Below are positions 1 through 64,000 of a stretch of DNA of 64,000 bases, piece by piece. This DNA comes from Chloroflexota bacterium. Lineage in GTDB: Bacteria > Chloroflexota > Limnocylindria > Limnocylindrales > CSP1-4. Under the pieces are notes generated by a model that was not told the origin of the DNA, did no database searches, and was given only the letters and a program-made list of their open reading frames with translations. How positions within the stretch are numbered: position 1 is the first letter of the stretch; each line of letters begins with the position of its first letter. The stretch lies in NCBI GenBank assembly GCA_005880805.1, contig VBFZ01000026.1:481-64480 (forward strand), read 5' to 3'. The translations under genes were made by a program, and so were the position numbers.

Positions 1-2
1 TC

Positions 3-1133
3 CGCCGTCTCCGCGACAAGGGCAACACGGTCCTCGTCGTCGAGCACGACCCGGAGGTGATCCGGATCGCGGACCACGTCGTTGACATGGGCCCGGGCGC
101 CGGCCCCCACGGCGGGACCGTCGTGTTCGAGGGCACGGTTGACGGCCTCGCCGCGTCCGGAACCACCACGGGCCGTCATCTCGAGACCCGCCAGGAGCTG
201 AAGGTGGCGCCGCGGGTGGCGCGCGGCTCGATCCCCATCCGGCACGCCCGGCTCCACAACCTCAAGGACGTCTCGGTCGACGTGCCGCTCGGGCTGCTCG
301 TCGCGGTGACCGGGGTCGCCGGCTCCGGCAAGAGCTCGCTGATCCATGGCTGCCTGCCCCGGACCGACCCGTCGGTGACGGTCGTCGACCAGTCCGCGAT
401 CCGCGGCTCGCGGCGGTCGAACCCGGCGACGTACACCGGCATCCTCGACCCGATCCGGACGGCGTTCGCGAAGGCGAATGGTGTCAAGCCGGCGCTCTTC
501 AGCGCGAACTCCGAGGGCGCGTGCCAGAACTGCAACGGCCTGGGCAAGACCTACACCAGCCTCGGGTTCATGTCCGAGGTCGTCAGCGTCTGTGAGGTCT
601 GCGAAGGCCGGCGCTTCACCGACGACGTCCTCGAGTACCGACTCCGGGGCCGGAACATCGTTGAGGCCCTCGCGCTGCCGGTCGAGGAGGCGCGCGACTT
701 CTTCGGCGAGCGGCCCGTCAAGGTCATGCTGGACCGCCTGGCCGACGTCGGGCTAGGCTACCTCTCCCTCGGCCAGGAGCTCGACACGCTTTCAGGCGGC
801 GAGCGCCAGCGGCTCAAGCTGGCGATCGAGATGTCCGGCGACACGGAGGTCTATGTCCTCGACGAGCCGACGACCGGGCTCCACCTGCAGGACGTCGACA
901 ACCTCGTCGGCCTGCTCGACCGGCTCGTCGAGAGCGGACGGACGGTCATCGTCATCGAGCACAACCTCGATGTCGTTGCCCGGGCGGACTGGGTGATCGA
1001 CCTGGGGCCCGGCGGGGGGCACGACGGCGGGCGGGTGATCTTCGAGGGGCCGCCGGCGGAGCTGGCCCGGACCGAAGGCTCGCTGACCGGCCAACATCTC
1101 CGGCGGCGGCTGGAGCCCCTCGCGGTCGGCTGA
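3..1133 (+). CDS. UvrA-like excinuclease ABC subunit A paralog, C-terminal part (5' partial, reading frame 3 from window edge)
   Basis: Translation runs from base 3 ([16 protein letters not shown]...) and contains the ABC signature [12 protein letters not shown], Walker [11 protein letters not shown], and a UvrA-like C terminus IEHNLDVV...DLGPGGG; stop TGA at 1131-1133. Confidence 0.8.
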
Positions 1134-1167
1134 TCCGACGGGCAGGCCGCCGTCAGCGCCGGCCAGT

Positions 1168-1200
1168 GCCTCGAGCCTTTGTCTCCCGGGAGCTCGAGGC
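1168..1200. terminator. Hairpin between convergent genes (9-bp stem gcctcgagc/gctcgaggc, 15-nt loop containing the palindrome TCCCGGGA); possible bidirectional terminator
   Basis: Inverted repeat read directly between the UvrA-like stop (1133) and the sigma-factor stop (1236); no U-tract. Confidence 0.3.
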
Positions 1201-1235
1201 GAGTGACCTGGCCGACGGGGCCGCCGGGCCTTCGA

Positions 1236-2489
1236 TCAAGGAGACCGAGCTCCCCAGCGGCCCCCAAGCCTCAAGAACTCGCGCTCGGCCTCGGTTTGCG
1301 CGGTCTCGGCCGCCCGCTGGAATTCGATGCCAGCCTCCGCCCTTCGGCCCACCCGCCAGAGGAGGTCGGCTCGGGTTGCGTGGAACGGGTGGTAACCGTC
1401 GAGTTCGAGGTCCTCGACAAGCGCGAGGGCCGCGGCTGGACCGGCCACCTCCCCGACCGCGACGGCGCGGTTGAGTGCAACGACGGGCGTCGGGGTCATC
1501 GCGAGCAACTGGTCGTAGAGGGCGACGATCTGCGCCCAATCGGTCTCCTGGAAGGTCGACGCGTCGGCATGCACCGCGTTGATCGCAGCCTGGATCTGGT
1601 ACGGGCCGGGCCGGTTGCGTCGGAGGCAGGCGCGCACGATCGCGTGGCCCTCCGCGATGAGGCCGCGGTCCCAGCGCGACCGATCCTGGTCCGCCAGGAG
1701 CACGAGCGAACCGTCGGGCGCGGTCCGTGCTGCCCGCCGTGCCTCGATCAGGAGCAGCAGGGCCAAAAGGCCTGCGACCTCGCCTTCGTCTGGCATGAGC
1801 TCGGCGAGGACCGTGGCGAGACGAATCGCCTCTCCGCACAAGGCGGACTGAGCACGTCCGTTCAGCCCGGCGTTGTAGATGAGGTAGACGACGGCGAGGA
1901 CGGGCGGGAGCCTCGCCGGGAGCTCGTGATCTTCGGGAATGCGGTACGGCACCCGTGCGGCCCTGATCTTGTGCTTCGCTCTGACGAGGCGCTTTTCCAT
2001 CGTCGGCTCAGGGACCAGGAAGGCTGAGGCGACCTCGCTGGTCGAGAGTCCGCCGAGCAGCCGCAGTGTCAGCGCGACCTGGGCCTCCACCGCGAGCGCG
2101 GGGTGGCAGCAGGTGAAAATGAGCCGCAGCCGGTCGTCCTGCACGGGCCCAACCTCCTCGGGCGCGTCGCGATCGAAGGGCTCCGGGCCCATCACGGACG
2201 CCTGGCCGAGCAGCTCCCGCTCTCGTGCCGCGCGGCGCAGACGATCGATGGCGCGATTCCGTGCAGTGGTCGTGACCCAGCCGCCTGGGTTTGGCGGCAG
2301 GCCGTCGACCGGCCAGCGCTCAAGGGCGATCGCGAACGCGTCCTGGACAGCATCCTCGGCGACGTCGATGTCGCCGAAGCGCCGGATGAGAGTGGCGATG
2401 GATCGACCGGACTCCTCGCGGAAGATCCGGCCGACCTCAGAGGAGTCGATCGGGCTCGGCGCCCCGTTCGCCCGAGCCTCGTCAGCCAC
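1236..2489 (-). CDS. ECF-type RNA polymerase sigma factor with long C-terminal extension (DGPF/YciI-partnered, SigJ-like)
   Basis: Sigma-70 region 2 (RIFREESGRSIATLIRRFGDIDVAEDAVQDAF) and region 4 (LSTSEVASAFLVPEPTMEKRLVRAK), plus a C-terminal alpha-helical extension. Proposed GTG start at 2489 overlaps the upstream gene stop (GTGGCTGA); the ORF is open up to 2579, so the start is uncertain. Confidence 0.7.
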   Translation of the reverse strand: MADEARANGAPSPIDSSEVGRIFREESGRSIATLIRRFGDIDVAEDAVQDAFAIALERWPVDGLPPNPGGWVTTTARNRAIDRLRRAARERELLGQASVMGPEPFDRDAPEEVGPVQDDRLRLIFTCCHPALAVEAQVALTLRLLGGLSTSEVASAFLVPEPTMEKRLVRAKHKIRAARVPYRIPEDHELPARLPPVLAVVYLIYNAGLNGRAQSALCGEAIRLATVLAELMPDEGEVAGLLALLLLIEARRAARTAPDGSLVLLADQDRSRWDRGLIAEGHAIVRACLRRNRPGPYQIQAAINAVHADASTFQETDWAQIVALYDQLLAMTPTPVVALNRAVAVGEVAGPAAALALVEDLELDGYHPFHATRADLLWRVGRRAEAGIEFQRAAETAQTEAEREFLRLGGRWGARSP

Positions 2490-2853
2490 CAGGCTCCCAG
2501 GCGACTCCCGCGAAGGGCCGGACTTCGATCGGATTGCCGATAGCTTCGGAGACCCTCGCGGCCCAGGCGAGCGCCGCATCCAGATCTGCGGCCTCGATGA
2601 CGTAGAAGCCTCCGAGGTGGTCCTTCGACTCGGCGAACGGCCCGTCGGTCGTGAGGACGTCGCCGTTCGACACCCGGACGACGGTTGCCGTGTCCGGATC
2701 GTGGAGCCGGGCGGAGAAGACCCACGCGCCGGCTGACTTCAGGTCCGCCTCGACCCGCTGGATCCGCTGCCACGAAGCCTTCATCTCCTCATCGGTAAGA
2801 GCCGGGGCGGTGTCCTCCTGGCGCGTATGGGCGGCGAGCATGTAATGAGGCAT
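2482..2853 (-). CDS. YciI-like / DGPF-domain protein (partner of ECF sigma factor)
   Basis: 123-aa product MPHYMLAAH... contains the DGPF motif (TTDGPFAESKDHLGGFYVIEAADLDAA). ATG at 2853 has an upstream GGAG; the N-terminal 109 aa of the listed ORF is an Arg-rich extension and was rejected. Confidence 0.75.
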   Translation of the reverse strand: MPHYMLAAHTRQEDTAPALTDEEMKASWQRIQRVEADLKSAGAWVFSARLHDPDTATVVRVSNGDVLTTDGPFAESKDHLGGFYVIEAADLDAALAWAARVSEAIGNPIEVRPFAGVAWEPGG

Positions 2854-3030
2854 TCCAGAATTCTCCTGTGTGGCGGCGGGTCTGTCCCGCCGGTCACACT
2901 CGCTACGAATCCGCGGCGCCGAAATGGACAGCCGGCGTCGATAGCGCTCTCGCGCCCTCATCCCTTCTTGATGATGCCGCGGTGATTTCGCGCCGCAAGA
3001 ATGGCCGCGAACCGCAGAGGAGTGAACGCC

Positions 3031-3156
3031 ATGGACTCGCTCGTCGACGCGCTCCGCCTCACGTCGATCGGGGCGTTGATCGTCGCCATCGGCTGGATGG
3101 CAACCATCCGCTTCCCGCGGCTGGTGGCCCGATTCGTCGCGATCAGGAACGAGTAG
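3031..3156 (+). CDS. Small hydrophobic protein, 41 aa (MDSLVDALRLTSIGALIVAIGWMATIRFPRLVARFVAIRNE); single predicted TM helix
   Basis: ATG preceded by GAGGAGTGAACGCC; not in the ORF track (below size cut-off); divergent from the YciI-sigma operon. Confidence 0.35.
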   Translation: MDSLVDALRLTSIGALIVAIGWMATIRFPRLVARFVAIRNE

Positions 3157-3182
3157 CAGGTCCATCGCGCGGGGGGACAACA

Positions 3183-4610
3183 GTGCGCGCGAGGCCGATC
3201 CTTGCGCTGATCGCCGTCGTGGCCCTGGTGTCGGCCTGTGTGGGCGGGGACGGCTCCGGGGGCGAGCTCGCGGGTACGGATTGGGTCCTTCGGTCGTACG
3301 AGAAGGACGGCGCGCTCACCCTGGTCCCCGACACGCTGTACGCGGACGCCGAGTTCGACAACTACCGGCTGCACGGGTTCGCGGGCTGCAACGAGTTCGA
3401 CGCGCTCTACCGCGCCGGAGGCCGGCGGCTCAACATCGCTCAGCCGGCGGCGACGCAGACGGCCTGCTCCGAAGAGGCCACGAACCTCGAGCAGGCGTAC
3501 CTCGCGCTGCTCAACGGCAGCCGCTTCTACTCGGCTCGTCTCGCGACTCTCACCGTCTTCGGCGAGGGCTCGACGACCCTGGTCTTCGACGCGGCACCGC
3601 GGAACCCCGTCCGCGGCACGTGGCAAGTGGAGTCGTTTGCCTCGGCACCCGGCAAGGTAGCGGCACCCCGCGAAGGCTCTGATCTCGACGTCGTGTTCGG
3701 GATCGCGAGTGTCGGTGGCTTTGGCGGCTGCAATTCGTTCAGCGGCACGTACGGAACTAACGGCAACATCATTCGCATCGGGCGCCTGGCCACGACTTCC
3801 AATACGTGCCCCGGCGAGGTGGCGAAGCAGGAGACGAGCTTCCTGGAAGCGCTGCAGGGCGCCGCCTTCGTCGATACACGGGCGAGCGGGGTAAACCTGA
3901 CCGACCGGTCCGGATCGATGACCGTCGCCCTCGTTCCGCCACCGACCGAGCCGTCGCCATCGTCGAGCCCCGCGCCATCGGCCAGCCGGACAACCGAACC
4001 CTCCCCGTCGTCCACTGTTAAGGCCACGCCGACGGAGACCGCGACAAACGCGCCGACCGCCAAGCCCACTGCGAAGCCGACCGCCCAGCCCACAGCCGGA
4101 CAGTCCCCCGCGCCCTCCGCTCCGCTCGTGTCGACCGCGGACTGCGAGCTCAAGACCGCCGATGGCGCCTCGGTCGCGACGATTGTCTACCCCGGATCCT
4201 GGTCGACGGTCGCCGCACCGCCGGAGCTCGCCTGCCGCTACTTCGACCCGGCGCCCATCACCGTCCCATCGGACCCCAGCACGCTGGAGACCGCGGTCCG
4301 CGCCTCGAGCGAGGAAACGGCATTCGCCGATGCGCTGGCGGCGGCGACCGACCCCGCTTCGTGGACCGTCAGTGACCAGGCCGACCTCACGGTCGACAAC
4401 CTCCAGGCCGCGCGGGTGGAGGCGACCAGCACCTCGGACAAGTCCGGTCTCCCTCCCGGCACGAGGCGCCTCGCGTACCTCGTCGATGTCGGCCTGGCCG
4501 GGACGGTGACCCTCTGGACGGCCGGTTCCGCGAGCGACGACGCCTACGCTGCCAACAAGGGCGTCGTCACCCTCATGGTTCCGCTTTCGACCTTCCGTGC
4601 CCCGGCGTGA
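3183..4610 (+). CDS. Lipoprotein with two META (HslJ-like/DUF306) domains, a Pro/Thr/Ser/Ala-rich linker and a C-terminal domain
   Basis: GTG at 3183 gives the signal peptide + lipobox VRARPILALIAVVALVSAC. Two repeats of the GxAGCNxF(x)GxY META pattern (GFAGCNEFDALY; GFGGCNSFSGTY), followed by a PT-rich tract TAKPTAKPTAQPTAG. The listed ORF start at 2868 was rejected. Confidence 0.65.
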   Translation: MRARPILALIAVVALVSACVGGDGSGGELAGTDWVLRSYEKDGALTLVPDTLYADAEFDNYRLHGFAGCNEFDALYRAGGRRLNIAQPAATQTACSEEATNLEQAYLALLNGSRFYSARLATLTVFGEGSTTLVFDAAPRNPVRGTWQVESFASAPGKVAAPREGSDLDVVFGIASVGGFGGCNSFSGTYGTNGNIIRIGRLATTSNTCPGEVAKQETSFLEALQGAAFVDTRASGVNLTDRSGSMTVALVPPPTEPSPSSSPAPSASRTTEPSPSSTVKATPTETATNAPTAKPTAKPTAQPTAGQSPAPSAPLVSTADCELKTADGASVATIVYPGSWSTVAAPPELACRYFDPAPITVPSDPSTLETAVRASSEETAFADALAAATDPASWTVSDQADLTVDNLQAARVEATSTSDKSGLPPGTRRLAYLVDVGLAGTVTLWTAGSASDDAYAANKGVVTLMVPLSTFRAPA

Positions 4611-4775
4611 TTTGCGGACGAGCCCGATACACGGCTAGCTGATCGTCCGAAGCTCCGGCTTCATCGCAGCCCAGCGTGGCGCGAGCGGTGCCCGATCTCC
4701 CTGGCGTTACTCAAGACGAACGAGATCGACCTCGCCGCCGCGAAGGCCGAAGTGGTCTGATCGAGCCACGCTCGA

Positions 4776-4994
4776 TCATCGACTCGAGCCGCTGACCTCC
4801 TCACTGAGCTCGCGCTCGGCGGTTCCCTTCTCCTTCAACTCGGCGGTCAGCCGTTCGGCCTGCTCCGACAGGCGCGCGACCTGAGGATCCGCCGGATCAA
4901 GGCGGGCCTTTTCGTCTTCGAGCGATCTCAGCCGTTCGGCATCGGTGCCAATGGACTGCTCGGTTGCTCGAAGATCGTCTCGGGGGTCGGTCAT
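4776..4994 (-). CDS. Small acidic coiled-coil protein, 72 aa (hypothetical)
   Basis: ATG at 4994 with GGGAGACC upstream; product MTDPRDDLRATEQSIGTDAERLRSLEDEKARL...; a hairpin overlaps the stop. Confidence 0.45.
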   Translation of the reverse strand: MTDPRDDLRATEQSIGTDAERLRSLEDEKARLDPADPQVARLSEQAERLTAELKEKGTAERELSEEVSGSSR

Positions 4995-5313
4995 GCGGAT
5001 GGTCTCCCATGCCCTGCGCTCCACTCTCGGGAGGCACCCAACGTCCTTCCCGGTAGAGATACCAGATCAGGTTCGCCTCGCCGGTGAGCTCGCGTGCGTG
5101 CACCGCTGCCGTCGGGTACAGGGTGTGAAGGCGATGCTCCAGCTCTTCCATCGACGAAACGCCATGATCGACGAGGATCCGGGCGTACTGGGCAAAGAGC
5201 GGGTCATCGGCCGGGTTCACAACCAGGGTCGGATTGGGGTGCACGATCGGCCTCTTGGCCCAGTCTTCGTTCCCCGACGGCCCATGACGATCACGGACGC
5301 GTCGCAAATGCAT
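4897..5313 (-). CDS. Hypothetical protein (138-aa ORF; the C-terminal ~40 aa are low-complexity and overlap the next gene)
   Basis: The N-terminal ~100 aa look protein-like (DWAKRPIVHPNPTLVVNPADDPLFAQYARILVDHGVSSMEELEHRLHTLYPTAAVHARELTGEANLIWYLYREGRW). There is a 98-bp out-of-frame overlap with 4776..4994. Confidence 0.35.
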   Translation of the reverse strand: MHLRRVRDRHGPSGNEDWAKRPIVHPNPTLVVNPADDPLFAQYARILVDHGVSSMEELEHRLHTLYPTAAVHARELTGEANLIWYLYREGRWVPPESGAQGMGDHPHDRPPRRSSSNRAVHWHRCRTAEIARRRKGPP

Positions 5314-5340
5314 GCCAAAGGTCTTTCAAGACCTCGAGCG

Positions 5341-6705
5341 CTAGGGGCGAATGTTCTGGTTCAGCCGGAAGACGTTGTCCGGGTCCCACGTTCGCTTGAG
5401 GGCGCGAAGTCGTTCGTACTTCGCGTCGCCGTAGATCGCCCGGGCGACGTCCTCACCGGCGTCGCCCAGCGAGTTGGCATAGACGCCCGTCGTGCGATAC
5501 GGCTCGATGCCTTTCATCGCCGTGCGGGCCCAGCTCACGAAGTCCGCGTCGAGCGCTGGATCGTCCCACGTGCAGTCGACGCCGACCTCGAACGCCGCGC
5601 TTCGTCCTGTGTAAGCCGTGGCGTCCTCGGGCACGCTCGCGATCGCACCGCCGAGTGCGCCGATGAACGCGCTGCCGCCGGTCGGCATGGCGGACGCCTC
5701 GTCCACGAGGGCCCCGATCAGGCTTTCCGGCGCCGAGTCGACGTACACGCTCTTGGCATACACCCGGTGGCCCCACGCCATTTGCTGCGGCTGGACCCTG
5801 GCGACCACGGGCTTGCCGTAGGCAGTCAGCGGGGCGAGGTCTCGGTCCGCGTCCTCCGGCCGGCCGCAGTAGGTAACCGAGATCGCCGCCACCAGCTGGC
5901 CGGCGACCTCCGGCGGAAAGTCTTCGGCCGGGAGCGCGTGAAAGGTCGTGACGAGGCCGGAAATCTCCCACGGCGCGGTGGCTGCGAAGTCGCGGAAGAA
6001 CGCGAACAGCTCGGGCGCGGCGGAGAACGGATGGATCAGGAGCACCCGCGTAAGGTTCGGACCGACGGGATGCAAGTCGAATTCGAATCCGGTCGCGATC
6101 CCGAAGTTCCAGCCCGCACCGCGAAGGCCCCAGAACAGATCGGCGTTTTCCTCCGCGCTGGCTCGGACCTGGCGGCCATCAGCCGTCACGAGCTCGACCG
6201 CACGCAGGTTGTCGATGGTCAGGCCGAGCTTCCGCTGCAGCCGGCCAACGCCACCGCCCAGGGTCAGGCCCGCGACGCCCGTGTGGCTGACGACCCCCAC
6301 CGGGCAGGCAAGCCCGTAGGCCTGTGCCGCGTCGTCCAGCTCGCCGAGCAGCGCCCCGCCGTTCACCCGCGCCGTGCGCCGCTCAGGATCCACGGTGGCG
6401 CCGGTCAGACGCGAGACGTCGATGACGATGCCATCGTCACAGGTCGAGAGCCCCGGCAGGCTGTGTCCGCCACTTCGGACTGCGATCGGCAAGTCCTTCT
6501 CCCGGCCGAAGCGCACCGCGGACGCGATGTCCGCCACATCGATCGCGCGGGCGATGAGCGCCGGCCGCCGGTCGATCATCCCGTTCCACACGCGCCGGGC
6601 ATCGTCGTACCCATCGTCGGTGGGCAGGACGATCGGTCCCCGGAACGCATCACGGAACGACGCGAGCGCGGAGCCGTTGAGCGCGGGCGCGAGCTCTCCA
6701 ACCAT
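5341..6705 (-). CDS. FAD-linked oxidase, berberine-bridge-enzyme-like (PCMH/VAO fold) with C-terminal BBE-type domain
   Basis: FAD-binding PCMH motifs (AVRSGGHS, GVAGLTLGGGVG) and a C-terminal ...YERLRALKRTWDPDNVFRLNQNI; ATG 6705 with GAGGA upstream. Confidence 0.85.
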   Translation of the reverse strand: MVGELAPALNGSALASFRDAFRGPIVLPTDDGYDDARRVWNGMIDRRPALIARAIDVADIASAVRFGREKDLPIAVRSGGHSLPGLSTCDDGIVIDVSRLTGATVDPERRTARVNGGALLGELDDAAQAYGLACPVGVVSHTGVAGLTLGGGVGRLQRKLGLTIDNLRAVELVTADGRQVRASAEENADLFWGLRGAGWNFGIATGFEFDLHPVGPNLTRVLLIHPFSAAPELFAFFRDFAATAPWEISGLVTTFHALPAEDFPPEVAGQLVAAISVTYCGRPEDADRDLAPLTAYGKPVVARVQPQQMAWGHRVYAKSVYVDSAPESLIGALVDEASAMPTGGSAFIGALGGAIASVPEDATAYTGRSAAFEVGVDCTWDDPALDADFVSWARTAMKGIEPYRTTGVYANSLGDAGEDVARAIYGDAKYERLRALKRTWDPDNVFRLNQNIRP

Positions 6706-6846
6706 TGCCGTCCTCGCTGGCGACTCGGTGGCGGACGTGGGCCGTGCGGGCTACCGTTTTCCCTGACGCCGCGGGCGCGGGGAGCGTCGGTCGAAGGTAT
6801 CACCCATTCGCCAGGACGACGAGGGCTCGTTCTTCCCGTCGCTCGA

Positions 6847-6862
6847 GAGGCCGATCGGCCTC
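6847..6862. terminator. Perfect 16-bp palindrome GAGGCCGATCGGCCTC downstream of the GHKL-HExxH gene
   Basis: Read directly; lies 39 bp past the stop of 6901..8295 on the minus strand. Confidence 0.35.
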
Positions 6863-6900
6863 CGGCTGATCGAGTCCCGCAGGTTCGCGTCGGGCGCCGT

Positions 6901-8295
6901 CTATCTCGGCTTCGCCGCCGACTCCAGCTCCGGTTTGGGCTGACCCTCCCGCCCCACGGCGGTCGTCGCGACCGTCCCGACCTCGGAGGTCAGGGCGTCC
7001 TCGAACCCCGCGCTGACGTCCGGCGTCCCGCTGACGGCATGGGCGACCTCGTGGAGGAGCGTACCCGCGTACGCCTCGAGCGAAGCCAACTGGTCGCGCT
7101 TGATGACGATTCGGCCTTCCTTGGGTTCCCACACGCCGGCAGCCTCTGCATAACCGCTCGCGCCGAGGCGCATCGTCGTCGAGACGAGGATCTCGCGGAG
7201 CCTGGACGGCCGGCCGCCGCCGCGCAGGGCCAGGATCTCGTCCGTCCGGTCGAAGATCGCGCGTTCCTCGGGCGACAGGTCGGCCGGGTCGACGAACGAG
7301 AACTGGAAGCTCTCGTTCCACTGCGACTTGAAGCGATCGAGGTCGATGATCGGCGCACCGGTGATGTCGAGCGCCCCGGCGAGCTTGCGCCGGATGTTCT
7401 GCGGTACGACCACAACCCGATATCCGTCGTTGCGCGCCCGGTCGACGAAGTCGCGTGCGGCGTTGAGCTCCTGGGGCGTGAGGAAGATGACCCTGCCACT
7501 CGCGTTGAGGACCTGGCAGGCATGCACTCCAACGTCGACCAGCTGCACCTCGTCGTGCCAGCGTCCGGTCTCGAACTTCGAGAGATCCTCGGCCAGAGCG
7601 CTGGCCACCCCCTCCGAGGTCGCCGCCAGCACGATCGCCTTGACCCGGTCCGTGTAGGCGGTCCGGCCGACGTTCGATCGCTCGCGGTTGAGCGCCGCCC
7701 GCAGAGCCTTGGTGGGAGAGGTGATGTCGTAGCTGAAGAGGTAGTTGCGCTCCTCGGCGACGCGCAGGCCGTTGACGTAGATGCGGGCCGCCCATCTCGG
7801 CCGGGCGAGGACGACGCCGTAGGGGGTCTCCTCGAGGACCTCGTCGCCGGCGTAGTGGCGGAAGAGCGCCTTGGCCGCCCGGACGTCCTCGTCGGCGACG
7901 CCGGTCAGCTCGACGTCGATGTCGGTGAAGCCGTGCTTGGCCTGCTTCTCTGTGGTGATGTCGCCGAACCGGGATCGGATGCGGACACCGACCCCCCGGC
8001 GGTCGAATGTCGCCAGGGCATCCTTCAGCCCGACGCCGAACTTGCCGACGACCTTCTCCGGGTTGGCCAGCTTCTCGCGGTTCTCGTTCTGCGTGAGGTG
8101 CTCGTAGCGGAGCCCGCGTCCGAAGTCGCGAACGTGCCAGCGACCCCCGGCGTCCTTCGCGATTTCGGGATCCGCGCTGCCGGTCAACGCCGCCTCGTCG
8201 AGCGCGTTCGCGATCACCTCGCGGATCGCATGCGCGACCGTCCAGTTCTCCAGGACGCGCTCGATGTTGAGGTCGAACTCCCGGCGCGACGTCAC
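6901..8295 (-). CDS. GHKL-superfamily ATPase (MutL/MORC/Hsp90-type Bergerat fold) fused to a C-terminal HExxH zincin-like (SprT/Wss1-like or ImmA-like) domain
   Basis: N-box EVIANALDEA, G1 box VRDFGRGL and G2 box GKFGVGLKDA in the first ~130 aa. C terminus has ...MRLGASGYAE...GRIVIKRDQLASLEAYAGTLLHEVAHAVSG...FEDAL (HExxH plus a downstream E). GTG start at 8295; the gene stands alone with its own upstream repeat region. Confidence 0.7.
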   Translation of the reverse strand: MTSRREFDLNIERVLENWTVAHAIREVIANALDEAALTGSADPEIAKDAGGRWHVRDFGRGLRYEHLTQNENREKLANPEKVVGKFGVGLKDALATFDRRGVGVRIRSRFGDITTEKQAKHGFTDIDVELTGVADEDVRAAKALFRHYAGDEVLEETPYGVVLARPRWAARIYVNGLRVAEERNYLFSYDITSPTKALRAALNRERSNVGRTAYTDRVKAIVLAATSEGVASALAEDLSKFETGRWHDEVQLVDVGVHACQVLNASGRVIFLTPQELNAARDFVDRARNDGYRVVVVPQNIRRKLAGALDITGAPIIDLDRFKSQWNESFQFSFVDPADLSPEERAIFDRTDEILALRGGGRPSRLREILVSTTMRLGASGYAEAAGVWEPKEGRIVIKRDQLASLEAYAGTLLHEVAHAVSGTPDVSAGFEDALTSEVGTVATTAVGREGQPKPELESAAKPR

Positions 8296-8388
8296 GTCCG
8301 GAGGCTACGCCACAGGCTGGACCGGGATCGAGCCGGGGCCCAATCGGCGAGCTCAAGAGTGGGTCTACCAGTCAGCTCGATACGAGCC

Positions 8389-8433
8389 GGGTTGGTCGCG
8401 CGCGGGCGTTGGTCGCGCGGGCGTTGGTCGCGC
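8389..8433. repeat. Three tandem 15-bp direct repeats (GGGTTGGTCGCGCGC / GGGCGTTGGTCGCGC x2)
   Basis: Read directly; located between the stop of the XRE-cupin regulator (8446) and the start of the GHKL-HExxH gene (8295). Confidence 0.6.
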
Positions 8434-8445
8434 GGGGCTGCCTCG

Positions 8446-9108
8446 TCAGAAGTTCGGCGGCGAGATTGCGGACACGATCTCCGCCTGCTCGTCGCCGAGC
8501 GCGCGGGCCTTGTGGGGCAGGCCCGAGTCGTAGTAGATCGAGTCGCCCTCATTGAGCTCGTACTCCACGTCGCCGACCTGGATCGCCACGCGCCCGCGCA
8601 GGACCAGCGCGCACTCCTCACCTTCGTGCGCCATCGCGGCGCTGTCGAGCCCGGGGAGGAGACGCACGATGATCATCTCGATCTTGTGGCGGACGTCGGG
8701 CGAAACCAGCTCATACGAAACCGGCGCGCCGGGTGGCCGGATGACCTTCCGTGACTCCCTGCGGACCACGAGGCCGTTCTCCTCCGGAGCGGTGAACAGG
8801 AGGAACACGGGCACCTCGAGCGCGGCCGCGATCGAGCGGAGGACCAGCAGCGAGGGATAGGCGAGCCCGCGCTCCACGCTGCTCAGGAAGCTTCGCGTGA
8901 TGCCCACGCGGCCGGCCAGGCCGGAGAGGGTCAGCCCGCGTTCTGTTCGGAGGGCCCGGATCCGGCGGCCGAGCTGGTCGTCGCGCTGGACGGCTGCTGC
9001 GCCCTGGCCTGCGGTCCCGCTCCGGCGTCCTGGACCGCGACGCGGACGCGCGGCAGGGATCGGTGTCGGTTCACCGGGAACGCGCCCCTGCCCCGTGGTC
9101 GCGGCCAT
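8446..9108 (-). CDS. XRE-family HTH transcriptional regulator with C-terminal cupin domain
   Basis: HTH (LRTERGLTLSGLAGRVGITRSFLSSVERG) plus cupin (GEECALVLRGRVAIQVGDVEYELNEGDSIYYDSGLPH). ATG at 9108 with AGGGGG upstream; the listed ORF 5' extension was rejected. Confidence 0.8.
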   Translation of the reverse strand: MAATTGQGRVPGEPTPIPAARPRRGPGRRSGTAGQGAAAVQRDDQLGRRIRALRTERGLTLSGLAGRVGITRSFLSSVERGLAYPSLLVLRSIAAALEVPVFLLFTAPEENGLVVRRESRKVIRPPGAPVSYELVSPDVRHKIEMIIVRLLPGLDSAAMAHEGEECALVLRGRVAIQVGDVEYELNEGDSIYYDSGLPHKARALGDEQAEIVSAISPPNF

Positions 9109-9136
9109 GAACGACCCCCTAGCCGGAGTGCCCGCC

Positions 9137-10168
9137 TCAGCGGACGGCGACGTCGACCGGCCGGGTCTCCGTGCCGTATTTGCGCGCGAAGTATGGCAGA
9201 ACCTCATCGCGGCAAACGCGCGCGACGATGTCCGGATCGGGGCTCATGTCCGCCCAGATGATGTGGTCGCAGCCGGCCTCGATGAACGCCTCGAACCGGC
9301 GAATGATCTCCTCGCCGGAGCTGGCCACGCAGAAGGCGGCCAGGAGCGCGTCGTCCTTGACGAGGAGCGCGCGCTGCTCGATGACGCGCGGATCCTGGAT
9401 GAACGTGTAGGCCTCCGGGATCAGCAGCCCGCCGTACACGCGCGCGCCTTCCAGCGCCTGCTCCATGCTCGGGTGGTAGGAGGTGCTGACCCAGGCGGAC
9501 CGGAAGCCCTCCGGCGTCCGCCGGCCGGCCTCGCTGGCCCCTCGCTCGAACGCCGGGGCGAGGACATCGTGATGGACGGATGGCGGCACGCCGACCGCCA
9601 CGTAACCATCCGCGAGCCGGCCCGCATTGGCCGCCATCTTCGGGCCACCGGCGGCGCAGATGATCGGGATGCGCCGGTCCGGCTTCTGATAGAGGTAGAA
9701 GAACGAGTCGAAGTAGCGGCCCTCGTGGCGGAAGTAATCCGGCTCCTCCCAGGCGCGGCGAATGAGGCCGATCGCCTCGACCAGCCGGTCGATCCGCTCG
9801 CGCAGCGGTGGCCAGACGCCTGTGGTCGTCTTCTCGTTCATCGCCTCCCCGGTCCCCACGCCGAGAGCGGTCCGGCCCGGGTACAGCAGCTCGAGGGTCG
9901 CCATCTCGATCGCCACGTCGATGGGCTGGTGCCGGACCCCGATCGGCGGGATGACCATCGGCCCGACCACCGCGCGCTCGGTGTTCGCCAGGAAGGCGGT
10001 GAGCGTCGCCCAGATGCCGGCGCTGTGGCCCGAGCTGTGCTGCCAGGGCAGGGTGTGGTCGCCCTCCCAGATGTGGGTGAAGCCCGCCTCCTCCAGGTCG
10101 CCGACGCGACGCACGTTGTCGCGCACGTCGTGGCAGAGGCACTCCGGGGAGATGCCGAAGGTGACCAT
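9137..10168 (-). CDS. Luciferase-like (LLM class) flavin/F420-dependent oxidoreductase
   Basis: MVTFGISPE...FTHIWEGDHT... is LLM-like. ATG 10168 overlaps the upstream stop as ATGA and has GGGAGGA upstream; the Arg-rich 99-aa extension of the listed ORF was rejected. Confidence 0.8.
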   Translation of the reverse strand: MVTFGISPECLCHDVRDNVRRVGDLEEAGFTHIWEGDHTLPWQHSSGHSAGIWATLTAFLANTERAVVGPMVIPPIGVRHQPIDVAIEMATLELLYPGRTALGVGTGEAMNEKTTTGVWPPLRERIDRLVEAIGLIRRAWEEPDYFRHEGRYFDSFFYLYQKPDRRIPIICAAGGPKMAANAGRLADGYVAVGVPPSVHHDVLAPAFERGASEAGRRTPEGFRSAWVSTSYHPSMEQALEGARVYGGLLIPEAYTFIQDPRVIEQRALLVKDDALLAAFCVASSGEEIIRRFEAFIEAGCDHIIWADMSPDPDIVARVCRDEVLPYFARKYGTETRPVDVAVR

Positions 10169-10587
10169 CACGTTCCTCCCACGGGCAGGCCGAGCTGCTG
10201 GAACAGCGACGCCGAGTCGTAGTAGACGATCTCGCGGGTGAACAGCTCGCCGTTGTGCTGGTAGACCGAGCAGGCCTTGATCCGGAACTGGCGGCCCGTC
10301 GGCGCGTGCCCGAGGAACTCGCCTTCGTGCGTCCCGATCAGGTCGTACTCCGCGACCACCGTCCGCTCGTCGCCCGCGACGCAGTGGCTGACCTCGATGT
10401 GGAGGTCCGGGAAGCCGCGGTAGAAGACGGCCATGAAGTCGCGCATCTCGGCCTTGCCCCGACACGGTTGCGGCACGGAGACGTCCTCGAAATAGACGTC
10501 GTCGGTGTAGTAGGCGAGGACGGCCTCGAGATCGCCCCGACTCAGGTCGGCGATCTCGTCAAGGACAGCTTGGCGAGGGTCCTGCAT
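10168..10587 (-). CDS. SnoaL-like / NTF2-fold protein (ketosteroid-isomerase-like)
   Basis: 139 aa with an NTF2-like pattern (LAYYTDDVYFEDVS...EVSHCVAGDERTVVAEYDL); GGAGG RBS. Confidence 0.65.
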   Translation of the reverse strand: MQDPRQAVLDEIADLSRGDLEAVLAYYTDDVYFEDVSVPQPCRGKAEMRDFMAVFYRGFPDLHIEVSHCVAGDERTVVAEYDLIGTHEGEFLGHAPTGRQFRIKACSVYQHNGELFTREIVYYDSASLFQQLGLPVGGT

Positions 10588-11512
10588 AGGGCACAGCCTC
10601 CGGCAATCCGAGCAGGCGCACCGCGGCGCCTCCGAAGAAGCTCTGCTCGTCGCTCTCGGTGATGAAGGGCTCCATGTCGTGGCGCTCCGTGTACTCGCGG
10701 ACTCGCCCGAAGAACTCCTTCCCCGTGTCGAACGGCACGTACGGGTAGTCCGTGCCCCACAGGAAACGGTTGAAGACGCCGAGCTTCTTGGCCCATGTCC
10801 AGATCTGGGCGACTCGCCAGAGGGGAGCGGACTCGGCCCAGAACGCGAAGTCGCCGTAGATGTGCTCGAACTTGGCCATGAAGTGCATCGTCTCTTCGGC
10901 CCAGGCGAAGCCGACGTGGCCGATGACGAGCTTGAGATTCGGGAAGTCGACCATCACGTCCTCGAGGTAGAGGGGATAGTCGTACGCGAGCATCTTGCCC
11001 TTCGGGAACATGCTCCATCCGGTGTGCGTGATGATCGGCACGCCCATCGCCTCGGCGGCCTCGAAGAGCGGCCAGATCCGCCGGTCGTTGAGAGCCACGT
11101 AGTTGTAGGAGGGCAGCATCTTGAGGCCCGTCAGACCTTGCTCCTTGATGCCCCGCTCGAAGCGGCGGACCTCGGCGTTGCCACCGATGGGGTTGGCGGT
11201 AAAGAAGCCGTACAGACGGTCCGGCCAGCGCTGGACGAGCGACTGGGCGTAGGCGCCGTTCTCGGGGTCATACGCATCCCAGGGCACGTAGCCGACTCCC
11301 AGCACGAACGCCCTGTCGATGCCGGCGGCATCCATGTCGGCGATCAGGCGTTCACCCGGGACGCAGAAGTCCTCGGGCTGCCACGGCTTGCCGGTGTGCC
11401 AGCAATCCTGGCCGCGGAACATGTTCACGTAGAACTCGCCGAGCTTGCGTGGGAAGTCCACGTCGAACCGCTGCATGTGCGTGTGGGTGTTGATCACGAG
11501 TCCGTCGGCCAT
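10559..11512 (-). CDS. Amidohydrolase-2 family metal-dependent hydrolase (TIM-barrel, COG2159-like)
   Basis: INTHTHM... and GHVGFAW motifs, C-terminal FLWGTDYPY; GGAGGAAG RBS. Confidence 0.8.
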   Translation of the reverse strand: MADGLVINTHTHMQRFDVDFPRKLGEFYVNMFRGQDCWHTGKPWQPEDFCVPGERLIADMDAAGIDRAFVLGVGYVPWDAYDPENGAYAQSLVQRWPDRLYGFFTANPIGGNAEVRRFERGIKEQGLTGLKMLPSYNYVALNDRRIWPLFEAAEAMGVPIITHTGWSMFPKGKMLAYDYPLYLEDVMVDFPNLKLVIGHVGFAWAEETMHFMAKFEHIYGDFAFWAESAPLWRVAQIWTWAKKLGVFNRFLWGTDYPYVPFDTGKEFFGRVREYTERHDMEPFITESDEQSFFGGAAVRLLGLPEAVPYAGPSPSCP

Positions 11513-11549
11513 GGCTTCCTCCGTGTGCTGGTGACTCCTTCGTTCGTGC

Positions 11550-13205
11550 TCAGGCGTCCGGGCCGCCCCGGCGGACCACCTGCCCCGCTCGTGCCGCGCT
11601 GTCGACCACGCCGTCGCGGACGACCGGCGAGCCGTTGACGAGGACGTGCTCGATGCCGGCCGGGGCGGCGCTCGGCTGCCGGTAGGTCGTCCGGTCGTCG
11701 ACCGTCCGCGGGTCGAAGACGACGACGTCCGCGAAGTTGCCCTCCCGAAGGGTGCCCCGCTTGCGCAGCCCCACCCGCTGGGCGGGCAGTGACGTCGACT
11801 TGCGGACTGCCTCCTCGAGGCTGAACAGGCGGCGCTCGCGGACGAAGTGGCCGAGGACGCGGGGGAACGTCCCGTAGGCTGCGGGGTGGGGCTTGCCGCG
11901 GCCGGTCAGGATCGCGTCGCTCTCGGCCGCCCCCAGCGGGTGCCGGAGCAGCTTTTCCAGCCCGGCCTCCTCCTCGAGCTCGCCCGACACGCCGAAGTAG
12001 AGGGCCATCGCATGGCCGTTCTCCTCGAGCACGAGGTCGGCGGCGACGTCGAACGGGTGGACGCCCCTCGCGTCGCCGATCTCCGCCAGGGAGCGACCCT
12101 CCAGCGGCTTGTTGCGCTCGCTCTCGACCCACATGATCGAAACGTTCTGCCAGCCGGTCGCCTCGACGAGGTTGTGCGGCCAACCGCCTGGCGTCCAGCA
12201 CGGCCAGCCAGGCACGTCCTCCTCGATGGAACGGCGGATCCGCGCACGCACTTCGTTGTCGCGGAGTCGCTCCAGGAGCCCGTCGACGCCGCCGGCGAGC
12301 GCCCAGGGCGGGAAGATCGCGAGCAGCGTTGTGTTCGCAGCAATGTACGGGATGACATCGAAGCCGCTGTCGACGCCCCGCTCGCGGGCTCCCTCGTGCA
12401 GCTCGATGATCGCGTCGATCTTCGGCCAGTTCGGCCGCCCGAACGCCTCGATGTGCGAGTGCTGCGCGGGTACGCCGTTGACCTCTCCGACACGGATCAC
12501 CTCCTTCGTCGCGGGAAGGAGCGTCTCGCTCGAACCACGGATGTGGCTGGCGTACAGCGCGCCGAACGGCTCGAGCTCGGCGGCCAGGTCTTCGATTTCC
12601 TCGGGCGGAGCGAAGATCCCCGGCGCATACAGCAGCCCGCTCGAGAGGCCCCAGGCCCCTTCCTCGAGCGCCTTGCGCAGCTGGTCGCGCATGCGGGTGC
12701 GCTCGTCGGGCGTGAGCTGGCGGCCCTCGAACCCGACCTCGTGGATTCGCAGCGCGCCATGGGCCACCAGCGGGACGACGTTGAACATCGTCCCGTGCTG
12801 GTCGAGGTAGTCCAGGTATTCGCCAAAGCCGGTCCACCCTGAGGGCAAATCGCCCGCGCGCAGGAAGGTCGTGTAGCTCTCGAGCTGCGCCCGCGTTGCC
12901 GGGTTGATCGGGGCGGGAGAGTACCCGCAGTTCCCCGTGACGAGGGTGGTGATGCCCTGCCCGGCGAACGGCGCAAGGGTGTCACCGTGCGTCGAGTCCG
13001 CCAGGACGAAGTCGCTGTGGGAGTGGATGTCGATGAAGCCGGGCGCGACGACTCGATCGGTGGCATCGATCTCGAGCTCGCCGCGCCCGTCACCGAGGCG
13101 GCCCACGGCCGCGATCTTCCCGTCCGAGATGCCAAGGTCGGCCGGGAACCAGGGGTTTCCGGTTCCGTCGACGACCCGGCCGTTTCTGATGACGACGTCG
13201 AACAT
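11550..13205 (-). CDS. D-aminoacylase (N-acyl-D-amino-acid deacylase) family amidohydrolase
   Basis: MFDVVIRNGRVVDGTGNPWF...GFIDIHSHSD...VTGNCGYSP motifs typical of the D-aminoacylase family. Confidence 0.8.
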   Translation of the reverse strand: MFDVVIRNGRVVDGTGNPWFPADLGISDGKIAAVGRLGDGRGELEIDATDRVVAPGFIDIHSHSDFVLADSTHGDTLAPFAGQGITTLVTGNCGYSPAPINPATRAQLESYTTFLRAGDLPSGWTGFGEYLDYLDQHGTMFNVVPLVAHGALRIHEVGFEGRQLTPDERTRMRDQLRKALEEGAWGLSSGLLYAPGIFAPPEEIEDLAAELEPFGALYASHIRGSSETLLPATKEVIRVGEVNGVPAQHSHIEAFGRPNWPKIDAIIELHEGARERGVDSGFDVIPYIAANTTLLAIFPPWALAGGVDGLLERLRDNEVRARIRRSIEEDVPGWPCWTPGGWPHNLVEATGWQNVSIMWVESERNKPLEGRSLAEIGDARGVHPFDVAADLVLEENGHAMALYFGVSGELEEEAGLEKLLRHPLGAAESDAILTGRGKPHPAAYGTFPRVLGHFVRERRLFSLEEAVRKSTSLPAQRVGLRKRGTLREGNFADVVVFDPRTVDDRTTYRQPSAAPAGIEHVLVNGSPVVRDGVVDSAARAGQVVRRGGPDA

Positions 13206-13277
13206 GGCCTCCTCGGGCGTTTCGATCGCGTGCCTTCTCCAGAGGTAGATGAGGTGCGCGGCCGAAGCCGCGCGCCG

Positions 13278-14744
13278 TCAGAACCCGGGGTTGGCCTTCA
13301 GGAAGGCGTCGATCTCGGCCTGGGCCTTCTTGTGTTCGGCCGCCGGATCGGAGCCATGGAACGCGGCCGAAACGGCAGCCTCCACGACGTCCGAGATCTT
13401 CTGGTACGCGGCACGCGTGCCGTACCGATTGCCCTTGAACTCCTGCTGCTTGAAGGTGACCTCGACGGCCGGCTTGTCGGCAGCCGGAATCGAGGCGTCG
13501 GTGTACGGCGCGGTGTACGAGGGGTAGCCACTCTCGTCGGCGGCCTCGAACGTGTGGAGCTCCTCGCGGCGCGTCAGCAGCCCGAGCTGTGTCGCGGCGT
13601 TGGAGTAGTGCTTGATGAGGTCGAGCGCGGCCTCCTTGTAGGGGCTGGTCTTGGGGATGCCGAAGCACTCGCCGACGAACTGGCCGCCCGACTGGGGCAG
13701 GCTGCCGCCGTAGCCGGGGATGATCGAGACCTCGACCGGATCGCTGCCCAGCGCCGACAGGTTCGGGTCGCGGGCCTCGTACCAGATGTGCTGGTAGTCG
13801 ATGATCATCGCGGCCTTGCCGCCCAGGAAGACCTTCTTCGCCTCGACGTCATAGATGCCCCACGGCGACTCGATGACGTCCTTGGGCATGGTCGGCAGGA
13901 GCTCGATCATGTCCTTCGTGGCCTTGATCGCGATGGGGTCGTCGAACTTCACCTCGCCGTTGGGTCCGTACAGGTCACCGCCATTGAGGTGGTACCACAC
14001 GCACCACTTGGGGAACAGGTAGAGCGGCGCCCAGCCGTCCACGTAGCCGTACGTGTCGCCCGACCGGAACTTCTTCGCCGCCGCCTGGAAGTCGGCGTAC
14101 GTCTTCGGGATCGCGACGCCGGCGTCCGCGAACATCTTCTTGTTGCAGTACAGGACGTAGGTGTAGACGTTGCTCGGCAGGCCGTACCACTTGCCGCTGG
14201 CCGACTTGCCGGCCTCGATGGCGACCTTCAGCATGCCGCTCTCGTCGACGGTATGGCCGAGGTCGGCGAGTGGCGTCAGGTACTTCTCGTAAAGGTCGAC
14301 CCACGCGCGCCAGAGATACGCCACGTCCCAGCTCTCGCCGCCGCTTTCGAACGCGGGAGTCAGCTTCAGCGGGAGCGGCCCGAAGGCCTCGCGGGTGAAT
14401 TCCACCTTCACGCCGGTCCGCTTCTCCCAGTCGGGCGTGACCATCGCGTAGAAGCCGGTGTGGTTCGCGAGCAGGACCTTGAGCGGCCGCGTGAGGTTGA
14501 ATGAAGGCGCGGTCGACGCGGCAGCACTGGGGGATGGGCTCGCGGCGGCAGAGGCCGCCGTGGATGCGGCAGGCGATGGACTGGCCGCCCCGGAACACGC
14601 GGCGAGCGCGGCGCCGATGCCGGCGAAGGCGCTGCCCTGCAGGAACCGCCGGCGGGTGATGTCCCTCGTCAGCATGTCGTTGAGCTGGCTCGGCCCTTGT
14701 TTGTGCTCGTCCATGACTTCCTCCTCGATCACTGGCGTATCCAT
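13278..14744 (-). CDS. ABC transporter substrate-binding lipoprotein (family-1, sugar-type) with Tat signal
   Basis: TRRRFLQGSAFAGIGAALAACSG (twin-arginine motif + lipobox). An alternative start exists 30 nt downstream (14714), created by a duplicated RBS+ATG. Confidence 0.85.
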   Translation of the reverse strand: MDTPVIEEEVMDEHKQGPSQLNDMLTRDITRRRFLQGSAFAGIGAALAACSGAASPSPAASTAASAAASPSPSAAASTAPSFNLTRPLKVLLANHTGFYAMVTPDWEKRTGVKVEFTREAFGPLPLKLTPAFESGGESWDVAYLWRAWVDLYEKYLTPLADLGHTVDESGMLKVAIEAGKSASGKWYGLPSNVYTYVLYCNKKMFADAGVAIPKTYADFQAAAKKFRSGDTYGYVDGWAPLYLFPKWCVWYHLNGGDLYGPNGEVKFDDPIAIKATKDMIELLPTMPKDVIESPWGIYDVEAKKVFLGGKAAMIIDYQHIWYEARDPNLSALGSDPVEVSIIPGYGGSLPQSGGQFVGECFGIPKTSPYKEAALDLIKHYSNAATQLGLLTRREELHTFEAADESGYPSYTAPYTDASIPAADKPAVEVTFKQQEFKGNRYGTRAAYQKISDVVEAAVSAAFHGSDPAAEHKKAQAEIDAFLKANPGF

Positions 14745-14784
14745 GACTTCCTCCTCCGAAGTCGGTGTTGCCGTCCGTGGCCGC

Positions 14785-15786
14785 CTACTTGACGGCCCCT
14801 TCGCCGAGTCCGCGGATGAGATAGCGCTGCATCAGGAGGGCGATCGTCAGGACCGGCAGCGAGGCGATCAGCCCGGCCATCGACAGCTGGGGTTCGATTC
14901 GGTTGATGGGATCCATGAGGTTCACGATCGCGGGCGCGAGCATCGGGGTGCTGCCCACGTAGAGCACCTTGGAGACCAGCAGGTCGTTCCAGGACAGTAC
15001 GAACCCGAACACCGCGGCGGTCACCACGCTGGGCACCGTCAGCGGCAGGACGACCCGGCGCAGCGCCTGCAGCCGGCTGGCGCCGTCGATTCGCGCGGCG
15101 TGCTCGAGCTCGGGCTCGACGCCCTCGAACGTCCCGATCAGGATCCACGTGACCAGCGGGACGGTGAGCGCGATGTGACCGATCGCCATCCCGGGCAGCG
15201 TGTCGATCAGGTGAAGGCCCTTGAAGATCGCGACGAGCGGCACGAGGATCGCGACGCCCGGCAGCATGTAGGCGATCATCACGGCGGTGTACGTCGCGCT
15301 TCGGGCGGGAAACCGAAGCCGGGCAATCGCGTAGGCCCCCAGGGTCCCGAGCAGCGTCGTGACAATCGCGGCTGTTGTTGAGACCAGCAGGCTGTTCCGC
15401 AGTCCTTCCTCGAAGTACGGGATCCGCATCAGCTGGTCGAAGGCGACCGTCGTCGGGCTCGGCGGGATCACGTGCGGTCCGGTGAGCAGGTCGACGCGCC
15501 GCTGGAAGGCCCCGAGCACCACGACGAACCCGAACGGCACGACGATCACGACCAGGACGCCGATGGCCAGGATCCAGGCCACGACGCGCGCGCCCAGGTC
15601 CTGGCGGAGCGCGTTGAGGCCCTGCCACAGGAGCGCGAGGCCGGCCAGCGTGGCCACGGCCCAGGCCCAGAACGGAAAGCCGAACGGTCGCGCGATCTGC
15701 AGCAGCTCGAGGAGCGCGGCGGCGAGGACGAGGCCGCCGCCGGCGACGGCGGCTGCTCGAGCCAGGCGCGGATCGGACGCGTTCAC
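14785..15786 (-). CDS. ABC transporter permease (MalG-like, carbohydrate type)
   Basis: EAA-type loop IDGASRLQALRRVVLPL; GTG 15786 overlaps the stop of the upstream permease (GTGA). The listed 658-aa ORF is a read-through artefact. Confidence 0.75.
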   Translation of the reverse strand: MNASDPRLARAAAVAGGGLVLAAALLELLQIARPFGFPFWAWAVATLAGLALLWQGLNALRQDLGARVVAWILAIGVLVVIVVPFGFVVVLGAFQRRVDLLTGPHVIPPSPTTVAFDQLMRIPYFEEGLRNSLLVSTTAAIVTTLLGTLGAYAIARLRFPARSATYTAVMIAYMLPGVAILVPLVAIFKGLHLIDTLPGMAIGHIALTVPLVTWILIGTFEGVEPELEHAARIDGASRLQALRRVVLPLTVPSVVTAAVFGFVLSWNDLLVSKVLYVGSTPMLAPAIVNLMDPINRIEPQLSMAGLIASLPVLTIALLMQRYLIRGLGEGAVK

Positions 15787-16721
15787 GACAGGATCGACCT
15801 CGCTCGACCCCTGGTGAGCAGCAGGGCGAGCACGACCACAAAGCCCGTGACGATGTACGCCAGGACGGCCCCGTACCCGAAGTCGGTCTGCTCGAAGGTC
15901 GTCTTGAACGTGTAGAAGTAGACGTTGTAGGTGGAGTAGCGGCCGGGTCCGCCGCCTGTGAGCGCGAAGATCAGGTCGAAGAGCTGGACCGTGATCAGGA
16001 CCTGAATGATGATCGCGGCCACGATCGTCGGCCGCAGGAAGGGCAGCACCACGTAACGGAAGCGCCGCCAGCGACTCGCCCCATCGATGCGCGCCGCCTG
16101 GATCGTCTCGTTGGGGAGGTACTGCAACGCGACGAGGAACATGAGCGCGAGGAGAGGCATGGTCTTCCAGATGTGGATGGCCGTGAGCATGTAGAGCGTC
16201 CCGGGCACGCCGCCCAGGAAGATCGGCGACTGGTCGACGAGCCCGGCGTTCACGAGCCACTGGCCCAGCAGTCCCCGCCGGGAGTCGAGGAACCACTGGA
16301 ACATCGCGGCCACGACCACCGGCGGTAGCGCCCAGGGGATGAGCAGAGCGGCGCGGACGATGCGCCGGCCGGGGAATCGCTCGTTCAGGACGAGGGCGAC
16401 GCCGAGGCCGACCAGGACGCCCAGCACGGCCGCCGGGATCACGTACATCAGGGTCTGGACGACGGCCTGGCTGAAGATCGGGTCGGACGCGATCCTGGCC
16501 CAGTTCGCAAGACCCACGAACGCGCCGAGCTGGCCGGGCGCGGCACCCCGCCCCGACACCGTGAGAAGCAACGAGTAGAGGACCGGGTAGCCGACCAGTC
16601 CGACGAACAGCAGCGCCGTCGGCACCAGGAACAGCAGCGCGTAGGCCTGGCTCTCGCGGCGGATCGACAGCCGGCTGAACCGGTTGCCCATCGTCCGCGC
16701 GGTGGCGACGCCGGACGCCAT
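15783..16721 (-). CDS. ABC transporter permease (MalF-like, carbohydrate type)
   Basis: ARIDGASRWRRFRYVVLPFLRP; ATG overlaps the ATPase stop (ATGA). Confidence 0.85.
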   Translation of the reverse strand: MASGVATARTMGNRFSRLSIRRESQAYALLFLVPTALLFVGLVGYPVLYSLLLTVSGRGAAPGQLGAFVGLANWARIASDPIFSQAVVQTLMYVIPAAVLGVLVGLGVALVLNERFPGRRIVRAALLIPWALPPVVVAAMFQWFLDSRRGLLGQWLVNAGLVDQSPIFLGGVPGTLYMLTAIHIWKTMPLLALMFLVALQYLPNETIQAARIDGASRWRRFRYVVLPFLRPTIVAAIIIQVLITVQLFDLIFALTGGGPGRYSTYNVYFYTFKTTFEQTDFGYGAVLAYIVTGFVVVLALLLTRGRARSILS

Positions 16722-17842
16722 CAGACAGCCACGTCCCAGGAACGGACGGTGGCTGGCTCATCCTCGACCACGATCCGCTCGCCCGAGGTGGCGTCGAAGA
16801 AGTGCAGCAGCGACCGGACGAAGGTCACACCGACCTCGTCGCCGACCCCGACGACGTGCTCCCCCGGGACGCGGGCGCGCAGGCTCACGTCGCCGACCGA
16901 GACCGTCGCGTAGAGGTCCGGCGCCACGACCTCGGTGAGGGTCACCTTGCCAACCATCGGTGCGCCACGCGACGAGGAGATCGTCACTCCTTCGGGGCGG
17001 ACGCCGACCACGACCGGCCCGGCCGGCAGACCCCGCCGGCCCGCGAGATCGACCCACACCGGGCCGGAATCGAAGCGCAGTCGCCCCTCTTCCTCGCGGA
17101 TCTCGCCGCGCACGAAGCTCATTGGCAGCCGTCCAACGAAGGACGCCACGAACCGGTTCGCGGGCCGTCGGTAGATCGCCGTCGGCGTGTCGTACTGCTG
17201 GACCGAGCCGCGCGCCATCAGCACGACGCGGTCACTCATGGCCTCCGCGTCGTCCTGATCGTGGGTGACATAGATGAAGGTCGCGCCGAGGCGCTGGTGG
17301 ATGCGCTTGAGCTCCTCGCGCGTCGTCGCTCGCAGGTTCGCGTCGAGGTTGCTGATCGGCTCGTCGAGCAGGAAGACCTTGGGGCTGCGGACGATCGCGC
17401 GGCCGAGCGCGACCCGCTGACGCTCGCCGCCGCTCAGCGCGCGGGGCTGGCGATCCAGGAGGCCCCGGATGCCGAGCATCTCGGCCACCTCTTCGACATG
17501 CCGGTAGCGCTCCTGCCGGCCGAGGCCCCGCAGCATCAGCGGGAAGGCGATGTTGTCCCGCGCGTTCATGTTCGGATAGAGCGCGTAAGACTGGAACACC
17601 ATGGCGACGTCCCGGCGCTCCGGGGTGACGTTGGTGATGTCCGCGCCATCCATGAGGATCCGGCCGGACGTCACCTCCTCGATCCCTGCCAGCAGTTTGA
17701 GGATCGTGCTCTTGCCCGATCCGGACGGCCCGAGGATGCAGGTGAACAGCCCGTCCTCGAACGTCAACGACGTCTCCTGCACGGCGTCGGCCGCCAGGCC
17801 CGGGTAGCGCTTGACGACGCGATCGAGCCGGACCTCAGCCAC
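16721..17842 (-). CDS. ABC transporter ATP-binding protein (MalK/UgpC-like, with C-terminal TOBE-like domain)
   Basis: Walker A GPSGSGKST, signature [14 protein letters not shown], Walker B FLLDEP; GTG start with GGGAGGGG upstream. Confidence 0.9.
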   Translation of the reverse strand: MAEVRLDRVVKRYPGLAADAVQETSLTFEDGLFTCILGPSGSGKSTILKLLAGIEEVTSGRILMDGADITNVTPERRDVAMVFQSYALYPNMNARDNIAFPLMLRGLGRQERYRHVEEVAEMLGIRGLLDRQPRALSGGERQRVALGRAIVRSPKVFLLDEPISNLDANLRATTREELKRIHQRLGATFIYVTHDQDDAEAMSDRVVLMARGSVQQYDTPTAIYRRPANRFVASFVGRLPMSFVRGEIREEEGRLRFDSGPVWVDLAGRRGLPAGPVVVGVRPEGVTISSSRGAPMVGKVTLTEVVAPDLYATVSVGDVSLRARVPGEHVVGVGDEVGVTFVRSLLHFFDATSGERIVVEDEPATVRSWDVAV

Positions 17843-19298
17843 CCGCCCCTCCCGTGGCCGAGACCGGCACCGCCGGCTGCCTGGCGCCGGCCGACCGCGC
17901 CCATTCGACCTGGACGAAGTCCGGGGTGGTATTCAGGTCGGCCGCCAGGAACTCGATCTCGTAATCGGCGAGCGGCCGGCGGCCAGCGCGGGCGGCGACC
18001 CTCCGCAGGTACGACCGCCGCAGTCGGCCCAGGTCGACCTCCGTGACGTCCATCTCATCGACCGTCTCGGGCAGGACGATCCGCTCGCCGGGCCGATCCT
18101 CGTTCCGACGGCCGACCGTGATCTCGACGCCCATCTCGCGCGCCAGCGTCAGCTGCGCGGTCGGGTGCTTCCCGGCGCCGGTGTACTCGGTCTCCTGCAC
18201 GACGACCAGCTCGTCGGCGTCGAACTCGCGAGCGACGACGAGCGCGGCTGCGAGCGACGTGTTGCCGGCCGGCCCACGCTCCATGCCCTCGAGATCGGCG
18301 AGGAGCTGGGTCGTGAAGAAGACCTCGCCCTGGGTGACCGTAACGTAGCGGTCGAGGTAGCGGAGCCCGCGCGCCGAGTTGCGTGGCACGTCCACCCGGT
18401 CCGGGTCGACGCTGAACGGGAAGCCGAACCCGGTGTGGCCCGTGGTGAACGACTTGCGATTGAAGTCCCGGTCGCTCGCCATGTGGAGGCCCGTCAGGTC
18501 GACGCTCGCGCCGATGACCGCCGTGTCCGTGGCACCGGCGCCGCGGAGGCCTCGCGCCGTCCCCGTGACGTTCCCGCCGCCACTGTGGGTGGCGATGATC
18601 GCCGCCGGGTGCCGCCCGAACCGCTCAGCGCACTCGAGGGCGATCTCGCGACCCAGGGTCTCGACGCCGAGCATCGCGTACGGGGTGTAGAGGCTGGCGT
18701 TGAAGTAGCCGGTCTCCTCGAGCAGCAGCAGGTGGAGGTAGAACAGCTCCGGTCCGACGGTCAGCTGCCAGACCTCGGCGCCGTACGCCTCGCAGGCACG
18801 CGTCTTCTCGAGCACCTCCGGCTGGCCACGCCCCGCGGAGTCGAAGACCTCCTGGAGGATCAGCGCTTTCAGCCCGTACATCGCCGCTTGCGACGCGACC
18901 GCCGCGCCGTAATTTCCGGAGGTCGCCGCGATCACACCGCGGAAGCCCTGGTCGGCGGCGTGAGCCAGGCACATCGACGCGCGACGCGCCTTGAAGCTGC
19001 CCGACGGGTTGGCCGCCTCGTCCTTGACGAGGATCCGGGCGCCCTTGCCGGCCGGTGCCGAGCGTCGGACGAGCTCCGTGAGCCGTGTCAGCTCGAGCAA
19101 CGGCGTGTCGCCGACCTTGTGCCGCAGCTGGATCTGGCGGACGTCCTCGATGCTGTAGGGAGGGCTCTCCGCGAGCGCCTCGGTATCGAAGGCGATGCCA
19201 CCGTCGAGCTCGTAGCGTTCGTAGTCGATGCCGACCGAGCGGCGCATGATTTCCGTTCGACGCGTCATGACCGCCGCATACGACTCGTCGGGCATCAT
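17835..19298 (-). CDS. PLP-dependent fold-type-II enzyme, 2-amino-4-oxopentanoate thiolase beta subunit (OrtB)-like
   Basis: PLP-lysine motif KDEAANPSGSFKARRA; ~487 aa; immediately downstream of and overlapping (ATGA) a small OrtA-like gene. Confidence 0.6.
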   Translation of the reverse strand: MMPDESYAAVMTRRTEIMRRSVGIDYERYELDGGIAFDTEALAESPPYSIEDVRQIQLRHKVGDTPLLELTRLTELVRRSAPAGKGARILVKDEAANPSGSFKARRASMCLAHAADQGFRGVIAATSGNYGAAVASQAAMYGLKALILQEVFDSAGRGQPEVLEKTRACEAYGAEVWQLTVGPELFYLHLLLLEETGYFNASLYTPYAMLGVETLGREIALECAERFGRHPAAIIATHSGGGNVTGTARGLRGAGATDTAVIGASVDLTGLHMASDRDFNRKSFTTGHTGFGFPFSVDPDRVDVPRNSARGLRYLDRYVTVTQGEVFFTTQLLADLEGMERGPAGNTSLAAALVVAREFDADELVVVQETEYTGAGKHPTAQLTLAREMGVEITVGRRNEDRPGERIVLPETVDEMDVTEVDLGRLRRSYLRRVAARAGRRPLADYEIEFLAADLNTTPDFVQVEWARSAGARQPAVPVSATGGAGG

Positions 19299-19672
19299 CG
19301 CCGAGGTCGCCCCCCGGAGCGGCGAGCGTCCGTCGAACCGCCGCCCTCATCCAGCGAGTGGCGAGCCTCCAGGCCGAGCCGGAGGAGCGCCGGAACCGGA
19401 TCGCCAAAATTGGCTGGATTGCGCGGGTTGACCTCGACGAGCCGTCCGCCGACCTCGCGGTCCAGCAGCGTTCGTACCGTCGCGTTTGAGCCGAGGTCGG
19501 CGCCGGCGACGAGGAAGCCGCGGACCCGGGCGACGAAATCCGTCAGGGCGGTGTCCGGAGGCACATTGCGCGCCCGGGCCGGCGCCCGCAGGACAACCCG
19601 CTCGATCTCGACCCACTCGCCTTCCGGAACGTGAACTGAGGCAATTGGGGGATCGCGTGGGGAGTCCGCCAT
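19295..19672 (-). CDS. Small subunit, 2-amino-4-oxopentanoate thiolase alpha (OrtA)-like
   Basis: EGEWVEIERVVLRAPARARNVPPDTALTDFVARVRGFL resembles the OrtA pattern (GDWVQIhnIVL..P..RAP.VPeDT...VKGFL); ATG 19672 with GAGGAGGAG RBS. Confidence 0.5.
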   Translation of the reverse strand: MADSPRDPPIASVHVPEGEWVEIERVVLRAPARARNVPPDTALTDFVARVRGFLVAGADLGSNATVRTLLDREVGGRLVEVNPRNPANFGDPVPALLRLGLEARHSLDEGGGSTDARRSGGRPRR

Positions 19673-19788
19673 CTCCTCCTCGATGAAGCCAGGACCCACG
19701 GAACGCTGTCACGCACGGTATGTCATCACCGGGCCTTGCGTCAACGCATATCGTACAGGCAGGCGCGAGCGACGAGGAGGTAGTGACC

Positions 19789-21147
19789 GTGTCGAGTCTC
19801 GTCCAGGGTGAGCCGCAGGCTGCGCTGCCGGAAGGGTTCAGGGGCGAGCTGCTGGGGCCTGGCAGTGACGCATACGAGTCCGCGCGACGGGTTTTCAACG
19901 GGATGATCGACCGCCGGCCGGCGCTGATCGCGCGGTGTCGCGGCGTGTCGGACGTCCAGGCGGCAATCGGGTACGCGCGGGCGAACGACTTGCCGGTCGC
20001 GGTCCGCGGTGGCGGCCATAACACGGCGGGGCACGGAACGTGCGATGGCGGCGTGCTGATCGATTTCTCGGTGATGCGAACCGCGCGCGTCGATCCGGCG
20101 TCCCGGACGGTTCGGGCCGATCCGGGCTGCACGTGGACCGATTTCGACACCGAGACTTCGGCCCACGACCTGGCGACGACCGGCGGCACGGTGGGGAGCA
20201 CGGGCATCGGTGGGCTCACGCTGGGCGGCGGGCTCGGCTTCCTCATGGGCAGCTTCGGCCTGTCGTGCGACAACCTCCTGTCGGTCGACCTGGTCACCGC
20301 GGAGGGGGATTTCGTCACCGCCAGCGGCGAGCTGAACAGCGACCTCTTCTGGGGTGTCCGCGGCGGGGGCGGCAATTTCGGCGTTGTGACGTCCTTCGAG
20401 TACCGGCTCCATCCGGTCGGCGAGCTCCTCGCCGGGCTCGTGATCTATCCGATCGAAGCCGCCCGGGCGGCGCTGGAGCTCTTCCGCGACGTCACCTCCT
20501 CCGGCCCCGACGAGCTGAGCTGTGCGTTCGCGATGATCACGGTGCCCGACGGCCCGCCCGTCGCGGTGATCGCGGCGTGCTTCAACGGCCCGATCGAGGA
20601 CGGCGAACGGTTGGTCGCGCCACTCCGCCGCCTCGGTCCTCCGATGGACGACGGCATCCGGCCGATGCGCTACCCGGAGGTCCAGCGCCTCTTCGCGGAG
20701 ATCCCGTTCGGCCTGCAGAACTACTGGAAGGGGCACTTCATCCGGGAGATGCCGGACGACGTGATCGACGCGAGCGTGCGCTCCTTCGAGGGCGTGACCT
20801 CGGCGCATTCGGCGATCCTGATCGAGGCCCCGCACGGCGCCGTGCGCCGGATCCCGGACGGCGAGACGGCGTTCGGGCAGCGTGCGGCCCGCTACAACGC
20901 CAGCGCGCTCGCGATCTGGGAGGACGGCGACCAGGCGCGGCACGTCCGCTGGTCGCGGGAGTACGCCGACGCCGTGGCGAGGTACGCCTCCGGCGGCTAC
21001 ATCAACTACCTCGCCGCAGACGCTTCTGCCGACGAGGTCGCCGGGGCCTACGGCCACGAGCGCTACGAGCGCCTGTTGGCACTCAAGCGCAAGTACGACC
21101 CCACGAACGTCTTCCGCTTCAACCAGAACATCGACCCGACGGAGTGA
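19789..21147 (+). CDS. FAD-linked oxidase, berberine-bridge-enzyme-like (paralog 2)
   Basis: AVRGGGHN, GGGVG motifs and C-terminal YERLLALKRKYDPTNVFRFNQNI; GTG 19789 sits 8 nt after GAGGAGG (start uncertain; ORF open from 19720). Confidence 0.8.
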   Translation: MSSLVQGEPQAALPEGFRGELLGPGSDAYESARRVFNGMIDRRPALIARCRGVSDVQAAIGYARANDLPVAVRGGGHNTAGHGTCDGGVLIDFSVMRTARVDPASRTVRADPGCTWTDFDTETSAHDLATTGGTVGSTGIGGLTLGGGLGFLMGSFGLSCDNLLSVDLVTAEGDFVTASGELNSDLFWGVRGGGGNFGVVTSFEYRLHPVGELLAGLVIYPIEAARAALELFRDVTSSGPDELSCAFAMITVPDGPPVAVIAACFNGPIEDGERLVAPLRRLGPPMDDGIRPMRYPEVQRLFAEIPFGLQNYWKGHFIREMPDDVIDASVRSFEGVTSAHSAILIEAPHGAVRRIPDGETAFGQRAARYNASALAIWEDGDQARHVRWSREYADAVARYASGGYINYLAADASADEVAGAYGHERYERLLALKRKYDPTNVFRFNQNIDPTE

Positions 21148-21286
21148 CGGGCTTGGCGGTGACGTTCGGCCGCTCCCGGCGCTAGCCTCCCTCCTTCAGA
21201 ACTGGGGCATCTGGCGCCCACGGCGGAAGCGAAAGCGGAGGCCATACTCACGCCGTGCAGCACCAATTGGACAATCGAGGTCCACG

Positions 21287-22813
21287 ATGAGCGCGCCGCT
21301 GCCACTCGACAGCCGCCAGGCGCGGATCGCTCGCCATCTGCTGTCAGAGGCCGGACCCGAGAGCGTCGAGGAGATCGCTACCGCGCTCCGGCTTACAACC
21401 CGGGTGGTGCGCTACAACCTCCCGTCGATCGAGACCTACCTGCGTAGCGCCGGACTGCGCCTTGGCCGTCGGCGCGGAGTTGGCATCTGGATCCAGGGCG
21501 AGGAGGACCGGCGAGCGAAGCTCCTGTCGGACCTCGACGATGAGGCAGGTCCGCGGGTCCTGAGCACCGCCGACCGCAAGCTTCGGGCACTCGCCGTTCT
21601 GCTCGACAGGGCCCCCGAGCCGGTCCACCTGGCTGACCTCGAGACGGAGCTGGGAGCCTCGCGAGCGACCGTGCGGCGCGACGTCCGGGCGGCCGAGGCG
21701 TGGCTCGAGAACCATCACCTCCACCTGCAGCACGTGCCGGGCGTCGGTCTCGTGGTCCGCGGCCCCGAAAGCGACGTCCGCAAGGGCCTGCTCGCGCTCG
21801 TGCTCGAGGCCGTGCCGCCGGAAGTGCTGCTGAGCCAGGCGAGTGGCGAGCGGGCCGCCGCACCGGTCGAGGACCGCTCTCTCGGGGTGGCGAGCTTCAC
21901 CGCCCAGCTCGACCTCGGGGCGCATCGCGCGATCCTGCTCGACCAGCTCCGCGAGATGGACGAGAACGAGGCGGGCACGATCCTCGCGACGCTGTACCTG
22001 GCGATCGTGGCGAGACGGATCCAGGCCGGCCGGACCGCCGAGTTCCAGAGCGGCCAGCTTCGATCGCTCATCGACCACCCCGTTGCCGACGTCGCCGGCC
22101 GCATCGCCGCCGCGATGGACCGAACCGGAGGCGTCGTGGTGGGCGACTCGGACATCGCGGCGATCACCGAATTCCTCCTGGGCTTCGTGGAGGTAGGGGA
22201 GAGGCCGGTCGGGACCGACGACGATGAGATGGAGCCGATCGACCGCTTCGTCGCGGCGGCCGCACGGCACCTTCACCCCTCGCTGGCCGACGACGACCAG
22301 CTCCGCCGTAGCCTGGCGGAGCACCTGCGCAGGCTGCGGGTCCGGTTGCGCTACGGCCTGCCCGTCAGCAATCCGCTCGCACACGAAGTCCGCGAGCGAT
22401 ACCCGGACGTGTATGAGGCCGCAACCCGGATCGCCGCCGAGGTCGCGCCGCTCGGCGATACCGGCGTCCCCGCCGACGAGATCGGCTTCCTGACGATGTA
22501 CCTCGCGGGCTCCCTCGAACGGAACCGCCTTCGGCCGAAGATCCGCGTCACCGTCGTCTGCCCGGCCGGGATGGCGACGGCGTGGATCCTCGTTTCGCGA
22601 CTGCTGGCGGTCTTTCCGCAGGTCGATGTAACGAGAGTGGTCTCGAAGACCGCCTTCGAGCGCGGGCCCGACGGCATCGCGACCGACGTCGTGGTCAGCA
22701 CGGTCCCGATCGAGGAGGACGCCGACGGCGTCCCAGCCGTCGTGGTCAGCCCGCTCCTCCGCGAGCGCGACATCAGGCGCCTCAGCCGGTTGCTGGGAGA
22801 ACCGACACACTGA
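21287..22813 (+). CDS. PRD-domain transcriptional regulator of PTS operons (MtlR/LicR-like: HTH + PRD + EIIB-like domain)
   Basis: N-terminal HTH followed by PRD-like repeats; C-terminal EIIB(Gat)-like segment IRVTVVCPAGMATAWIL. ATG 21287 with GAGG upstream; the listed ORF start at 20882 is antisense overlap with the oxidase and was rejected. Confidence 0.75.
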   Translation: MSAPLPLDSRQARIARHLLSEAGPESVEEIATALRLTTRVVRYNLPSIETYLRSAGLRLGRRRGVGIWIQGEEDRRAKLLSDLDDEAGPRVLSTADRKLRALAVLLDRAPEPVHLADLETELGASRATVRRDVRAAEAWLENHHLHLQHVPGVGLVVRGPESDVRKGLLALVLEAVPPEVLLSQASGERAAAPVEDRSLGVASFTAQLDLGAHRAILLDQLREMDENEAGTILATLYLAIVARRIQAGRTAEFQSGQLRSLIDHPVADVAGRIAAAMDRTGGVVVGDSDIAAITEFLLGFVEVGERPVGTDDDEMEPIDRFVAAAARHLHPSLADDDQLRRSLAEHLRRLRVRLRYGLPVSNPLAHEVRERYPDVYEAATRIAAEVAPLGDTGVPADEIGFLTMYLAGSLERNRLRPKIRVTVVCPAGMATAWILVSRLLAVFPQVDVTRVVSKTAFERGPDGIATDVVVSTVPIEEDADGVPAVVVSPLLRERDIRRLSRLLGEPTH

Positions 22814-22913
22814 CTCGACGGTCGAAATTGTCATAAGTCGGTGCGGCCACATTGGGGACTTGTTGTGACGCGGATGCCGCGCGGATCATGCCGCCCTGTA
22901 CAACCCGGAGAGG

Positions 22914-24017
22914 ATGTACAACCCGGAGTGGAGGGTAAGGCTCGTGCAGGAGCGGATCCAACGGCTGGGCGGCAACCTTGCCGCCATCGTCATCCCCAAC
23001 ATCGCGGCCTTCATCGCGTGGGGACTGATCACCGCGTTCGTGATCCCGACCGGCTGGACCCCGAACGAGACGCTGGCCAAGCTGGTCGGCCCGATGATCA
23101 CCTACCTGCTTCCGTTGTTGCTCGGCTACACGGGAGGCAAGCTCGTCTACGGGCATCGTGGTGGCGTCGTCGGGGCAGTGGTGACCGCCGGAATCATCGT
23201 GGGCTCGTCAGTCCCGATGTTCCTCGGCGCGATGATCGTCGGCCCCCTCGGCGGGTACCTCATCAAGAAGTTCGACGAGGCGTTTGCCGAGCGCGTTCCG
23301 ATGGGCTTCGAGATGTTGATGAACAACTTCTCGGCCGGCATCCTCGGCGCGCTGCTTGCCATCGGCGGCGTGCTCGCCATCGGGCCGCTCCTGACGTCGT
23401 TCTCGAATGCCCTGGGGGACTTCGTTCACGGCCTGATCAGCGCCGGCCTTCTGCCACTGGCCGACATCCCGATCGAAGTCGGGAAGGTGCTCTTCCTGAA
23501 CAACGCCATCAACCACGGCGTCCTTGCGCCGCTGGGTGTCGCGGATGCGGCGAAGAACGGCCGCGCGATCGAGTTCCTGCTGGAGACCAATCCGGGCCCG
23601 GGCCTTGGGCTGCTGCTCTCGTTCGCGTTCTTCGGCAAGGGACTTGCGAAGCTGTCAGCGCCGGGCGCGATCGTGATCCACTTTTTCGGTGGCATCCATG
23701 AGATCTACTTCCCGTACGTCCTGTCCCACCCGATCATGATCCTGGCCATGTGGGCGGGTGGCATCTCGGCCGACATCGTCTTCGTGACCACGAACGCCGG
23801 CCTTGTCGCGACCCCCTCGCCGGGCAGCATCTTTGCCTATCTCGCCGTCACCCCACCCGGCCAGCACATTCCGGTGCTGAGCGGCGTGGCGGTCGGAGCG
23901 ATCGTCTCGTTCGCCGTCGGATCGGTCATCCTGCGGTTCGTGCCGGTCAAGGAGGAGGAGGGCGAAGAGGCCCAGGCTCCTTCCCCGGTCGTGACGCCGA
24001 CGCCGCAGCCGGCCTGA
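22914..24017 (+). CDS. mtlA: PTS mannitol-family EIIC permease component
   Basis: Collinear with E. coli MtlA EIIC: [72 protein letters not shown]. Confidence 0.9.
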
Positions 24018-24087
24018 GCCTTCGAGTCCCTCGGCCACCGGCCGGCGGCCCTCTTGCCGGCCGGTGGCACCCTCCCTGGAGATCAGC

Positions 24088-24414
24088 ATGGTCGTGAAGC
24101 GCGCCGCCGACGTGAAGCTCGTCGTGTTCGTCTGTGAGGCGGGGATGGGCTCGAGCCTCATCGGGGCGAACCAGCTCAAGAGGCGGATCAAGGATCTCGG
24201 CCTCGACGTCCGCGTGATCCACTCACCGGTGAACGAGATCCCGCCCAATACGGACGTGGTCGTCTCGCATCAGGGACTGTCCGAGCGAGCCCGCAAGGCC
24301 GCCCCCAACGCTGTGGTCCTCTCGTTCAAGAACTTCCTGAACAACAGCGCGTCGGAGTATCTGCTTCGGAGCCTCGCAGCCGGCGAGGACGTCGCCGAAC
24401 CGCTGGCATCCTGA
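24088..24414 (+). CDS. PTS mannitol-family EIIB component (separate polypeptide)
   Basis: KLVVFVCEAGMGSSL matches the MtlA EIIB phospho-Cys region (IIVACDAGMGSS). ATG 24088 has GGAG 7 nt upstream (ORF open from 24064). Confidence 0.8.
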   Translation: MVVKRAADVKLVVFVCEAGMGSSLIGANQLKRRIKDLGLDVRVIHSPVNEIPPNTDVVVSHQGLSERARKAAPNAVVLSFKNFLNNSASEYLLRSLAAGEDVAEPLAS

Positions 24415-25148
24415 TGGCGACCGAGGTCCTGTCGGCCTCAGCCGTCGTCGTCGGCGCCAGCGCTCCGGACCAGACGGCAGCCATCGATCTCGTCGGATCG
24501 ATACTCGTCGCCGAGGGATGCGTCACGCCCGACTACGTGACCGAGATGCGCGAGCGAGAGCGGATCGTCTCGACGTACCTCGGAAACGGGATCGCGCTGC
24601 CCCACGGCACGAACGAGGCGCGGAGCGCCGTGCTGCGCACGGGCCTGGCGGTCGCCCAGTTCCCGGAAGGAGTCCCTTGGGGAGAGGAGCCCGCATATCT
24701 CGTGATCGGACTCGCCGCGACGTCCGAAGAGCACATCGAGGTCCTGTCGCGACTCGCCAACATCCTCGGCGACGAGGAGCTCTGCCGTCGTCTGGCGACA
24801 ACTCCAGATGCCGCGGAGATCCACCGAACGCTGACGGCGGATGGCGTGGCGCCCCCAGGCAACGGCCATCCGCCAAAAAACGATGAGATCGTGGCGACCG
24901 TCACGATCACCAATCCGGCCGGGCTGCACGCACGGCCGGCCGCGACGCTCGTCGACCGGATCAGGGGCTTCGACGCCGAGATCGTCATCGAGGCCAACGG
25001 CCGCCGTGCCAATGCGCGGAGCATGACGGCACTGCTCAGCCTGGGCGCGGCAGTTGGCGACGGCGTGCGCGTGGTGGCCCGCGGGCCGGGTGCGGATGGG
25101 GCGACAGACGCCGTCATCGCCGTCCTGACCAACCGGCCGGAGGCCTGA
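24414..25148 (+). CDS. PTS EIIA(Mtl)-HPr fusion protein
   Basis: EIIA-Mtl region (YLGNGIALPHGT...LVIGLAA) followed by an HPr domain (ATVTITNPAGLHARPAATLVD); TGATG overlap with EIIB. Confidence 0.8.
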   Translation: MATEVLSASAVVVGASAPDQTAAIDLVGSILVAEGCVTPDYVTEMRERERIVSTYLGNGIALPHGTNEARSAVLRTGLAVAQFPEGVPWGEEPAYLVIGLAATSEEHIEVLSRLANILGDEELCRRLATTPDAAEIHRTLTADGVAPPGNGHPPKNDEIVATVTITNPAGLHARPAATLVDRIRGFDAEIVIEANGRRANARSMTALLSLGAAVGDGVRVVARGPGADGATDAVIAVLTNRPEA

Positions 25149-25149
25149 C

Positions 25150-25449
25150 ATGGCGCGTCTCGATCGCGATGGCCTCCTGAACGCGATTTCCACGTCGCTG
25201 AAGGCCGGTCCCGACCCGGATGGCGTCGCCGACCTGGTCGCGTCGCAAGGCCGGATCAACGTGGCGGCCACCGGCGCCGAGATCGGGCCGGCCATCAAGC
25301 GGCTCGCCCCGCTGCCCGGCTACCGCTGGATCGCGATCAACGGCGGCGACCTGTTCGCCGCGAACCCGCTGACGATCGGCACGAAGGTGGGGATCATCGA
25401 CCACACGGGGCGGGTTCTCAAGAACGCCGACCTTCCTCGTCCGAAGTAA
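25150..25449 (+). CDS. Hypothetical protein, 99 aa, embedded in the PTS operon
   Basis: Starts 2 nt after the EIIA-HPr stop; no recognisable motif (MARLDRDGLLNAISTSLKAGPDPDGVADL...). Confidence 0.45.
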   Translation: MARLDRDGLLNAISTSLKAGPDPDGVADLVASQGRINVAATGAEIGPAIKRLAPLPGYRWIAINGGDLFAANPLTIGTKVGIIDHTGRVLKNADLPRPK

Positions 25450-25459
25450 CGCGTCCGAC

Positions 25460-27184
25460 GTGATCGCGGTCGAAGATCGCTACGCCGCCTACCAGGCGGT
25501 GCCGGCGAGGCTACCGTCGGAGACCCTGGCCTGGAACGTCTACGGCAAGGGGATCGAGGCGGTCGGCCGTGACGGCCGACCCGAGCCGGTGCCGGTCGGT
25601 CGGGCCGCGGCAGATCAGCTGTTGGTCCGGGTGGATGCCGTCGGGCTGTGCTTCTCCGACGTCAAGCTCATCCGGCTCGGCGGCGACCATCCCAAGCTGT
25701 ACGGCCGCGACCTGTCGCGAGAGCCCACCCGACTCGGACACGAGGCTGCCGTCACGATCTTCGAAGTGGGCGGCACATTGGCGGACCGTTTCCGGGTCGG
25801 CCAGCGACTGGCGATCCAGCCCGACATCTACGTCGACGGGCAGAGCACGGCCTATGGCTACACGATCCCGGGCGGCCTGATCGGCTACCAGCTGATCGGC
25901 CCCGAGGTCCTCGCCGCGGACGACGGCGCATACGTCATCCCGGTCGGCGATCGCCTCGGCTACGCGGAGACCGCCTTGACCGAACCGTGGGCGTGCGTCG
26001 AAGCCGCCTACACGCAGCGGCGGCGGCTGGCGCCCGCGACCGCCGGCAGGACCTGGGTCATTGGGCGACCTGACGATGAGCGCGCCTACCGGATCGGAAA
26101 CGTCCTCGACGGCGCGCGGGAGATCGTCCTGACCGACCTCCCTGACGAGCTCCTGGCGGAGATCCGTGGACGGGTTGGGGACCGGGCAAGCGTCACCGTC
26201 GTCGAGCAGGCCGAGGCGATGGGCCCATTCGACGACATCATCCTCCTCGGCCCGCGCTCGGCCGCCCTGGTGTCGAAGGCAGCCGACCTGCTCGCCTTCC
26301 GGGGCGTGCTGAATCTGGTCGCCGACGAGCCGCTCGACGGCCCGGTGGAGCTCGACATCGGCCGGCTCCACTACCACTACACCGCCTTCGTGGGGACGAC
26401 CGAGCTGGACGTCTCGTCCGCGTACGGCGAGAAACGCAACCGTGCCGAGCTCCGATCCGGGGGCACGGCCGTCTTCGTCGGGGCTGCGGGCCCGATGGGC
26501 CAGATGCACATCGAGCGTGCGCTGTCGATGCCGGACGGGCCTGCTCGCCTGATCGGGATCGACCTCGACGAGGATCGCATGGCCGCCGCGGCTGCCCGCC
26601 TGCAGCCGATCGCCGCGACAAACGGTCGCGCGCTCGTGCTCCACGTGCCACAGCCAGGCGAGGCGCTCGCGTCGGTTGTCGAGGCGGAGAACGACGGGCG
26701 CCTCGCCGATGACGTCGTCGTGACGGCGCCTACGCCCAAGGCGGTCGTGGACGGATCGGAGGCGTTGTTGCCGGACGGGATGCTCGTGCTGTTCGCCGGC
26801 GTACCGGTCGGTACACGTGCTTCGCTCGATCTGACGCCGGTCTTCCAGCACGGCGCGCAGTACACGGGTACGTCCGGTTCGCGGATCGCCGACCAGCAGC
26901 GGGTGGTCGACAAGACGCTGTCCGGACTGCTTTCCCCGGGGCGTGCGCTCGGCGCGGTCGGCGGCATCGAAGCGGCGCGGGACGGCCTGCAGGCCATGGT
27001 CGACGGCCGATTCGCCGGGAAGATCGTCATCTTTCCCCAGCTGCGCGGGCTGTCACTGACGTCACTCGAGGACCTCGCCGCCGGAGACCCGGCAATCGCG
27101 GCGGCCCTCGGTCCGGGGCCGACCTGGACGCGCGGCGCAGAGGCTGTCCTCTTCGCGAAATACTGGCCCGCTCCCGACCGGTGA
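25460..27184 (+). CDS. Medium-chain dehydrogenase/reductase (Zn-ADH-like) family protein, unusually long (574 aa)
   Basis: GroES-like N-terminal region (VDAVGLCFSDVKL...GHEAAVTIFEVG) and a Rossmann-like segment (AVFVGAAGPMGQMHI). Confidence 0.65.
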   Translation: MIAVEDRYAAYQAVPARLPSETLAWNVYGKGIEAVGRDGRPEPVPVGRAAADQLLVRVDAVGLCFSDVKLIRLGGDHPKLYGRDLSREPTRLGHEAAVTIFEVGGTLADRFRVGQRLAIQPDIYVDGQSTAYGYTIPGGLIGYQLIGPEVLAADDGAYVIPVGDRLGYAETALTEPWACVEAAYTQRRRLAPATAGRTWVIGRPDDERAYRIGNVLDGAREIVLTDLPDELLAEIRGRVGDRASVTVVEQAEAMGPFDDIILLGPRSAALVSKAADLLAFRGVLNLVADEPLDGPVELDIGRLHYHYTAFVGTTELDVSSAYGEKRNRAELRSGGTAVFVGAAGPMGQMHIERALSMPDGPARLIGIDLDEDRMAAAAARLQPIAATNGRALVLHVPQPGEALASVVEAENDGRLADDVVVTAPTPKAVVDGSEALLPDGMLVLFAGVPVGTRASLDLTPVFQHGAQYTGTSGSRIADQQRVVDKTLSGLLSPGRALGAVGGIEAARDGLQAMVDGRFAGKIVIFPQLRGLSLTSLEDLAAGDPAIAAALGPGPTWTRGAEAVLFAKYWPAPDR

Positions 27185-28110
27185 TCGTGACCGTCACCCC
27201 GAACCCGAGCATCGATCGGACGATCGCGATCGATGCTATCGAGCGAGGCGGGCTGATCCGGGCGCGGCGCGCCACGTCCGAGGCAGCGGGCAAGGGGCTC
27301 AACGTCTCGCGCGCTCTCGCCGAACAGGGCGTCGAAACGATCGCGGTGCTGCCGCTGGCATCGGACACGGCGGCGACCTACCTCGGTTTGCTGGCCGGTG
27401 CGATTCCGCTCCGGACCGTTGCGATCCCAGGGGCGGTTCGCACGAACGTCAGCCTCGTCGAGCCCGACGGGACCGTCACGAAGGTGAACGAGCCCGGCCC
27501 GATCCTTTCCGAGGCACAGGCGGAAGCGATCCTCGCCGCTGCAACGGACGCCACCCGCGAGGGTTGGATCGTGGGTTGTGGCTCTCTGCCGCCCGGGGCG
27601 CCTCTTGACTTCTACGCGCGGCTCGCAAGGCTTGCATCCAGCGATCGCCGAATCGCCGTCGACTCGAGCGGTGAGGCGCTCGCCGCCGCGGCCAGTGCAG
27701 GAGCTTCGTTGATCAAGCCGAACCTGTCGGAGCTGGAGACCATCGCCGGACGCAAGCTGACGACGCTCGGCGAGGCGGTCGACGCGGCTTGCGAGACGGT
27801 CGCGGCCGGCGTCGGATCCGTCCTGCTGAGCGTGGGCCGCCATGGCGCCGTCTGGGTAGCTTCGGGCGGAACGGTCGTCCACGCGGAGGCAGCGGTCCCG
27901 GACGCGGCCAACAACGTCGGCGCCGGGGACGCGCTGCTCGCCGGGTTCCTCGCGCGAGGCGCGGGGGCGCCCGCGCTGTCGGAGGCCGTTGCGTGGTCGA
28001 TCGCCGCCCTCCGCTCGCCGGGCACGCGCATGCTCCCGCTGACCGATGCCGATCGGCGGGCCGTGGTCGTGCACGATCGTGTCGACCGCGACAGAGTGCT
28101 GAGCGCATGA
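27181..28110 (+). CDS. PfkB-family sugar-phosphate kinase (1-phosphofructokinase / tagatose-6-P kinase-like)
   Basis: PfkB signature DAANNVGAGDALLAGFLA; N-terminal MIVTVTPNPSIDRT typical of FruK/LacC. Confidence 0.8.
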   Translation: MIVTVTPNPSIDRTIAIDAIERGGLIRARRATSEAAGKGLNVSRALAEQGVETIAVLPLASDTAATYLGLLAGAIPLRTVAIPGAVRTNVSLVEPDGTVTKVNEPGPILSEAQAEAILAAATDATREGWIVGCGSLPPGAPLDFYARLARLASSDRRIAVDSSGEALAAAASAGASLIKPNLSELETIAGRKLTTLGEAVDAACETVAAGVGSVLLSVGRHGAVWVASGGTVVHAEAAVPDAANNVGAGDALLAGFLARGAGAPALSEAVAWSIAALRSPGTRMLPLTDADRRAVVVHDRVDRDRVLSA

Positions 28111-29858
28111 CCACCGAAATCGCTCCAGGGCGAAGGGTCATCCAGGGGACGCCGGGCGCACCAGGAATCGCCCGCGGCCCATGGGCGCGTTTCGAGCCGG
28201 GCAGGGCGCCCGTGCAACGACAGATCCCTGCCGACCAGGTGGATGCCGAGGTCGGTCGACTGAGCGTCGCAGCCGAACTGGTTGCCGTCGCCGCCGAGAA
28301 GCTCGCGGAGGATGTCCGAAGTGGCGGCCACGGGGACGAGGCGGACATCTTCATCGCCCACGCCGCGATGGCCCGTGACCCGGCCCTGATCGACGCGGCC
28401 GCGAACCACATCCGGACCGGCCTGCTGGACGGGCCGGGCGCCATCCATGCGGCCTCGCGCTCGGTCGCTGACCTCCTCCTCGGCCTGGACGACGAGTTGC
28501 TTCGCGCGCGGGCAACCGACGTCGTCGACGTCGCGGACAGGATCGCGCGCGAGCTGGCCGGTGCGCCTGCCGCCGGAGTCAGCCTCACGGTGCCGTCGGT
28601 CGTGGTCGGCGAGGACCTGCCGCCATCGGTGACCGCGACGCTCCCGCGCGAGAAGATCCTGGGCCTTGCGCTCGAGGGCTCCTCGCCGACCGCGCACGCC
28701 TCGATCCTCGCTCGAGCGTACGGAATCCCTGCGGTGGTGGGCGTGAAGGGGCTGCTGGCGGCGCTCGCGGAGGCCGACGCGACCGTCGAGCTCCTGCTCG
28801 ACGGATCGAGCGGGGAGATCGTCATCGCGCCCGACGCCGCCGACGTCGCGCGCTTCAAGCAGCAGGCCGGACGGGCGGAGCAGGACCGCCGGCAGGCACG
28901 CGAGGAGGCGACGCTCCCGGCACAAACGACCGACGGCACGACGATCACGCTCCTGGCCAACATCGGAACGCCGGCGGACGCGACTGAAGCGATGGAGCTC
29001 GGCGCCCGCGGCGTCGGGCTGTTCCGCACCGAGTTCCTGTTCCTCGAGCGCTCGCAGCCGCCCTCCGAGGACGAGCAGGTCGCCGCATACGGGCAGGTTG
29101 CCGATGCGTTCGCGCCGCACCCGGTGACCGTCCGCCTGCTCGACATCGGCGGCGACAAGCCCATCCCGTACCTGTCGCTACCCGCAGAGCAGAACCCCTT
29201 CCTCGGAGTTCGCGCTCTCCGCCTGACGGATACGCACCCCGACCTGTTCCTGACCCAGCTCCGTGCCTGCTACCGCGCCGCCACCCGTGGCCGCATCAAG
29301 GTGATGGCTCCGATGGTGGCCGACGCCGGCGATGCGGCAACGCTGCGCGCGCTCGCGGAACGCGCCCGCGACGAGGTCGTCGCCGCGGGGCAGGACGCGG
29401 GCGAGGTCGACCTCGGGGTCATGCTCGAGATCCCGTCGGCGGTCCTGGTCGCCGACTCCTACTTCGACGACATCGAGTTCGCCAGCCTCGGGACGAACGA
29501 CCTGCTCCAGTACGCGCTGGCGGTCGATCGCGGCAACGCGGCCCTGGAGCGCTATCGCGATTCATTGCACCCGGCGCTGCTGCGGCTCGTCAAGCTGTCC
29601 GTCGATGCTGCGGCGCGCCACGGCATCGACCTGTCCGTCTGTGGAGAGATGGCGGGCGATCCGCTCGCGGCGCTCGCACTCGTCGCGCTCGGCATCCGAT
29701 GTCTGAGCATGGGTGCTCACAGCCTGCCCGCGGTGCGACGCGCGATCCGTGGGGCCTCCCTCACGGAGCTCGAGCGGGCGGCCGAGGCGGCGCTCGCTGC
29801 CACAAGTGCGGCAGAGGTCAGGGCGACGTTTGCGAAGCTCGTCGATACGGCGAGCTGA
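28107..29858 (+). CDS. ptsI: Phosphoenolpyruvate-protein phosphotransferase (PTS Enzyme I)
   Basis: GGxTSHAAIxARE-like region (EGSSPTAHASILARAYGIPAVVG), PEP-utilising C-terminal (GTNDLLQYALAVDR, CGEMAGDP); ATGA overlap with the kinase. Confidence 0.85.
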   Translation: MTTEIAPGRRVIQGTPGAPGIARGPWARFEPGRAPVQRQIPADQVDAEVGRLSVAAELVAVAAEKLAEDVRSGGHGDEADIFIAHAAMARDPALIDAAANHIRTGLLDGPGAIHAASRSVADLLLGLDDELLRARATDVVDVADRIARELAGAPAAGVSLTVPSVVVGEDLPPSVTATLPREKILGLALEGSSPTAHASILARAYGIPAVVGVKGLLAALAEADATVELLLDGSSGEIVIAPDAADVARFKQQAGRAEQDRRQAREEATLPAQTTDGTTITLLANIGTPADATEAMELGARGVGLFRTEFLFLERSQPPSEDEQVAAYGQVADAFAPHPVTVRLLDIGGDKPIPYLSLPAEQNPFLGVRALRLTDTHPDLFLTQLRACYRAATRGRIKVMAPMVADAGDAATLRALAERARDEVVAAGQDAGEVDLGVMLEIPSAVLVADSYFDDIEFASLGTNDLLQYALAVDRGNAALERYRDSLHPALLRLVKLSVDAAARHGIDLSVCGEMAGDPLAALALVALGIRCLSMGAHSLPAVRRAIRGASLTELERAAEAALAATSAAEVRATFAKLVDTAS

Positions 29859-29901
29859 CTGCCTCACCCCGATGGCTGGCGCCCCTGCGCGACCCGACGG
29901 C

Positions 29902-30351
29902 CTAACGCGGGCGACCGGCTCGAAGCGCCTCCACAGACTTCGCCAGGCGTCGCCCTCGGGTCTCGTCGGTCTTCGCGCCTTCGAGCTGCAGCACGTGCCA
30001 CGACTTGTTGCTGTAGGAGAGGGCGTCGAAGGTCGCGCGAGCCTTGGGGTCAGCATCCAGGGCAGTGCTGAGATCGGCTGGCACCGACACTTCGCGCGGC
30101 GCCGTATCGAGCTCGATGTCGACGTCGACCTCGTCGCCGCCGGCGACGCCGGCACCCACCCGATTGTCGGCATTGACGCCGACCATGTACTCGCTGCCCA
30201 TGACCGCAATCGTGCTGCGGTAGGTGTAGCCGCTGATCGTCACGCGGACTGGTGGCCGCCGGCCGGCGCCCAGCGCCTCCACGACCTCATCCGGGACGCG
30301 GATGCCGGTGGCGGTCTTGCCGGCCTGCAGGATGGTCGTGTGGAACCGCAT
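29902..30351 (-). CDS. DUF1905 + YdeI/OmpD-associated family protein
   Basis: MRFHTTILQAGKTATGIRVPDEVVEALGAGRRPPVRVTISGYTYRSTIA pattern. Confidence 0.55.
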   Translation of the reverse strand: MRFHTTILQAGKTATGIRVPDEVVEALGAGRRPPVRVTISGYTYRSTIAVMGSEYMVGVNADNRVGAGVAGGDEVDVDIELDTAPREVSVPADLSTALDADPKARATFDALSYSNKSWHVLQLEGAKTDETRGRRLAKSVEALRAGRPR

Positions 30352-30360
30352 CGGTCGCCG

Positions 30361-31155
30361 TCAGCCGTTGAAGAACTCGGCGAGGACGGGCGCAAGCACG
30401 GCCGGATCGACGTTATGGCCCTGCCCATCGAGGAACCGGACCTGGCCGTGGGGCAGCGCGTCGGCGAGCGCCTGCGCGGTCTCGCGCATCCACGGGAAGT
30501 CGGCGCCCCCGGCGACCACCAGTGTCGGCGTGCCGATCGCCTTGGCCCACTCGAGCGGGAGCGAATAGTCGCCCATGATCGTGGCGTCGTACGCAAGCGT
30601 GTGGGCGATCTTCTCCTGGCCGGCCCAGAACGGCTGCGTTCGGGCGTACGCGACGAAGTCGGCCGGCATCCCGATCACCTTCGTCATGAAGTACTCCACC
30701 GCGTCGCCGCGGCGACCCTCCGAAATCATCCGGTCGTACTGCTCGACCTGGTCGGCCGGTGGACGCGCCTTGGGGTCCTGGATGAACGGCGGCTCCCACA
30801 TCGCGAGCCTGCTGATCCGGTTGCCGAGCCGTCCGGCCGCTTCCAGTGCCAGGACGGCGCCCGAGGACGAGCCCCAGAGGAAGGCCGAGCCGCCGGCGGC
30901 AGCGACGACCGCGTCGATGTCCTCGACCTCGCGGGCAACCGCGTAGGGCAGCGTGTCGCCGCTATCGCCCCGACCGCGGCGGTCGTAGTTGTAGATGGTG
31001 AACTGAGGCGCCAGCTGCTCGGCGAGTCCGACGTTCGCCCCGCGGTCGGTCGACCCGCCGCAGACGAGGATCAAGGGCCGGCCCGAGCCGAGCTTGTCGA
31101 AGGCGATCGTCGTGCCGTCTGCCGAGGTGACCTTGTTGAGTGTGGCGTTGTCCAT
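30361..31155 (-). CDS. Alpha/beta-fold hydrolase
   Basis: LVCGGSTD..., nucleophile elbow GSSSG, C-terminal His region. Confidence 0.8.
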   Translation of the reverse strand: MDNATLNKVTSADGTTIAFDKLGSGRPLILVCGGSTDRGANVGLAEQLAPQFTIYNYDRRGRGDSGDTLPYAVAREVEDIDAVVAAAGGSAFLWGSSSGAVLALEAAGRLGNRISRLAMWEPPFIQDPKARPPADQVEQYDRMISEGRRGDAVEYFMTKVIGMPADFVAYARTQPFWAGQEKIAHTLAYDATIMGDYSLPLEWAKAIGTPTLVVAGGADFPWMRETAQALADALPHGQVRFLDGQGHNVDPAVLAPVLAEFFNG

Positions 31156-31202
31156 CGCGGTTCTCCGATCGTGGCTGGTTCTTGCTGGGTCGAGCGGCCG
31201 GC

Positions 31203-31949
31203 TCAGGCGAAGGCCTCGTCAAACCACGACTGCCAGGCCTGCCTGGTCGCGTCGGCGTCGATGCCGTCCAGGTAGATGTGGTGGCCGAGGAACGCCACCT
31301 TCTGGGGGGTGTGCAGGAAACGGTACAGCGCATCGTCGGTGCGCACCCCGATGATTCCTGGTGACCGGAAGTCGACCACGCCGTCGATCGGCGGCAGTCC
31401 CCTCGGAGCCGCCTGGACCCGGTCGCCCTCCTGAGGGTCGGCCGGCAGGCCGAGTGCTTTACCGAAGGCCGCCAGTGTCCGCTCGCGATCGGGTTCGTCC
31501 GGCCGCCACAGCGAGAGGACGATCGGCCGCCGTCCGCGGAAGTACTTCACGTACTGCCCGAGCTGGTGGAGGTACATGAAGTCGCCCTCGCTCAGCGAGT
31601 CGTACTCCGTTTCCCAATCGCCGCCCAGGAAGCCGCTGTGCACGAGCCGGACGAGGGTCCTGCCCCCTCGCCCCTCGATGACGTACTCCATTGCGTGCAG
31701 CGACCCGTCCGGTGCTGCGTCGCCCTTGTGCGCGAAATGCCGCGGCGGGTCCCACGCGGTGACCGTGGATCCGCCGCTGCCGGCATCGCCGAAGTCGAGG
31801 AGCACGCGGCCGCCCTCGCGAGGCTCCACCTCGTTCCCGGTCCCGAGGAACCAGCCGTCGATCCCCTTTCCGGTGGCGATCGCCTCCCAGATCTCCTCCG
31901 GGCTGGCATCGATCTCGATCTCCTTGCGGACTTCGAACGGGTGGGCCAT
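31203..31949 (-). CDS. SRPBCC-superfamily protein (AHSA1/Aha1-like)
   Basis: Start MAHPFEVRKEIEIDASPEEIWEAIAT... with AAGGAG RBS; the listed N-terminal extension was rejected. Confidence 0.65.
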   Translation of the reverse strand: MAHPFEVRKEIEIDASPEEIWEAIATGKGIDGWFLGTGNEVEPREGGRVLLDFGDAGSGGSTVTAWDPPRHFAHKGDAAPDGSLHAMEYVIEGRGGRTLVRLVHSGFLGGDWETEYDSLSEGDFMYLHQLGQYVKYFRGRRPIVLSLWRPDEPDRERTLAAFGKALGLPADPQEGDRVQAAPRGLPPIDGVVDFRSPGIIGVRTDDALYRFLHTPQKVAFLGHHIYLDGIDADATRQAWQSWFDEAFA

Positions 31950-31950
31950 G

Positions 31951-32547
31951 TCAGGACTCCTTCGTTTCCCGCGTGATGCTCGGGTGGATCGCCACGACCA
32001 GGCGATGGTCGCGGCCGCGCGCTGCCGTCTGGTCGTGGTATCTGGCCACGAGCGCCGTGACGGACTGGGCGAGCTCGTCCGCAAATGCCGCGCGATCGGC
32101 GGCGGTTGCGAAGCGGATCTCGCTGTCCATGGCGAATGTCGCGACCCGCTGGCGGGCGCGGACCCCACCGCTGATCAACGCGCCCACGTCACGCACGAGC
32201 CGAGCCGCGAGGGCGAGCAGCCAGAACGCGGACAGGCGGTCGGGCGAACGCGCAGGATCGGGCTGGACGGAGCCGAGGGCCGCCGGCGAGATCACGTATG
32301 AGGCCGCCGTAGCGCGCATGACGCGCTCGGTCACGTTGCCCTTGCGGCGCTCCTCGACGAGATCGACCAGGCCGTGCCTCTCCAGCGCCCTCAGGTGGTA
32401 GTTCACCTGCTGGCGGGGCAGGCCAACCCTCGTCGCGAGGGTGGTCGCTGAGGCGGGCTCGGCGAGCGCTGCAAGGAGGCGCGAACGGATCGGGTCCAGG
32501 GATGCCTCCGCCGCGGCGGCGTTCTCGATCACTCCCACGTCCAGCAT
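31951..32547 (-). CDS. ArsR/SmtB-family HTH transcriptional regulator
   Basis: IRSRLLAALAE...TLATRVGLPRQQVNYHLRALERHGLV; stop lies 1 nt from the AHSA1 start (operon pair). Confidence 0.7.
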   Translation of the reverse strand: MLDVGVIENAAAAEASLDPIRSRLLAALAEPASATTLATRVGLPRQQVNYHLRALERHGLVDLVEERRKGNVTERVMRATAASYVISPAALGSVQPDPARSPDRLSAFWLLALAARLVRDVGALISGGVRARQRVATFAMDSEIRFATAADRAAFADELAQSVTALVARYHDQTAARGRDHRLVVAIHPSITRETKES

Positions 32548-32565
32548 ACGACCCACTTTGCCACC

Positions 32566-32581
32566 GACAATATTTGTTGTC
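32566..32581. promoter_or_regulatory. AT-rich inverted repeat GACAAtatttgTTGTC, nested in CCACCG...CGGTGG, 19 bp upstream of the ArsR-family gene; candidate operator
   Basis: Read directly; the only AT-rich patch in this GC-rich region. Confidence 0.3.
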
Positions 32582-32917
32582 AAGACAAGATTCCTATTCG
32601 GTGGTAAGGTCCTCGCTCCGCCACTGCCGGAAGAAAGACGGAGGCGCCAGCCCCTCGCCGGCGCCACTGGTTGGACGAGGTTCGCGATGAAAACTCATCG
32701 GCGGTCTTGCCGCTACAGCCATGCGGGTCGCCTGCCCGGGCTCGCTTGTCCGCAATATCTGCACCAGCAATATTCGCGAATCGAGAGCTGTGGCCGAGGG
32801 GATCCACCGGCCTCTCGGGGCTTGTCGGTACCATGTCCGCCTTCGTCCCCGGCCCGCGCGCTTACGCGCCCGTGCCGCTGAGCCGCGCGAACCACACCGT
32901 GTTCAAGGGGGAAGCCC

Positions 32918-33970
32918 ATGACTGAACTCGTTCTCGATCCAACCGTCGGCGATTCCACCAGCGGTGCCCCGGCTGACCTGGGCGCCCGGCTCGAGGCGCA
33001 TCGCATTGAGCTCACCGGGCATTGCTACCGGATGCTCGGCTCGGCGTTCGAGGCGGAGGATGCGGTGCAGGAGACCTTCGTCCGGGCCTGGCGCGCCTAC
33101 GACCAGTTCGAGGGCCGAGCGGCCCTTCGCTCCTGGCTCTACCGCATCGCGACGAACGTTTGCATCGACATGCTGAGCAGCCCGCAGCGTCGGGCCCGGC
33201 CGATGGACCTGGGTGGGCCCGGAACGGCCGACGGCCCGCTCGGCACGCCGCTTGTAGAGAACGCCTGGATCGAGCCCGTCCCCGACAGCCGCACGGTTCC
33301 GACCGCCGGCGATCCGGCCGAGCTTGCAGTGGCCCGCGAGAGCATCCGCCTCGCGTTCGTGGCCGCGCTCCAGCGATTGCCGGCTCGGCAGCGTGCGGTC
33401 CTGATCCTCCGCGAGGTCCTGCACTGGAGGGCCGACGAGGTCGCCGAGCTGCTGGAGACCACGGTCGCCTCGGTCAACAGCGCCCTGCAGCGCGCCCGGG
33501 CCACGCTGGCCTCCCGGAACGAGGCCATCCAGCACTCGCCCGGCAACGACACAGGTGACGCGTCCGAGGCGCTGAGCGACGAGGACCGAAAGCTGCTGGC
33601 CCGCTACGTCGATGCGTTCGAGCGCTACGACATGGACGCGTTGACGTCGCTGCTTCGCGAAGACGCCGTGTGGAACATGCCGCCCTACGAGCTGTGGCTC
33701 CAGACGCACCTCGACATCCGCCGCTGGTGCCTTGGGCCGGGCATCGGTTGCCGCGGCTCGCGGCTCATCCCGACGATGGCGAACGGCTCGCCGGCTTTCG
33801 GCCAGTTCAAGCCCGCACCTGACGGGGGCCTCGAGCCGTGGTCGCTGCAGGTACTCGAGATCTCAGGTGGCGAGATCACCGGCATCACGTTCTTCCTGGA
33901 CACCGCCCGGTTCTTTCCCTTGTTCGGTTTGCCGTCCCGCCTCGACCTGCCGTCCCGCCTCGAGAGCTGA
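32918..33970 (+). CDS. ECF sigma factor with C-terminal SnoaL-like (NTF2) domain
   Basis: Region 2 [15 protein letters not shown], region 4 [25 protein letters not shown], then an NTF2-like C terminus; ends in a duplicated [12 protein letters not shown]. Confidence 0.8.
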
Positions 33971-34249
33971 AAGCGCTGCCGTCCGGAGCACATCGCCGAG
34001 CCCGGTCAGAGTGAGCAGCTCCCGGAGATCGGGCGACGTACCGCGCAGGCAGACCCGCCGATCGAGCCGCCGTGCGGAGAGCGCCAGGCGGGCCAGGGTG
34101 TTGATCGTTCCGAGGTCAGGCCGAAGGAGCGCGCCCACGTCGCACTCGATGAAGCTGTCGTCGAAGCGCACCTGCAGGCACGGATAGATGGCCGCGACGG
34201 CATCGGCGGCGTCGGCCTCCTGGTGGGTCAAGGACCCTCCTTTCCACAC
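33863..34249 (-). CDS. STAS-domain protein (anti-sigma-factor antagonist-like)
   Basis: ...[52 protein letters not shown]; the 3' end overlaps the sigma-factor gene convergently by ~108 bp. Confidence 0.5.
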
Positions 34250-34354
34250 GTTGACTGCCCGGCGGCTGCAAATTCATCGACCGGTAACGCGCCGATGAAT
34301 TCAGGGACCTCGAGGGGTCATACGGTCGAAACAGACGATCGACAGGAGCTTCTC

Positions 34355-35752
34355 GTGCAGACGTCACCAGCCCGCCCCTCCGCCGTCTCGATCCCCGAAC
34401 TGCGCGCCGCAGTCAGGGGGCGCGTGATCGCGCCCGGGGATCCCGAATACGACACCGCCCGATCCCTGTTCTATGGCGGCATGGACCGCCATCCCGCCGC
34501 GCTCGTCCGCGTCGCCGACAGCGCGGACGTGTCCCGCGTCGTGACTCTCGCCCGCGACTCAGGATCGGACCTGGCCGTGCGGAGCGGCGGCCACAGCTCG
34601 GTCGGCCACAGCGTCTGGGACAGCTCGATCGTGGTCGATCTGGCCGAGCTCAAGGGACTCGACATCGACCCGAGCGCGCGGACGGCGTGGGCCGGGACCG
34701 GTCTGACGGCCGTCGAGTACAGCACCTCCGCCGCGGCCCACGGACTCGGCACGGGATTCGGCGACACAGGCTCGGTGGGCATCGGCGGGATCACGCTCGG
34801 CGGCGGGGTCGGCTACCTCGCCCGCAAGCACGGCCTGACGATCGATTCGCTGCTGGCGGCAGACGTGGTCACCGCGGACGGCCAGCTCCTGCGAACGGAC
34901 GCAGACAACCACCCCGATCTGTTCTGGGCGATCCGCGGAGGCGGTGGCAACTTCGGCGTGGCGACGCGCTTCCAGTACCGGCTGCACGACGTCAGCGGGT
35001 TCGTCGGCGGGATGCTGATGCTGCCGGCCGATGCGAACGTCGTGGCGTCCTTCATCGAGGCGGCTGAGGCCGCGCCTGAGGAGCTGACGACGATCGCCAA
35101 CGTCATGCCGGCGCCGCCGATGCCTTTCCTGCCCGCGGAACACTACGGGCGGCTGGTCGTGATGGCACTCATGGCGTGGACGGGCAACCCGGAGGCCGGC
35201 AACCGGGCGATGGCGCCATTCCGGGCGCTCGCCGAGCCCATCGTCGACATGGTCCAGGCCATGCCCTATCCGCAGATCTACCCGCCCGAGGACGTGTCGT
35301 ACCACCCGACGGCCGTGGGAAGGACGATGTTCGTCGACTCGATGGACCGCGACGTGGCGGCGACGATCGTCGACTATCTCGAAGGTTCTGACGCATCGCT
35401 GCGGGCTACCCAGCTGCGCGTCCTGGGCGGCGCGGTGTCCCGTGTGCCCGCCGGTGCGACGGCCTACGCTCATCGGGCGAGCCGGATCATGGTCAACCTC
35501 GCAGCGTTCTACGAGGGCCCGGAGGATCGCGGGGTTCGGGATGCCTGGGTCGCACGATTCGCGGCCGCGCTGCGCCAGGGAGACGAGGGGGCCTACGTCA
35601 ATTTCCTGAACGACGAGGGCGGGGATCGGGTGCGTGCGGCGTATCCGGGCGCCACCTGGGATCGCCTGTCCGCGATCAAGGCCCGGTACGATCCCACCAA
35701 CCTGTTTCACCTGAACCAGAACATCCCGCCGGCCTCAATGGCCGCGCGGTGA
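34355..35752 (+). CDS. FAD-linked oxidase, berberine-bridge-enzyme-like (paralog 3)
   Basis: AVRSGGHS, GIGGITLGGGVGY, C-terminal WDRLSAIKARYDPTNLFHLNQNI; GTG 34355 sits 7 nt after GGAG (ORF open from 34223). Confidence 0.8.
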   Translation: MQTSPARPSAVSIPELRAAVRGRVIAPGDPEYDTARSLFYGGMDRHPAALVRVADSADVSRVVTLARDSGSDLAVRSGGHSSVGHSVWDSSIVVDLAELKGLDIDPSARTAWAGTGLTAVEYSTSAAAHGLGTGFGDTGSVGIGGITLGGGVGYLARKHGLTIDSLLAADVVTADGQLLRTDADNHPDLFWAIRGGGGNFGVATRFQYRLHDVSGFVGGMLMLPADANVVASFIEAAEAAPEELTTIANVMPAPPMPFLPAEHYGRLVVMALMAWTGNPEAGNRAMAPFRALAEPIVDMVQAMPYPQIYPPEDVSYHPTAVGRTMFVDSMDRDVAATIVDYLEGSDASLRATQLRVLGGAVSRVPAGATAYAHRASRIMVNLAAFYEGPEDRGVRDAWVARFAAALRQGDEGAYVNFLNDEGGDRVRAAYPGATWDRLSAIKARYDPTNLFHLNQNIPPASMAAR

Positions 35753-36798
35753 AAGGGGGGCTTGAGATAGCAGCCGTCGCAAACGGCCACGCGATCAGCG
35801 CCGAGGGGCTGGTCAAGGTCTATCGTTCCAGGAAGAGTGAGGTGCGGGCCCTCGACGGTCTCGACCTGGCCGTCGACTACGGCACGGTGCTCGGACTTCT
35901 CGGGCCGAACGGCGCCGGCAAGACGACCGCGGTCCGCATCCTGACGACCCTCCTGCGGCCCGACGCCGGCCGGGCCAGCGTGGCCGGACTCGACGTCGTC
36001 CGGGACGCGCAGGCCCTCCGCTGCCAGATCGGCCTGTCCGGGCAGTACGCGGCGGTGGACGACAACCTGACCGGCCGCGAAAACCTGTGGCTGTTCGGGC
36101 GGCTCTACCAGCTGCCGTCATCGGACGCGCGGATGCGTGCCGACGACCTGCTCGAACGCTTCGAGCTGTCCGACGCGGCCGACCGGACCGTCAAGACGTA
36201 CTCGGGCGGCATGCGCAGGCGACTCGACCTGGCCAGCGCCCTGATCGGCCGGCCGCGGCTGCTGTTTCTCGACGAGCCGACCACGGGTCTCGACCCGCGC
36301 AGCCGGCTCGGGATGTGGGACGTGATTCGAGGCCTCGTCCGGGAGGGAGTGACGCTTCTCCTCACGACGCAGTACCTCGAGGAGGCGGACGAGCTGGCCG
36401 ACACGATCGCGGTCGTCGACCACGGCCGGATCATCGCGCGAGGAACCGCGGACGAGCTCAAGTCACAGGTCGGAGGCGAGCGGATCGAGGTCGTGGTCCA
36501 CGACCCGGGGGCGATGACGCGCGCCGGCGAGCTGCTGAGCGGCGACCATGGCGGCGACGTCAACATGGACCAGCACACGCGGCGCCTCACCGTGCCTGCC
36601 CACCGCGGCGTGGACGGTCTTGTTCAGGTCGTGCGCGACTTCGACGGGGCGGGGATCAAGATCGACGACATCGCACTCCGGCGGCCGACCCTCGACGACG
36701 TGTTCCTGTCGCTCACGGGGCACGCGGTGGAGCGTGCCGAGGCCGAGGAGGATGGGACAAGCGCGGCGGCGCCCGCTGCCGCGGGGAGGACGACATGA
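35749..36798 (+). CDS. ABC-2-type exporter ATP-binding protein (DrrA-like)
   Basis: Walker A GPNGAGKTT, signature YSGGMRRRLDLA, Walker [13 protein letters not shown]; GTG overlaps the oxidase stop (GTGA). Confidence 0.85.
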   Translation: MKGGLEIAAVANGHAISAEGLVKVYRSRKSEVRALDGLDLAVDYGTVLGLLGPNGAGKTTAVRILTTLLRPDAGRASVAGLDVVRDAQALRCQIGLSGQYAAVDDNLTGRENLWLFGRLYQLPSSDARMRADDLLERFELSDAADRTVKTYSGGMRRRLDLASALIGRPRLLFLDEPTTGLDPRSRLGMWDVIRGLVREGVTLLLTTQYLEEADELADTIAVVDHGRIIARGTADELKSQVGGERIEVVVHDPGAMTRAGELLSGDHGGDVNMDQHTRRLTVPAHRGVDGLVQVVRDFDGAGIKIDDIALRRPTLDDVFLSLTGHAVERAEAEEDGTSAAAPAAAGRTT

Positions 36799-37628
36799 CC
36801 GCCACGGGACTGCGCACCCTTGCTCCGGCGGGCGGCGGCCTGCGTCAGACGCTGGCCGACAGCCTGATCGTGGCCTGGCGGAACCTGAAGCGCGTCCCGC
36901 GGATCCCGGAGCTGGCGATCTTCGCGATCCTCCAATCGATCATGTTCGTGCTGCTGTTCGCGTTCGTGTTCGGCGGGGCGATCCCTCTGCCGGGCGGCGG
37001 CAACTATCGCGAATACCTGATGCCGGGCATCTTCGCCCAGACGATCGTGTTCGCCTCGGCGACCACCGCGATCGGCGTGACCGAGGACCTGCACAAGGGG
37101 ATCCTCGACCGGTTCCGGTCACTGCCCATGGCGCGCGCCGCGTTCCTCGCCGGGCGAACGGTGTCGGACGTGGTCTACAACGCCGGGATCCTGGTCGTGC
37201 TCATGCTGTCCGGCCTGGTGGTCGGCTGGACGGTGCACACCGGCCTGGCGAACCTGCTCGCCGGCGTGGGGCTGCTGCTGATGTTCGTCTTCGCCATGTC
37301 GTGGATCGGCGTCTGGCTCGGCCTCGGCGTGCCGTCGGTCGAGGTGGCACAGCAGGTCGCGTTCACGGTCCTGTTCCCGATCACCTTCGTCTCGAACGTC
37401 TTCGTTCCCCCGCAGACGCTGCCGAGCTGGCTGCAGCCCGTCGCCGAATGGAATCCGACCAGCACGCTGACCGCCTCGCTCCGGGAGCTGTGGGGCAACC
37501 CGAACCCGTATGCCTCGACGGCCTTCCCGTCGCAGTACCCCGTCCTGGTGACCGTCGCCTGGTTCGTGGTGATCGTGGCGGTCTTTGCGCCACTGGCGGT
37601 CCGCCGCTATCGCTCGATGAGCCGCTGA
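36795..37628 (+). CDS. ABC-2-type exporter permease (DrrB-like)
   Basis: Six predicted TM segments; ATGA overlap with the ATPase; GGGGAGGA RBS. Confidence 0.8.
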   Translation: MTATGLRTLAPAGGGLRQTLADSLIVAWRNLKRVPRIPELAIFAILQSIMFVLLFAFVFGGAIPLPGGGNYREYLMPGIFAQTIVFASATTAIGVTEDLHKGILDRFRSLPMARAAFLAGRTVSDVVYNAGILVVLMLSGLVVGWTVHTGLANLLAGVGLLLMFVFAMSWIGVWLGLGVPSVEVAQQVAFTVLFPITFVSNVFVPPQTLPSWLQPVAEWNPTSTLTASLRELWGNPNPYASTAFPSQYPVLVTVAWFVVIVAVFAPLAVRRYRSMSR

Positions 37629-37678
37629 AGGCACCGATCGACTGGGTTGACATCTCCCGGCCTGGCCCGTGGCCCGCG

Positions 37679-38971
37679 TCAGTCCCGGGTCGCAAGCTCC
37701 GCTTCTGCCGCACTGGCCGTCTCGCCCGGTCCGACGTCCGTGATCGGATCCGACGGGGCGTGCTCCCGCCGCGCGAGGACGACGAATGGCAACGCGAGCG
37801 CCTGGATCGCCGCCGAGACCACGTATGACGGGCCGTAGCCGCTGACGTCGGCGACCCGGCCGAGGACCGGCTGGGCGACGACGCCTCCCGCCGAACCCAT
37901 GAGGTTGTCGAACGAGAGCACGGTCGCCCGCTGTTCGGACGGGATGACGCCGTTCACGAAGGCCTGCCGGAGCGGGGCCTCGACGGCAAACACGAACGCC
38001 CACCCCGCGAGGAGCAGGAGCGCGATCGGGAAGCTGCGCGTCAGGCCGAGGACCACCAGCAAGCCAACGTTGAGCGTCGTCCCGAGGATCAACGCGGTGG
38101 TCCGCCGGCCGAACAGCCGCCGGATGCGTGAGACCGCCAGCCCTCCGACGATCTGGACGCCTGCCACGATCGCGGCCGCGAGACCGGCGACGCCGTACGC
38201 CGTCCGGTCTCCGTACAGCTCCAGCAGGTACGGCTGCGACGCGTAGAAGACATAGATCCCCGTTCCGAAGCTGAACGGCGCGGCGAGCATCAGCCAGCGA
38301 ACCGGCGGATTGCGTAACCCGCCGTCGACGGCGCCGCGCACCACGTTGCGGACCGCCGTCACCGGACCGAGATCGCGCTGAGGTGTGAACCCGAGGTCGT
38401 GCATAAATCGAAAGGCGACGAGCAGCGTCACGCCGAGCATCGCTGCCCTGATCAGGTAGGGCACCCCGAGGTTGGTGGCCTGCGCCACGACGCCGCCGGC
38501 CACCGTCCCGAACAGCATCGCGGCGCCGCTGACGGTCTGCGCTCGGCCGAACACGTGCTCGAGATGGCCGGTGAAGCCGGTTGCCGTCAGTGCATCGACC
38601 AGCCAGGCCTCCGTGGCCCCGGAGAAGAACGTGAAGCCCAGGCCCAGGAGGATGGATGCGATCGCCCAGCCCCAGAGCGGCGCATGGACCTGCCACATGA
38701 GCAGGTAGAGAAGGGTGGACACGAGCAGCGTCGCGGCACCGAGCAGGTAGGAGAAGCGCCGGCCACGCGTGTCGGCCACGACGCCGGTCGGCACCTCGAA
38801 GACGACCTGGCCGACCGTGAAGAAGGCGTTGGCGGCGAAGGCCTCCGCGTTGTTCAGGCCTGCGTCGAGCAGGAAGATCGTGTTGATGCCCCAGATGAAG
38901 GACGACGCGAGCGTCGTCAGGAGCGTCAGTCCGAGGTACGTCCGCTCGACTCGCTCGGCAGGATCACTCAC
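37679..38971 (-). CDS. MFS transporter
   Basis: 12-TM-like hydrophobic profile, MFS motif GVVADTRGRR. Confidence 0.8.
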   Translation of the reverse strand: MSDPAERVERTYLGLTLLTTLASSFIWGINTIFLLDAGLNNAEAFAANAFFTVGQVVFEVPTGVVADTRGRRFSYLLGAATLLVSTLLYLLMWQVHAPLWGWAIASILLGLGFTFFSGATEAWLVDALTATGFTGHLEHVFGRAQTVSGAAMLFGTVAGGVVAQATNLGVPYLIRAAMLGVTLLVAFRFMHDLGFTPQRDLGPVTAVRNVVRGAVDGGLRNPPVRWLMLAAPFSFGTGIYVFYASQPYLLELYGDRTAYGVAGLAAAIVAGVQIVGGLAVSRIRRLFGRRTTALILGTTLNVGLLVVLGLTRSFPIALLLLAGWAFVFAVEAPLRQAFVNGVIPSEQRATVLSFDNLMGSAGGVVAQPVLGRVADVSGYGPSYVVSAAIQALALPFVVLARREHAPSDPITDVGPGETASAAEAELATRD

Positions 38972-38999
38972 GCGCCGGGCTGGTGCGGCCGGAGTGCCG

Positions 39000-39509
39000 T
39001 CACGCGGTCTTCAACAGATACGGAGTGAGCCTGACGGTCAGGTCGGGCTTGGGCATGGCACCGACGATGCGGTCGACCACCCGCCCGCTCTTCAGGACCA
39101 TCAGCGTGGGGATGCTCCGCGCGTCGAACTGCTGGGCGAGCATCGGGTTCTCGTCGACATTGACCTTCACGATCTTGAGACGGCCCGCGAAGTCGCGCGC
39201 GAGCTCCTCCAGGATCGGCGAGACGAACCGGCACGGCCCACACCACGGCGCCCACAGGTCGACGACGACCGCCACGGCGGCGTCCGCCTCAACAGGAAAC
39301 GTCTGGTCCGTCGCGTCGACGACCCACGGCAGCGGCTTGCCGCAGACGCTGCAGTGCGGCGCGCCACGATTGCTCGGCCGGATCCGGTTGCGCGCTCCGC
39401 AGTTGGCGCAGGTCAGAATCGATACCGGTCCGATGCTCGAGCTCGCGGATGGGGCGCCGGGTGTCTGCCCAGCGCTTTTCTCGTTCGAAGAGGTGCCTTC
39501 AGCTGTCAT
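39000..39509 (-). CDS. Thioredoxin with N-terminal zinc-finger extension (Trx2-type)
   Basis: CANCGARNRI...CSVCGKPL Zn-finger plus the WAPWCGPC active site. Confidence 0.85.
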   Translation of the reverse strand: MTAEGTSSNEKSAGQTPGAPSASSSIGPVSILTCANCGARNRIRPSNRGAPHCSVCGKPLPWVVDATDQTFPVEADAAVAVVVDLWAPWCGPCRFVSPILEELARDFAGRLKIVKVNVDENPMLAQQFDARSIPTLMVLKSGRVVDRIVGAMPKPDLTVRLTPYLLKTA

Positions 39510-39635
39510 CCGGCCTTGCCCGCTCCTTCAGCTGCAAGTGTGCCCGAAGGGCCGCGAACAGGTCTCTCTTCGGGCGCCAAGCCGCTGCCCTGAATTGAAA
39601 TCCCAGGCTCGGCCCTGGTTATGTGGCCGTGAGCC

Positions 39636-39665
39636 TGGATCCATAGCGTGGATCCATAGCGTGGA
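39636..39665. repeat. Tandem direct repeat TGGATCCATAGCG x2 (+TGGA) in the divergent trx/DUF3008 promoter region
   Basis: Read directly. Confidence 0.5.
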
Positions 39666-39688
39666 CCTGACATCCGAAAGGAGACGCC

Positions 39689-39826
39689 ATGCCGGCCAGG
39701 ACCGAGAGACAGCGCAAGTTCATGGGCGCCGAGCTGCAGCGCAAACGCGAAGGCAAGAAGACCAAGACGGGTATGAGCGAGAAAGAGCTCGAGAAGTTCG
39801 CGAGCAAGAGCAAGAAGAAGAGCTGA
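39689..39826 (+). CDS. DUF3008-like small basic protein, 45 aa (MPARTERQRKFMGAELQRKREGKKTKTGMSEKELEKFASKSKKKS)
   Basis: AAAGGAGACGCC-ATG RBS; lysine-rich small protein family recognised from actinobacteria; below the ORF-track cut-off. Confidence 0.55.
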   Translation: MPARTERQRKFMGAELQRKREGKKTKTGMSEKELEKFASKSKKKS

Positions 39827-39897
39827 TCGGGCTCTGGCAAGTCTCACACTGACCGCGCTCGGCTGACCGCGCTCGGCTGACCGGGCTAGCCCCGACC

Positions 39898-40632
39898 TCA
39901 GCCCACCGCGAAGGTGGGAGCTGGTGCCTCCCCTTGAGTCAACGACCGGAACTCCGTCTCGCACAGGGCCTTGAAGTTGGCATGGGCGTAGTCCGCGTCA
40001 CGCTGCACCGCTCGCTCGACGAACAGGCGATCCACCAGGCGACCGAGGATGAGCGTCGGCACGTCATAGTCGCCGTCCACGTCGATTCTCGTCTCAGCTG
40101 GCCCCAGGGCCGTGAACGTCGTCGCGTACCACAGCCGGATCCCGCCCCCCTGCGCCTCCACGCGCAAATAGGTTGGCCGCTCGGCATCGACCACCCTGAA
40201 CCGACCTTTCACATGGATTCCCAGGACCTTGTAGCGGGCCAGGTACTCGTTCCCGGCCAGCTCCGAACGTGACTCGAGTGGCGTCACGCTGATCGCGGTT
40301 TGCCACTCGGGGATGCGCGCGGCTTCCACATACAGGTCGAACACCTGCTCGATCGGGGCCGAGATCAGCACGGTCGCGGCGAGCCTCGAGCGATAGCCGT
40401 GCCGTGTCACGTACCACACGGGCTGCGCCTCGACGCCGAGCTCGGCGAGCGGATCACGCGGTCGAACGACGGCCGTCGGGAATCGACGACGAAGCCGGCG
40501 TTCGAGCGTCTCGCGAGCGTCGTCGGTATCGCCGCGGTCGCTCAGTGCCGCGAGGAGCTCCGAGGCGTGCTCGCTGAATTCCGCGTCTGCGGACGGAATA
40601 CAAACCAGGCGAGGTTGACGGTCCAACTCCAC
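39898..40632 (-). CDS. SRPBCC-family protein (polyketide-cyclase/Bet v1-like) with N-terminal extension
   Basis: The C-terminal ~150 aa are SRPBCC-like; function unknown. Confidence 0.5.
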   Translation of the reverse strand: MELDRQPRLVCIPSADAEFSEHASELLAALSDRGDTDDARETLERRLRRRFPTAVVRPRDPLAELGVEAQPVWYVTRHGYRSRLAATVLISAPIEQVFDLYVEAARIPEWQTAISVTPLESRSELAGNEYLARYKVLGIHVKGRFRVVDAERPTYLRVEAQGGGIRLWYATTFTALGPAETRIDVDGDYDVPTLILGRLVDRLFVERAVQRDADYAHANFKALCETEFRSLTQGEAPAPTFAVG

Positions 40633-40719
40633 CCCTCGTGGATCAGCCGTCGGATTCTACGGCGGATGGCGGTGAGCCGGCGATAGGAGCTTCTGGCTAA
40701 CCGGAAGTCAACGGTTTTG

Positions 40720-41454
40720 CTATCGCCCTGCCCACACCCCCACCGGGGTGAAGGTCATCGGGACGTCCACCAGGATGAGCTCGCTGGCTTCGTCGGCCCT
40801 GATCCTGATCCCCTCTTCCTCGGTTACCTTGGCGGCATCCCCGGTGCTCAGCTGCTCACTTCCGAGCGACGCGCGGCCGTTGATCACGTACACGTACGCA
40901 CCGCGATCCGGGCCGAGGGAATGACTCACCTCGACGCCGCGGTCCAGCGATGCCACGAATACGCTCGCGTTCTGGTGGACCTTGACGACCGGCCCACCTT
41001 CCGGCCCAATCACCTTGAGCAGCCCGTTCGCGCGATCCTCCCGAGGGAAGACGCGCTGCTCGACACCTGGCGGCAGGCCGGGCGCGTCGGGCAGGATCCA
41101 GATCTGGATGAAGCGCATCGGCTCCGTCTCCGAGGCGTTCTGCTCCGAATGCCACGCGCCCGACCCGAGCGTCATGCGCTGGACCGATCCGGCGGGAAGC
41201 GGCCCCGGGGCCCCGCCGACGTTGTCCTCGTGGCGGAACAGGCCCTCGACGACGTAGGTCAGGCCCTCGACGTCCCGGTGCGGATGCAGCGGCCAGACGG
41301 CACCGGGGATCAGCCGGTCGTCGTTGAATACTCGCATCGCCCCGAAGCTGTCGTTTTCCGGGTCTCGGTAGGTGTCGAACGAGAAGTGCCACCGAGCCCT
41401 GAACCAGTCGCCTTTGACGTCGTAGATCTCGGCATCGCGGCGGATCGTGATCAT
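40720..41454 (-). CDS. Pirin-family (bicupin) protein
   Basis: MITIRRDAEI...WPLHPHRDVEGLTYVVEG...; ATG 41454 with GGAGG RBS; Arg-rich upstream extension rejected. Confidence 0.85.
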   Translation of the reverse strand: MITIRRDAEIYDVKGDWFRARWHFSFDTYRDPENDSFGAMRVFNDDRLIPGAVWPLHPHRDVEGLTYVVEGLFRHEDNVGGAPGPLPAGSVQRMTLGSGAWHSEQNASETEPMRFIQIWILPDAPGLPPGVEQRVFPREDRANGLLKVIGPEGGPVVKVHQNASVFVASLDRGVEVSHSLGPDRGAYVYVINGRASLGSEQLSTGDAAKVTEEEGIRIRADEASELILVDVPMTFTPVGVWAGR

Positions 41455-41578
41455 GCCATCAGCCCTCCGGGCGCCATACCGCCTACCGTACCGCCTCTCG
41501 CGGAAAACGCGATGGCGGCGCTTCTTGCGCCGCCATCGCAACCCCCTGTCCCGGAACATGGATCCGGCGTGGGCCGGA

Positions 41579-41842
41579 CTACATGTTCGGGCAGTTGGCG
41601 TGCTGACTCGGTGCTGTCGAGCCGCCCGACCCGTTCGATGCGCCACTCGAGGCGCTCGGCGCGGCCGACGCCGACGGATCGGGACTCGCCGCGCTGACCA
41701 GCGCTGCGCCGCCCGCGGCCATGAGGCCGAGTGCGAGCAGGAAGGTCGCGACGAGCTTCTTAGGTCCCGACAGGACCTGGTCATTCCGGCGGGGCTCCGC
41801 CGGAGCATCCGCCTCCGGATGCTCGATTGGTTCCATAGACAT
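41579..41842 (-). CDS. Small single-TM membrane protein with Ser/Ala-rich tail
   Basis: M(S)MEPIEHPE...LVATFLLALGLMAAGGAALV...; two candidate ATGs (41842/41836) after AAAGGG. Confidence 0.4.
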   Translation of the reverse strand: MSMEPIEHPEADAPAEPRRNDQVLSGPKKLVATFLLALGLMAAGGAALVSAASPDPSASAAPSASSGASNGSGGSTAPSQHANCPNM

Positions 41843-41991
41843 CCCTTTCGTGTGATGGCGTTTCCCGTTGCTGACTGACGGTTTCAGCACATAGGCGCGG
41901 CTCCCGATTGGGGTTGGACGAGAGCCCGAGCGTTCCGCCGCCTCACTCATGTCACGCAGTGTGTCCCCGGGAGCCTGTCGGTTCGGTTACG

Positions 41992-43080
41992 TCAGGCGGC
42001 GCCGATCCGGTACACGGTCCCGCTCGTCCAGTCGCCGACGTACAGCGCTCCGTCCGGGCCGAGCGCCACCGCCACCGGGTTCTGGAGCCGGGCGAGAAAC
42101 GTGCTTGCTGCCGTGCTGGCATACCCGGAACTGCCCTTCTCGAGCGGCACCCGCAGCACCTTGCCTGTCGCCCACTCGGCGATAACGGCTGCGTTGCCGA
42201 CCGACGAGCCGAGCTGCCCGGTCACGATCGCAACGCCACTGACCGCGGCATGCTTATCGAGCACCGCGACCGGCGATGGAGCGCCGTCGCACGCGCTGCC
42301 GCCCTGCCCGTAGCAGTCGGGAAATTGCCAGTCCTGGCCTGGTCCGACGACCGCGAGCCAGTCCCCCGGAGTGGCGTCTCCGAGGTCGTCGCGCTGGTTC
42401 ATCGTCACGAACAGGTCGCTCGCCCCCGGATACCACGCCAGCCCGACGGGGGCCCGGATGCCGGTCGCGTCCACCCGCAGGTCACCGCCGTCCGGCCGGA
42501 ATGACACGACGCTCGCCGACCAGGGCGAGCTCCCGACAGCGTTGTTCGACGCAGCTGAGATCCCCATCCAGATCCGGCCGTCCGGCGCGAGCGCGATCCC
42601 GTTCACCTCGCCGGTCGCGGATGGCAGCGCGACGACCGTGCGTCGCCCGGCGAACGCGCTCCCATCGAAGCCGGAGTAGGCAACGACGCCGCCCTTCGAG
42701 CTCACGTACAGCGACCCGTCGAGCCAGAGCAGGCCGAGCGGGGTGTGAAGGCCGCCCATCACCTTGACCGGCTTCGCACCGGCCGATGCGACGAGGTAGA
42801 CGCCGTCGACTCCGCTGTCGCCGTATTCGGCAGTCGCCACCCACAGCCGGCCGGTCGAATCGAACGCGAACGCGGCCGCGTGCTGCAGCCCGATCGCGTA
42901 CACCGTCGCTGTGAGCCCTGACGGTCCCTCGAGCCCGTTGCCAATCGCGACGAGCGAGCCCTGGCCGGTCGAGGCCGGCGACGACAGCGTGGCCGCGGAA
43001 CTGTGAGCGGCCGCCGAACCCCCGCAGCTCGCGACGAAGGGCGCGACGACAAGGATCGCTGCGAGCCGCCCTCGGATCAC
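41992..43080 (-). CDS. Secreted beta-propeller lipoprotein (NHL/SGL or soluble quinoprotein dehydrogenase-like)
   Basis: Signal peptide + lipobox VAPFVASCGG; repeated G-x-x-x-D-G-x-L-Y/W-V blades. Confidence 0.6.
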   Translation of the reverse strand: MIRGRLAAILVVAPFVASCGGSAAAHSSAATLSSPASTGQGSLVAIGNGLEGPSGLTATVYAIGLQHAAAFAFDSTGRLWVATAEYGDSGVDGVYLVASAGAKPVKVMGGLHTPLGLLWLDGSLYVSSKGGVVAYSGFDGSAFAGRRTVVALPSATGEVNGIALAPDGRIWMGISAASNNAVGSSPWSASVVSFRPDGGDLRVDATGIRAPVGLAWYPGASDLFVTMNQRDDLGDATPGDWLAVVGPGQDWQFPDCYGQGGSACDGAPSPVAVLDKHAAVSGVAIVTGQLGSSVGNAAVIAEWATGKVLRVPLEKGSSGYASTAASTFLARLQNPVAVALGPDGALYVGDWTSGTVYRIGAA

Positions 43081-43085
43081 GTCCG

Positions 43086-43850
43086 CTAGCTCTTCGTGAA
43101 GAAGAGCTGCAGCTCCATCGTGCCCTGGTCGGCGATCGACAGGACGATGAATGAGTTGGGCTTCTGGATGCCGTAGTCCGCGAAAACGATCGGAAGCGAG
43201 CCGGTCACCTCGATCACCGAACCAGTGAGACGTGCCGTGAGCGGGATCTGGACTTCCTTCGTCACGCCGTGGAGTGTGAGATTGCCGGTTGCGGTCACCT
43301 CGACCGTCTGGCCGTCGGCCGGCACGGAGGTGACCTCGACGGGCGACGTGAGCGTGAACGTGGCGGTCGGGTACGTGCCTGTCTCGATGCCCTGCCGCCG
43401 GAGCTGTCCGTCGCGCCGCGAGTCATCGCTCTGGAGCGTCGCGAGATCCGCCGTGATCGTTGCAGTTGTCAGCTTCGTCCCGGAGATCGTCAAGGTTCCG
43501 CTCACGTTCGGAGTGCGGCCGACGGCGACGTTTCCGCCGATTGTCGCCAGCTGCTCCTGCACGCGGTAGCCGACGAACGAGCTCGTGTTGTCCGCGAACG
43601 ACCCGATCGACGTGTCCACCTTCCAGGTCCCGTCGACGCCGCCTGCCAACGGCTGCTGTGCGGCAGCCCCCGAGGGAACCGGCGCCAGCGACGCCTGCGC
43701 GACCGACGCCGGCGCCGCAGGACGAAGGAACAGGTACCAGAAACCGTATCCGCCACCCGCGACGGCCGCGGCCAGCGCGACAGCCACCGCGCCGATCAGC
43801 CAGCTCCTGCGGCGCGACAGCCCGACCGTCGCGCTCGCTCGTTCAGTCAT
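43086..43850 (-). CDS. YceI-family periplasmic protein with N-terminal membrane anchor
   Basis: YceI motifs (GTYPTATFTLTS, LTLHGVTKEVQIPL). Confidence 0.8.
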   Translation of the reverse strand: MTERASATVGLSRRRSWLIGAVAVALAAAVAGGGYGFWYLFLRPAAPASVAQASLAPVPSGAAAQQPLAGGVDGTWKVDTSIGSFADNTSSFVGYRVQEQLATIGGNVAVGRTPNVSGTLTISGTKLTTATITADLATLQSDDSRRDGQLRRQGIETGTYPTATFTLTSPVEVTSVPADGQTVEVTATGNLTLHGVTKEVQIPLTARLTGSVIEVTGSLPIVFADYGIQKPNSFIVLSIADQGTMELQLFFTKS

Positions 43851-44037
43851 CCTTCAGCCTCCGGCCGTCCTGCACTCAGAAGAGCGACAGGGCGCCTGCC
43901 GCGCCACGATGCTCGCAAGGAGACCTGTCGGAAGGGTTACGCGGCGCGCAAGCCGAGACCCCGCCGGACTCGTCGTCCCGCGGGGTCTCCGTTCGGTGGC
44001 TGGAAATTCGGGCTCAGCCCTGGCCGGTCCTTCGGGC

Positions 44038-44325
44038 TCAGCCCTGGTCGGTCGTTCCGGCTCCCGTGCCGCTCGATACCGTGTCCGCCGGCGGCTTGTC
44101 CCAGCCCTGGCTGCCGATGTCGCTCTTGGCAACCGAGAGCTCGACTCGGTGCTCCTCGATGTCGTCGACGGCGGACGCCGGGATGTAGTAGTCCTTCGAG
44201 AAGATGCCGCCCGTCTTGACGTGGACGGAGTTCGACTCGATCGAGACGACGTCACCCACCTTCTCGCCCTGGGAGTCCCAGACTTCCCAGCCGGGCTGGA
44301 TCCCGTGGATATCGGGCATGTTCAT
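44038..44325 (-). CDS. DUF2171-like small protein (95 aa)
   Basis: MNMPDIHGIQPGWEVWDSQGEKVGDVVSIE...; GGGAGG RBS. The remainder of the listed 439-aa ORF is a read-through. Confidence 0.5.
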   Translation of the reverse strand: MNMPDIHGIQPGWEVWDSQGEKVGDVVSIESNSVHVKTGGIFSKDYYIPASAVDDIEEHRVELSVAKSDIGSQGWDKPPADTVSSGTGAGTTDQG

Positions 44326-44410
44326 GAACAACCTCCCTGTGCCTCTGTCGGTTTCCCATGCGCGGACAGGCGGCTGCGACAGCGCTGTCTCCACTGGCCT
44401 CTCAGATGCG

Positions 44411-45147
44411 TTACATCGCCCTTGCGTCGTGCTCGTCGAGGCATTCGAAGACTCCGCGAAAGAGGTCGATCCCGTCGCGCCGTGCGAGACGGAAATGAAA
44501 CACGTCGGGTGCAGTCCGCCAGGCCAGTGCCACCAGCTCGTCGCCGGGCTCGGCGGGCAGCAGGTACTCCAGCCGGTACGCCCGCGGGATCGACGCCAGG
44601 GCGGGCAACCCGCCGTCGATACCGGATAGCCCCTCCTCGAGGTGATCCAGGTAGATCGCGTTGTTGACGTGGCCCAGACCTCCGGGGCGAGCCGCGTCGG
44701 GTTGAACGAAGGCGCTGGATGCGTGACGAACGCGCCGAACTCGCTCGGAACGCGGACGGGCGCCCCGCGTCGGTCCGTGATCACCCAGTCGGTGTGGGCC
44801 CAGGCGGCCAATTCCCCGGCAGGCGTCCGGAACTCGGTCCGGCGGCGTGCCCAGACTTTCCGATACCCAACCACCTCGGTGCTGACCGCGAGCTCACGCC
44901 CGGGCGGCACGGCCTGGAGGACCCGGAGCTCGACGCCACGAACGAGCCACGCGAGCCCTCGTTCGGCGTACCACGCCCGTGTGAATCCCAGCCGTTCGGA
45001 GTGAACCCACGCGACGTCCTGCGCCCAGCGCAGCAGGGTGGAGGTTCGTACCAGGCCGTCCGGGTTGGCCTCGTCGAAGCGGACGCGGTACGGGAGGCTC
45101 TCTCTTGTTTGGGCGACAGATCCCGGCTCGGTCTGTGTCTCGGCCAC
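44411..45147 (-). pseudogene. Acyl-ACP-thioesterase-like (double hot-dog) gene interrupted by a frameshift near 44700-44715
   Basis: The N-terminal hot-dog (LPYRVRFDEANPDG...WVITDRRGAPVRVPSEFGAFV) is in one frame. The C-terminal hot-dog (DAARPGGLGHVNNAIYLDHLEEGL...VFHFRLARRDGIDLF) continues in a second frame with no intervening start codon. Confidence 0.5.
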
Positions 45148-45200
45148 GCGCGCAGCGTACGCGTTGTCGGCCGCTCGTCCGCCCGGCGGGCGATCGCGCC

Positions 45201-45500
45201 TCAGGGATGGCTGAGGTGCCCGCTCCGCTTGGTGGCGACCCGCCCAGCTCGCCGCAGACCGCCGAATCGTCCGCGGTTCGACGCTTCGTCGGGCTGGAGC
45301 GCCCGCTGTCCGCGTTCGTGCAGCGCGATGAGGCGGTCCCGCTGGCCCTCGTTCCACGCCGTCGAGTAGGCCTGCGTCGCTCCCCGGCGAATCTCCGCGG
45401 CGACCTCGCGCCGGCCGCGGCGCTCGAGCAGGTCGACCGTATCGAGGACGGCCCGGTAGAGCGCCGGCAGGTCCTTGTCGGGAGCGAACTGGGACTCCAT
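45201..45500 (-). CDS. Hypothetical protein (99 aa)
   Basis: MESQFAPDKDLPALYRAVLDTVDLLERRGRREVAAEIRR...; no SD sequence; weak call. Confidence 0.3.
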   Translation of the reverse strand: MESQFAPDKDLPALYRAVLDTVDLLERRGRREVAAEIRRGATQAYSTAWNEGQRDRLIALHERGQRALQPDEASNRGRFGGLRRAGRVATKRSGHLSHP

Positions 45501-45582
45501 CACGTTGACTGTGCGCCCCGCCGAGCGTCGTGGCGATAGTCGTCTCGTACGATCGGCTAGGTCCGATATGGCCACCCGGTGC

Positions 45583-46269
45583 TCAGACGGGCACGGACAC
45601 CGGCCTCGGGGACGGGCGGATCGCGCGACAATCGTGGCGTGACCTGCGTTGGATGCGGGCGCGAGGCGAGGCCGCGGCGACCTCCCTGACCACGGTCCGG
45701 AAGGCGATTCGCCGCCAGTCGGCCTGCCGCTCGACGCTGCCGATATCGGCGACCGGCGTGTAGTCGAGCGTCGTCGCACCGTCGGGCGCCTCGAGCCGAT
45801 GACCGGGAGGCCCGCCCGGGACGTAGTAGACGTCACCCGCGGACAGAAGCTCGAGATCGTTCTCCCAGTGGATCCCCACGTTTCCCGAGAGGACGACCCC
45901 CCAGTGGGGGAGGTCACACCAGTCGCTGGCGTAGCCGCTCGAGCTCCCGAAGATCGTTCGCGAACACACCCAGGCTCCCATGACGGCCAGCTCGACGGCG
46001 ACGTCGCCGGGCGAGCTGGTGTAGTGCTTTGCGCCACCCAGGCGAATCATGGAGGGGAGCGAGGGAGGGGCGGGTGGCCGGCGGACAATCTCGAAGCCCT
46101 GCCCGCGGAGCGAGTCCTCGGTGACGTCGAGATCGGGCGGCACGGGCACGAACCCCGCGATGGCGCTCGGACCGTCGCCCCGGAAGCGATGCGCCGGCTT
46201 GCCCGGCCGGACGTAGAAGGCGGTTCCTGCCTGGAAGGACTCGCTTCTCCGACCCGCCGCCAGCGACAC
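45583..46269 (-). CDS. Cupin-domain protein (bicupin-like); N terminus unresolved
   Basis: Cupin motifs (GDVYYVPGGPPGHRLEAPDG). The in-frame upstream 79 codons also look cupin-like but contain no ATG/GTG/TTG. Confidence 0.55.
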   Translation of the reverse strand: MSLAAGRRSESFQAGTAFYVRPGKPAHRFRGDGPSAIAGFVPVPPDLDVTEDSLRGQGFEIVRRPPAPPSLPSMIRLGGAKHYTSSPGDVAVELAVMGAWVCSRTIFGSSSGYASDWCDLPHWGVVLSGNVGIHWENDLELLSAGDVYYVPGGPPGHRLEAPDGATTLDYTPVADIGSVERQADWRRIAFRTVVREVAAASPRARIQRRSRHDCRAIRPSPRPVSVPV

Positions 46270-46519
46270 CTCGCCTTTCAGGACAATGCCCCAGTGCTCC
46301 TGCTCGCAGGCGTCCTCGAGACTCGTGCCCTGCGAGCCGGTTTGGGGCAGCTCCGCGAGCGCGAACGCGACGGGACCGATCAGCGCGTAGCGGGTCAGGA
46401 AGCCCTCCCGCCGGACGGCCCCAAGTTCGCGGGGTGACAGCCGAATGGGGGTTCCCTCCTGTAGCCCTCGGGAGGTGCGCCGCGTTCGTAAACGCGGGCA
46501 CGAAGTCTAGCAGCGCCTC

Positions 46520-49408
46520 TCAGCCGACTGTCGCGGGGGCTCGCGTCTCCTCCCGGATCTGCTCCTCGAACACGGGCAGGCTGAAGCCGAACTCGGAGCC
46601 GCCCTCAGGCCGCGTGCGAGCCCAGATCCGGCCTCCCATCGCCTCGGTCAGGATTCGGCAGACGTACAGGCCGATCCCGGCTCCGGGCTGCGAGCGGGCA
46701 GTGGACGGTGACCGGTAGAACAGCTCGAACAGCTGCTGCGGATCCTCCTCGCTGAGCCCGGGACCCTGGTCCAGCACCCGGAAGAGGACCTGGTCACCGG
46801 ACATTTCGGCTTCGACGATCACTTCCGCGGCTGCGTCGGGTCCGTACTTGACGGCGTTGCCAACGAGGTTGCGGACGATCTGCTCGACGTAGGTCCGGTC
46901 ACCGGCGATCGGCGGCAGGTCTCGCGCGACGTGCTCGACGAACGTGACGCCCGTGCTCGCCCGCCGCTCCGAGTCGAGAATCGTCCGCACGACGTGCTGG
47001 AGGAGCACGGGCTCCGGCTCGAGCGAAAGGCGACCCGCCTGCGCCCGGCTCAGGACGAGCAGGTCCTCGACGAGCCGGTACAGCCGCTCCGATTCGGCCT
47101 CGACGTCGCCCAGCAGCCCCTCGACCTCGGGGCTGGCCTCCGGTCGCCTCCGCCGGAGGATCTTCGTCACGCCGAAGATCGTGGTGACAGGCGTGCGCAA
47201 CTCGTGCGACAGGATGCCCATGAATGCCTCCTGGGCCAGCTGCGCCTGGCGCTGCTCGGTGACGTCCCGCACGAGCATGACAGTCGAGCCCGACGTTTCG
47301 CCCTCGCCGGAGGGGACCGCCCGGTAGGCCGTCGCCTCCAGCCAGCGGAGCGGCTGCTCGGTGCGAATCTCCACCGGCCCTGAAGCCTTGCCAAGCTCCG
47401 GAAGCTCCCCTTCGAACGGGCCGAGCAGCCGGGCGAGGTCCTCGTAGCGCGCGATCGGCTCGTCAAGAAGCTCGACGACGGCCTGATTCGTCAGGACCAC
47501 ATCGCCTGCGTCATTGCACACGAGAACCGCCTCGCGCATCGACTCGATGATCGCCCTGAGCTCCGCGCTCCTGGCGCGCTCCGACGTGGCGAGGCGGTAC
47601 AGACGGCTCTGCACTTCGATGCGCTCGCTGATGTCCCGGGCGGAGACGATGATGCGCTGCTCGCCATCCGGCAGGGTGACGCACTGCATGAAGGCTTCGA
47701 CCGGGATGTCGACGCCGTCCTTGCGGCGATGCGTCGTCGGGTAGGTGCGGGCGGCTCGGCGACCGGCGACGAGCGGCGCGAGGAGCTCGCGGTAGGAAGC
47801 CTCGTCGAACTTCGGCTTGATCGCCAGTGCGGGCATGTCGATCAGTTCGGCCCGCGTGTACCCCAGTTGAGCGAGCGCGCCGTCGTTCGCGTAGCGGATT
47901 CGGAGGGTCTCGGGGTCGATCAGGATCACCGCGTCGAGGGAGGCATCGACGGTCGCGGTGAACTGCGTCGCTTCGCGAAGCAGGCTGCCGACCTGGACGG
48001 CGACGCCGAGGCGACGGCCGAGGTCGGAGGCGAACAACACGTCCGCCGGACCGAACCGATGGGCTTCGCTCGCCCCGAACGCGAGCACACCCGTGCCGCC
48101 GCGGGCACCCTCGACGGGCACGGGAGCGAGCACGCCCGATCGCGAGCCGAAGCGCGCGAGAACGTTGGCAGCCGCCGGTTCCACGGCCAGCTCGAGCGAG
48201 TCGATCAGCAGGGCACGCCGTGGCGGCTCCAGGCGGTCGACGCGGCTCACCGACTCAGGCCCGGCGGAGCCCTCCTGGTCGCGCCGGGCTGCAGCCCGAT
48301 ATGTCCCGTGCGGCTCGGACCACTCGATCAGCGCCCAGTCCGCGAATTCCTCGGTGAGAAGTCGCGCGAGTCGCGGGAGAGCCGCCTGGTAGTCGAAGCC
48401 GCCAGCCAGCACCTCGGAGGCCTGGACCAGCAGCCCGAGGCGAAGCTCGGATTTCTTGCGGTCCTCGAAGAGGACTGCACGCGCGAACCCTTGTGCAGAC
48501 GCGTCCACGATCGTCGTGAGGTACTCGAGGTTGTCGCGCGTGAACCGGCTTCGATCGTTGAACGCCAGGGTCAGGACGCCGATGGGCCGATCACCGAGGA
48601 TCAGCGGGATACAAGCGAGCGCGCGGATGTCCCCGAGCGCAGCCTGGAGCTCTGCAGGAAAGGCGTTGCGGATGCTGGCCGGCGACTCGAGCAGGATGGC
48701 TCGCCCCGAGCGGAAGGCGACCGCCGGAGGGAGGCTTCCATCGAGAGGCACGGCGCGGAGCGCCTCGACGAGAGGCCCTGGCAGTCCTCCACTGGGCGTG
48801 GATCCGAGAGTGTTCGTTTCCGGCCGGTGGATGGACACGACGCCTGCCGAGGCGCCGAAGATCGATTCAGAGACCCCGAGGATCGTCACCGCCGTGTCGT
48901 CGAAGCTCTCGGCGCGGCTCAGCTCGATTGCCAGGCGCTGGAGGCCCTCGGCCCGACCGCGGAGCCGATCCGAATCCCGCCGGGCTGTGGCGAGGGCCGA
49001 GCTCAAGGCGCTGATGAGGATCCCGACGATGACGAACAGGCCGGCCTCCAGGATCGCGGTGGGATTGCGCACTGCCGCGTGGCCGAGCGGCAAGACGAAC
49101 ACGAGCGCCTCGCCCGCCAGGCAGAAGAGGGTCGCACCGAGACCGCCCTGCAGACCGCCGAACCAGGCGGCAAGGGCGACCGCAACCACGTACGGGAGGA
49201 AACCGACGTCCGTGCCCGCCGCGGCATTGGCCGCTGCCTTCAGGCCAATGGCCAGGAATGCGAGGAGCGCGGCCCACGGCAGCGGGTGATCCGAAGCCTG
49301 CGCCTGGGAGGCGACAATCGCGCGCCAGAGGCTCACGGGCAGGCGGACCGTCACACGCTCCCGGGCGGTCACTGCCGATAGCTGTTGGTCGGGCCGTTCC
49401 ACGTGCAC
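46520..49408 (-). CDS. Multidomain sensor histidine kinase (DUF4118-type membrane region, GAF and PAS domains, HisKA + HATPase_c)
   Basis: H-box FMGILSHELRTPVTTI, N/G boxes NLVGNAVKYGP...DQGPGL...GAGIGL; no adjacent response regulator. Confidence 0.85.
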   Translation of the reverse strand: MHVERPDQQLSAVTARERVTVRLPVSLWRAIVASQAQASDHPLPWAALLAFLAIGLKAAANAAAGTDVGFLPYVVAVALAAWFGGLQGGLGATLFCLAGEALVFVLPLGHAAVRNPTAILEAGLFVIVGILISALSSALATARRDSDRLRGRAEGLQRLAIELSRAESFDDTAVTILGVSESIFGASAGVVSIHRPETNTLGSTPSGGLPGPLVEALRAVPLDGSLPPAVAFRSGRAILLESPASIRNAFPAELQAALGDIRALACIPLILGDRPIGVLTLAFNDRSRFTRDNLEYLTTIVDASAQGFARAVLFEDRKKSELRLGLLVQASEVLAGGFDYQAALPRLARLLTEEFADWALIEWSEPHGTYRAAARRDQEGSAGPESVSRVDRLEPPRRALLIDSLELAVEPAAANVLARFGSRSGVLAPVPVEGARGGTGVLAFGASEAHRFGPADVLFASDLGRRLGVAVQVGSLLREATQFTATVDASLDAVILIDPETLRIRYANDGALAQLGYTRAELIDMPALAIKPKFDEASYRELLAPLVAGRRAARTYPTTHRRKDGVDIPVEAFMQCVTLPDGEQRIIVSARDISERIEVQSRLYRLATSERARSAELRAIIESMREAVLVCNDAGDVVLTNQAVVELLDEPIARYEDLARLLGPFEGELPELGKASGPVEIRTEQPLRWLEATAYRAVPSGEGETSGSTVMLVRDVTEQRQAQLAQEAFMGILSHELRTPVTTIFGVTKILRRRRPEASPEVEGLLGDVEAESERLYRLVEDLLVLSRAQAGRLSLEPEPVLLQHVVRTILDSERRASTGVTFVEHVARDLPPIAGDRTYVEQIVRNLVGNAVKYGPDAAAEVIVEAEMSGDQVLFRVLDQGPGLSEEDPQQLFELFYRSPSTARSQPGAGIGLYVCRILTEAMGGRIWARTRPEGGSEFGFSLPVFEEQIREETRAPATVG

Positions 49409-49523
49409 TCCGCGTGCATTCGACGATGCGGCCTAGATTGCACGGGCCGGGGATCGCGCCGTCAAGGTTTCAGCCGCATTACAGCCCGGGACGCGGGAGT
49501 CCTTGGCAGGCTCCCCAGCCGTG

Positions 49524-50855
49524 TCAGCTCGCGGCGGGCGCCGAAACGGGTGACTCCTCGTTGCCGCCCGGCCGCTCCGGCGCCGGCGCCCCGAGCGCCA
49601 GGTAGGACTCGATCGCCGCTTCGAGCCCGACGTCGCGACCTGCCCGCTCGGACATGAGCCACTTGTGCTCGAGGAGGTCGCAGTAGGCCTGCACGATGTC
49701 CCCGTCAGGGCCGACGACCTCGGCCAGGCGCTGCGTCGTCGGTCGGAAGACGTCCCGCAGCCAGCGTTCGGGCCCGGTAGTGCCCAGCGGTCGACCCTCG
49801 AACCACTCCAGCCAGGCCGCGTACTCATGGAGGTCGTTCAGCAGGAGACGCGCCTGGTTCTCCATGGCGACGATGCCGGTCTTCCGCTCGAGGTGCCTGG
49901 CGTGGAAGAGGCGCGTGGTGACCGCAAGCGTCAGGCGCACGAGTCCGTCCGGCGCACCGGGCTCCAGTGCGACCTCGTCCACCGAGAAGCCGAGATCGTT
50001 GAGCTTGCGAATCCGCTTCTCGATCGCGTGCCGGTCGTGCGGCCGGAGCTCGGGCGTCTCGTGGAGCTTCTCCCAGAGCAGTTCGTAGCGCTCGCGAACG
50101 GACTCGGCCGCCTCGATGGCCGCGTCCAGGTCCTCGAGGCGTCCCTGGTAGGCCGCCAGATCGGCGAGTCCGAACGCGACGTTCTCGACCAGGATGTCCA
50201 GGTCGTTTCGGCGCTGGCCGTCCGACAGGCTCGGGTGGACCTCGCTGGTTTCGGCGTCGACCAGGTAGGCCTGGATCTTGTCGCCGTCACGACGGAAGAG
50301 GGTGTTCGCAAGCGAGCAATCGCCCCAGTAGACCCCGGCCCGATGGAGATCGATCAGCAGCCAGGCCATCGCGTCAAGCAGGCGGTCGCGGTAGGAGCCG
50401 GGTCCAAGCGGGAAGCGCATGAGGAGACGGCGGTACTGCAGCGAGTTGGCGAGGTACTCCGTGACCAGGATGGCCGTATCGCGATCCGGCGCCTCGGCCA
50501 GGCCGATGGTCGAGACTGCCGGCAGGCCCAGCTCCTCCAGGTGTCGCAGCGCCGCGAATTCGCGCTGCGCCGTCTCGAGCGGCTCCTCCTTCAGGGCAAA
50601 GAGGCGGCCGTCGGTCGCCAGGAACCGAACGAGGTGTCGCGACGGCCCGACCTGCATCTCCCGGAAGCCGTCCTCGTGCCACCGCGCCAGCGGCAGCTCC
50701 CAGGACAGGCCGAGCAGCTCGCTTGCGCCCTGGCGCAAACGCAGGCGCGGGAATCTCGCGGTTGCCGAAGATTCGGCAGCGGAGCCGTTGCCGTCGGTGT
50801 CCAGGATCTGGAGCTCGGCGAGGCCTTCGACCTCTTCGACTCTGGTGGTGGTCAC
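49524..50855 (-). CDS. DUF4032-like protein with protein-kinase-like fold
   Basis: Kinase-like catalytic segment LHRAGVYWGDCSLANTLF...YLVDAETSE; ~440 aa. Confidence 0.45.
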   Translation of the reverse strand: MTTTRVEEVEGLAELQILDTDGNGSAAESSATARFPRLRLRQGASELLGLSWELPLARWHEDGFREMQVGPSRHLVRFLATDGRLFALKEEPLETAQREFAALRHLEELGLPAVSTIGLAEAPDRDTAILVTEYLANSLQYRRLLMRFPLGPGSYRDRLLDAMAWLLIDLHRAGVYWGDCSLANTLFRRDGDKIQAYLVDAETSEVHPSLSDGQRRNDLDILVENVAFGLADLAAYQGRLEDLDAAIEAAESVRERYELLWEKLHETPELRPHDRHAIEKRIRKLNDLGFSVDEVALEPGAPDGLVRLTLAVTTRLFHARHLERKTGIVAMENQARLLLNDLHEYAAWLEWFEGRPLGTTGPERWLRDVFRPTTQRLAEVVGPDGDIVQAYCDLLEHKWLMSERAGRDVGLEAAIESYLALGAPAPERPGGNEESPVSAPAAS

Positions 50856-51123
50856 CCGAAAAGGGTGCTGGTTGTTGCGCGATCGCGCAACTGCCCTGGT
50901 CGAGACCGGAGGCCATGACCAAAGGCCTCCGCCGGACGCCCCTCTACCAGTGCCCTGGCAATTGGCGCACGGCTACGGATGACGACCGACGGAGGCGGGG
51001 GCTACCGATCTCAAACGTGGTGTTGGCCACCGCGCGTATGGCGCCGCACAAAGGCTACCGGCGCGGATACCGCGGTCGTGCCAATCCGCGGACCCGTTTT
51101 GCAAGACCGTGTCCGGCCTGGAA

Positions 51124-51200
51124 TGGCGCGCCCGGAGGGATTCGAACCCCCGACCCTGTGGTCCGAAGCCACATGCTCTGGTCCACTGAGCTACGGGCGC
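51124..51200 (-). tRNA. tRNA-Arg (anticodon TCG), 77 nt including encoded CCA
   Basis: Reverse complement GCGCCCGTAGCTCAGTGGACCAGAGCATGTGGCTTCGGACCACAGGGTCGGGGGTTCGAATCCCTCCGGGCGCGCCA folds as a cloverleaf: 7-bp acceptor stem, D-arm GCTC/GAGC, anticodon stem TGTGG/CCACA with loop CTTCGGA, T-arm GGGGG-TTCGAAT-CCCTC. Confidence 0.8.
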
Positions 51201-51399
51201 GCGGCCCGCATTCTAGCCGGAAGGCCCCGATTTACCGGACCGCTGAGCCGGCCGCACGCCCGGCCGGCGGCAGTACCGAGGTCGACCCTCAATAGGAAAC
51301 CCTCCCTATGGCCGCCTCCCGGAGCGGCGGCTACAGTCGCCGGCCTCGACCATCGGACCAGGTGCCCGGTCCGCAAGCCACCGGGAGGCTGTCTGGTCC

Positions 51400-51525
51400 A
51401 TGGAAAGCGCCCAGCTCGCGCAGCTCGTCGTCTTCGTGCTGCTCGTGTCGATACCTCTCCTGTTCCTCGAGGCGGGCATGCGCCGGGCTCGGCGCCAGCG
51501 CCACGGCCGACACGGAGGTTCCTGA
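51400..51525 (+). CDS. Possible small hydrophobic protein, 41 aa (MESAQLAQLVVFVLLVSIPLLFLEAGMRRARRQRHGRHGGS)
   Basis: ATG 11 nt after GGGAGG; below the ORF-track cut-off; weak. Confidence 0.25.
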   Translation: MESAQLAQLVVFVLLVSIPLLFLEAGMRRARRQRHGRHGGS

Positions 51526-51727
51526 CCCCAATCCCGTCGAGAAGCATTTGACACCCCTCCTGTCGTCTGCGCGACACCGCGGGCGTATAAGGAAGAAGGG
51601 TTGATCCACATCCAGTAGGCCCCTCGCTGGGCCGCGATTACGCCGTTCGGATGATGTCTGCGAGCCTTGCTTGGACGATCCTGATCGCCCCTGCGAATCC
51701 AGCGCCCAGACGGATCGTCAGCCGCCA

Positions 51728-51988
51728 ATGCAAGCCACGGAGCTGCTGCTCCACACCTTTCCCAGCGCCGATACCGCGTTTCGGTTCGCGGTCGCCGGCG
51801 CATTCGACGTCGTGGCCGAGGAAGAGGGCGTCCTCGTCAGCGAACTGCGTGGCGATCGCGAGGTCCAGGGAAGGCTGCAGCGCATCATCCGCGAGCGCTA
51901 TCCGCGGTCGTACGTCCGTTCGCGCGACCCCTGGACCCAGGCGAAGGGTGACGCGCGCTCGATTTGGTACGTCTTCCGAGGCGAGTAA
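51728..51988 (+). CDS. Hypothetical protein (86 aa from MQATELLLHTF...; ORF open from 51671)
   Basis: ORF only; no motif recognised. Confidence 0.3.
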   Translation: MQATELLLHTFPSADTAFRFAVAGAFDVVAEEEGVLVSELRGDREVQGRLQRIIRERYPRSYVRSRDPWTQAKGDARSIWYVFRGE

Positions 51989-52043
51989 CTGGCTCGAAAC
52001 GCGGGCCGCCACGGCCCGGCCGGCCGAACTGGGAGAGCCCGGG

Positions 52044-53363
52044 TCAGCTGGCGCTGCGGGTACGGCTGACGGCCAGCGCCTCGCGCGATAGCTCGTAGGC
52101 CCGGGCGTGGTCGCCTTCCTCGGCGACGATGTCGGCCCACTCACCGAGCAGGGACTCGAGCTGGATGCGTCGATCCTGCTGGCGCGCCCGCTCCGCAGCC
52201 TGTTGGAGGATCTCGATCGCACCCGCGCGGTCGCCCTGCTGCCTGCGGGCGCGGGCCAGCGTCAGCGCCGCGTCCGCGAACGCCTTCTGATTCCCGCTGG
52301 CCTCGGCCAGTTGCAGCGCCTCCGAGGCAAGCGCGGCGGCTCCGTCGCGGTCGCCAGCTCTGAGGGCAATCTGCGCCTCGGTATCTGCCACGTGTGCCAG
52401 CCAGCGCTCGCTGCCTAGCCGCTCGAACTCTCGTCGCGCGACAGCGGCCTGCTCGCGGGCAAGGTCGAGGCTGCCACGCTTCAGGTACACCATCGCCAGC
52501 GAGTTCTCGACCGAAGCCGCTTCCAGCTGGGCGTCGCTCGCCTTGAAGAGGGCGGCCGCCTGGAGGCCCAGGGTGAGCGCACCTTCGAAGTCGCCGAGCT
52601 CCTGGTACGAAAGCGCGAGCGTGAAGTCGAACGTCGCCCGGCGCCGATCATCGAACTCGGCGGAGATTCCGCGGGCCTCTTCGAGATATGAGAGGGCGAC
52701 GTCTCCATGGATGTCGCGCGACTCGATGGCCGCCAGCGCGATCAGCACCCGCACCTTGAAGTCCGGCTCCAGCGCCAGGCCGTCCTTTAGCTGCTCGAGG
52801 AGACCGGTCAGGATGCGGCGCGCTTCGAGCGAGTTCTCCAGGAGGTAGAACCCATTCGACTGCCAGTAGGCAGCACGGGCGGCGTCCTGGACGTTTCCGG
52901 CGGCCGTGAAGAGCTCGACCGCTTCGGTCGCCAGCCTGACCGCCTCGCCACCGCGCTCGAGGCGGCACAGGGCTTCCGCGCGACCCTTGAGGAAGTGGGC
53001 CTTGATCGCGGGGCTCGCGGTTCCGGTTGACAGGAGGTCCCCGTAGGCGTCGGCGGCGCGTTGCCAGTCGCCGCTGGCGAGCATCAGGTCGGCCTCGAGT
53101 CGGCTCCAGCGGCTGACGTCCTCGCCCATGAGGGTCGTGGCCGGGATGCCCAGTCGCCCGGCGAGGAAATTCAGGGCGGCCATGGAGGGCTTGATGTGCC
53201 CGTTCTCGAGGGCACTCACGTAGGCCTTGGTGTACCTGCCCTCAGCGAGCTGTGCCTGCGTAAGTCCGCGCTGGAGCCGCTCCGCTCTCAGGCGACCGCC
53301 GATTCGTTGAGCGAGTGGCCGGTCTGCTTCGACGTGAGATCGCGCGGTTCGGGTCAGCTGCAT
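52044..53363 (-). CDS. Transcriptional regulator with N-terminal XRE-type HTH and C-terminal TPR-repeat domain (RNPP-like architecture)
   Basis: HTH LRAERLQRGLTQAQLAEGRYTKAYVSALENG, then ~8 TPR-like helical repeats; ATG 53363. Confidence 0.75.
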   Translation of the reverse strand: MQLTRTARSHVEADRPLAQRIGGRLRAERLQRGLTQAQLAEGRYTKAYVSALENGHIKPSMAALNFLAGRLGIPATTLMGEDVSRWSRLEADLMLASGDWQRAADAYGDLLSTGTASPAIKAHFLKGRAEALCRLERGGEAVRLATEAVELFTAAGNVQDAARAAYWQSNGFYLLENSLEARRILTGLLEQLKDGLALEPDFKVRVLIALAAIESRDIHGDVALSYLEEARGISAEFDDRRRATFDFTLALSYQELGDFEGALTLGLQAAALFKASDAQLEAASVENSLAMVYLKRGSLDLAREQAAVARREFERLGSERWLAHVADTEAQIALRAGDRDGAAALASEALQLAEASGNQKAFADAALTLARARRQQGDRAGAIEILQQAAERARQQDRRIQLESLLGEWADIVAEEGDHARAYELSREALAVSRTRSAS

Positions 53364-53643
53364 GACCCGCAGGATAACGCGTCGGTCTACTGGGTTGTAA
53401 CTCGTCGAGCAGCTGACCGCACCTGATCCCGAGGCGGTCCGTGAGCAGCAGCAGGCTGGCAAGCGAGGGAACGGTCCGCCCACTCTCGACCGAGGACACG
53501 AACGCGCGGGTGAGCGGGTAGCCCAGGTGCGCCTGGGTCAGGCCGCGTGCAACGCGCTCTTTTCGTAGCTCCGCCCCCAGCGCCCGCGCAAAGTCGGACT
53601 CCGGGCCGGCGCTGCGTTGTTTAGCAATAGTTGACTCACGCAT
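53242..53643 (-). CDS. Small XRE-family HTH protein (C-terminal tail low-complexity, overlaps next gene)
   Basis: MRESTIAKQRSAGPESDFARALGAELRKERVARGLTQAHLGYPLTRAFVSSVESG...; 120-bp overlap with the HTH-TPR gene start. Confidence 0.5.
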   Translation of the reverse strand: MRESTIAKQRSAGPESDFARALGAELRKERVARGLTQAHLGYPLTRAFVSSVESGRTVPSLASLLLLTDRLGIRCGQLLDELQPSRPTRYPAGHAADPNRAISRRSRPATRSTNRRSPESGAAPARTYAGTAR

Positions 53644-53701
53644 GCTTGCGAGGTTAGCATCCGCCAGTCCCGCACTCAAGGAAAGGGAAGGAGGAATTTC
53701 A

Positions 53702-53821
53702 ATGGAGCTGTTTCGTCGGATTCGCCTGGTCCTGGTGGCTTCGCTCACCGCGGTCGCCCTGACCGCCGCGGCGATCGGCACCGCCTTCGCAGGGGATGGC
53801 GGGCCCCCGTTCCCGCACTGA
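53702..53821 (+). CDS. 39-aa secreted pro-peptide candidate (MELFRRIRLVLVASLTAVALTAAAIGTAFA|GDGGPPFPH)
   Basis: ATG 8 nt after AAGGGAAGGAGG; n-h-c signal-peptide architecture with an AFA cleavage site leaving a 9-aa C-terminal peptide; divergent from the XRE gene and 102 bp upstream of the sensor kinase. Confidence 0.45.
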   Translation: MELFRRIRLVLVASLTAVALTAAAIGTAFAGDGGPPFPH

Positions 53822-53923
53822 CCTCGGCGGCTCCCGTACAGTCCCGGGCGGGACCGCCGACGCGGCCCGCCCGTTTCATTGCCCGCTTCCGGCCGCGCTC
53901 CCTGGTCGGCGTAGCATGACCTG

Positions 53924-55606
53924 ATGGACGTCCTCCGCCGCCCTCGATTCGATCGCGGTCGGGGTCGTCGAGCGCTCGAGGCTGCTGCGGTCGCCGCCGC
54001 GACGCTGGCGGTCAGCACCGTGGTCGCAGCCGCACTCGAATCGGGTGCAGGCGTCGCTGATGCATCGTCGGTCTACCTCCTCGCGGTGGTGGTCATGGCC
54101 TCCCGCTACGGCCTCTGGCCGGCGGTCGCGACGTCGCTCCTTTCGGTGCTCGTGTACGACCTCCTCTTCACCGCGCCCCGTTTTGCGTTGGCCGTCGCCG
54201 ATCCGCAGGAGTGGCTGAGCCTCCTCCTGTTCCTCGTGGTCGCCGTCGTTATCGCACGCCTCGCGGCCCTGCAGGCCGACCGCGCGGCTGACGCGACGCG
54301 CCGTGCCGACGAGGCGCGCGCACTCTTCGGCGTCAGCCGGTCGCTCGCGACGGCGGCGTCCGTACAGGTCGCAGCCCAGGACATCGTCCAGCGTCTGCAG
54401 GTCGGTGCGGGCATGGACAGCGTGTGGATCGCCCTCGGAAACAACCCCGCCAGCGAGCGTCTCCTAGCCGGGGCGGTCGCCGGCCGGAGTCGACCCCCCG
54501 CCGCGGTTTACTGGACGTTGCATCGGGGAGCACAGGACGCAGCCGACCAGTGGGTCCGTACTCACGCCGGCCGGCAGCCGGGCCGCGAGGCCGACGCCTC
54601 GCGTGCCGAGGTCGCCCCTGGCTCCGACACGGGCGATATGTTCCGCTTGGGAATCGAGGCGGAGGACCAGCGGCTCGGGTCGCTCTGGGCGGTGCGCGGA
54701 CACCAGCAGGGCGTGCCCGGGCCGGACGAGACGCGGCTGCTGTCGCTGGCCGCCGACCAGGTCGCGCTCGCACTCCGCCGCGAGCAGCTGGCATTGGAAG
54801 CGACAAAGGCGGAAGTCGCGCGCCGAAGCGACACGCTCAAGAGCGCGCTGCTCGACTCCGTGTCGCACGGGTTCCGGACGCCGCTCGCCACGATTCGTGC
54901 GCTTGCCGGGCAGCTGCTGGACGAAGAGACGGCACCGTCCGCCGAGGCGACGCGGGAGACGGCGGGCGCGATCGACGACGAGGCGGCACGCCTGAGTGAC
55001 GTCGTGCGGAACGTGCTGGATCTCAGCCGTATCGAAGGCAACGCGCTTCGCGCGGAGCTCGAAGTTCACGAGCTTGCGGAGCTCGTCCGTGGAGCCGTCC
55101 GCCGCGAGAAGGCGATCGTCGAGCCGAAGCGGGTCGAGGTCGACCTGCCGGACGAGCTGCCGCCAGTCATGGTCGACGCGATCTTTCTCGACCAGGCACT
55201 GATGAACGTGCTCGAGAATGCCGCCGCCTATGCGGGCCCCGGTGCCGCAATCCGCGTCACCGCGAGCGTCGCGGACGACGGGTTCGTGGACTTGCTCGTC
55301 GAGGACGGCGGACCGGGGGTGCCCGACGAGGACCTCGACCGGCTGTTCGAGAAGTTCTATCGCAGGCCGACGGTGCGGTCCGCGCGCGCCGGGCTGGGCA
55401 TTGGGTTGAGCGTCGCGCGTGGCCTGGTGGAGGCGATCGGTGGCCAGTTGTCGGCCGAGCGCAGCGGGCTCGGCGGGCTGGCGATCAGGTTCCGGCTGCC
55501 TCGGGCGCGACTGACGGAGAGGTCGATCGACTCGCACGAGGAGCCGACGCCTGTGGGCGTCGCACAGGGGGAGGCGGGACCACCGCGCCACCCATCGTCA
55601 GCTTGA
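53924..55606 (+). CDS. Sensor histidine kinase, KdpD C-terminal-half type (DUF4118 membrane domain + GAF + HisKA + HATPase_c), lacking the KdpD N-terminal domain
   Basis: DUF4118-like TM block (LLAVVVMASRYGLWPAVATSLLSVLVYDLLFTAP), H-box LLDSVSHGFRTPLATI, ATPase motifs NVLENAAAYAGPG...DGGPGVP...GLGIGL. Confidence 0.85.
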   Translation: MDVLRRPRFDRGRGRRALEAAAVAAATLAVSTVVAAALESGAGVADASSVYLLAVVVMASRYGLWPAVATSLLSVLVYDLLFTAPRFALAVADPQEWLSLLLFLVVAVVIARLAALQADRAADATRRADEARALFGVSRSLATAASVQVAAQDIVQRLQVGAGMDSVWIALGNNPASERLLAGAVAGRSRPPAAVYWTLHRGAQDAADQWVRTHAGRQPGREADASRAEVAPGSDTGDMFRLGIEAEDQRLGSLWAVRGHQQGVPGPDETRLLSLAADQVALALRREQLALEATKAEVARRSDTLKSALLDSVSHGFRTPLATIRALAGQLLDEETAPSAEATRETAGAIDDEAARLSDVVRNVLDLSRIEGNALRAELEVHELAELVRGAVRREKAIVEPKRVEVDLPDELPPVMVDAIFLDQALMNVLENAAAYAGPGAAIRVTASVADDGFVDLLVEDGGPGVPDEDLDRLFEKFYRRPTVRSARAGLGIGLSVARGLVEAIGGQLSAERSGLGGLAIRFRLPRARLTERSIDSHEEPTPVGVAQGEAGPPRHPSSA

Positions 55607-55631
55607 TGAGCCACCCCCGAATGGGCGCGGT

Positions 55632-56360
55632 ATGACCGGCGTGGCGGCCCCGGCCGCTCACCTGCTGTTCGTCGAGGACGACGACGCCACGCGCGCCCCG
55701 ATCGCGGCGAACCTGGCGGCGCACGGCTACCGCGTCGTCGAAGCGGCGACCGCGGGCGAGGCTACCAGGGCGTGGGACGCGCAGCGGCCCGACCTGATCC
55801 TGCTTGACCTGGGCCTGCCCGACCGCGATGGACTGACGATCGTGCGGCGCGTCCGGCGCGAAGCCACGACCCCGATCCTGATCCTGTCGGCGCGCGGCGA
55901 GGAGCACGATCGGGTGACGGCCCTCGAGCAGGGCGCGGACGACTACCTGACGAAGCCGTTCGGGTTGGCCGAGCTGCGCGCACGAATCACGGCGCTGCTC
56001 CGGCGCGCGGGTGGTGGAGCGGTCGACGGAGCCGGTCAGATGACGATCGGGCCGGTGACCATGGACGTCGCGCGCCGCGAGGTGCACGTGAACGGCCGGC
56101 TGGTCGAACTGACGCCGCGCGAGCACGAACTGTTGAAGGTCCTGATGTCACGCCCCGGAACGGTCGTGACGAGGGGGCGTCTCCTGCGGGCCGTCTGGGG
56201 CACCGGCTACTCCGAGGAGTCGCACTACCTGCATGTCTACGTCAGCCGGCTTCGGAGAAAGCTCGCGGAAGCCGACCCATCCGGCCGGGCGACGGACCTC
56301 TTTGTGGCCGAGCCAGGGGTGGGCTATCGGGTGAGGGACGATCCGCCGGATGACGCCTGA
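55632..56360 (+). CDS. OmpR-family response regulator (KdpE-like)
   Basis: Receiver (LLFVEDDDATRA...DLILLDLGLPDRDG...KPF) plus winged-helix (LTPREHELLKVL...YLHVYVSRLRRKL). Confidence 0.9.
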   Translation: MTGVAAPAAHLLFVEDDDATRAPIAANLAAHGYRVVEAATAGEATRAWDAQRPDLILLDLGLPDRDGLTIVRRVRREATTPILILSARGEEHDRVTALEQGADDYLTKPFGLAELRARITALLRRAGGGAVDGAGQMTIGPVTMDVARREVHVNGRLVELTPREHELLKVLMSRPGTVVTRGRLLRAVWGTGYSEESHYLHVYVSRLRRKLAEADPSGRATDLFVAEPGVGYRVRDDPPDDA

Positions 56361-56822
56361 TGAGGCCCCACGGAGCGCGAATCCACGCTCATGCCGCGAT
56401 TGTTGAGCGGCTGTTGAGCGCGTGGACCGGCTCCATGGCGATGGCCTCTTGGGGGCCACGGGTACGGTCGAGGCGTGGACATCGTTCGCGCGCCGCGCTC
56501 GTCGACTCGACGACGCACGCGCGCCGCCCTCGAGTACGACCGGGCCTCCATCCAGGCGGGCATCGCCCTGGTGGCCGGGAGACATGCGCGCCGGGTCGTC
56601 CTGTCGGGCCTGCCAACCGGGGAGCGCCTCCTGGCCGAGGCGGTTGGAGAAGGCCTTGAGGCAGGCGTCCGCGTCCGGCTCGACCGCGGAGCGGGGAGCC
56701 CGGCGGCACTCGTGCTGACCCCGATGGAGAGCTGACCGCGGAACCGAAGCCCATCGAGCCCGTCGCGGAGGTGCCTTTCCGACGCGACGTCTGAGCGCGC
56801 GTGAGGGCTGGGTGGACGTCGC

Positions 56823-57695
56823 CTACGTCCCGAGGGCGCTCCACGACCAGCGCATCGACGCTTCGAGCCGGCCGCCGGCCGGGAGGTGCATGGCGCCGGT
56901 CTGGCGGAAGCCCTCGCGGCTCAGCCGGAAGGCGTCGGGCCACGCGGTCTGCGGTTCCACGCAGAAGCCGGATTCGGGCGAGTGCACGACGACCGCCGAC
57001 AACGGTGGCTCGAAGTCGATGTGCAGCCGGATGTCGCTCCACTCGATGACTGCCGGACCCACCGCCCGCGTGTAGGTGTGATCGAGCGTCCGCGCCGTCA
57101 GGTCCGCACCCGCGCGCAGATCGGTCAACCCGTCGACGGGCACCTCGCGCCCGGTCGGGATCAGGTCCTCGGTCGTCTCGAGCGTCTGCGCCGACTCGAG
57201 TCGAAGCCTCACCGTCCCGTTCCGGTACAGGAACCAGGGATGCCAGCCGAGCGAGGCCGGCATCGCCTCACCGGCTGTCACTTCCGCCGACATCAGGAGG
57301 GAGTCCGGCTCGAGGCTCACCTGCTGGCGCACTACGCCCCCGAATGGCCACCGTTCACGATCGATCTCACGCATTAGCGTCACCGCCGAGCGGCCCGACC
57401 GCTCGACCTGCCAGGGCACGTCGAACACTGCGCCGTGAATGGCGTGCGCACCGAAGTTCCGCTGCAGCGCAATCTGGCGACCCCCGAACTCCACCAGGCC
57501 GCCGCGGATCCGGCCGACGAACGGGGCCATCAGGTAGCAGCCCCACGTTGCCGACGGCAGGATGAACTCCGGCTGTGATTCCCGGAGCAGCAGCTCGGCG
57601 TCCCCCAACCGCAGGGAGGCCAGCCGGCCACCGGCCTCGAGGTCGATCGAGGCTCTTGCGTCGCCGGCGGCCAGCTCGAGCGTCACGCGGACCAT
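56823..57695 (-). CDS. Aldose 1-epimerase (galactose mutarotase-like) family protein
   Basis: Mutarotase-fold motifs (GCYLMAPFVGRI, HGAVF, GWHPWF). Confidence 0.75.
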   Translation of the reverse strand: MVRVTLELAAGDARASIDLEAGGRLASLRLGDAELLLRESQPEFILPSATWGCYLMAPFVGRIRGGLVEFGGRQIALQRNFGAHAIHGAVFDVPWQVERSGRSAVTLMREIDRERWPFGGVVRQQVSLEPDSLLMSAEVTAGEAMPASLGWHPWFLYRNGTVRLRLESAQTLETTEDLIPTGREVPVDGLTDLRAGADLTARTLDHTYTRAVGPAVIEWSDIRLHIDFEPPLSAVVVHSPESGFCVEPQTAWPDAFRLSREGFRQTGAMHLPAGGRLEASMRWSWSALGT

Positions 57696-57806
57696 GATGC
57701 CGTCCGGGGAGATCGAGGATCAGGCATCATTCGGCCCTCCCGCCAACGGCGTCGTCCCATCCCGGTGACCTCCGCCGTGCGGACCCGGCCCGAGGAGTCC
57801 TGGTCG

Positions 57807-58727
57807 ATGCGACGGATCCTGCTGTGGGCGGCCCACAACCGGTGGCTTCGCGACCACGTGCCGCGCTGGCGGTTCGTCCGGCGTGCGGTCAGGCGGTTCA
57901 TGCCTGGCGAGGACATGGCCGATGCGCTGGCGGCCGCCGACCGCTATCGAGCCGAGGGCATCCGCGCCGTGTTCACCCTCCTCGGCGAGAACCTCGCGGC
58001 GTTCGAGGATGCGGAGGCGATCGCGGACCACTACCGCCAGCTCCTGGGCGAGATCGATCGCCGGCGCCTCGGCGCGGAGGTCTCGGTCAAGCTGACTCAG
58101 CTGGGGTTCGACCTCGACCCAGAGCGGACATACGGGCTGGTCGACGACCTCGCGAGCCGTGCCGCGGCGATCGGCAGCTGGCTGTGGATCGACATGGAGG
58201 GCAGCGCGTACGTCGAGCGAACGATCGCCCTGTACGAGCGGGCGAAGGCGGCCCACGACAACGTCGGCCTGTGCATCCAGGCCTATCTGCACCGCACGCC
58301 GGGCGACCTGGTACGGCTGATGTCGCTCAAGCCGGCGATCAGGCTCGTCAAGGGGGCCTACGACGAGCCGGCGGCGATCGCCTATCGGAAGGGGCCAGAG
58401 GTCGACGCCGCCTACCTGGCTGCCGCGGCGGACCTTCTTACGGCGGTTGCCGACGGGCGCGCAGCACGCGCCATCCTGGGCACCCACGACCTGCCGCTGA
58501 TCGAGCAGAGCGCGCGCTTCGCGGAGGCTCACGGCCTGGACCGCGACCGGATCGAGATCCAGATGCTGTACGGGATCCGGGCGGGCGAGCAGCGCCGACT
58601 CGCGGCCGAGGGCTACAACGTTCGGGCGCTCGTTTCGTACGGCAGCTACTGGTATCCGTGGTACGTCCGCCGACTGGCGGAACGCCCGGCCAATCTCGTC
58701 TTCGCGCTCCGGCAACTGCTTCCCTGA
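57807..58727 (+). CDS. Monofunctional proline dehydrogenase (PutA-type catalytic domain)
   Basis: ProDH C-terminal motifs (RLVKGAYDEP, EIQMLYGIRAGEQRRLAAEGYNVRALVSYGSYWYPWYVRRLAERPANL); ATG with GAGGAG RBS. Confidence 0.8.
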   Translation: MRRILLWAAHNRWLRDHVPRWRFVRRAVRRFMPGEDMADALAAADRYRAEGIRAVFTLLGENLAAFEDAEAIADHYRQLLGEIDRRRLGAEVSVKLTQLGFDLDPERTYGLVDDLASRAAAIGSWLWIDMEGSAYVERTIALYERAKAAHDNVGLCIQAYLHRTPGDLVRLMSLKPAIRLVKGAYDEPAAIAYRKGPEVDAAYLAAAADLLTAVADGRAARAILGTHDLPLIEQSARFAEAHGLDRDRIEIQMLYGIRAGEQRRLAAEGYNVRALVSYGSYWYPWYVRRLAERPANLVFALRQLLP

Positions 58728-58802
58728 TCCTCGGGCGGATGGCGTCGCGGGGCTCCCCTCCGACCTCGGAGACCGTGCAACTGTCGATTGGGGAGGTTGC
58801 CG

Positions 58803-59573
58803 TTAGCGGGCTGTCCAGCCCCCATCGATCAGGATCGTGTGGCCGGTGATCAGCGACGCCGCGGGTGACGCCAGAAAGACCACCGAGCCTGCCACGTCCA
58901 TGGGGCGGCCGATCCGGTGCAGGCCCGCGATCCGCTCCAGGACGTCGGCCCGAAACGCGTCGTCCGCGAGGTCAGGTTCAGTCCCGGGCGTCTGGATGAA
59001 CGTCGGCGCCACCGAGTTGACCGTGATCCCGTAGCGGCCCCATTCGACCGCCAGGCACTTCGTGAGGTGCGCGACGGCCGCCTTCGTCATGCAGTAGACC
59101 GACTCGGTCGGCAGGGCGACGAAGCCGGCCTGGGAGCTCAGGTTGACAATCCGTCCATAGCCCTGGCGGATCATCATCCGCCCAGCCGCCTGGCTCGCGA
59201 AGAACACGCCCTTCACGTTGACCGCGAGCGTCAGGTCGAAGTTCGGCTCGGTCACGTTCTCTGCCAGGTCGCTCGGGCCCAGCCCCGCGTTGTTCACCAG
59301 GACGTCGAGCCTCCCGAGCTGCGACTCGACCGCCTCGACGGCGGCGGTTATCTGGCCGAGGTCGGTCACGTCCATCTGCACGGGAAGCGCCTTGCGGCCC
59401 ATCGCCTCGATCTCATCGGGCAGGCTGCCGGCCGTAGCCGCGTCCCGCAGCCCGAGCGCGACGTCCGCGCCCGCGTGCGCCAGCGCGAGCGCGATCGAGT
59501 TGCCAATCCCGCGCGCCGCGCCGGTGACGAGGGCGACCTGGCCGGTCAGGTCGAAGCGGGGGTACTCGTCCAA
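58803..59573 (-). CDS. SDR-family oxidoreductase
   Basis: TGAARGIG cofactor motif, catalytic YCMTKAA (YxxxK). Confidence 0.9.
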   Translation of the reverse strand: MDEYPRFDLTGQVALVTGAARGIGNSIALALAHAGADVALGLRDAATAGSLPDEIEAMGRKALPVQMDVTDLGQITAAVEAVESQLGRLDVLVNNAGLGPSDLAENVTEPNFDLTLAVNVKGVFFASQAAGRMMIRQGYGRIVNLSSQAGFVALPTESVYCMTKAAVAHLTKCLAVEWGRYGITVNSVAPTFIQTPGTEPDLADDAFRADVLERIAGLHRIGRPMDVAGSVVFLASPAASLITGHTILIDGGWTAR

Positions 59574-59576
59574 TGC

Positions 59577-60629
59577 TCAGGCCTCCACGCGCGCCGGTGC
59601 GGTCGATTGACGCACGACGAGCTCGGGCCGGATCACGACGTCCACGACCTCGAGGCCCGGCGTCCCGCTCTCGATCATGTCGAGGACCATGCGCGCCGCC
59701 TCACTGCCCATTCGCACGCCTGCCTGGCTGATCGTCGTGAGTGGCGGCACCGTGAACGCCGCGATGTCGATGTCGTCGAAACCGACGATCGAGACGTCAC
59801 CGGGAATGGCGATGCCCGTCTGGAAGGCCGCCTGGATGAGGCCGATGGCGAGCGTATCGGAGGCGGCAAAGATCGCGGTGGGCCGGGAAGGTCGGTCGAA
59901 ATGGCCGAACAGGCTGCGCCCGAGGCGGTAGCTCGGCTCCGGGTCGGGCTGGGTCGTGAAGTAGACCCGCGCCTTGTCGCCGACCCCGTGCTCAGCCATG
60001 AATCGCTCATACAGCCTGGCACGGAACGGGCCGTCGGCCATCCGCTCGTCCGAGACGCACACGATGTTGCGGTGGCCGAGCCCCCACAGGTGCTCGAGCG
60101 CCAGCTCGGTTCCCCGTTCGTTGTCGACGTATACCCCGGGCACACTGCCGCGCTCGATCCGGTCACTCACTCCGACGACATAGCGGTGGCGACGCGCCAG
60201 GTCTTCCAGGGCCGCATCGCCGCCCTGCAGGTCGCCGATGACCATGATCCCGTCGGCATGCGACTGCTCGAACATGGAGCCGTAGATCGCCGCCATGTCG
60301 GGCCGGTAGTCGACGTGGCCGAGGAACAGCCGATAGCCCCGTGCCCGCGCGGCGACGTTGATTCCGCGCAGGACCTGGAACAGGAACGGGTCGGAGATGT
60401 CCCGGACGATGACGCCCAGGAGCGAGCTGCGACTCCCGCGCAGGGCCCGCGCAAGCAGGTTCGGCTTGTAGCCCAGCTCCTCGGCCGCGGCCAGAATCCG
60501 CTCACGCGTCGACTCCCGGATCTGGACGCCCGATTCGCGGCCGTTCAGGATCCGCGAGGCGGTCGTGGTCGAGACGCCGGCCCGCTCCGCTACGTCGCGC
60601 AGCGTGATCGCGGGAATGGCTTCTCTCAT
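59577..60629 (-). CDS. LacI-family transcriptional regulator
   Basis: HTH ITLRDVAERAGVSTTTASRILNG plus periplasmic-binding-like sugar domain. Confidence 0.9.
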   Translation of the reverse strand: MREAIPAITLRDVAERAGVSTTTASRILNGRESGVQIRESTRERILAAAEELGYKPNLLARALRGSRSSLLGVIVRDISDPFLFQVLRGINVAARARGYRLFLGHVDYRPDMAAIYGSMFEQSHADGIMVIGDLQGGDAALEDLARRHRYVVGVSDRIERGSVPGVYVDNERGTELALEHLWGLGHRNIVCVSDERMADGPFRARLYERFMAEHGVGDKARVYFTTQPDPEPSYRLGRSLFGHFDRPSRPTAIFAASDTLAIGLIQAAFQTGIAIPGDVSIVGFDDIDIAAFTVPPLTTISQAGVRMGSEAARMVLDMIESGTPGLEVVDVVIRPELVVRQSTAPARVEA

Positions 60630-60727
60630 CTCCCTCGACGCCCCCTCCGCGCTTGACAGTCGGACTATCGTTCGTCGTGACTGAAAACGTCAAGCCTCAT
60701 CGTTGAGCCCTGCGGAGGAGGCAGGGG

Positions 60728-61861
60728 ATGGCGTTCGAGGCAGACGCGGCTGGGAGGGCCATGGGCGTCCTGGCACAGGACCTCACTGCGATGAGCTCGG
60801 CTCTGTTTCCAGCGCCCGGGACGACCGCGCCCGAGTTCCCGACCGTGTTTGGACGGGAGCTGGTGGGCGAGCTCCCCAACTTCGCGTACCGGCCATACCT
60901 CGTCGTCACGATGTCCGACCTGTGGCCGGCCTTCGAGCACTTCTTCGACTCGCACCTCGCGGCGGTCTACGAGGTCAAGACGCTCGACCTTGACCAGCTG
61001 ACGGCTGACGCGCAGGCTCTCCCGGCGCTGGGCAGCATCATCGGCCTGGGGGGCGGGCAGGCGATCGACGTCGCCAAGTTCTTCTCGTGGAGCCGGCGGC
61101 TGCCGCTGTTCCAGGTCCCGACCGCAATGACCACCAACGCTCCATTCGGTCACCGGCCGCTGCTCAGGACGGGCGGCAAGGCGGTGGCCATCGGGTACGC
61201 CGTCCCACAGGGCGTCTACGTCGATTTCGACGTGATCCGGAGCGCACCGCCACTCCTGAACCGCAGCGGGGTCGGCGATGTCCTCTGCTACCACACCGCA
61301 CATTTCGACTGGAAGCTCGCTCACGAGACCGGCAAGGAGGAGCACCGATGGCCGTATGACGAGAAGCTCGTCGCGGAGGCGCGCGAGCGCTTCGATCTGG
61401 TCTTCGCACATCTCGACGACATCCGCGACGTGACCGACGAGGGCATCCGGGCGCTGATGCTGGCGCACCGCTGGGGAGGGGCCGCCTTCCACAACGCGGG
61501 CTGGAACTCGCGGCACATGGACGGTGTCGATCACTGCTACCTGTACGCCCTCGAATACGTGACGGGCGGCAGGCATTTCATCCACGGCCAGGCGGTCGGG
61601 CTTGGCACGTACGTCGGGGCCGTGCTCCAGGACAACGAGCCTGAGAAGGTCCTCGGGGCGTTCCAGCGGCTCGGTGTCGACATCCGGCCCGAGGCCATGG
61701 GGATCACCTGGGACGACGCCGCGACCGCGATGCGCCGGCTGGCGTGGTACGTACGCTATGCCGACCTCTGGTACACGATCGCCGACGTGCGACCAGTGAC
61801 GGACGAGGTCGTCGAAGCCGTGCGCACGGGGTTGTATGACACGTTTGGGGCGGCCGCATGA
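60728..61861 (+). CDS. Iron-containing alcohol dehydrogenase / dehydroquinate-synthase-like superfamily protein (glycerol-1-P dehydrogenase-like)
   Basis: GGGQAIDVAKF nucleotide-binding motif and downstream His-rich metal region (HTAHFD...HRWGGAAFHNAG). Confidence 0.6.
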   Translation: MAFEADAAGRAMGVLAQDLTAMSSALFPAPGTTAPEFPTVFGRELVGELPNFAYRPYLVVTMSDLWPAFEHFFDSHLAAVYEVKTLDLDQLTADAQALPALGSIIGLGGGQAIDVAKFFSWSRRLPLFQVPTAMTTNAPFGHRPLLRTGGKAVAIGYAVPQGVYVDFDVIRSAPPLLNRSGVGDVLCYHTAHFDWKLAHETGKEEHRWPYDEKLVAEARERFDLVFAHLDDIRDVTDEGIRALMLAHRWGGAAFHNAGWNSRHMDGVDHCYLYALEYVTGGRHFIHGQAVGLGTYVGAVLQDNEPEKVLGAFQRLGVDIRPEAMGITWDDAATAMRRLAWYVRYADLWYTIADVRPVTDEVVEAVRTGLYDTFGAAA

Positions 61862-61911
61862 GGGCGGCGTCCGGACGGATGGACTGAGCAAGCAGGGCAA
61901 GGAGGAGGTCG

Positions 61912-63171
61912 ATGATCCAGCGCATGAATGGCAAGTCGGGATCGCGCTTCGGCGCGCTGCTGGCTGCCACAGCCATGGTCTTCGCAGCGTGCGCAGGACT
62001 CGGTGCGTCGCCGACACCGAGCGCGGGCGCCGCCCCTCAGTGCGGACCCGCGAACGCAGCAGCCGGCACGAAGCACGTCTGCATCGTGAACAAGAACATG
62101 ACCGATGACGAGATCAAGAGCGCGGTCGCCAAGGAGGGCAACCTTGTCGTCGCGAACTGGACGTACACGGCCAACGACGAGCTCGTCAAGCAGTTCAAGG
62201 CGTATGTGAAGACGACGTACGGGGCCGACATCCAGTTCACCTACGAGGGCTCACAGGCGCCTAGCGTCTACCTGACGAAGCTGTATGCGGCGCAGAAGGG
62301 TGGCAATCCCTCGCCCTACGACGTGATGGCGATCGAGGAAAACTACTGGTCCGAGGCGATGTCGAACAACGCCGTCGACAGTTACCTCCCTTCGGACCTC
62401 GTCCCCAACCAGAAGCTCGTCCTCGACACGTTCCAGCACGTGCCCACGTCGATCGGGTTCCAGTCAACCGCCTTCCCGGCGGTCGTGTACGAGGGTTCGA
62501 AAGCGCCCTTCCTGAAGAGCCTCAAGGACCTGGCCAACCCGGCTCTGAAGGGCAAGATCACGTTGCCCGTTTCGGGCGACATCACGGCCGGCGGTTTCCT
62601 CCTTGGCCTTGCCGCGGAGATGGGCAAGGACTACAAGGACCCCGCCCAGATGAAAGAGGTCGTCGACTGGATGGCCGCGAACATCGCCCCGAACGTCCTC
62701 AAGTACACCTCCGACTCGTCCGAGATGCAGCAGCTGCTGCGCTCCGGCGCGGCGTACGCCGTGACGTTCTGGAACAGCCTCGCCCGGCTCGAGTACTTCA
62801 GCGGCAAGAACAACGATGCGAAATTGTTGCTGCCCTCGGCGATCTACCCCGTCAACGGCTATCTGTGGATTCCCAGGGGTGCGCCGCACCCGGTTCTGGC
62901 TCAGATCTTCATCAACTGGCGCCTCGGCCCCGACGTGCAGTTCCCCAACAAGTGGCCGATCGACCACGGTCCATGGAGCGAGTTGAGCGAAGGCTTCCTG
63001 GGCCCGGACTACGTGTCCCAGGTGCCGGACTGGTTTACCAAGGACTACTTCAGCTACTTCCCGACCCTCGACCAGATCAAGACGCAGTTCAAGACGGTCG
63101 ACTGGGACGCTTACAACAAGGGCGTCAAGCAGTGGATGGACTACTACGCCCAGAAGACCGGGCAGGGCTAG
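61912..63171 (+). CDS. ABC transporter substrate-binding lipoprotein (PotD/family-1-like)
   Basis: Signal peptide + lipobox AMVFAACAG; SBP-fold length and composition. Confidence 0.8.
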   Translation: MIQRMNGKSGSRFGALLAATAMVFAACAGLGASPTPSAGAAPQCGPANAAAGTKHVCIVNKNMTDDEIKSAVAKEGNLVVANWTYTANDELVKQFKAYVKTTYGADIQFTYEGSQAPSVYLTKLYAAQKGGNPSPYDVMAIEENYWSEAMSNNAVDSYLPSDLVPNQKLVLDTFQHVPTSIGFQSTAFPAVVYEGSKAPFLKSLKDLANPALKGKITLPVSGDITAGGFLLGLAAEMGKDYKDPAQMKEVVDWMAANIAPNVLKYTSDSSEMQQLLRSGAAYAVTFWNSLARLEYFSGKNNDAKLLLPSAIYPVNGYLWIPRGAPHPVLAQIFINWRLGPDVQFPNKWPIDHGPWSELSEGFLGPDYVSQVPDWFTKDYFSYFPTLDQIKTQFKTVDWDAYNKGVKQWMDYYAQKTGQG

Positions 63172-63303
63172 ACCGCGTCAGTGGCCCGCGTCCATCTGGC
63201 TGACCGAGCGGCGGGACTCCGTCCCGGTTACGAGTATTAGAGTGGCTTCCTCTCTCGCTCCGGCGGGAGAGGAAGCTCTTTCATCGAACAGGCGATCGCG
63301 AGC

Positions 63304-64000
63304 ATGACGGGACAGCCTCTCTCGCTTCCGATCCCGGGCGTCGCGCCAGGGACCGCGCGCCGCGAGCGTCGTCGCGCCCTGACTGGGCTTGCGATGCTGC
63401 TTCCGGCGATCGTCGTATCGCTGCTCTTCCTCTATTACCCACTGGTGTTCATCGTCCAGATGAGCTTCACGCTGGCGAACACCTTTCTTTCGCCGGCGGG
63501 ACCCACCGCGACGCTCGAGAACTACGGCGCGATGCTGAACCGCTACCTGCCGAACCTGGGCGTGACGATCCAGCTGGCTGGCCTTGCGACGCTCGTGGAC
63601 CTGGTGTTCGGCATCCCTTTTGCGTACATCCTCGTCCGCAAGGTTCGGTATCGGGACATCGTTCGCGCCTTCATGGTCTTCCCGATGTTCGGCGCGCTGT
63701 ACATCGCGTTCGGGATGCGGTTTATCCTGCTGCCCGGCGGTCCGGCTACGCCGCTCTTCGAGTTATTCAACATTCCGAACACCGCGGTCCTCTACAGCCT
63801 GCCCTCGGTCGTGTTCGCGATGTCGATCTTCACCTTCCCGTTCATGGTGATGAACGTGGGCACCGCGCTGAGCAATGTCGATCCCACGCTCGAGGAGGCT
63901 GCTGCCTGCCTGGGCGCTCGGCCATGGCAGACATTCGTGCGCATCCTGCTGCCGCTGACACGGGCCGGGATCGTGGCGGGCGCGCTGATGGTCTTCGGCT
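63304..64000 (+). CDS. ABC transporter permease (PotB-like), 3' partial at window edge
   Basis: Multi-TM protein with an ABC permease fold; ATG 63304 is the first start after the in-frame stop at 63238 (RBS distant). Confidence 0.75.
   Translation, partial: MTGQPLSLPIPGVAPGTARRERRRALTGLAMLLPAIVVSLLFLYYPLVFIVQMSFTLANTFLSPAGPTATLENYGAMLNRYLPNLGVTIQLAGLATLVDLVFGIPFAYILVRKVRYRDIVRAFMVFPMFGALYIAFGMRFILLPGGPATPLFELFNIPNTAVLYSLPSVVFAMSIFTFPFMVMNVGTALSNVDPTLEEAAACLGARPWQTFVRILLPLTRAGIVAGALMVFG

Follow-up and report, generated by a model that had tools for sequence, protein, structure and literature searches.

The conserved gene set of the class Candidatus Limnocylindria (Chloroflexota) includes a cassette in which a gene for a small precursor of ~40 aa is divergent from a gene for a regulator with HTH and TPR domains. 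Judging from its sequence features, we think it probable that the locus is a three-gene, RRNPP-like cassette, in which an exported pro-peptide would be paired with a cytoplasmic TPR receptor and accompanied by a small HTH-only protein of the XRE family. The module is a strong candidate for peptide-based cell–cell signaling of a type whose descriptions have so far come only from Firmicutes. The cassette is described here from a 64 000-nt stretch of DNA (referred to as the window), and the features of the locus are collected in Table 1. The first-pass annotation had assumed a high-GC Gram-positive host; the source is a member of the Chloroflexota, class Candidatus Limnocylindria, and not an actinobacterium.

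Table 1. Features of the candidate signaling locus and its flank, with positions in the window
Feature	Position	Strand	Basis or remark
HTH(XRE)+TPR regulator, 439 aa, candidate cytoplasmic peptide receptor	52044..53363	-	Pfam HTH_3, TPR_12
Small XRE-family HTH gene	53242..53643	-	Pfam HTH_31/HTH_3; HTH core 53392-53643 (84 aa)
Peptide-gene promoter (putative)	53619..53660	+	Pattern match, conserved consensus
Conserved upstream element GTTTAGCAATAG	53619-53630	+	
-35 TTGACT	53631-53636	+	
-10 TAGCAT	53655-53660	+	18-nt spacer after -35
Shine-Dalgarno GGAGG	53690-53694	+	7 nt before peptide ATG
Pro-peptide gene, 39 codons + stop	53702..53821	+	Translation, codon-position GC, orthologues
Predicted Sec-type signal peptide, residues 1-30, end A-F-A	53702-53791	+	
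Predicted mature 9-mer GDGGPPFPH, residues 31-39	53792-53818	+	
DUF4118-HisKA-HATPase sensor kinase	53924-55606	+	Pfam, NCBIfam
OmpR/KdpE-like response regulator	55632-56360	+	Pfam, NCBIfam

Results

A conserved gene for a small precursor

The 39-codon ORF and the GGAGG ribosome-binding site picked out by the first-pass annotation are both present in the sequence, and the translated product is MELFRRIRLVLVASLTAVALTAAAIGTAFA followed by GDGGPPFPH. The ORF had also been called unannotated, which is not universally so; exactly this peptide has been gene-called on nine metagenome contigs. Its GC content by codon position (0.72/0.57/0.82) resembles that of the adjoining genes. Neither the peptide nor the XRE protein nor the receptor matches an NCBIfam or PADLOC family above cut-off, the only matches being weak NsdA-like, HipB-like and CapH-like ones.

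Spurious ORFs are numerous in high-GC genomes, and 96 reading frames of 30 aa or more are listed for this region, so the peptide ORF might be a chance reading frame in intergenic DNA and no gene at all. We give this explanation next to no chance and reject it because the ORF is conserved. The ORF, its Shine–Dalgarno (SD) sequence, the promoter and the motif are conserved over 77 genomes with receptors 47–77% identical to that of the window, which is the range seen for receptor relatives throughout Limnocylindria. Third-position substitutions prevail among the orthologues, with 678, 398 and 1161 differences at codon positions 1, 2 and 3, respectively, and the peptide HMM family comprises 219 clusters among 1.84 billion representatives, with E-values down to 8e-16. 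The family was recovered with a 53-sequence peptide profile; a single 40-aa query gave only two near-identical proteins. The match reaches the C-terminus in every cluster. Purifying selection acts on the 39-codon ORF, which is a real gene.

Association with the HTH–TPR gene

Among loci fetched through the receptor, an equivalent ORF of ~40 aa occupies the same divergent position in 77 of 80 related genomes, and in look-ups that started from the peptide the HTH–TPR gene adjoins the peptide gene in all seven cases (12 places). The conservation search suggested in the first-pass annotation thus found that the small ORF and its C-terminal tail are both kept beside the HTH–TPR gene. A stringent peptide pattern, run over both strands of 895 kb of related loci, matches 53 expected sites and one further copy (L058, located 1 kb upstream of its own receptor gene) and nothing elsewhere; the same pattern matches once in the 64-kb window. 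Scanning of metagenome-contig DNA for A-D-x-G-G-P-[FY]-P-x-stop returned at least 120 chance matches, with no real precursor among the matches listed.

Nearly all of the related loci (78 of 80) come from MAGs labeled Chloroflexi, Chloroflexota, Anaerolineaceae or Limnocylindrales, the exceptions being labeled Gaiellaceae and Eisenbacteria. Limnocylindria are abundant, uncultured Chloroflexota of soil and fresh water that are known almost only from metagenomes. The module is single-copy, class-wide and vertically inherited, and it has diversified only moderately, a distribution that fits a housekeeping role as well as quorum sensing. A mobile-element origin was rejected because plasmid and phage collections hold no full-length homologue.

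Anatomy of the precursor

The related ORFs share a strong SD sequence, a basic N-terminus, a hydrophobic core and an [AV]-x-A motif, after which exactly 9 residues usually remain. An SD-like motif (GGAG, GAGG, AGGA, AAGG or like) lies no more than 18 nt before the start in all but one of 73 listed orthologous ORFs, the n-region has a median net charge of +3, and ~22 residues separate the last basic residue from the predicted cleavage site. The [AV]-x-A stands exactly 9 residues before the C-terminus in 60 of 74 genome orthologues and in 202 of 246 database members. Position -3 is V or A in 69 of 72 orthologues and position -1 is A in the same proportion, with the -1 Ala as the sole invariant column among 94 aligned database members. 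The tail that follows has the family consensus [DG]GGG[TG]P[FY]P[HRK]. Precursor length in the family has its mode at 40 aa, and the window precursor (39 aa) falls within the 10–100 aa that, together with a Sec/SPase I signal recognized by SignalP, make up the pro-peptide part of the RRNPP signature (Bernard et al. 2023, PMC10075063).

Conservation within the peptide is highest at the predicted cleavage site and in the 9-residue tail, and the ratio of nonsynonymous to synonymous codon differences is 175/208 in the tail as against 719/497 in the signal region. Four precursors (L052, L057, L060 and L072) contain two copies of the tail unit, the internal copy ending in K or R (P-M in L072) and being followed by a spacer, and the L045 precursor has a 23-residue extension that still ends in PWPR. 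Multi-peptide propeptides are known from RRNPPA systems (PMC9765709). The sequence comparison supports the C-terminal tail as the functional unit of the precursor, while the hydrophobic stretch of 22 residues could instead be a membrane anchor. Tail types track receptor clades, and such co-divergence is also expected because of plain vertical descent. A role as leader peptide or attenuator was rejected in view of the Sec-like sequence, the divergent orientation relative to the regulators and the variable downstream genes, and a RiPP precursor was rejected since no modifying-enzyme gene is a conserved neighbor across clades, only the XRE and HTH–TPR genes being conserved beside the peptide gene.

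The divergent regulators and the peptide-gene promoter

As the first-pass annotation had it, a small XRE HTH gene diverges from the peptide gene, which lies next to a 439-aa regulator with HTH and TPR domains. Both assignments are borne out by Pfam matches (Table 1), with E-values for the regulator of 3.7e-11 (TPR_12) and 1.5e-8 (HTH_3). An AlphaFold2 model of this candidate receptor (pLDDT 89) has an N-terminal HTH followed by a continuous paired-helix array. Its relatives are 406–465 aa long, and the proteins at the peptide-first loci 408–446 aa. RRNPP receptors are characterized as proteins of ~250–500 aa with TPRs and an N-terminal effector domain, whose genes are direct neighbors of the pro-peptide genes (PMC10075063), and the candidate receptor agrees with that description in its length and in its combination of TPRs with an N-terminal HTH. 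The best bacterial sequence match is the HTH of PlcR (E = 2.4e-8). PlcR, NprR and Rap appear in the structural matches amid generic TPR proteins, and generic eukaryotic TPR proteins score at least as well against the receptor as RRNPP proteins do.

The XRE ORF runs without a stop until 53242 and therefore overlaps the start of the TPR gene by 122 nt; the GC content by codon position in the tail of this ORF is non-coding-like. The XRE protein shares 46% identity over 65 aa with the HTH of the TPR protein and is therefore a paralogue of that domain. About 55 of the 80 loci have an XRE gene upstream of the TPR gene, and in most of these the two ORFs overlap by 17–314 nt. In the window the XRE gene lies between the peptide and receptor genes, whose start codons are 338 nt apart. 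Some 22 loci have no XRE gene, and there the peptide and receptor genes are direct divergent neighbors at a distance of 139–338 nt; public gene calls that miss the XRE gene also show the two as adjacent.

The putative peptide promoter is the only sigma-70-like match in 53300-54000 (0.0 expected). Its consensus, tGTTTAgcAATAsTTGAC-N17/18-TAgCAT, was aligned in 72 of 74 regions upstream of the peptide gene, XRE-less loci included, and the promoter 17-mer has a single occurrence in the window and one in each locus. We infer from its sequence that this segment acts as a promoter or operator. The predicted promoter overlaps the start codon of the XRE gene, which falls inside its spacer, and the promoter region contains no inverted-repeat operator beyond GCATGC at the XRE start.

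The downstream kinase pair

The sensor kinase/response regulator pair that the first-pass annotation placed 102 bp downstream is there, the first kinase ATG following the peptide stop by 102 nt; the best NCBIfam matches of the two proteins are KdpD/KdpE, far below cut-off. What did not hold up is the suggestion that the peptide could equally be sensed by this kinase. Only the window and L014, its closest relative, have the pair next to the module, so the link is incidental. We therefore consider it highly improbable that the DUF4118 kinase senses the exported peptide extracellularly in the manner of ComCDE or Agr, even though the peptide, kinase and response regulator genes are co-directional in both loci and the gene immediately downstream in other clades encodes another kinase, a PAS-EAL protein or a REC-HD-GYP protein. 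The 108-nt segment taken from the peptide stop codon through the kinase start codon folds into an RNA no stabler than shuffled sequences (z = -0.6), and with no significant terminator structure before the kinase, read-through is possible and would suit such a reading; the start of the DUF4118 kinase gene, however, stands in a TAGCAT-N6-ATG context of its own. Of 78 loci with the peptide gene, only 2 have the kinase pair beside it, and the genes downstream are unrelated between clades and convergent in about half of the loci, so that peptide gene, sensor kinase and response regulator do not form a conserved operon. The precursor itself has a Sec-type signal, and inspection by eye found no double-glycine leader or AgrD-type cyclization site.

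Discussion

A proposed mechanism and its alternatives

In the mechanism that we propose, the pre-peptide would be exported by Sec and cut by signal peptidase I after A-F-A, giving the 9-mer GDGGPPFPH, for which standard residue masses add up to a monoisotopic mass of 879.387 Da ([M+H]+ 880.395). The 9-mer would accumulate outside the cell, re-enter it, as RRNPP peptides do through Opp, and bind the TPR domain of the cytoplasmic regulator, and binding would alter the action of the regulator on the peptide promoter, at its conserved GTTTAGCAATA/-35 element, and probably on further targets. The small XRE protein would be made from a probably leaderless mRNA, its -10 overlapping that of the peptide gene, and may compete at, or co-occupy, the operator used by the HTH–TPR regulator. 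The likeness to RNPP precursor/receptor pairs seen by the first-pass annotation thus stands in one part, the coupling of a predicted exported pro-peptide to an HTH–TPR gene (77 of 80 loci, 7 of 7 look-ups, a conserved site and tail, and two-copy tails), and falls in two others, the kinase link and the host group.

Divergent regulator–target pairs are the commonest gene arrangement in bacteria, and the peptide could be the target in such a pair. It would then be an exported or anchored micro-protein with a function of its own, for example as an envelope or membrane-complex accessory, and the XRE and HTH–TPR proteins would merely control its transcription while the TPR domain sensed something else. 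The class-wide, single-copy, core-like distribution agrees with such a role, as does the finding of no RRNPP-specific homology for the receptor. The hydrophobic stretch is also long enough for a transmembrane helix, but conservation in the precursor falls on the 9-residue tail, whose distance from an invariant AxA is fixed, rather than on this segment, and doubling of the tail unit in four precursors is hard to square with a membrane anchor. Furthermore, the characterized bacterial HTH–TPR fusions among the structure matches (PlcR and NprR) are all peptide receptors. We consider a regulator–target pair of this kind unlikely.

The tail could also be recognized inside the cell. It is common for TPR domains to hold C-terminal peptides in a clamp, the Hop-EEVD carboxylate clamp being an example, and the regulator might bind the unexported precursor by its C-terminal P-[FYW]-P-[KRH]-COOH, reporting on Sec capacity or envelope stress with no re-import. 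A -1 Ala that never varies and a constant spacing of 9 residues point instead to a defined cleavage product, and the two-copy precursors, in which the internal unit ends in K/R (or P-M) and is followed by a spacer, suggest extracellular proteolytic release. On these grounds an export sensor seems decidedly improbable to us, even with the conserved motif at the extreme C-terminus in 219 of 219 family clusters, a housekeeping-like distribution with low peptide diversification, and no oligopeptide permease among the ten window proteins sampled.

Comparison with known systems

The proposed pheromone cassette is like PapR/PlcR and NprX/NprR of the Bacillus cereus group in having a receptor of 250–500 aa, with an XRE-type HTH and C-terminal TPRs, adjoined by a small gene for a Sec-exported pro-peptide (predicted here). 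The active PapR peptide derives from the C-terminus of the pro-peptide, as is proposed for the Limnocylindria peptide. The module differs from both systems in its host (Chloroflexota rather than Bacillota), in the position of the peptide gene (divergent and upstream rather than downstream), in the extra HTH-only paralogue between the genes in most lineages and in being core and class-wide where theirs are accessory; the similarity of its receptor's TPRs to theirs is no better than to eukaryotic TPR proteins. In SHP/Rgg of streptococci and PrgQ/PrgX of enterococcal pCF10, peptide and receptor genes are transcribed in divergent directions from promoters that are close together or overlap, a layout like that of the module. 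The paralogous Rgg2 and Rgg3 act on one promoter, to which the XRE and HTH–TPR pair would be analogous. Those systems have receptors of the Rgg or PrgX folds and occur only in Bacillota. Export of the SHP and PrgQ peptides goes through PptAB, and they are not recognized as Sec substrates (PMC10075063), whereas the module precursor has an n-h-c signal and AxA.

The peptide design of the module can be likened to that of Phr/Rap, but Rap lacks the HTH of the module receptor. In Phr/Rap and AimP/AimR (Bacillus, its phages and plasmids), phr and aimP lie downstream of the receptor gene, unlike the peptide gene here, and both systems are frequent on mobile elements, in collections of which the module has no full-length counterpart. 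RRNPP systems in general evolve fast and are often mobile, in contrast to the vertical inheritance and moderate diversification of the module. The window resembles ComCDE and Agr in that genes for a histidine kinase and a response regulator come after a small peptide gene; unlike in those systems, the kinase linkage of the module is not conserved, the signal of its peptide is of the Sec type, and the interval between the window peptide gene and the kinase gene contains no gene dedicated to processing or export.

In the searchable literature, TPR-receptor peptide signaling (RRNPP) is a trait of Bacillota and of mobile elements, and the large RRNPP survey tool was applied to Firmicutes and viruses only (PMC10075063, PMC9765709, PMC12700828). 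The Limnocylindria module lies outside Bacillota and their mobile elements. We see the evidence as evenly balanced on whether it represents cytoplasmic-receptor pheromone signaling beyond Bacillota, in the form of a core module of an exported 9-mer, an HTH–TPR receptor and an HTH-only paralogue whose start codon lies in the pheromone promoter; such a module may have originated independently from generic XRE/TPR parts or may reflect an older origin of the RRNPP type. With a defined peptide consensus, receptor and promoter, this hypothesis can be tested in vitro without culturing. If it is true, the phylogenetic range of TPR-receptor peptide communication would be widened to Chloroflexota, and the module would offer a first handle on cell–cell signaling in Limnocylindria.

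A conserved small gene at the locus

The 39-codon ORF (window 53702..53821, + strand) encodes MELFRRIRLVLVASLTAVALTAAAIGTAFAGDGGPPFPH, with a GGAGG at 53690-53694, 7 nt upstream of its ATG. Its GC content by codon position (0.72/0.57/0.82) agrees with that of neighboring genes such as the kinase (0.78/0.52/0.84). On re-reading of the window, the coordinates and features that the first-pass annotation had assigned to this ORF, the small XRE gene, the HTH–TPR gene and the kinase/regulator pair were all correct. Both the peptide and the receptor occur as exact matches on soil metagenome contigs. The genes for the second DUF4118 kinase and the DUF4032 kinase keep their synteny in near-identical contigs, as does the DUF4032 gene in L014, the locus most closely related to that of the window. 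Public gene calls give the kinase downstream of the peptide gene a later start (528 or 503 aa).

Features of the peptide–receptor module and its surroundings in the window
Feature	Position	Strand	Evidence or location
Peptide gene	53702..53821	+	Translation, GGAGG, codon-position GC
Small XRE gene	start 53643, ORF to 53242	-	Pfam HTH_31/HTH_3
HTH–TPR receptor gene, 439 aa	52044..53363	-	Pfam HTH_3, TPR_12
DUF4118-HisKA-HATPase kinase	53924..55606	+	Downstream of peptide gene
OmpR-type regulator	55632..56360	+	Downstream of kinase
Second DUF4118 kinase, 962 aa, with GAF and PAS	46520-49408	-	Just past module
Kdo/WaaP-like kinase with DUF4032	49524-50855	-	Just past module
tRNA-Arg (anticodon TCG)	51124-51200	-	Gap between DUF4032/Kdo-like kinase gene and 105-aa ORF
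105-aa ORF	51671-51988		Next after receptor gene

The 39-codon ORF is a conserved, translated small gene. More than 1000 receptor relatives were found at E <= 1e-5, and those that are named belong to Candidatus Limnocylindrales or Chloroflexota. Scanning a single genome for each GTDB species gave 131 relatives, of which 80 were kept; almost all of these belong to MAGs that carry the label Chloroflexi, Chloroflexota, Anaerolineaceae or Limnocylindrales. The "high-GC Gram-positive" setting of the first-pass annotation is therefore wrong as taxonomy, the lineage being Chloroflexota, class Candidatus Limnocylindria. In 73 of the 80 loci, the region preceding the XRE or TPR genes contains a divergent ORF that has an SD-like motif and matches in design, and relaxed inspection added L058, L071 and L072. 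The total of 77/80 bears out the conservation beside HTH–TPR genes in related genomes that had been proposed as a check. These orthologues are mostly 35-46 aa long, with a few as long as 70 aa. In L014, where the receptor is 75% identical, the equivalent position encodes MHGTFLRLRAFVMASLMALALTALAIAPVLGGDGGPPFPK, which retains the tail of the window peptide and has diverged at the N-terminus. L037 stops at a contig edge. The upstream search found no peptide ORF at L038, L076 and L078, where the receptor gene is present and may be an orphan; at L078, a degenerate ATACTTGAC remnant of the promoter persists.

A stringent pattern requiring SD, hydrophobicity, AxA and tail ending together matched 54 times on both strands of 895 kb, 53 times at the expected site and once at the L058 copy; the 64-kb window has a single match. 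Differences among same-length orthologues number 678/398/1161 by codon position. A profile of 53 peptides, searched against 5.8 billion proteins, found about 100 gene-called members with E-values down to 4e-13, none with a Pfam domain. Two of them, P0127 and P0129, bear automatic JGI names ("heme/copper-type cytochrome/quinol oxidase subunit 4" and "uncharacterized membrane protein") that seem to be spurious products of shared hydrophobicity; all others are unnamed or "hypothetical". Searched exhaustively with an HMM, 1.84 billion cluster representatives yielded 219 clusters (E <= 1e-3), with lengths of 34-42 aa in nearly all cases; among the 150 clusters listed, longer ORF calls match at the C-terminus or 1-2 residues off it, with two exceptions.

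The precursor has an export-type N-terminus and a conserved tail

The precursors share a basic n-region, a hydrophobic core, an [AV]-x-A site and a short tail with a terminal [FYW]-P-[KRH]. Exactly 9 residues follow the [AV]-x-A site in 60/74 precursors tallied and in 202/246 database members, with the consensus [DG]-G-G-G-[TG]-P-[FY]-P-[HRK]; less common are 8-mers with a final YP or FP and 6-mers that read (Q/E)TPYPH. V or A occupies position -3, and A occupies position -1, in 69/72 genome precursors each, and the -1 Ala is the sole invariant column of a 94-member alignment. The tail is more tightly constrained than the signal region, with nonsynonymous/synonymous codon differences of 175/208 and 719/497, respectively. 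Four precursors (L052, L057, L060 and L072) carry the tail unit twice, separated by 6-12 residues, as in DAGGAPWPK-VQATIQ-DAGSAPWPH; L057 and L060 are two contigs of one MAG. The L045 precursor has a 23-residue extension with PWPR kept at its end. The conserved spacing, the -1 Ala and the constrained and duplicated tails point to a defined C-terminal peptide that would be released by cleavage.

The peptide gene is obligately linked to the HTH–TPR gene

Linkage to the HTH–TPR gene is obligate; approached from the receptor, 77/80 loci have the peptide gene. A peptide-first look-up with seven database peptides of differing tails, chosen to remove ascertainment bias, found a divergent HTH+TPR gene of 408-446 aa in 12/12 places, with its start 170-400 nt upstream of that of the peptide gene (at L217, it is divided between two calls). 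The receptor is the constant partner of the peptide gene because the two are linked, as direct neighbors, even in the approximately 22 loci where the small XRE gene is absent. The small XRE protein is a lineage-specific addition and, given 46% identity over 65 residues, a paralogue of the receptor's own HTH.

Where the next gene is co-directional (window 53924-56360; L035, L036, L041, L045, L059, L082 and relatives), its product often belongs to signalling or nucleotide turnover; examples include DUF4118 or GAF histidine kinases, HisKA-HATPase kinases, PAS-EAL-TfoX_C, REC-HD-GYP and an RNase T/Rv2179c-like exonuclease. Read-through may target such genes, with c-di-GMP as a theme.

Predicted overlapping divergent promoters

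The peptide gene has a conserved predicted promoter of its own. The sole sigma-70-like match in 53300-54000 is TTGACT-18-TAGCAT (53631-53660), and 72/74 peptide upstream regions aligned on the -35 give the consensus tGTTTAgcAATAsTTGAC-N17/18-TAgCAT, with close to 2 bits per position over GTTTA..AATA.TTGAC. The promoter 17-mer has a single copy in the window and one in each locus. Loci lacking the XRE gene show the same element, so XRE coding does not account for its conservation.

The spacer of the peptide promoter contains the XRE start codon (53641-53643), in a conserved TTGACnnnCGCATG context. On the minus strand, a TAACCT (complement of 53651-53656) stands 7 nt before the XRE ATG and shares 2 nt with the peptide -10. 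From this arrangement, we infer that the XRE/receptor transcript would be leaderless and that the two promoters would interfere with, or exclude, one another. The first ATG of the kinase (53924) likewise follows a TAGCAT at a distance of 6 nt (53912-53926), the geometry seen from -10 to start at the XRE gene, which hints that leaderless transcripts are common in the host genome. In a detail that the first-pass annotation missed, the XRE ORF has no stop after the HTH and reads on to 53242 in another frame over the receptor start, overlapping it by 122 nt. This extension looks unconstrained, and the overlapping tail (window 53242-53391) has a non-coding GC pattern. The overlap is 17-314 nt in most loci (L014-L093), suggesting co-transcription and coupled translation, and a few XRE ORFs stop just short of the TPR start.

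Proposed mechanism and its alternatives

We favor, as the probable reading, an exported 9-mer acting through the HTH–TPR regulator. The precursor would be exported by Sec and cut by SPase I after A-F-A, freeing GDGGPPFPH, which would gather outside the cell, be taken up and bind the TPR domain of the receptor. The receptor and its HTH-only paralogue would then alter their action at the GTTTAGCAATA/-35 element and other targets. The core of this interpretation, as first proposed, is supported by the linkage and the conserved tail.

The same genes could be a regulator and its target, with a peptide of unrelated function, which we consider possible but doubtful, and it is unlikely that a sensor instead binds the precursor C-terminus before export. 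The kinase-sensed signal offered as an equal alternative in the first-pass annotation is highly improbable, since the kinase/regulator pair adjoins the module only in the window and L014; the gene after the peptide gene varies by clade and is convergent in about half of the loci. A chance ORF, to which we attach practically no weight, is excluded by the 77/80 loci, the stringent pattern, the third-position changes and the 219 HMM clusters.

Comparison with RRNPP systems

The AlphaFold2 model of the receptor (pLDDT 89, pTM 0.74) has an N-terminal HTH followed by a continuous paired-helix array to the C-terminus. In Foldseek searches of the PDB, the TPR domains of LGN/Pins come first (E = 1e-9), ahead of PlcR (E = 2e-7), several Rap proteins and NprR (TM 0.63 normalised by target length). 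A profile search of PDB sequences confines the PlcR match to the HTH (E = 2.4e-8) and finds RapH, RapJ, NprR, ComR and Rgg weakly, with kinesin light chain matching better. The predicted architecture thus matches the RRNPP-receptor type; the similarity is one of architecture, and generic TPR proteins match as well or better. NCBIfam and PADLOC searches gave no family at its cut-off, and the plasmid and phage collections held no full-length receptor homologue.

Bernard et al. (PMC10075063) defined a five-point RRNPP signature of small pro-peptide, Sec signal, 250-500-aa receptor, TPRs and adjacency, in a survey of Firmicutes and viruses only. The module shares the pro-peptide size, receptor length and TPRs, and its Chloroflexota host lies outside the taxonomic range. 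The putative signal of the precursor is Sec-like, and in the window the small XRE gene separates the peptide and receptor genes, which adjoin directly only in loci lacking it. In reviews and phylogenies, RRNPPA is presented as belonging to Firmicutes/Bacillota and to their mobile elements, and literature searches combining RRNPP with Chloroflexi, Limnocylindria or "RRNPP-like" found none outside Bacillota. By analogy, the module probably works like an RRNPP system, a likeness of design and not of established descent. Unlike RRNPP systems, it belongs to Chloroflexota, has a core, vertically inherited distribution and a divergent layout, includes an extra HTH-only paralogue written over the peptide promoter, and keeps its peptide motif throughout a whole class.
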